Source: Fimbriosthenelais zetlandica (Eukaryota). Taken from it: 64,000 nt of DNA. The notes below the pieces were generated by a model, which was given only the letters and a program-made list of their open reading frames with translations, did no database searches and was not told where the DNA came from. The translations under genes were made by a program, and so were the position numbers. The stretch is taken from positions 25,110,001 to 25,174,000 of the forward strand of contig OZ365114.1 in the NCBI GenBank assembly GCA_977030845.1, given 5' to 3'. Positions 1 to 64,000 of this stretch are shown here, in pieces (within the stretch, counting starts at the first letter, position 1; every line of letters starts with the position of its first letter).

Positions 1-1143
1 TAAAGGTGACCGTGCCAGAATTAGAGGATGGGACACTTTCAAATATAAAATAGGTATACTTTAACTAGCACCAAGTTCAGGGATTACAGATTAATCATGG
101 TGTACTTTATAACATTATGAAAGTCTATGGTAATATTTTGATTAATACAAGTGTCAAAGACTGCTGTTTGTTGGATGCTATATTTTCATGTGATGTTGAT
201 TAAACATATATGTAAGCCCTCTCTTCGTGCTTTCTCCTACCTTGTGGTGCTGGGAAATCTGTCAAAATATAAGACTCAGTCTCAATGACTAACTGAAAAC
301 CACGTCATGGTACACTTATGTTAAACCTAAATGTTCTTGCAACACAAAAGAAACTTTAAATGACCTTAAATATTCTTTGGTTGCAATTAATTTGAACATG
401 AATGTATACCATGAACAATAAACAAAATAAATCACTATTAATATACAACAACCGGTATACTATGCCACTGGTTCTGGTTATATGCTTGTCATAATCATGG
501 CTTACATCAATAAGGTTGATGGTGCCACAATCACGTTGCTGAAGTTGGTAACAATCCTAATCTACACACATGGTAGGTCTATAGACAAGACCATATATGG
601 AGAGACACTCAGTAAATGTGCATTTTTCACAACATTATAACCAGTATAAGGTATCACTAACCAGAATCGTAGCAAATAGCATCTGCCCGGAAGATACCTA
701 TGGCAACATAATCATAAACATAATCTGACAATTGCCCTCACTAAATAAACTTAATCACTCTCCTCCCCTGCTCTTTAGGCTATAGTTTTCTATCGCTAAC
801 CTAATTCTACACCATTTTTCGGGCAATGAACCCATGTTTTCCGATGGTATATCCTGCATCTCTCTATGCTAGAAATCGTATTACTCTCAATTGGTAAAAC
901 AATTGAGAAAACAATCCACATGTTTTGGTACTTATTAGTGCTTAAAATACTTAAATATTAAAGTTCCTTTTCAATAAACCACATGAGATTATTCAATTTG
1001 ATTGAAAATCTCTTAATCTTTTTGTTGATAACATTTTTTGATTAGATTTCCAGGATGAGGGACGATGCGGGACTGGTGATGGGTCCCCGTTGCTATGGCA
1101 ACAGTTGCTATGTACTACTATAGCTACTAGAGTAATGGTGATG

Positions 1144-1386
1144 TCAGTCGTCGGAGGATGTGCTGTCACGATCACTGCTGCTCGTGTCGAAGATGCCACC
1201 TCCCCAGCCATGAAGGCCCGTCATTCGTTTTCTTGGCTTTGTGCGCCTTGTAGTGGTGATGATCTCTGGTTCTGGTTCCCCAGTGTCAGAGTCAGGATCA
1301 GGCGGTCTAGGTGGAGCTGTATGATTCTGTGGACTCTTACGTTGAGCCCCATTACCTGTCATAACATTCTCGTATGTTGGCAGCTC
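1144..1386 (-). CDS. Receptor probable terminal coding exon (ELPTYENVM...SSDD-stop)
   Basis: Acceptor tctttctgttttgtag|, phase 0; LPxY motif; acidic C-terminus. Two internal donor-like sites make the 3' end uncertain. Confidence 0.75.
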   Translation of the reverse strand, partial: ELPTYENVMTGNGAQRKSPQNHTAPPRPPDPDSDTGEPEPEIITTTRRTKPRKRMTGLHGWGGGIFDTSSSDRDSTSSDD

Positions 1387-4300
1387 CTACAAAACAGAAA
1401 GACTCCATGAGCTCATGAAAGTACCCAGAAATTCAGTGTATGGCTTCGCAAATGCCTGTTGTCTGGAAAGATCGGAGTCCGGCATATATCTAGTTCAATA
1501 TACTAAGCAAAGTGATAGCATATTTTCTGTTGTGTGGAACAAAATTTAGTCAAAATAATTTACCAAATACAAACAAATTTTTCATTTAATGCTCATCATG
1601 TAACTGCCAAAAATGATTAATAATGTTTAACGTTTAACAAATGATAATATCATTCCCATCTACAGTTGTTTAAGGGGCTTAACCTTTCTGGAGCTTATTA
1701 ATTAATATTTCTTTTTCTACAAAGCACTATATTTGAGCAATGTTTTAAATAGAAATAATGTTGCATGATAAAAAGCTACAAGTAGGGTAGTGAAGCTGGC
1801 AGAGGAACTTGGCCTATTCTGTAATACAGAAACTGTTGCCGTTCTGGACACATTATCGGTTCACATAATTTCCCTAACCCAAGGAAAGAATTTCATGAAT
1901 ACAAATTATCATTAAGGCCAAATGAGGGGGAAAGGAAATAAAAACTACATTATGTTTCAAAAGGGAAACTGAATAACTTTGTTTTGTAAACTCTAATGAT
2001 GCTGGTACCATGTGAAAATGCAGAAATTTTTCCTATTATACTGCACAGGCTCTTGGCTTGTGCGATTCCTTCCTAATATGGGACTTCCTGCTTAATAACA
2101 TGTCTCTCATTGAAAGGAACACAAATGCAGTGATAAAATGCAAGCAGAAAGAATGTAGGAGACGTTGATGAAGAATAATCAAGGTTGATCATCCAAGGTT
2201 GTGAATCAGCGAGGAATTATGGAAGCTTTTAACAGCGAAATTATGTGTAAAGTGCGAATACAGATTAGAGTAGTTATATCGCGCTAAAGAGGAAAAAAGT
2301 GAAAGTAATAGCTTCAATCTCAGCTATATGAATGTAATTAAACCATGCATATCTAGATATAATATGCCAATTAACTGCCCGATAATTCTCATTATTGAAC
2401 TTAACCATTGTAGCCTTAGGCCTATATTACACTGCAAAAACTAGTAGTTAACACGATTCATAACAGGGCCCATCCCCAAAGTACAATGACATCCCTTTTA
2501 GAATGGAAAATCTCATATCCAATATGTAGTAAAGAACTTTTTGGAGGCATGAAAAGAAGACATAATAGTTGGCTATAGTTCACCTGACTTCAGTTTTCTG
2601 CTACATGCATCATTCATTCACATCACCCTCAGACTTTGCTCATGATACATTCTACACCCTTTGATCACATGCTCACAGGCTACTCATAATCTTACAATAC
2701 CAGACCTTCCATAACGAACTCTTAATCACAAGAGTTTATTCTGATGCATGCAAAACAATGCATAAAAACCTAACATAGACTTCATATTGTAGACTTAAGT
2801 TCATTCCAGTAATAAGGTTATTAATGTCACCTTGCAATGGATGCTCTATATGAACTACATAGACGCTACATCATCTACTCTATGATAATGTTGCATTGTC
2901 AATGTTGCCGGAAGCTGTGATGTGTATTTACGATGACGTGGCAGTGATGGATGCTGTTTACATAGACAGAGATAAGAGGACATACACACAACAGACAAAC
3001 ACGGACACATATATATGGACAGATGGCATTAAGTGCGTGTATTTACTCTATAGCTTCTAAAGCTGCCGAAACCAGTCTTGGAGGGTTGGACGGCTAGGGA
3101 GAAGTTTGGGAGACTCTGGTGGTTCATCATCATCGAGTGGTGCTGTTAGGGGAAAATTGGTGTCGCAAAACACGACAAGGCCACAATGTTATTCAACATC
3201 TTCTAGTGCAACAAAAGATATATCTTAAATCACAAGAGATTCAATCTTTCAACTTAAAAGGAAGAACTAGTCTATAAATCATAGAAAAGGAATTACTTCA
3301 TTTGTATGGAATTATGATCAAAGAATTTAGTCAAATTATACCAGTCATCGGTCAAGAAACAAGTAATGTTTAACATAATGCCACGTAAATTAAAGGTAAA
3401 TTACACTTTGAAAATATAAAAATACCTATCTGATACAATACAAACTACTTCAACATATGTGCTCAAGGTCTTGATAAATTCATAAGACTTAAAAATTAGA
3501 TATTATTAGATTTTTTCAATGCATAATTTAAGGATGTATATTATAAAATATATTCAATTGCTTTGGACATATACTATGAAAGGACTCATGCTTTGGTATG
3601 TATAAATAATATAGGACTATATATAGGGATGAATATTGCAATAGGCTCTACGATAGTAAGAGGGTATTGACCAACTCAGGATTCATACATTTTAGGGAAT
3701 TAGGACGCAATAAAGTTCTAAATAAAACTAGGAGAAATTGCTGTCAGTGTCCATGTCCCAAAATGAGATAGAAAAGTCCGAGATAGAAAAATAATTGAGT
3801 TAAAAATAAATGTTAGTGTCACACATTGGTGCATGACCCTGTTTTTTTTTTACCTAATTTACCTAAGTCGAAAAGACAGTTTACAACCAAGTAATTGTAA
3901 GACTGTCATGTAGGACCACGATACACGTATAGGGAGACATGCTATCATCAAAATGCATCCAGGTTATGTGGTAATCAAGGATACATCGATTCACACTGAC
4001 ATGATTCAAGTGGGAAAATGTCAATGTAACAGCTCAAAGTTCTACGGGTTTAACTTTCCAATGCAGATCGCGATCACATGAGGATACATAAGGATTTTTG
4101 AAATGCCAGGTTTTCTAGGAAGAAGTAACTTTCTTATATATCCTTGCCCCTACCATCAAGATGAAACTGTTATTAAATTACCAGAGCTCTAAATAAGTTC
4201 AAGTGATGAAGCAAATGGTATAAGCTGGCTCTCTGATGGTAAGGGTAATAGGATAAATAAGCCCGAAATTCACAATAAACGGAGCAACCATCTGGTTTCA

Positions 4301-7300
4301 TACTTTGTTACTGGACCAGAGTATTTCACAAGAGAATGAGCGAAAATGCAATGATTACGCGTTCATGCCGGAAGCTGTTGGAGCGGCTGGGGCCTTTGTT
4401 AGTTTGGGGCACAGCTAACGTGACGTTAGGCAGACTGTGGTGATTATTCCTGATAGTACACTGCTGATGGTGCAAAATTAAAATAAAACAAAATATTGGT
4501 GGGCGAAAAATTTGTCATCAGTCATTCAGTAAGCAAAATTCCCAAAATTATTCAGCGGTAAAAAGCAGTGTGTTGACTATTCCGAGTCTAAAATCCCCAT
4601 TCTACCAGTAGCTGCTCGGTTAGTACCCTTCAACGGGCTTCTAAAATCTGCAGTTAGAGACCCCCGTCTGAGTTAGGTAGATGCAATCACTTGATTGTTT
4701 GGTCATGGTAGAACGTAAATTGAGACTGGTATGACTTCAAGCAATCTGCAGGCCCACTCACAACTTTGCGCCTTCAGTGCTTGTGGGAAAACAAACCCGT
4801 ACATTGCCCTCAGTTCAATCCTACCGGGTCTCAATTCACTAAAATATCTTTTACACCAGACTTGTCCGAAAATTCAAGGCACGGTTGACAAAATACCAAG
4901 ATAAGTCGGTGTTTTCTGGGACAAAACAGCAAAACAGGCCCCTGGTCAAACAGTACTTGTTGGATATTTTCCGGTCAACCATTGTTGTACCTTGGCGTAA
5001 TCAATCAGCTTTGTATACTGGCTTTTCACAAGACGTTTCACCAGAAGCTGATGTATAGTAATCCAAACTGAAATAAAATCTTTCAAAAGATAACAAAGAA
5101 GGACAAGCATCTTCAGAAACAAAGTACAACAGTTTCAGTGACTCAAAGACAAAAAAAAGTGCAAATTAATATTATTTTGATACAACTACAAATAATTTAA
5201 AAAAAGGTACATCACTGAAAAATAATAAGAGGAAATAACCAGAGTGATTAGATTTATCGTGTTTTGTGTAATGCTAGGTTCTTAGGATTATCACTCATTT
5301 AGTTTAAGGGTTGCACCTAATCCATGAAAGAATACATGTCAAGAAAGGTTCTTGCGATTGTTTCTCAATTGCTTAGCTTTTCAGTCACTGTGAAATTGGA
5401 CATCCGATTGCTGACAGTGATGAACTGGCCCTGCATGATACTGCCATGGTTGCTGGTGCTCTACATATTGGGTGAGCTCGGGCTTTCTTGGACTAAGTTG
5501 AACTAGAATACGAGTATTTTGTAAATGTCACATGTTTGGGTGCTTTGCTGTAGATATTTTTGATTGTATCTGAATTATTAGGTACATTATAGGCCTACCA
5601 TGCTGCTTAACATAACTCTTAATGCCTATAGCCTAAATATCTGGAGCAATCTCTGCAAAGATTAGGCCTATGTAACACACCGAGGCATGGAATTGAGAGT
5701 ATTTTCAGGAATTTCATCCTGCCTATAAATCATATTCCATTTAAATGAAGATCTTATCGAAACTTAAACACAAACTTTAAGGAATGTGTAACCTCAATTG
5801 GTGTAAAAAGCTATCCTAGTCTATGGAAGGCCATTCCAAAGCAAAATCTCTATAACATCCACTATCTATACCTTGACTGTTAGTAAACCCTTTTCATGGC
5901 CACTAAAATGGTTTAGCTTGTGATAAATAGTCTTAGATAGGTACTAACCCCTCCAGAATTGGCCTGCAGGCCCAGGTTGGGTGTAGCTTGGGGTGAGGGT
6001 GCAGGTGGGGCTGTCGGCACAGCAGCTTGCATGGCTTCATCATAAGATGGAGGGGGAGCAGTGGGCGTGAGGCCGCCTGTGTTGGCACCTGGTGGGGCCA
6101 GTCCTCCTGGTGTGGGTTGTGGAGAGGGATCTAGATGAGTCCTCTCATCAGCATGTGGCGGAATGAGGCGCTCATTACTTCGCCGGAGTGAAGGCGGGTT
6201 GGATGTGTATGATGGCGGGTCAGACATGTAGGTGCTGTAGTTGTTCAGCAGGTTGTCTGGCCCGTTTCCTGTAGGATGGAACAAGGCAGATTACATACAG
6301 GATCAAAGCAATAAAGCCACCATCAATGTGATCAGAAGTGACAGTTTCTACAAGCCTGGAGGAAACCTGGCTGTATGGCCAATTGCTTTCTTTGAGGGCT
6401 TACGTTTTTCTTTATCTGGTTGATGTGTAATAGGCAAGGCAAAATATTTCTACACTATGAAATTATATCTCCAATGTAGGAGATCAATTTCATTTTAGCA
6501 CAGTTGTTACCACTAAGATTATGAACATTGCAAGATATCGGTTGTAATACTGTGAAAATCATCTATGAATATCAAAGGCAAAAATTGTTGATTCATACAT
6601 CTACTTGGCCTCCTAGGCATAGAAAACAAAATTATTTCACCAAATGACGTACATGTACATGTATACATGTGCGTGCGGAAGGAGGTATGTACATGTATGT
6701 CAAAATATAGTGGACATAACCGAACAAAAAGATTGCTTGTTCATGCAACAAAATTGCTGTGCAATATATAGTATATATCTTCTGATTCTACGGCTAGACA
6801 CCTGGGAGGTTTGTGCCGAAGACCTACAACTTCAATAGCTAGATTTCGTTTGAACGCCACTCACTTAAAATATATCATCTAAAATCTTTCTTATTCTCTA
6901 GGGACTTTGGGGAAAAGCATGGTTTGCATCCACTGAAGCATCAACCAATGTCAAAATAAAGGCTAAGCATAAAGTCCCATGCTGATTTTGTTATGGCAGC
7001 GTTTCGTACCTTTCAACTGGATTTCAAAGATAATTTAGACAGAAATTTTGAACAAAGTGCTTTTTAAATTGCATATACTTTTCGTACGGAAATTTTGTTA
7101 ATCCCAACCAAGTAGAGGTCTATACCCAAATGCTGCCACATACAAAACATTACTGGATTAACAACATTGCCGAGCAAAGCAATAGGCTGACACCACTCAT
7201 CAAAGGAGGTATGCAGAGGGTGCAACTGCTGACATACATTGAATCCTGCCATCTGTGCATCCCAGCAAGAGCCAAACACAGGCACATAAAAGGCAAAGTG

Positions 7301-10300
7301 AAACAGGGTAGTGCCAGCCTTCAGCCAATGCGCATTGACCATGACCACTGCCAAATTTTGTAACTCAGACCATCAGATTGATATCCATATCCAAATAGAG
7401 CATCATACAAACATAAACAATTAGAAAAAGGCTTGAATCAAAAGAGAAGGGTATTCCTTGCATGAATAATACAATAAATTAAGCAAGGACCAAGATGTAT
7501 TTCCATCAGAACTATACATCTCATCATCAACTTACTTTCACAATTAAATATCAATTTACATGATTCATTTACATTGTTTGAAAAGTAGGGATTCTGAATT
7601 GTAAGGAAAAAGATTTCATTGATGAATATAGCTGACAGATTTGGTCATTAAAGCAGCATGCAGGGGGCAGCAGCTGACCTGCAGGGGTGGAGGGTGGTGG
7701 CATGTGGTTGCTGGTGTCACGGGGACTACGGGTACCTGACGTGCCGTAATGCGGCTGGTACGTCACGGCGCTCCGGCCATTTCCCGGTGATATACCGGCC
7801 GAGGCGGCGGGTACCGGCTGCATCCTTGTCCCAGTGTATGCGGACCCGTTCTGGGTGGCACCAGCTGGAAAAAAATGAAGCATAATTATAGTGCCAGTGG
7901 CATACTGATACTTCAATGAGTAATATTTATATTTCTCTATGTTATTAATATGCGGAGGAAATACATCCTCTTAAAATATCCACATTTTGTTATAATATGA
8001 GCAGTATGAAATTTATTGACCTTTTGTGGTAGAGAACTGAACTTATTTGTTACATAATTTGGTACTTTTTGGGCGTGCAGAGAGTAGCACAACAGTAAGT
8101 ACTAATGAAAAGCATGCAGGCAAATTAAGTAGTACAGGAAGTTGGGAACCTGAGGCAGGCCAAATTCAGTATTATAGGAATTGGGACCCTGGGTCAGGCA
8201 AGATTCAGTACATGTAGTAGGAATTGGGACATTGGGTCACGCAGGAGTTGGTAGCACAGGACTTTAGACCATGGGTCAGGCAGGATTAAAAAAAATAGTC
8301 CTCCTCTCTCATTTCTCTGTTGTTGAGCTCACACCAGCTTTTGGAGAAACCACTGCACATTGTAACACAACTTTTACCTGTGCTAAGATGCTGACCCCTA
8401 CTTTTCCTTTTCCGCCCATAATAGCATCCAGCTATGATGACTGAGAATGACAGGATAGCGAGAATGACAGGAGGGAAGATGACGACTGGGTTATTCCCAT
8501 TGGTGACAGCTGGAATGATTGGTAAAATAGGAATGAACGAGAAGAAGAGTGAGGACAGGAGCAAGTCTTATTTTAGTGGAGATATTGCCAAATGTATTCC
8601 TCTGCCAATGGACTGTTGTGCTGTGTAGATTGCAGTTGACCTCCGTGCCTTTGCTTTGAAAGTGGATATGAAGAAATAGGGAATCTGAAGACAAATTTTG
8701 GTTTAGACAAATGCTAACGAAAATGCAGTAATGCTAAAAGACGGATAAAGTCTGACCATAAGGTATCTGAAGACTTAGCAATAAATAAATCAAATGTGTC
8801 CATTTCAGAGGAGATGGCTTTAATTATGAGAAAGCTGGAATTGCATATTCTTCACACCTAATAGGATCAGACGGAATCAGTCACTGAATGACGTTCAATC
8901 AAAGTGCTTTTCATTATTTCAAAGTCATTCAGAATCACATGCTCGTTTCAGCCAATGTGCCTAGACTACAGGACAGGAAGAATGCCATACAATGCAGTGG
9001 AGGTAGAAGCAATGCATACTGAAATAACTTTGATTTGAATTAACTTTGATTGAATTTCAAAATACCGATGATAAGAATCTGAAGAAGAGTAGAAAGAGCA
9101 ATAATGAAAATGGGCATTTGGTAGCATATGGTTCCTGCGAAAATGTCCATTTGTCCTTTAAGAGATTCCTAAGATAGGTGTAACAATGAGGATAGGTCGC
9201 AAACTGTGAGCGTCTACTGGAACAAAGTTTGCCCAGTGCATGGGGATAGGAAATGATTGAGAGGCAATTGCCAGCCTCTTTTACCTGCGTTTGGTGGGTT
9301 ATTTGGGGGGTTATGGCAACAGATACGGCATACTATTGCCACCACGAAGAACGGTAGAACCACTAGGGCAAGGAGAGGCATGAGGTTTCTTGAATTCGTA
9401 TCTGCTGGAAAGAAGAATCATTTTTTGAAATCAGCATTGACATATTTGGCGAGAGAAGATGTTTATTGCTTAGTGTAAGATGCAGGTCAGCTTTCAGATG
9501 TATTTTGTTGATGGCATATTATGCTGAAAGAGTATGGTGAGGATTAGACATGAAGAGGAAATTATTACTTCCGAAGAATTCATGTGGCTACTGAGTGAAG
9601 GTTTCTGTTTTGCAAAATCTTGTTCATAGTAAAGCATTATTTTGAGCTTGTTTTAATTATATTTACTGATATAGGCAAGTCTCTTCAATATTACGAGCTA
9701 ATTAATATTATTTCGAAACATCGTTTAAAACTGACACTATCTGAATGTTAAGTCAGACATTGTGAATCTTTTGCAGGCAGAACTAAACTTACCACAATGT
9801 GTTTCATCACTCTGATCTACACAGTCATATGTCCCATCGCAAACATCCTGGGTATAAAGGCACACACAAAGGGCGTCACATCTAAAAGGCTTGTAGCTTG
9901 GACAAGGGTCTTCAGCTGTCATGGTGGGAAACAATTAAGCTTTATGGCAAACAGATTTAAAGAAATCTACATATATCCTAGGAGGCAGCGACGTTGTCAA
10001 AATATCAGAAATCATTCGCTCTCTGTTTGGAATTTGTATTAGACAAACTGAGTAATTCTTGGATATTCTTGTAATACTTACGGCAACGCTCGTATTTAAA
10101 TACGCACTGACTATTCTTACACCTTTTTTGGGTGTAAGGGCACTCCCCAGCTGGAAGTAAGGAAAATTAATTAAGCATTTGTCTACTTTAAACCAATGGT
10201 GTTTGAAAGGTTTCTAATGCATTATATATACCTCTGTAACATTGTATGGATCATAAAACATAGATTAAATGCACTGTTATTTTGGATTGGCTTAAAATTG

Positions 10301-13300
10301 TCAACACTTACGACAGGTGCCATAGTATCGACTGACGCATGTTCCATCATTACACCGTTTCTCAGTGGTTCCACATTCGTTCGCTAAGCAAAATGACAAG
10401 TACAGTTCACAATTAGACAAAGAAAGTGAAATACTATGTAATGTTATAACTTGTATGCATGTTATCTGTATACAACTGCAAATAACTAAGTCATAGCATC
10501 CAGAGAACGATAGTGAAATAAAGATGATACTCACGACACTGTTCTAAAAAATGTACACATTTTCCATTTTTACAAAGTCTCTCTGTCACAGCACATCGCT
10601 GTTCAGGTAGACCTGAAAGGAATGGTTAGAATAGATGAAAAAAGGTTGATGACACCAATATGGTCTTACTCTACAGACAATCGGCAGGAGCTGGTGAATG
10701 TTTAATCAGCAATTCTCATTACCAATGGTTAACTTACATGTAAAATTCACTTACCAACAGGGCAATCCCTTTCAAGTATGGAAACACAAGCTCCGTTGGG
10801 ACAGCTCTTTTCAAACATACCACATTCCCCAGCTGTAAAATACATTCATAAGATTAAGTAGATTCAAGATAGGTACTATGAAAACCAGTATGATTGACAA
10901 GGATTCCAGTGGATAATTTTACACGAGTTCAAAGTGAGACATGTGACTACTTACGGCAGCCCTCAGTGAGCTGAACACAGGAACTATCAGAACACTCTTT
11001 CAGAAAACACGTGCTCTTATGCGGTGTTTGAGTTGGAGAACTTGTTGTTGCTGAAAAAATATAGGTCACTTATAGGGATGCCTTCAAAAGTGTAATATGC
11101 CTTCAATATTCTTTTCTTTATCCTTTCACGCAGGAAGGGAACACCACACTTACTTTTACATAAGGCGTAATCCTCATCCGACCCATCAGGGCAGTTTGGA
11201 AGATTGTTGCAAATGTGTTCTCGAGGTATGCACCACTTCTTACCACTGTACTCCGTCCGACAGACAAACCCATTCAGTGTCTTCCCTTCATAGCTGATGA
11301 CACATGCTGGATATACCATATTTATATTATAAGAGAACACGATATTATAGTTATAAGCAAGGACAAGGTCCTAAGCAAGGACAAACATACATAAATCTGA
11401 CATATATCAAAGAAAGGACCCAGCAGGTATGTACCTTCAAATATTAGAAATGCGTTCATGAATTTTGTATTTTGAATGTAGTTCAACAATTTGTATGAAG
11501 TACTAAGTGTATCATACAATCCTATTCTTTGTCTTTTGTGTTAGTAGGATGATTGTGTGGCGCCACTTCTTGTAATCTCATCCCCATTTCACGCTAAGAA
11601 AAGCAATGTTGTCAAATGCCAACCTGTGACATTGTTAAAGGACGAGTAAGGTCAGAGCTCTCCTAATCACTCCACCTGTTATTCTCGGAATAATTATTCA
11701 AAACAATACATGAAAATCTTGTACTCTGGTTCCGTTATGAATAACATTACGGGAATACCTCTACTAACCTTATACCATGTAGATGGAGTAGGCTAGATAT
11801 AGAGTATTGACTAACAAATCTCTAACGAATCTAAATCTTTTATGATTATAATTATCTATGACTAATATAGCAGATTCACTTGTGAAGCCTTCCTTGTGAC
11901 GTCACAAGTTACAACGGTGTGATCAACAGGATGCCATTGAACGTCACGCGCCACCATGGCACCCTTGTTGTATAACTGGAGGGAGCCCACACAGCCAATC
12001 ATCACTAATGTGTCACAGGAAAAACCTTGCTACACTGACTCCTGTGAGGGAAAGCTGGCTGCCGCTTGCAAAAGCTCTGTCACTGCAGGCCAAGTAAGGG
12101 CTCGTTGCAACTTGCGACTGAGGCCAGCGAAAGTTTTTTTTCCTTTGACAGATGCAGTTATACAAGAGGGGATTGTATCAAACATATTTGATGTCCTAGC
12201 GATACCAAACTCAAATCACAACAATAAGTCGCAAGGAAGACACATGTATGCTGTGTATCAGCCATATTAGACCTAGAAAGTGCAAATAAAAGCTATGTAC
12301 CATTTGTATTCTTCGAGACGCGTGTATAGACTCCATAGACGAAGTTAAAGTGGCCTTCTTCAGTGGGCTTCCTCACACGTACATAAAAGCCCGTCCTTGA
12401 ACTGTATCCTTCTGGTGGCTGTCCAGCATTCTTCAGCTGGGTATGGGTGTCTGCTTGAAGGTTTTTGAAGTGCACAACTCTAGGACCATCAGATGAAGTA
12501 TCCGAGTGGAGTTCGGCACGACCTGTAAAACAAATGAGTTGTCAACTTGATGCTTACAGCATCCCACCCAGTCCAAAGGACTTCTTCCAGATGGAATTTT
12601 TTTTTTTTTTTGGGGGGGGGGAATTTCGCAAAATAAGGAAATGAGATCTACAGAGAAAACCAAATGAGGGGAAAAGGGATCTTGTCTAGATATATTAGCC
12701 TAAGTGAGATTTACTTACCATTTTCCAGGTCCATTGTAGTAATCCTGAAGTAGATGAACAGTTTATCGCTCTTCAATTTTGGTGGTTTTAACTGCCAGAC
12801 ACAATCATAACGGTACTGTATATGTTGCCATGGAAACCGGATAGTACTGAGTTTTACCTCCCCGCCATCCATAGGGTCGCCGATTTGGGGGCAGTCTACC
12901 AAAGGAAAATGTATGACTACAGATCATGAGCCCAAACTAGGACGGTCAAGTGGAATGAGCCAACAGCTCAACATGACTTGGGTGTTCTCTATTGCTATGG
13001 GAGGCAACATAAGAACTACACTGGACTCCAACAAACACAATATTATATTGATGATACGTTCTTTTAACTAAGCTACCTCTTATCTTGCATGGTTATGATC
13101 GCACAACATATATGCATATGTAACCTTCTCAAATCTCAGATTTGATGTGTCCTTCAAACTCACCTGTAAAAGGCTGGTCTATCTTCCAAGTCTCTGGACC
13201 TGGGGCTATGAAAAAGAAATCAATAGAGCTTGTTATCTAGATATTCAACCACATCAAGTATTGGCACAGCTGGCAAGGTCAGAAACCTCGGTGGTTGATA

Positions 13301-16300
13301 TGCTTGATCTGTAAAGGGGGTTTGGCTGGAGGTGGGGTTAGGACAGCACCTCAATACCAAGATCTAATCATGAGCTGATTTAAGTGTTGATGCATGAGGA
13401 TTTTGTTATTGACCTAGAAAAAGAATGGAAGCCCTAGTCATGATAGAAATTTTGTTGTGTGGAAATAGAAAGATTGTTTTAGTATGTCCAAAATATTCCA
13501 AACAAGTTGAAATACTGAACTGAATGTAAGTGTAGGTCATACCAAAGTACAGGGCCGTTGGAGAAAATGAATTTCGATTTAAGACGGGAAACTCTCATCA
13601 GAATCCATATGGAACATTGGCTATTAGTCTTCTTGTCCTCATCAAGGTAGGCTAATTGTTGAAAAAGAATAAAACAAACAGCATAACTTACTTTTGACGG
13701 TCCAGTAAGTAGCCTTAAATCCAACGTATTCCTTGCTTGTAATAACTCCTGGGCTAAACTTGAGGAAGACTTGACCGCCAGTTGAAGCGATGACCGGTCT
13801 AATCCAGGTACCCGAGTTTCCAATCGACGACACATAGGTTGGCTGGTCAGGGAAGGGACGTGCTGTTTCATTAGCTCCATCATGGATCTGCAATAGATCA
13901 CCTCTCGTTAACTCTAATTACGCTTAACAGTTTTTACGACAAATTAGTACATTGTGCAATTCTCAGACAAAAGAGACCGAAAGAGATCATGCCATGATGC
14001 TAACAGACCATCACTGCATGAAAGCGGGTTGTTAGAGTTGAAATTGCTTTTAAGCAATTGTTTTGGGCTTTAATTTCTTCAGTTTCTTTTTTTTTTGCTT
14101 TAGTCGATTCATTTAATCTCCATGGACTGCATGATGCGAAAGGGTCCCCAAAATCATTTCTTAGAATTCTTGTTAAAAATCAACAATTGGTTAATGAACA
14201 ACGTGTGTCATCTGAGTCATGTTTAAATCCTTCATGTTTAAATCCAGTAATGTTATACTGACCTGCAGAACACTTTTTGGCGGGAGGTCGAGGTCATCAA
14301 ATATTATCCTGATGAAGCCAGTTCCCGGCTGCCCTTCATATTCTATCAAATGGGTCATAGGCCAACAGCATCCGGGAAAGTTTGGAGACCTAATTATGCC
14401 GTTTTTGTTCATTTCCACTGCAGAAGAGGCTGAAAGGTCAAAGACCAAAGAGTGAGGACAATTTGTTTTCAATGGCTGTGAATTTGAAGGAGAAAACGAG
14501 CAATTTGCTCAGATGAAAAGCAACACCAAGAACTGCCATGCTCAGATGCTGGCATGTTGTGACTTCCATGCTCCAGATGAGTGATTATAACATTGACTGA
14601 GGCGAATGTCTAATTGTACCCCTGATTACAAGACCTAAACAAATTTGGAGTAATTAAATTTAACCTTTCCATTGATTAGCTATTTCTGTCACATTTAAAG
14701 TCTAGACATCTTAATCATCTGCTTCTAAATAAATCTGACCTCTGTTTTCTGAACAAACAGCTGATTCAAATCAGTGGTTTCTTTGATTGACCTACTAAAT
14801 GCATGAGCGCACAAGAGAAATAATTTAAGGGAGGAAACCACACAAGACCGGCAATGCCTACGAGTTGCAAGTGGTTTTCAGATCCCTGTATTCCCTTACT
14901 AAGGACGGTAATGTTAATCTGAGGGACAACCATCAACTTTAGTCTCACACTTCTAACTGTATTGCCTATTCTATATTTGTATAATGGTGTGTCCAGTGCT
15001 TCAGGTGGAATGACTTATTTCATGCTGAAAGTACTTTTCCCATGGGAATTATGCCTTTGGCATCCCAGGATAATGGGCTGATAAGGCTAGCCACTTCCTT
15101 ATGGATGAAATAATGATTTTCAAACCTGCGCAGAATGTAGGACAAGACATCTTGGGAAAATTGCACAAAGCTATCTGTTTTTATTGTTGGCTTCTAGCCA
15201 GTGACTCTAATTCTTCGGAAAATCAAATCATCGATCACCCATCCTTCTTAATTGGTAAATCTATTCCATTTACAAATCAGGCTTCATTTTATGCACTGGG
15301 ATGCTTTAGTAAGATGAGACTGGAGGCTTTGGAAAGGGAATATCTTTCATCCTGATCAAGCATGCAATCACGGACCGGGTGAAGGCCTTTCTTACTAGTG
15401 CAGCTTTAATTCTTCCCTGCGCCATTTCACGGTGCAATATGTTCTTTGCTGGTTCCAAAATGTCTTCAGATAAATCAATTTCAAACTAATATTACCAAAA
15501 GGCGTGTGGACTCCAGCTGCTGTAAATTGCACGTGTCATGGTGTATGAGTTATGGACATGGTCCTCATAGATAATTTTCCATGTTATAGATTTAATCAGA
15601 ATTTATAATTTAGTAAGGATGGTCATAGATTGGATCGAGGCCAAGCTGAATAAAAAATTAGGATAGCTTGTCAAATCAGTGGCAACCTTGATAGTATTGT
15701 TTCCAATTACTGAAAATGGTTGTCCTGAAAAGGGATTATCCATCTGGGTACCCCACACTAACTACAGGATTCTGTCAAAGCTCCCCCACTTTGGTTTGCC
15801 TTTAAAGGAAGATAATTACTTTATGATCACGCAATACATCCCATAATTAGTGAGATTCCATTTGGGAGGCGAATACTTCTTCTGAGCTGTCACGAACTGT
15901 TACTGAAAAAAGGGCTGCAAACTGTCATTCACATTTTGATTATGTAGTACAGAGAAATTGATAATTGGTTCAGTCGGTATATATATCCCAGTCCAATATT
16001 GACTTAATACTTCATCGTTTAATATTCAACCACCTATTCTCTTTTAATCAATAGGCCCCTAGTTCAAATTGAAGTAGATCTAAACCTTCCAGAGAGGGTT
16101 CAGGGTTACAATATGAAGCCGTCTTCGAAGATCAAGAAGGGGCAGCATCAACATAAAAAGTTGGTTAGTCCCACCTCTCCCTCTGTCAAGTGCCACCACA
16201 ACAATCCACACCCTTTCAAAAAAACTCCCCAGACAAATTTCTATTTCCAGGTTCCCCGCATTCTCTGCTGCAATCAATATTTTAACATGTTTATCGTTAA

Positions 16301-19300
16301 AAATGAAAGGGAAATAGACTCGAACACAATGGGACGGCATATGATTCACATGTCCTTTTCCTCGGCCTTCTATGTCCTATAGGCCTTCTTATTTAACAAA
16401 GAGCCCATATCATCTTCTCTGTCTGCCTTCGAAAAAACCTAGCTTAATCATCCCACATTAACATCGGCCAATGCCTGACCTTTGACGAGCTTTATGCTTT
16501 TGCTGCTGGAGTCAGATGATGAAAAAACCGGCATACTGACGTCAGAAATGACTGAGGTTTGGTGTGCCTGACGAACTGGTGGGAGGTAGGACAGAGAAAA
16601 TGATATAAACTGAGAAAGAGCTGAGAGAGTGAGATAGAGAGAGAATAGGAGGATGAAGTCTCCACAAGAACGAATGGCCATTCTAATTTCTCATTTCTTC
16701 CCCACTGGCTTCCCGTTTTATGTCCTCAAATAGTCTGGGAATTTGGAAAGTCCTTTGGTGTGGTCTATAAAAAGGAACTGTGTTGGGTGGTGCCGGTAAA
16801 GGTTGGGAAGTGCTGAGGCTATATTTTAGTTAAATACTTTTCAACGTGTAGGGTATTATTGTCTATATAGGGCATTCAACATATTTTATTCATTCTGTAG
16901 CCATTCTGGGGGACAGTCCATTAAAGGCACAATGTGGTTGGTCCCCCCAGTACCTGTGTGTGTGACAAACAAACTTCAAAAATGTCAATCGGAATGTGAC
17001 GCAAAATATTAACGGAAATAATAGTTGCTAACAATAATTATTTATAACAGAATGAAGTCATCTGTCATCATAACCCTAAATAAAGTACTTATTATTTGCC
17101 ATTTAGTGTCATCATTTCCAAAATAGAATGCTCCGTTACAATTATAGTAGGCACTCACTTCCTCAAATTCCCACAGATATCAAAGATAAAACGTAGTAAA
17201 ATGAGCTGCTGCTAATCGTCATATCCTCCTCACCGGTTCCCCAGCTCCCTGGCACCATGCCTTGAAAAGTAACTGATTGTAAAATCAATTTCAATAATGA
17301 TAAATGTTAATGAGCACATGACTATGTGTCGCTGTGTTTTAATAGTAATCATCTGGGAGAGTGGCTTTTGGACTAACCGCCATAGCCTCCATCTTCGTCG
17401 TCCTGGGATTAATTTTTTCATGGACCCCTGGGTTTTTGGTTGGGAGGCGATAATGAAGTAAAAGGTGGCCAGTCTGGAGGAGCAAGCTTTCCTAATGGTG
17501 CCTGACCAGCTCCCTTTTGCTCATCCAGGCCTGGCATTTAGTGCTAGAGGATGCGAGCAGCTCACCCTTGCTGCACCTCCCACTCCTCTTCCTCTACTCA
17601 GGAGTGGGTGCAGGCTTATCTCTAGGTCCAAGACCCTCGATCATGCCTGAACTACAAGGCTGTACATAGAGCATTAATTATCCTACCCCATGCCACATCT
17701 ATTATAATGAATGAAGCACGGCAATATAAGCCTATTTAAGGCTGGCTACTCAAGTGGAAGGAGGAGATTTGGACTGGATGTAGAATAAGGAGACATGAGA
17801 CTGCAGCACCGAAGCCACTTGACTGTGCTGCTTGTTGTCTGTGTGTCTGGCTGGCTAATATATTGTGTACTTAGCTCTGGGTATTAACCACAGAATGTTA
17901 GTCTAAGATTTGACAGTAGCTTAGAAAAAATAAACTAAAGTTATCTTCCTTATCTTGGACTGCACAATTATGTCAGGCTGATATGGGTATGGGATACTCA
18001 TGTATGAGATTATATATGTTTATAATTCAATATTAAAACGAATGTAGAAGAGATTTATGTTGTGTAAGAAAAGGGACCTTTCCCAAAAGTAATCACCGCC
18101 ACAATAAGTCCTCTTTCTTACCCTCGCACTCATTACTCCAACTCTGAATCATTTTAGTTCCTTTTTATATCATAAAAGGACCTCTTCATAACCAATATTG
18201 TATACAGATCAGGCAATAACAATTTTTTGATGTTGGGGAGCTTGATTGCTGGAAAATGATTTGTACTTCTTTCTCCACCCGTTCTTGTAATCATTGACAA
18301 TCGAGAATCGGTCCAGCAATTCCCATACGAGAAGTCAATCCATCACTGGTTGGCCACCAGGATAATGCATTACCTCAGTCTACTAATGTATTCCTAAGTG
18401 CATCGCCTTTCATAATGTGACTTCAGATGAAAGCCGAAGCCAGGCCAAAAGAGGCGGCGACTATAAAGCTTGAGTCTTGTTTTCTTTCCATAATTTACAA
18501 CCAGGATTTAAATCCAAGTTTTACTATTTAAAGTTTACCTAGAATATACTATGATTTGTTCTCTGAATCACCATACGAATGTGATTTTAGTGACAATCGT
18601 GACATCATACATCCCCTCATTGTAAACATTAGGCCATCCGATGCTACCCCACATTGCGGCCATTTCATTGACAAATAAGCAATCAAGACCATCTAAAATC
18701 ATATGATAAGTGATAAGTGAGACAGAACCTCATTGAACAGTGATATATTTAGTGGTATATTTGTGTCATATCTGGTGTGGGACAGCTCTTGGCCTATGAA
18801 TGCCACCATGGTGTTTTGTTTTGTATGCTGTTTTGAGGTAAACAAACACAGTCTCGCCCAACTTTTATCACTGAAATACTCCAATAGGTAGGAGATATAT
18901 CATTGTTTTATCCACACATTTTGTTTCCTTTCATGTTGATGGTTGATATTAGCCAACAAAATAGGATCGATAAATTTCACCCAAGACTTGCTTCATAGCA
19001 ACTTTAAATCGAACTTGCTCCATCTTCTTAATAAACTTTCATTATAGGTTAATAAGGTTGGTCGGCAAATTGAGCGGATGATAAATATAAGCGTCATATA
19101 TAGACAGGATGTGTTAATGACACCACCAATTTGGAACCTGAGTGTGACAGCATACCAGTCTCCTCATTAAATAAAACATGTTGTATACTTCTAGGCCTGA
19201 GAGGAAACCTGACAAGTCATGTCTTCAGCTGCTGTGTTTGCCTGATGTTTAGTTTGGTAGCTGGCAGTTGTGTGTTTTTAATGAGCTTCTCAATGAGAAA

Positions 19301-22300
19301 TCATGGTTCCGTCACGTATTCTGTCTTATGTGATTTTCAAAAGCAATGAGAAAGTCACTCAGAGAGCCTAATATTCTCCTTTCTTAGCTATCTGATGACG
19401 TCAAATTCTTATTCAGTTGTCATGGGAGACTCATAGTTGAGTCGAAGAAAACTTGTTTTCTTTCCCGGGCACATTTCTTGGCATGTGTCTTGGTATATAG
19501 ATTGTCTCAATATAGAAACTCGATGTCAGGTCTAGCATGAATGAGCCACAATAATTGTGGTGCTATATTTCATATAAAAAAGGCTTCTGATACATTTTGA
19601 GCTACCTTGCATGACTTTGAGATAAATTGAAGCCATGATGTTCATCATGGCATTGAAATCGGTGGAGGAACGGACATGTCTGACATGCCATCAATAATGA
19701 AGTCAGTCATGTTGTTAACATATGTCCTGAATTATCTATAGATGTGGATGGCCCTACCAAAGCAGAATGGTCATGATAACTGTTTGTGTCACAAATAATA
19801 TCAATGTCTCGGCAACAATGGCAATATTATATATTGCCAGTCTAACACTGCCACACCTATATCGCTACCAAGCCCATGCATGTGCCATGAGCACATAATG
19901 AATCCTGTTAAGTCGGTGAAGATATAACCTAATTATGAGCACTGCCGGTAGTAGTATGAAGCCATAAAAGAAGCCCTATCTACTACATGGCTTCAGCATT
20001 TGACCCCCGGGTCAATAAAGTACCCGCGGACAGTCTATCGAAAGAGCTTAGCTGAGTGAGCCGTGAGGAGAGGGTAGTAGATGGAATTGGTGGGTATTTT
20101 CAGGCAGGGAGAGCTGCATAGCAGACTAGGCAGGGCACAGCGGCAGGCAGCTGATATTTTAGATATGCATGCATGGCACTACTCCATATAATATCTATAA
20201 CGCTTTATCCATGCCATAGACCTTGCTGAATTCTGTTAAATATTCTAGTGGTATTACATTTACACACTGGGATGTGAACAATTCAGTTCTGTAGCAACCA
20301 TTATAAGGCTATGCTTATGCCCTTATGCTTTGTGAAGTGCAGTCCTCCTAAGCCTGGCATGGGTTGCATTGTCGGGTGCTGCCGATGTCCCACTGGCAAT
20401 ACACTCCGATCCATATTACTCAAGGGAAGTGTGTGTAGCATGCTTTGTTGTGATTCGGTTCAATCCTGGTGCAGAACGATTCAGTCCATAGGGGTGGTAT
20501 TAATTCAAGGCTAACATGTAATTGGGTGCTTTGTATGACTCTAATGGATCGTGCTTTATGACTTCATAAAAGTGGAATCAAATCAGAGATAGAGGAACAT
20601 TTTTTCATTTTTTTAACTTGCGAAACTTTCAATGTCAACGTTTGATGGGGCAAATCTTTGAAGTACCTCAAATGAAAGAACTAGGGCCTGTTTCAAAATA
20701 ATTATTATGGCTAATATACGTTTTGAAACGGCTCCAGAACCTCTAGATCTCCTAACTTAAATAAAGTCGCTTAAGCTTCAGCTTAAAACTTTAATGGCCA
20801 TTTGACAGGTAATAGGACTTCAGTGATACCTGACACAAGTATTTAAAAGAACTTATAAATATTATTTCCCATCTACATGAGATGCCAAGTGTCATCCATT
20901 ATCATTCATGTTTTTATCAGCAAGAATCAATGATTAAAGCTCTACTGGGTCATGTACAACACCAATAGAGGTAAATCCAGATATGTAAATCAGTTGAACA
21001 ACAAATGTATGGAAAGCTCTAATTAAAACTCGGGGTAATTTCTAAAGTAATTTCATTCATGAAGGACAAGTGGGCATATTTTAAGTTTCTAAACTATGCA
21101 GCATCAAGCTATGCACACATCAGCAGCACCGACAATGTAACCCACGCCAGGCTTGGGAGTACAGCACTTCAAAAAGTATAAGAGCATAAGCATAATTTTA
21201 AGCCTGGGGCACATAGAAATTTAGTTTCGCGCAGCTATTGCATGGAGAACCGCCTATATCTGCACTAAGTATTATAATGGTTGTGACATGTTCACATCTG
21301 ATTCACAGTGTATAAATGTAATACCACTAGAGTATTTAACATAATTCAACCAGGTACATAACATATGGCACATACAAAAAAATTTCGGAGTGAGGTACAC
21401 GACTATGGGTAGGGTAGCAGCTATCTTGGTGTACTTGAGTGAAACGAATGAGCAGCCCACTCTGGAGACGTTTATTGATTGTTTAATCTGGCCCTCTATC
21501 TAGACTAAGGACTGACTCACATCACGTAAGAGCTTTTCCTCCAGCCAAAATTAAAGGAACCACGAGGGCAGAGGCGATCAGCTTAGAACCGATTCTGTTG
21601 AGGAAAATCTAATCACGACGGCTTGTACGCATATTCTAATGACAGAGGCGTATGTGTGCAAAGTAAATCATCGTGAAGATTAGCTCAGGAAATGCCCTCT
21701 TTTATACATAAGGGTCAATCATAATGTTGACTGCTAATATCTAAAACATTGGCTAGAATAGCTGCGTTTGAAAAGTGATGACGTATTAAAGCCAATATCC
21801 AAACAATGAGGTTACAGAATCAGTGCAATGAAAGAATGTGAAATGTACATGAAGATCATATATACCATCAACACTCAAGTCATATACGTTGACACGGCAC
21901 TATATATGAGCTATGAATGGCATCAAAATGTCTCAAACCAAGCAGTATAAACTATGAACACCAATGAATGTCAGGCCCATAATACCAGTTGTACAGTCAC
22001 AATATCAATACAGAGAAATGTTCATTGCAAGCAATGGGTATTTGGTAAAAGTTTTCAATGAATTATTCATGTCTTTCCGATCCAGTGAAAAGTGCTCATC
22101 CATACACATTTACCCAACGTTCAAGCATGCATAGAATAGTAAATGCCTTGGCATATTGTAACAGAATTCACAAACACGAAACCTTGTCTATGCTTTAGTG
22201 CTAAAATTATCAACATGTCATATACATAATTATGTGAAGCTGGGTTAGGTGTATAAATGTATGTAACAGAAGGCCACTCAACTGCTCGTGAATAAATTCA

Positions 22301-25300
22301 CCCAGAATCCCATAAAAACACCGAAAGTCAAACTTCTCGTACTTTCCTTTCGAAATGTCATGAAACACACACCACTCATGATATTGGAGGTTAAATGAGC
22401 CATGGGATAATTAATTAAGTCGAAGACAGGAGAACACCATAATTATAATGTTACTAATTAAAACTTACCGATCTCATCAGTGGCTGGGAGTGAGCCCACG
22501 GCCCGAAGACTCAGGGAAAACAGCACGGCCACTGGAAGGAAAAACAGCAGCTCATCAGAGTTATGGACATTGATAAACAGAAGCCTTGCTCGGCTACTTT
22601 TTCACGATGTGGATATATACCAAGGAAAGGCTATTGATATATATAGACATCCAATCTGCTACACTAATCTAACAATCGTATTTAGGTATTTTGGTCTCAT
22701 AAAAGCGAAGTAATCATGAGATTGGTGTACCAACAGGTATACTTCTGAGACGTCACCAACCATGAACACACATCAATGTATTTGTACTTTGTAGTCTAAT
22801 TTCACATCTAAATGTTAGCATATGCAATGCCTGTAACCCATGAGATTGTATCCAACAAGGCAACGAGGTGGTAAAGACATGACTAGCATGAAATTATACT
22901 CGCAACTTGTCATAATTTCAGTTTTCCTAAATGGACCAGATTGGTACTGCCGGAAAATTTCACAAATCTAATTACAGCCTTCATTTTTCTGTCTTCCTTG
23001 TCTTCATTATGGAGGAGACATTTAACCCTTCTTTAAAGACTTACACACTGAACCCGTGTGTTATTTTTATAACTAGTAAAGGAGTCGGGAACAAAGGGTT
23101 AGCCTGACCTTGCCCACAAGTTGGTAGTGTGTAGGTGTGTTTTGTGGTTGTGGCTGGCTCCTTTGTCCCCTCATCAAGCAACTTACATCTCTAGACAACA
23201 ACGTGACCATTCAAATACCAAACTAATCTGCAGTCCCTTCCATAGGTTATATGGTGTAAGGTGCCCAGTGCTAGCCAGACGACGAGAGACAACCAAGTGA
23301 AAGTACATGTCTTCCAAAGAGATGAATTCCAAATTTAATGAATTTCCCAATAAAAAGAGAACTTACCACTAATGTATAATAGTAATCAACTGTAATGGGA
23401 TTCACTATTATGACTTTGAGCATAATACTTGTTCATAAGCTTATTAACATTGCCGGAGTCGATATCAGTGGCGTGTTTTGTTAGGAACACATTAGGTAAT
23501 AAAGGAAGGGAAGTTTTACTGGTGTGGACCTATAAAAATAGCATTATTTTAAGATACCGAGAGAATATCAGTGTAATGGAATGAACAACGTTTGCTGAAG
23601 GACACTGGTAGGACGACCTATGTTTAGGGCCCTGGTAATGTGACATATTAATGGGAAAGACATTAGTCAAAATTGTCACAATGAATAACACAAGGGTGCC
23701 ATGACTGGCACATTTCTTGGTTAGAGCTAACACAGATGATATTAAATTCCTATGTTGGACTCATCCATTTCACTGGGTTATGGATACCCTAAGGAGACCT
23801 TGTCAGCTTTGTTTTACCGCTAAACGTAGCGAGAACACTCAAAACTGTTGGCCCAGAGAGCACCTGTCCCTTCAGAACTGAAACAACACACCCTGGCATA
23901 ATTAAAGTAAGCACAGATGGATGAAGATAGATTGAAGTTGAATTGATTTTGAGTTTGACACGAACGTTTCTGCCTGATCGGTTTCTAGCTTGTTGCAGGT
24001 TAAAAGAATTGAATGGTACACATTTTTAGTTATATTACGTCTCTTTCATTGTATGAAAACATAACAAGCCTTACATAGGCATCGAGTCATATTCTTCCAC
24101 ATGGTAATACACATATTGACAACAATAGACATGAAGAACACCTTCATTTTTTGCTATGAATTGATGAATCTAAGAACCTTTATAAACTTGCATCTCCATT
24201 GACTGCTGACAACAGTCGCCTATTATTCCAAATGTTATATGAATAGCGGAGTTGCAACATCATTCATTTCTACATCATGTCATGCTATCGGAATATCAAA
24301 GACTTTCCTTGGTAGATAAGATAGTTCATAATGAGAAATCAATAGAACGTTAGAGTCAGATCCTGCATGGGGAGAGGCAATGCAGCCTTGAGCAATTCAC
24401 GCCATAGGACTTGCCATATTTGATTCTGTAGGTAGAGCATTCGCTCCGGAGAACATGGATGTTTTGTGCCAGAAGCAGTAGTCTGTAATTTCAGGCGTCA
24501 CAAGGGGAAATGTGAGTGCAAAGCCTTGATGAAAATATGTCTGTACTGAAGAAGGAGGCTTCAATCACTGCCTACGACAGTGGAACTATAGGGATTCTAT
24601 AGGGATTTGGGGCCTGTTTCATGAAGATATAAGCACCCCTCTATACTACATATAGTGTGTCTGTAGACATGCTTTTGGGACATTTGAAACGAACCCCCGG
24701 ACTATATAGGAGAGACGATTGGTTAGAGTATCAGAGGGTCTCTGATAAACAAAATGGAGTTAATCCTTGGTGAAAACTTTCACAAGGCCCAGAGAGCTAT
24801 ACTGGTCTATAAAGCTATATTATCAGCGCATAACTTTTCTAATACTGTAGATTTTTATACTATTCTGCATAGAAGGAATATGTCACTTCAACCATATTAT
24901 CACAAAGACTCGGAGAACATGACACCAGATGCTGTCTACCATCCTACACACATAAATACTGTGGAGAATCGAAGCTACAACTTCCCCTGATTCTATTATG
25001 CATCCATCTGTATGCAAGGAGGGAAGCTTGGGCACTCCAGAGGCACTGGTATATAGTATTCACATTTTCCATACGGCAAACCAAAGGAATATTGATGAAG
25101 GAATTTGAAGGGTCACCCCTGATGCTAAAAATAGGTGATCCCATGCTCACACGCTTGTACGGAAACTGCACAACATGGCTGCTGACCTGCTGGTCTTCAA
25201 TCATGGCCAGGGAAAATTTGATGGCTTATAGTGGCAGCCGAAAATCCTGTCTGCTGGCCTTAAGCCTGGCAACCACCAGCTTTAGCCGTCTTGGGGTCAA

Positions 25301-27101
25301 CCGTGCATGCGAATTGTGCATCTAGTAGGGTAATGCACAATAAAACGTACATGAAGAATACACTTTCAAGCCCTTTTATTGGCTCAAAGGTGATGGCATT
25401 GAATTCATTGACAGAATCCCAATTTCCGCAATAAACAGGATTTGCATAATATAATCCAACCTATTATTAACCTATAGTGGTATATCTGGGGGCATTGGGT
25501 TCGTGTGTGGTATTATGTGAGAAAAGATAGCTAGCTAGCTAGGTAAAGAAATACAGCCTGGTAAAGTGGGCAAGAAGAAAGCAATTTACTCAGTGTCATA
25601 GAGGAGCAAGCAATTAGTGTTCTTGCTCAAAATGATAGTGTTCTGCAACCCAACTCATTGACCCATGCTTCAGTGTTAGAGTACCCATCTCGACTTTCCG
25701 GTTCATAGCTTCATTGGCAGGCTCCCATTACCAAGCCAGATAGTATTCAGTTCAACTTATTTAGGGACACTAAACCAGGAACTACATGTTCAAGAGCAGC
25801 CCTTTAATACTGTTATGTACAACTGATACCCCTCTTGAAGGAATGGGACATCTCGGTCTTCCATAATAATGTCAATGGTTATATACCTTGTACATATAAG
25901 GTAACTGGTGCTTTATCAGCAAGGTTCCATTAGATCCCTTTAGGAAAGCGACTCTTTGAAAATATGGCCGCGGCTTGATATCCTCCTCCATCAGATTTCG
26001 AATGTAGACCCCATGGTCGATGAAGTCAAGAATGAACCGCCTATTAGGCTATAGGTTCGACTGCTACTTTAGCTATTTAGCTGTATCTAGTTATTCATTC
26101 ATTTCAATAGGAAATGAATCAAGCGAGAATCACGCCTATACTGTCAGGAATCAAGTGAATTCCCATAAGCAATCAATTGATGAGCCAGGCTGCCACCATG
26201 GGCCTTAATGTCTATTGTACCTCTGGGAGAACATGACTGGAGGAAGGGCCAACGGGTATTTTAGGTGGTAAATCAATGAAGAATGATCCATGGGGTGGTG
26301 GGCCGGAGGCTGATAGCACACCGTCTAATATCCCCACTTGATATGGCACCAAACGTGAAGCCAGATAGTTAACGCTAAACAGACCAGATAGCCACAGTAC
26401 ACCACATAATGGACGTACATTTACACATCAGGGTCAAGGTGGACGACATGCATGAGGTCTATGAATACAGAGTACAGACTAGATCTAATCCCCAACATGG
26501 TCTACAATAAAGCTTCATATATGATGGATGTAAGGGATTTGTGTTCTATGAGAGAAGAAATGAGCACCCATTGAGGCAGTGCTGCACATCTTGGGGAAAG
26601 GCTCCACAGAGCTGCTCCCTCACTAGGCCTACCATCTCTTTCTCTGCTACCACACATTGGCACACACACACTCACACACACAGATGCAGTGCCAAAAATA
26701 GCACACCACATCTTCCCCCTCCAAGGATGGCCTTAAAGCATTCCTACAACGCTTTTCCCTTTAACAATGCACCAGCCATACTAAAGGCTTGTGCTGCTGT
26801 GAATAACAATGAGCCAGGCTTTTGGCCTTGCTTCTGTGGGTTAGGGTATATACAGAAGCTTTAAATTTTGTGTACAGGCAGTTATAGGTTATATAGGGAT
26901 TGGTGCTAGGCCTGCTGTCAGGGACAGCCCATGTTTGGGCTTGGCCTACCGTGCCCGGGCCGCCTCTGAAGCAGCCTGACAGGCAAGCCAGCAGCTCAGC
27001 ACGGCAGCTGTCATTGGCAAAAGCCGACCATTTTGACGCACCACCAAGCGATATCTCTACTCACCTGCAAGGTCGAGAAACCTCAGTAAGCGAGGCTCCA
27101 T
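1144..27101 (-). CDS. Type I membrane receptor: SP-CUB-CUB-LDLa-(half LDLa)-LDLa-TM-PPxY tail (NETO/LRP12/LDLRAD-like), about 740 aa, at least 15 coding exons
   Basis: Continuous phase-consistent exon chain with canonical splice sites. One full path (with TM-A and tail exon 14a) sums to 2226 nt = 741 aa plus stop. CUB and LDLa hallmarks are clear. Confidence 0.88.
2879..2953 (-). CDS. Possible third tail cassette exon 14c (HPSLPRHRKYTSQLPATLTMQHYHR)
   Basis: 75 nt, phase 0-0; aacag|CAT start; ends Arg|gta like 14a and 14b; only the HxSLP motif is shared. Confidence 0.4.
3047..3142 (-). CDS. Receptor tail cassette exon 14b (HHSMMMNHQSLPNFSLAVQPSKTGFGSFRSYR)
   Basis: 96 nt, phase 0-0, open; ttttcccctaacag| acceptor; AGA|gtaaat donor; homologous to exon 14a. 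Confidence 0.72.
4359..4463 (-). CDS. Receptor tail cassette exon 14a (QCTIRNNHHSLPNVTLAVPQTNKGPSRSNSFRHER)
   Basis: 105 nt, phase 0-0, open; catcag|cag acceptor; CGC|gtaatc donor; homologous to exon 14b. Confidence 0.72.
5949..6268 (-). CDS. Receptor cytoplasmic exon 13 with two PPxY motifs
   Basis: DPPSYT and APPPSYDEAM; ccatcctacag| acceptor; GGG|gttagt donor; phase 1-0. Confidence 0.88.
7679..7864 (-). CDS. Receptor cytoplasmic exon 12
   Basis: Acceptor ttttttttccag|; donor GCAG|gtcagc; phase 1-1; GC-rich, Pro/Ser/Thr-rich. Confidence 0.85.
8136..8285. repeat. Degenerate minisatellite, about 4 units of about 40 bp
   Basis: Recurring AGGAATTGGGAC...GGGTCAGGCA...ATTCAGTA units. Confidence 0.75.
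8378..8509 (-). CDS. Receptor transmembrane exon B (VVIFPPVILAILSFSVIIAGCYY-GRKRKSR)
   Basis: Long pyrimidine tract ending attccag|; donor ACAG|gtaaaa; 132 nt, phase 1-1; TM followed by a polybasic stop-transfer segment. Confidence 0.85.
9285..9404 (-). CDS. Receptor transmembrane exon A (LMPLLALVVLPFFVVAIV-CRICC)
   Basis: Acceptor ttcttctttccag|cag (NAGNAG); donor GCAG|gtaaaa; 120 nt, phase 1-1; hydrophobic 18-mer plus Cys cluster. Confidence 0.85.
9793..9915 (-). CDS. Receptor exon 10, membrane-proximal LDLa repeat
   Basis: CDGTYDCVDQSDETHC; donor TGTG|gtaagt; phase 1-1. Confidence 0.93.
10312..10383 (-). CDS. Receptor exon 9, truncated (4-Cys) LDLa-like module
   Basis: ECGTTEKRCNDGTCVSRYYGTC; tgcttag| acceptor; TGTC|gtaagt donor; 72 nt, phase 1-1. 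Confidence 0.85.
11154..11306 (-). CDS. Receptor exon 8, LDLa repeat 1
   Basis: Six Cys, CIPREHICNNLPNCPDGSDED; donor AAAA|gtaagt; phase 1-1. Confidence 0.93.
11893..11908. promoter_or_regulatory. 16-bp perfect palindrome containing a full CRE
   Basis: CTTGTGACGTCACAAG. Confidence 0.45.
12301..12522 (-). CDS. Receptor exon 7, CUB2 C-half (SRTGFYVRVR...FNFVYGVY)
   Basis: Acceptor ttttacag|; open frame with CUB-like terminal strands; phase 1-1. Confidence 0.85.
12719..12895 (-). CDS. Receptor exon 6, CUB2 N-half (DCPQ...YDCVWQLKPP...FIYFR)
   Basis: C-x-W-x-I/L CUB motif; donor AATG|gtaagt; phase 1-1. Confidence 0.9.
13164..13205 (-). CDS. Receptor exon 5, 42-nt inter-CUB linker (PGPETWKIDQPFT)
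   Basis: Acceptor tttctttttcatag|; donor ACAG|gtgagt; phase 1-1, open. Confidence 0.8.
13692..13887 (-). CDS. Receptor exon 4, CUB1 C-half (IHDG...STGGQVFLKF...GFKATY)
   Basis: CUB motifs; ctattgcag| acceptor; AAAA|gtaagt donor; phase 0-1. Confidence 0.92.
14263..14429 (-). CDS. Receptor exon 3, CUB1 N-half (GIIRSPNFPG...IRIIFDDLDL)
   Basis: CUB motifs; donor CTGCAG|gtcagt, phase 0. The 5' boundary is uncertain (alternative AGs giving starts at 14417, 14429 or 14475). Confidence 0.85.
17795..17887 (+). CDS. Candidate 30-aa single-pass membrane micropeptide, antisense in receptor intron 2
   Basis: MRLQHRSHLTVLLVVCVSGWLIYCVLSSGY; TATA-like motifs at 17725 and 17733; AATAAA at 17929. No homology evidence. 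Confidence 0.2.
   Translation: MRLQHRSHLTVLLVVCVSGWLIYCVLSSGY
22469..22531 (-). CDS. Receptor exon 2, signal peptide h/c-region (VAVLFSLSLRAVGS/LPATDEI)
   Basis: Acceptor tttttccttccag|; donor ATCG|gtaagt; phase 1-1; completes a plausible signal peptide with exon 1. Confidence 0.8.
26661..26682. repeat. Interrupted (CA)n microsatellite
   Basis: cacacacacactcacacacaca. Confidence 0.8.
27065..27101 (-). CDS. Receptor exon 1, start of signal peptide (MEPRLLRFLDLA)
   Basis: Kozak acgATGG; donor GCAG|gtgagt, phase 1. An in-frame upstream ATG lies at 27116. Confidence 0.75.
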
Positions 27102-28703
27102 CGTAGTGTTCAGCATTCTATATCCCAGGCCAGAATTGAACAGGCGTTGGGTATTTAAAAAAGTCCTCTTTCTATACCCCTTCCCCCCCTACATTTTCCA
27201 AGGTGGCTGCCTTTTTCAGGAGATGGTGATAAATACTGAGCCTTCATGCTGTGTGTGGATCTGCTGCTGCATCTTGCCGTCTTCTCCACCTCTCCTCCTG
27301 CTCTCTCCTCCTCCAGCCACTGCTGCAGCTTCCCACAACCAGGCACCATCAGCTTACCCAGCCTCCCTCCAGGTGGTAGCACTGTTTTGCTGACGTCAAC
27401 AACTGCCTCTTCTGGCAGCAGAAGCAGTCATCATGCCAAGGTAGATATCAGCAATAACACAAAAAGTCATATATAGATGTATATAGCATAGCAGATCCTA
27501 CAATAAAACATATCCTTTTAAGTCATCATTAAACGGGTCTTTTGAACAGAACGCAGTGGCCTTGTTTCTGTGTAAGTAGTATCTGGAAAGATATTTTTGA
27601 TGCAGGCAACACTAACCTATATAGTAAGACCTTTCCTGCCGTGGATGGAATAAAATATTAGTCTAGTTTATCTTATCTGCGTGTGGTAGCGGAAAATGAG
27701 GAGCATAATTAAGTTCAATGTCTCATTTACCTGAAAGATCAAACTTGATTAGGAAACCAAAAATGTCAGGCTTAAATGACAGTTTAAAAAATCCCCAGGA
27801 AATTGGTCACTAAGATACATTTCCCAGGCGGTCAATATGCAACGATTCGATAAGAAATGATTATAATTAAAAATGCCAGTTAATTAACTTCTCGCTTCTG
27901 GGGAATACATGGGAGAATTGACTATGCGGAGAGGACCAGGAAGTGAGTTCCTGGAAATCAACAGTTAGATCTTAGTAACCTATCCTTGTCACATGCTGTG
28001 ACATGCTGGTTCCAAATTTAATTTGCTAAAATTCTTCCTATACGTGTACCAGCATTTTCTCACTTATTCTGTGTCAGTGGTGTTATTAATAGGACTGGTT
28101 GGACTAATTGCCCGAGCGATTGTCAGACCAAGTAATTGACATTTTCATTTGTCAATCATCTGTCACTCTAAGGTCATGGGGATCGTCTGTACAAAATGAG
28201 TAACTTCACCTTATTTATAGATCTCTACATTTAGGCCGTCCACACGTGGGTAGGGATGTCCTTGTCCCTATGATGAGACAAATGAGGGACATGTACATAA
28301 GCACCCACTTTGGTTTTGTGTGCCCAACTTGGCGTAGCGCATCTTGGCTTCTGTGCCCCCAATTATCGCCCAGAAACGTCGATACTTTATGAAAACAATC
28401 CAATTTAAACCAAAAACATGATGAATCATCATAAATTCGATGACGATTTGACTTCTTTGGCCCTACCACATTTAGTATTGATTGGAAGACGTTCGTAGGC
28501 CTAACATAGGCAAATCCTATGTTAAACGATTGGACTCGCGAACGGCCGGCCCCTTTAAGAGAATATAGGAGCTTATTAGGTCTCCACTTGACTATCACAA
28601 TACGCGATCGGTGAACGTTACTTCTTGCCATTTCACAATAATAAGAAAAGAGGAAGTCTTGGTTTCGGGAACATCTTTTACTCTTCATGAATCTTTTACA
28701 AAT

Positions 28704-28709
28704 TTTATT
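28704..28709 (-). terminator. Candidate Shox polyadenylation signal AATAAA
   Basis: First clear minus-strand AATAAA I found after the stop, about 2 kb downstream. ATTAAA variants were not excluded. Confidence 0.35.
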
Positions 28710-28806
28710 AATAATATATCAATCTACATGAACACAACACAGCTCAGATGACATTGGTAGTTCTACTACATCACACCAGATGCCAGCACGGTGGTGGCGC
28801 ACTGAC

Positions 28807-28837
28807 GTGGCTATGGCAACAAGGTAGCCATGGAAAC
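28807..28837. promoter_or_regulatory. Tandem RFX X-box pair upstream of the receptor gene
   Basis: GTGGCTATGGCAAC-aag-GTAGCCATGGAAAC; both are close matches to the GTNRCCATGGYAAC-type palindrome. Confidence 0.5.
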
Positions 28838-30698
28838 ATTGTTTCTACTGAGACTATTTTCAGCTGTCAAGGAAATAATGGTATTCAATTAATTACATTT
28901 TGATACCTAGTTAGGTCCGAGTCTCCTGAAGATGGGGTTGGGTCTGAGGAATTGTTTACATCTATTATTCGTGCATGCACATCTTATCGTGCAAAGTCAA
29001 AGACGAAAATACCCAGATCTCTGCAGAAGTCGGAGACATATAGCCTATCTAGTTTAGCACGCAGAACCTATTATTGGAAAGTGGACAACTGTTTCTAACA
29101 GTAGGACCTTTCCTATAAGGTGCATATGACACCTTACTTCATTATATGAGAGAGGACATGAACGGTTTCAACAGAAAAAAATATTTACATTTCAACCTCG
29201 CTCACTCGTGAGTGATGCTGCACGTATAAGTGCAGAACCTTCATTCTAAGCTGGGAAATATCAGAGATGGTACTGAGGAAATAAATCGAAATTCTCGTCT
29301 ATTTGTTTATACTTTAATAAATATACAATGGTCTCAAATACGGGAAATTGCTCACATGCACAGTAAATGGAGGAACTATTCGATTCCTGTCCTTTCTTGA
29401 GGGGTAGGCCGATAGCTGAAGTCTCTAGGCCTATATGCCATCTTTACACGTCAATTACTAATTAATATTTACAGTTAATTTGTTAGCTTTGGTGTTAGAC
29501 TTTATGTTATCATGTTATTATGTACCCATATGACTTTGTTCAGTATATGACTAGGTAAAGATGAATCATTGCGCACCCAAATATCTTTAAGTTGACTTGG
29601 CGACGTTGAAAATTGATGGCAAAGACATTCAAGCGTTTTTGATGTCTAACAAACACTGAAAGTGGATTTGGTAAGGCTAATTAAATAATTTTATAATATT
29701 CTATCATAGAGCCTATACCAAAGGGATCCAAACACTGCACAAAGAGCGATACATCAATGAATACATCACTCTGTGCCAAGTGACTGAATGTCTCCCTATA
29801 ACTGTCAGTTTCTACACCAGATCTATTTACTAACATCGATTGCCTTATTGGGAGAGTCCGATGATCTGATTTACACAGAAAGTTAGCGGAGATTTGATCT
29901 CCCATCAGTTAATTATCTTTTATGACAGGGTTGGAGAGATCATTGCCTCATGCTGAATCCAACCTATATGAAGCACCTTCATTACAAATGTGTGAGACGC
30001 ACGTGTAAGTCTAATAATTATTCACAATAATCAACATGATCAGACATGGATTCAGACGGTGTAGATACAATAACAACTCGCTCGCAAATAGAAACATACT
30101 ACACGCTATAGTAACATCAAGAGTTATACACTGTAATGTTTCATGAATAATTATCATCATAGAATGAAATAAATAACCAGGGCTGAGCCCTGAACCTTCC
30201 TATACTGTATTAAGATAGACTGCAGTAGGTCTCTACTTCAAAAAGCATACATCCCTAAATAACGACTGTAAAATACTCACTTGAGATTCGGCAGTATATC
30301 ATATATAATTTTAGTAGTGGTCATGGGGAACACCAACTCTATGACAGTTTTGCCTGTCAGTGAGCTCTCATTATGACTATAACAACACAACCTTTAGTAC
30401 AAACAAAATTTGAGTCCACGATGGACATGGTACTTAATGGAAAACCGAACAATCGAGGCACTAATGTCACATTCAACAATGCAAATAACACAGAAAATGT
30501 TATAGACATAGTGCTTTCTTAATAAACTCTTCCTATGCTAAATATTCTCATGGAAAGGAGAGATGCTCTCCAACATTTGGAATGAAGTCTAGTTACTACA
30601 AACACCTACAGACGTCGCTACCATCGAGGAACCCCATCGCCGTTGCTGCTTCCGCTGCTCGGGCTTGTGGGTAGTGGAGGATAGTAGCGGCCCGCCAG

Positions 30699-62439
<31,741 letters not shown>

Positions 62440-62604
62440 ACTGTCAATTCAATTTTTGTCAGTATGCTTGACTACAATTGCAAGGTTTTGCTTTTGTGTT
62501 GGTCTTTTAAATCTTGTTCGATTCACTCCTTTGAATTTTTATAGATTTTGGCCATATATCTAAAGAGTGTTGCGTGACTAAAGACATAAATTTGAATTTT
62601 TTCT

Positions 62605-62828
62605 CTGGTGAGGAGGCAGTATTAAAGAGATAAGGAAGCGATTTACAGAGAGATTATATGACAAGGCTGTACTAATTTGCATCAAACTCTCAAAATAATC
62701 TGGTCGATATAACCGTCAATAGATCTATTGTTCATGGGTGCCTCAAATGTGTATTTGTTCCTTCCCAAAATGTTTCAATATATTTCCTTGTTATGACTCC
62801 ACTAGTGGAGAAGCCCTTGACAGGTTAC
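62605..62828 (-). other. Shox: Probable intron in the Shox 5' UTR (implies a non-coding first exon upstream of 62829)
   Basis: Donor CTGCAG|gtaacc at 62828; long pyrimidine tract ending cctcctcaccag| at 62605; 224 nt. Confidence 0.6.
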
Positions 62829-63627
62829 CTGCAGGAACTGATTAGTAATAAATTAATTGATATTATAATTAAATATTTTGTGTTAAAATGTTGGGAAGTA
62901 GCATCAAATCTCCGTCACAAAGTCGCGACCAAAGCAATTTTGGCGCGAATTGCTTTTAAATTTTTGAACCTCTTTGAAAAACTATAGCTATGTCCTATTT
63001 ATAGCTTTTTGGGGTTTAAATTTGTATCACGTGGACAATATAATTGGAGGGTGTCCAATTATGTCCCTGTTTGCATACATGGATCTACTTTTGATTCCAC
63101 TTTTGTCACCGTAAGTGGGACACCGGATCCAAAGTTAGTGACAGCCTTCAAAAGAAAGGGCGTTGGATCTTTTCCTTTCTGGTGGGAGGATAACAATGCA
63201 ATCGTCCTGAGTCTTGGTAATTTAGATACCAATGATAGTCTGAGTGAGAAATCAATAAATATCCCATGTGTGAAAGTGTGTAGTCCTCTATGTCTGTACC
63301 GCATGAGTAGTAGTGGCGTCACCAATGTCTTGTGCCATGTATACACAAAGTTGCAGGCTTCCTTCACTTGGTTGTACCCGTTCAGATTGCCTTCATCTTC
63401 TGTAGTGAATTCTTCTCCTTCCTCCTGGCCTTTAGATCCCTCCGCCCGCCTATAAGGTCACTCCTCCAGTAGGGTAGTGGTGTGTGAGATGGAGAGGATA
63501 GGCTCTGGTGGGGGGTGGTGTAGGTGGGCTGGCCTCAGAGCGGACACTGTGGTCGGTGAGTCGTGGGCCTCATGTCTCATCCAGGCCCTCCACTCTGGCG
63601 CCACCTACTAGCGTCAGATAGCGTCAG

Positions 63628-63660
63628 CAGTGAGAGGGAAAGTGGCGCTTATAATATTAC
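63628..63660 (-). promoter_or_regulatory. Possible Shox core promoter (TATA-like plus Inr-like)
   Basis: Minus strand TATTATAAG (63656-63648) lies about 22-25 nt upstream of an Inr-like TCACTG, in a GC-rich block. Weak evidence. Confidence 0.3.
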
Positions 63661-64000
63661 AGGTATAGGAAAGGATTCCCAGCTTCAAACACGGACGCGC
63701 AAAGAGCATTACTGAAGGATCCAAGGCTGAAATTTACTTTCTAAAGTAGGCAACAGATTCTCCAGGGATATATTTTGTTCAAAGGTTCAATTTGACAGTT
63801 TGTTTCATGAAGAGAAGAGTGAAGCATTGTCAATTGATACCCATGGGACTTCTGCATGCATTTCTAGAAAGTGAACAGCAAGACTGAGCCACAGACATGG
63901 ATTATGCCTGTAAATGTGTGCAGAGAAATGGCAAAATGGGATCACCTGTGACGTAGACTTCAAAATCCCAAAGTTTCAATGACGATGACTGGTAATCAAC

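What the first reader, a model, noticed from the sequence alone, without database searches (positions are those of the whole stretch)
8378..9404. Two alternative transmembrane exons: a Dscam-like mutually exclusive membrane anchor
Between the last LDLa exon and the tail are two separate phase 1-1 exons (120 and 132 nt). Each encodes a full TM helix and each ends CAG|gtaaaag. Including both would flip the PPxY tail outside and place GRKRKSR extracellularly, against the positive-inside rule. Skipping both would give a secreted protein. Mutual exclusion is the simplest reading. The juxtamembrane codes differ sharply: A has CRICC (palmitoylation-type cluster) and B has GCYY plus a polybasic patch. 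Drosophila Dscam1 uses two alternative TM exons to target dendrites versus axons (established); a similar sorting switch here is inference. The 775-nt spacing rules out steric exclusion, so an RNA-structure or protein mechanism is expected.
Basis: partly seen in the sequence, partly recalled or inferred. Interest (0 to 1): 0.88.

Follow-up and report, generated by a model that had tools for sequence, protein, structure and literature searches.

The report
Two alternative membrane-anchor exons
A probable annelid (worm) receptor gene carries two neighbouring exons that each encode a complete membrane anchor; natural selection has kept both in three species, so the gene probably makes two receptor forms, but no RNA data could be found to prove they are used one at a time.

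Summary
On the minus strand, exon A (9404-9285, 120 nt) and exon B (8509-8378, 132 nt) lie between the last LDLa exon (9915-9793) and exon 12 (7864-7679). All are phase 1-1. A and B each encode a strong TM helix and both end CAG|gtaaaag.

A hydrophobic in-frame exon is not beyond chance here: two unconserved look-alikes sit in the same introns. Conservation separates A and B from them. Both exons, with their splice sites, lengths and order, are kept in two other species whose introns do not align. Against relative L001, A has dN/dS of about 0.08. B has no amino-acid change, and its synonymous rate is 4-10 times below that of neighbouring exons.

One-at-a-time use remains an inference from membrane topology. 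No RNA run was served, and joint inclusion would stay in frame. I found no conserved RNA pairing and no convincing A-B homology.

Verdict: both are real, selected coding exons (about 0.95). Mutually exclusive use is about 0.6. This would be a new member of a known kind, functionally like Drosophila Dscam1 exons 17.1/17.2. This scan has flagged alternative exon pairs in two other genes of the same genome.

The parts
9793..9915 (-). Exon 10: last LDLa module, 123 nt, phase 1-1, donor TGTG|gtaagt.
   Evidence: Pfam Ldl_recept_a E=3.2e-6. Sequence. Held in organism A DNA contigs over 9787-9919 with 22/133 differences; 6 of the 11 changed codons that were listed are synonymous.
9285..9404 (-). Exon A: 120 nt, phase 1-1. 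Encodes a short ecto linker, a TM helix (LMPLLALVVLPFFVVAIV) and the CRICC cysteine cluster followed by NPPNNPP.
   Evidence: KD 2.89. The ortholog at L001:1665-1784 has the same length and splice sites, tblastn E=2e-21, dS 1.40, dN 0.117. In organism A, IVCRICC is kept through 5 synonymous changes.
8510..9284 (-). Intron A-B, 775 nt, an ordinary U2-type GT-AG intron. It holds a 16-nt tandem repeat (9020-9056) and an unconserved TM-like pseudo-exon (9134-9045).
   Evidence: Not alignable to L001 apart from the exon flanks. It is 902 nt in L001. In organism A, 1171 nt lie between the aligned A and B blocks, on one contig.
8510..8547 (-). Pyrimidine-rich intron stretch just upstream of exon B, conserved between the window and L001.
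   Evidence: The blastn block 8547-8371 is 91% identical to L001. It is not evidently shared by organism A (loose-end letters).
8378..8509 (-). Exon B: 132 nt, phase 1-1. Encodes a short ecto linker, a TM helix (VVIFPPVILAILSFSVIIAG), then CYY and the polybasic GRKRKSR.
   Evidence: KD 2.70. The ortholog at L001:2687-2818 is 100% identical in protein, with 7 synonymous changes and dS 0.26. Organism A shows 7/143 differences.
7865..8377 (-). Intron B-12, 513 nt, holding a 39-nt tandem repeat (8117-8243) and an unconserved TM-like pseudo-exon (8149-8054).
7679..7864 (-). Exon 12: first common cytoplasmic exon, 186 nt, phase 1-1.
   Evidence: 95.6% nucleotide identity to L001, dS 0.13, dN 0.015.
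7630..7678 (-). Conserved intron stretch after the exon 12 donor, containing TGCATG at 7662-7657 (an Rbfox-type motif).
   Evidence: Conserved in L001 with a 1-nt deletion and stop codons, so it is non-coding. TGCATG is present at the same place in both species.
5949..6268 (-). Next cytoplasmic exon, carrying two PPSY motifs. It enters in phase 1, so A, B or exon 12 could each join it in frame.
   Evidence: The alignment to L001 shows 104 of 106 codons encoding the same residue, dS 1.01, dN 0.009.

Best explanation
The gene encodes a type I receptor with CUB and LDLa modules outside the cell and a PPxY-bearing tail inside. Exons A and B are two alternative membrane anchors.

A mature mRNA most likely carries one of them, either 10-A-12 or 10-B-12. 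This gives two receptors with the same ectodomain and tail but different TM helices and inner juxtamembrane segments. The A form has a conserved Cys-Arg-Ile-Cys-Cys cluster at the inner leaflet, a typical S-acylation site, and almost no basic residues. The B form has Cys-Tyr-Tyr and a +5 polybasic stop-transfer patch.

Shown here: both exons are real, in frame and under purifying selection in three species.

Inferred: one-at-a-time use. If B followed A, B's fully conserved polybasic patch and the PPxY tail would end up outside the cell. Selection on these features only makes sense if each helix is the sole anchor.

Also inferred: A is probably the default choice, because its silent-site divergence is that of an ordinary exon. 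B is probably the regulated choice. Its silent sites are strongly constrained, it contains a purine-rich GGAAAAGGAAAAG run, and a pyrimidine-rich tract upstream of it is conserved. This points to selection by trans-acting splicing factors rather than by competing RNA pairing. A role in membrane sorting or turnover is speculation by analogy with Dscam1.
For: Anatomy.

Conservation in relative L001, a Logan DNA contig:
- Exon A has the same 120 nt, ag/gt sites and E=2e-21. There are 18.5 synonymous against 9.5 nonsynonymous differences (dS 1.40, dN 0.117). The changes sit in the flanks, and the TM plus CRICC region has a single V>I.
- Exon B has 7 synonymous and 0 nonsynonymous differences (dS 0.26).
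- Baseline dS in neighbouring exons is 1.01 and 2.56, and the introns do not align.

Second relative, organism A (runs X1-X4, DNA contigs):
- A, B and exon 10 are all present with their splice-site flanks. A and B lie on one contig, with 1171 nt between the aligned blocks.
- B is 95% identical, against 83.5% for A and for exon 10.
- In A, 6 of the 8 changed codons that were listed are synonymous.

Topology: flank charges are +1 after A and +5 after B. The PPSY motifs are 100% conserved.

Precedent: Dscam1 exons 17.1/17.2 encode alternative TM and juxtamembrane segments with different localisation (PMC7685093).
Against: - No RNA evidence of any kind: no RNA run was listed, and no transcript-derived protein fragment was found.
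- A, B and exon 12 are all phase 1-1 and multiples of 3. Double inclusion or double skipping therefore stays in frame and would not be removed by nonsense-mediated decay.
- The A donor and the B acceptor both look strong, and nothing in the sequence forbids an A-B junction.
- No conserved complementary intron elements were found.
- A and B are not demonstrably homologous, unlike most known exclusive pairs.
- The asymmetry in silent-site constraint would also fit A as a constitutive exon with B as a cassette.
Confidence: 0.6

Rival explanations
1. Module choice rather than a simple pair: exon A joins straight to the PPSY exon (6268), skipping both B and exon 12, while B is used together with exon 12. 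There is still only one anchor per protein, but the isoforms also differ by the 62 residues of exon 12.
For: All four exons and the 6268 acceptor are phase 1, so this is in frame. B and exon 12 share unusually low dS (0.26 and 0.13) and conserved flanking intron, unlike A (1.40). A conserved TGCATG follows exon 12.
Against: No RNA data. Low dS in exon 12 may have other causes.
Confidence: 0.15
2. A is constitutive and B is a cassette exon. The isoforms would be A alone (one TM, tail inside) and A+B (two TMs, tail outside or a frustrated topology).
For: A evolves at silent sites like the constitutive exons, whereas B shows the alternative-exon signature. Joint inclusion is in frame.
Against: It would put the conserved +5 patch and the conserved PPSY and YENV motifs on the wrong side of the membrane. 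B's linker and helix look like a stand-alone type I anchor.
Confidence: 0.1
3. Both exons are constitutive and the protein has a two-helix hairpin.
For: Both are conserved, both have strong splice sites, and their order is conserved.
Against: The same topology conflict applies. The 23-residue loop would carry one Arg, while the segment that would be extracellular carries five basic residues. The cytosolic sorting motifs would be lumenal.
Confidence: 0.07
4. One of the two is a chance or decaying pseudo-exon.
For: Hydrophobic phase 1-1 open frames do arise by chance in these AT-rich introns: two more were found.
Against: The chance candidates are not conserved. A and B keep frame, length, splice sites and a dN/dS of 0.08 or less across a silent-site divergence of about 1 or more.
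Confidence: 0.03

Closest known systems
Drosophila Dscam1 exons 17.1/17.2 (TM1/TM2)
   Same: Two adjacent exons of a type I receptor each encode the TM helix plus juxtamembrane segment. There they are spliced in a mutually exclusive way, and the isoforms differ in subcellular localisation (PMC7685093).
   Different: It is an unrelated protein family (Ig/FnIII ectodomain against CUB/LDLa here) in a different phylum. Exclusivity and localisation are not shown here. The intron between the pair is 252 bp in Dscam1 against 775-1171 nt here.
Classical mutually exclusive exon pairs (for example FGFR2 IIIb/IIIc and PKM 9/10; from general knowledge)
   Same: Adjacent alternative exons with the same phase and similar length, with signs of trans-factor regulation (pyrimidine tract, purine-rich exon run, a (U)GCAUG nearby).
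   Different: In those pairs, double inclusion or double skipping shifts the frame and is removed by NMD, and the two exons are clear homologs. Here everything stays in frame and homology is not demonstrable.
Vertebrate LRP3/LRP10/LRP12-type receptors (CUB + LDLa, single TM, proline-rich tail; from general knowledge)
   Same: CUB and LDLa modules, one membrane anchor, and a cytoplasmic tail with short sorting motifs.
   Different: Orthology was not tested. No LDLa was seen between the two CUB regions. Five small 4-Cys exons precede the last LDLa. No annotated full-length ortholog was retrievable.

Membership tests
Mutually exclusive exon pair | Adjacent exons in the same gene, each with its own functional splice sites | tested here: met
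   A and B are separated by one GT-AG intron. The splice sites are conserved in L001 and organism A.
Mutually exclusive exon pair | Same reading phase and similar length | tested here: met
   Both are phase 1-1. Lengths are 120 and 132 nt, identical in L001.
Mutually exclusive exon pair | Sequence homology between the two exons (tandem duplication) | tested here: inconclusive
   BLOSUM62 semi-global score 22: p = 0.02 against a full shuffle, p = 0.16 when ecto, TM and cyto segments are shuffled separately. About 50% DNA identity. The shared xTNxxN start is not kept in the L001 exon A.
Mutually exclusive exon pair | Transcripts contain exactly one of the two exons | not testable with these tools
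   No RNA run was listed. The runs found are DNA contigs. No transcript-derived proteins were found.
Mutually exclusive exon pair | A mechanism that enforces exclusion (steric, U2/U12 incompatibility, NMD, competing RNA pairing) | tested here: not met
   The intron is 775 nt or more, so not steric. Both donors are gtaaaag, so U2-type. Both lengths are divisible by 3, so no NMD. No conserved complementary 8-mers exist between the introns of the two species. The 12-nt complement 9481-9492 / 7672-7683 is absent from L001.
Dscam1 exon-17-type alternative TM anchor | Each alternative exon encodes the full TM helix plus juxtamembrane segment of a type I receptor | tested here: met
   KD means 2.89 and 2.70, each with a short ecto linker and a distinct inner flank.
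Dscam1 exon-17-type alternative TM anchor | Homology to Dscam (Ig/FnIII ectodomain) | tested here: not met
   The ectodomain exons are LDLa (Pfam) and CUB (profile hit to cubilin, E=8.7e-4). This is an analogue, not a member.
CUB-LDLa type I receptors (LRP3/10/12-like) | CUB and LDLa modules followed by one TM helix and a cytoplasmic tail | tested here: met
CUB-LDLa type I receptors (LRP3/10/12-like) | Orthology to a named vertebrate member | not tested
   The representative search returned only exon-sized genomic ORFs and two bacterial proteins. A full-length spliced query could not be referenced.

The most novel reading that the evidence does not exclude
B is a cassette placed behind a constitutive A. 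One gene would then make a one-helix receptor with its PPxY tail in the cytosol and a two-helix form whose tail is flipped to the outside. That would be a splicing-controlled topology switch in a single-pass receptor.
Probability: 0.07. Interest if true: 0.85.

Novelty: new member of a known kind. Interest (0 to 1): 0.5.

Why it matters
Swapping only the membrane anchor of a single-pass receptor by alternative splicing is well documented for very few genes; Dscam1 is the textbook case. A second, unrelated example in a lophotrochozoan CUB/LDLa receptor would show that the strategy evolved more than once. One anchor here has a conserved acylation-type cysteine cluster and the other a conserved polybasic patch.

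The case would also pose a clean mechanistic question. This pair lacks every known safeguard for exclusion: no frameshift or NMD, no steric limit, no U12 intron, and no detectable docking/selector pairing.

The near-absence of silent changes in exon B across three species points to a dense RNA-level code that minigenes could dissect.

Tried and rejected
- **RNA evidence.** The kind=rna search listed nothing. The kind=any search gave four runs of a relative that turned out to be DNA contigs.
- **Transcript-derived protein fragments.** Searches with the exon B ORF, exon 12 and the exon A ORF gave only genomic ORFs of one relative, or nothing.
- **Annotated orthologs.** The exhaustive representative search with a CUB exon gave exon-sized genomic ORFs plus two bacterial proteins.
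- **More distant relatives.** Their contigs were too short or did not reach the TM exons.
- **Docking/selector pairing.** No complementary 8-mers are shared by the introns of the two species. A perfect 12-nt complement between 9481-9492 and the exon 12 donor is not conserved.
- **Hairpin around exon B.** A fold pairing the pyrimidine tract with the purine-rich end of exon B has z = -2.2 in the window but +0.15 in L001. Rejected.
- **Other checks.** There are no Rfam families in 1-16000. Single CUB exons found nothing informative in PDB or Pfam; only the profile did.
- **Third TM exon.** Candidates at 9134-9045 and 8149-8054 were rejected as unconserved.

Full report
**What is there**

The gene runs on the minus strand. 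Reading it gives this order:
- Exon 10 at 9915-9793 (123 nt), an LDLa module by Pfam (E=3.2e-6).
- Exon A at 9404-9285 (120 nt).
- Exon B at 8509-8378 (132 nt).
- Exon 12 at 7864-7679 (186 nt).
- A PPSY-bearing exon at 6268-5949.

All of these enter in phase 1, and exons 10, A, B and 12 also leave in phase 1. A and B both follow ttccag and both end CAG|gtaaaag. Each has a strongly hydrophobic 19-residue window, with Kyte-Doolittle means of 2.89 and 2.70. A is followed by CRICCHNPPNNPP, and B by GCYYGRKRKSR. The intron between them is 775 nt. The only correction concerns exon 12. Its in-frame conservation runs on to 7679, so it is probably 186 nt rather than 129 nt.

**Is it more than chance?**

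Taken alone, it is not. A scan of 10400-6300 for AG...GT, phase 1-1, open frames with a hydrophobic stretch finds two further candidates, at 9134-9045 and 8149-8054. AT-rich introns translate into hydrophobic peptides easily. Conservation is what separates A and B from these, and the two extra candidates have none.

**Comparative evidence, relative 1**

A protein search with the exon B open frame found one 155-aa ORF from Logan assemblies. Its contig, L001 (12,973 nt, three near-identical copies), is genomic DNA of a related species. Only exon blocks align to the window, at 75-93% identity, and the introns do not align.
- Exon B lies at L001:2687-2818 with the same 132 nt and the same splice sites. 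It has 7 synonymous and 0 nonsynonymous differences (dS 0.26).
- Exon A lies at L001:1665-1784 with the same 120 nt, an ag acceptor and a gtaaac donor. tblastn gives E=2e-21. There are 18.5 synonymous against 9.5 nonsynonymous differences (dS 1.40, dN 0.117, ratio about 0.08).
- The amino-acid changes in A lie in the flanks. The helix and CRICC show a single V>I.
- For scale, the neighbouring exons have dS 1.01 (6268-5949) and 2.56 (last coding exon), with dN about 0.01. Exon 12 has dS 0.13.
- The A-B intron is 902 nt in L001.

**Comparative evidence, relative 2**

The only public runs found, X1-X4 ("organism A"), hold Logan DNA contigs. At 80% likeness or better they cover exon B (8373-8515, 7/143 differences), exon A (9279-9411, 22/133) and exon 10 (9787-9919, 22/133). 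Each match ends 4-7 nt beyond the splice sites. In three of the runs a single contig carries both A and B, with 1171 nt between the aligned blocks. Among the differences that were listed:
- Exon A has 6 synonymous and 2 conservative codon changes. I-V-C-R-I-C-C is preserved through five silent changes.
- Exon B has one silent change and one V>I.
- That V>I and the flanking intron letters show that organism A is a different species from L001.

Both exons, their order, lengths and splice sites are thus maintained in three species. The probability that either is a pseudo-exon is very small.

**An asymmetry between A and B**

In both comparisons exon B is far more conserved at the nucleotide level than exon A or the constitutive exon 10: 95% against 83.5% in organism A, and dS 0.26 against 1.40 in L001. 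About 38 nt of pyrimidine-rich intron upstream of B are conserved between the window and L001. Exon 12 shares the low dS. It is followed by about 50 nt of conserved non-coding intron that holds TGCATG at the same position in both species. From general knowledge, reduced silent-site change and conserved flanking intron are typical of regulated alternative exons, and (U)GCAUG is the Rbfox binding motif. I therefore read B, and perhaps exon 12, as the regulated exon and A as the default.

**Mutually exclusive or not?**

This could not be tested directly.
- No RNA run was listed.
- Searches for transcript-derived protein fragments found only genomic ORFs or nothing.
- The exhaustive representative search returned no annotated full-length ortholog.

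The case for one anchor per protein is topological. After the translocated ectodomain, A would stop transfer. B would then have to insert with its N-terminus in the cytosol and its C-terminus outside. That would push its fully conserved +5 patch and the conserved PPSY and YENV motifs across the membrane, against the positive-inside rule and against the cytosolic role of PPxY motifs (both from established knowledge). Selection on these features makes sense only if each helix is the sole anchor.

The points against certainty:
- Every combination of A, B and exon 12 stays in frame, so there is no NMD filter.
- The intron is long, so there is no steric block, and both donors are U2-type.
- I found no conserved complementary intron elements.
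- A perfect 12-nt complement between 9481-9492 and the exon 12 donor is absent from L001.
- A fold pairing B's pyrimidine tract with its purine-rich end is not reproduced in L001.

My estimates are about 0.6 for a simple A-or-B choice and 0.15 for a module variant (A alone against B plus exon 12), which also gives one anchor per protein. I put A constitutive with B as a cassette at 0.1, both constitutive at 0.07, and a dead exon at 0.03.

**Origin of the pair**

A and B are not demonstrably homologous. The protein score has p = 0.02 against a plain shuffle but p = 0.16 when the ecto, TM and cyto segments are shuffled separately. DNA identity is about 50%. The shared xTNxxN start in the window is not kept in the L001 exon A. 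Either the duplication is old or the second anchor arose independently.

**The gene**

Upstream exons include a CUB half-domain. A profile built from it and 15 exon-sized relatives hits cubilin CUB domains at E=8.7e-4. There are also two Pfam LDLa modules and five small 4-Cys exons. The tail carries two PPSY motifs and YENV, all conserved. The architecture resembles vertebrate LRP3/10/12-type receptors, but that comparison rests on memory and orthology was not tested. Earlier notes of this scan call the genome probably annelid; I did not verify that.

**Comparison with what is known**

The closest functional precedent is Drosophila Dscam1. Its exons 17.1 and 17.2 encode alternative TM and juxtamembrane segments, are spliced exclusively, and give isoforms with different dendrite and axon localisation (PMC7685093). 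The present case would work like that pair, but it is not a member of that family, because the ectodomain is CUB/LDLa. Unlike most classical exclusive pairs, it lacks a frameshift safeguard and clear homology between the exons. A literature search for other single-pass receptors with exclusive TM exons gave nothing relevant.

**Verdict**

Both exons are real and selected. Alternative-anchor use is probable but unproven. I class it as a new member of a known kind, of moderate interest, with a clear and cheap decisive test: junction counts between exons 10 and 12.

Noticed in passing
window 10082-11050 (minus strand): Five tandem mini exons at 11050-10955, 10832-10755, 10612-10535, 10383-10312 and 10150-10082 (96, 78, 78, 72 and 69 nt). 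All are phase 1-1. Each encodes a C-x6-C-x5-C-x7-C motif and ends C|gtaagt or C|gtgagt. They could form a stalk of repeated half-LDLa-like modules or a cluster of alternative exons.
   Followed up: partly
window 7630-7678 and 7679-7864 (minus strand): Exon 12 has very low silent-site divergence (dS 0.13). It is followed by about 50 nt of conserved non-coding intron with TGCATG (7662-7657) at the same place in L001. This suggests Rbfox-type regulation of this exon or its neighbours.
   Followed up: partly
window 3057-3142 and about 2865-3204 (minus strand): An exon ends in an in-frame stop (TAG 3059-3057, peptide ...LQDWFRQL*). It is almost 100% identical to L001, including about 70 nt past the stop, which suggests an alternative 3'-terminal exon. 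The other C-terminus lies at 1386-1144 (ELPTYENV...SSDD*) and has normal silent divergence.
   Followed up: partly
window 4359-4463 (minus strand): A cytoplasmic exon (…NNHHSLPNVTLAVPQTNKGPSRSNSFRHER) is nearly identical in nucleotides to L001, another exon with an alternative-exon-like signature. It overlaps the separate first-stage note on duplicated tail exons.
   Followed up: no
window 42901-43467 and 30702-31070 (minus strand): The upstream neighbour is a paired-like homeobox gene, with Homeodomain E=1e-15 and OAR motif E=2.3e-9. From memory, the homeodomain sequence looks Shox-like.
   Followed up: partly
window 8117-8243: A 39-nt tandem repeat of 3.2 copies lies in the intron between exon B and exon 12. 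It is not conserved in L001.
   Followed up: no
window 9401-9410 (minus strand): The exon A acceptor is a tandem cagcag (NAGNAG), which could add or drop one codon. It is not present in L001, which has tag|CC.
   Followed up: no
window 9481-9492 and 7672-7683: A perfect 12-nt complement lies between a site 77 nt upstream of exon A and the exon 12 donor. The upstream arm is absent from L001, so it is probably chance.
   Followed up: yes
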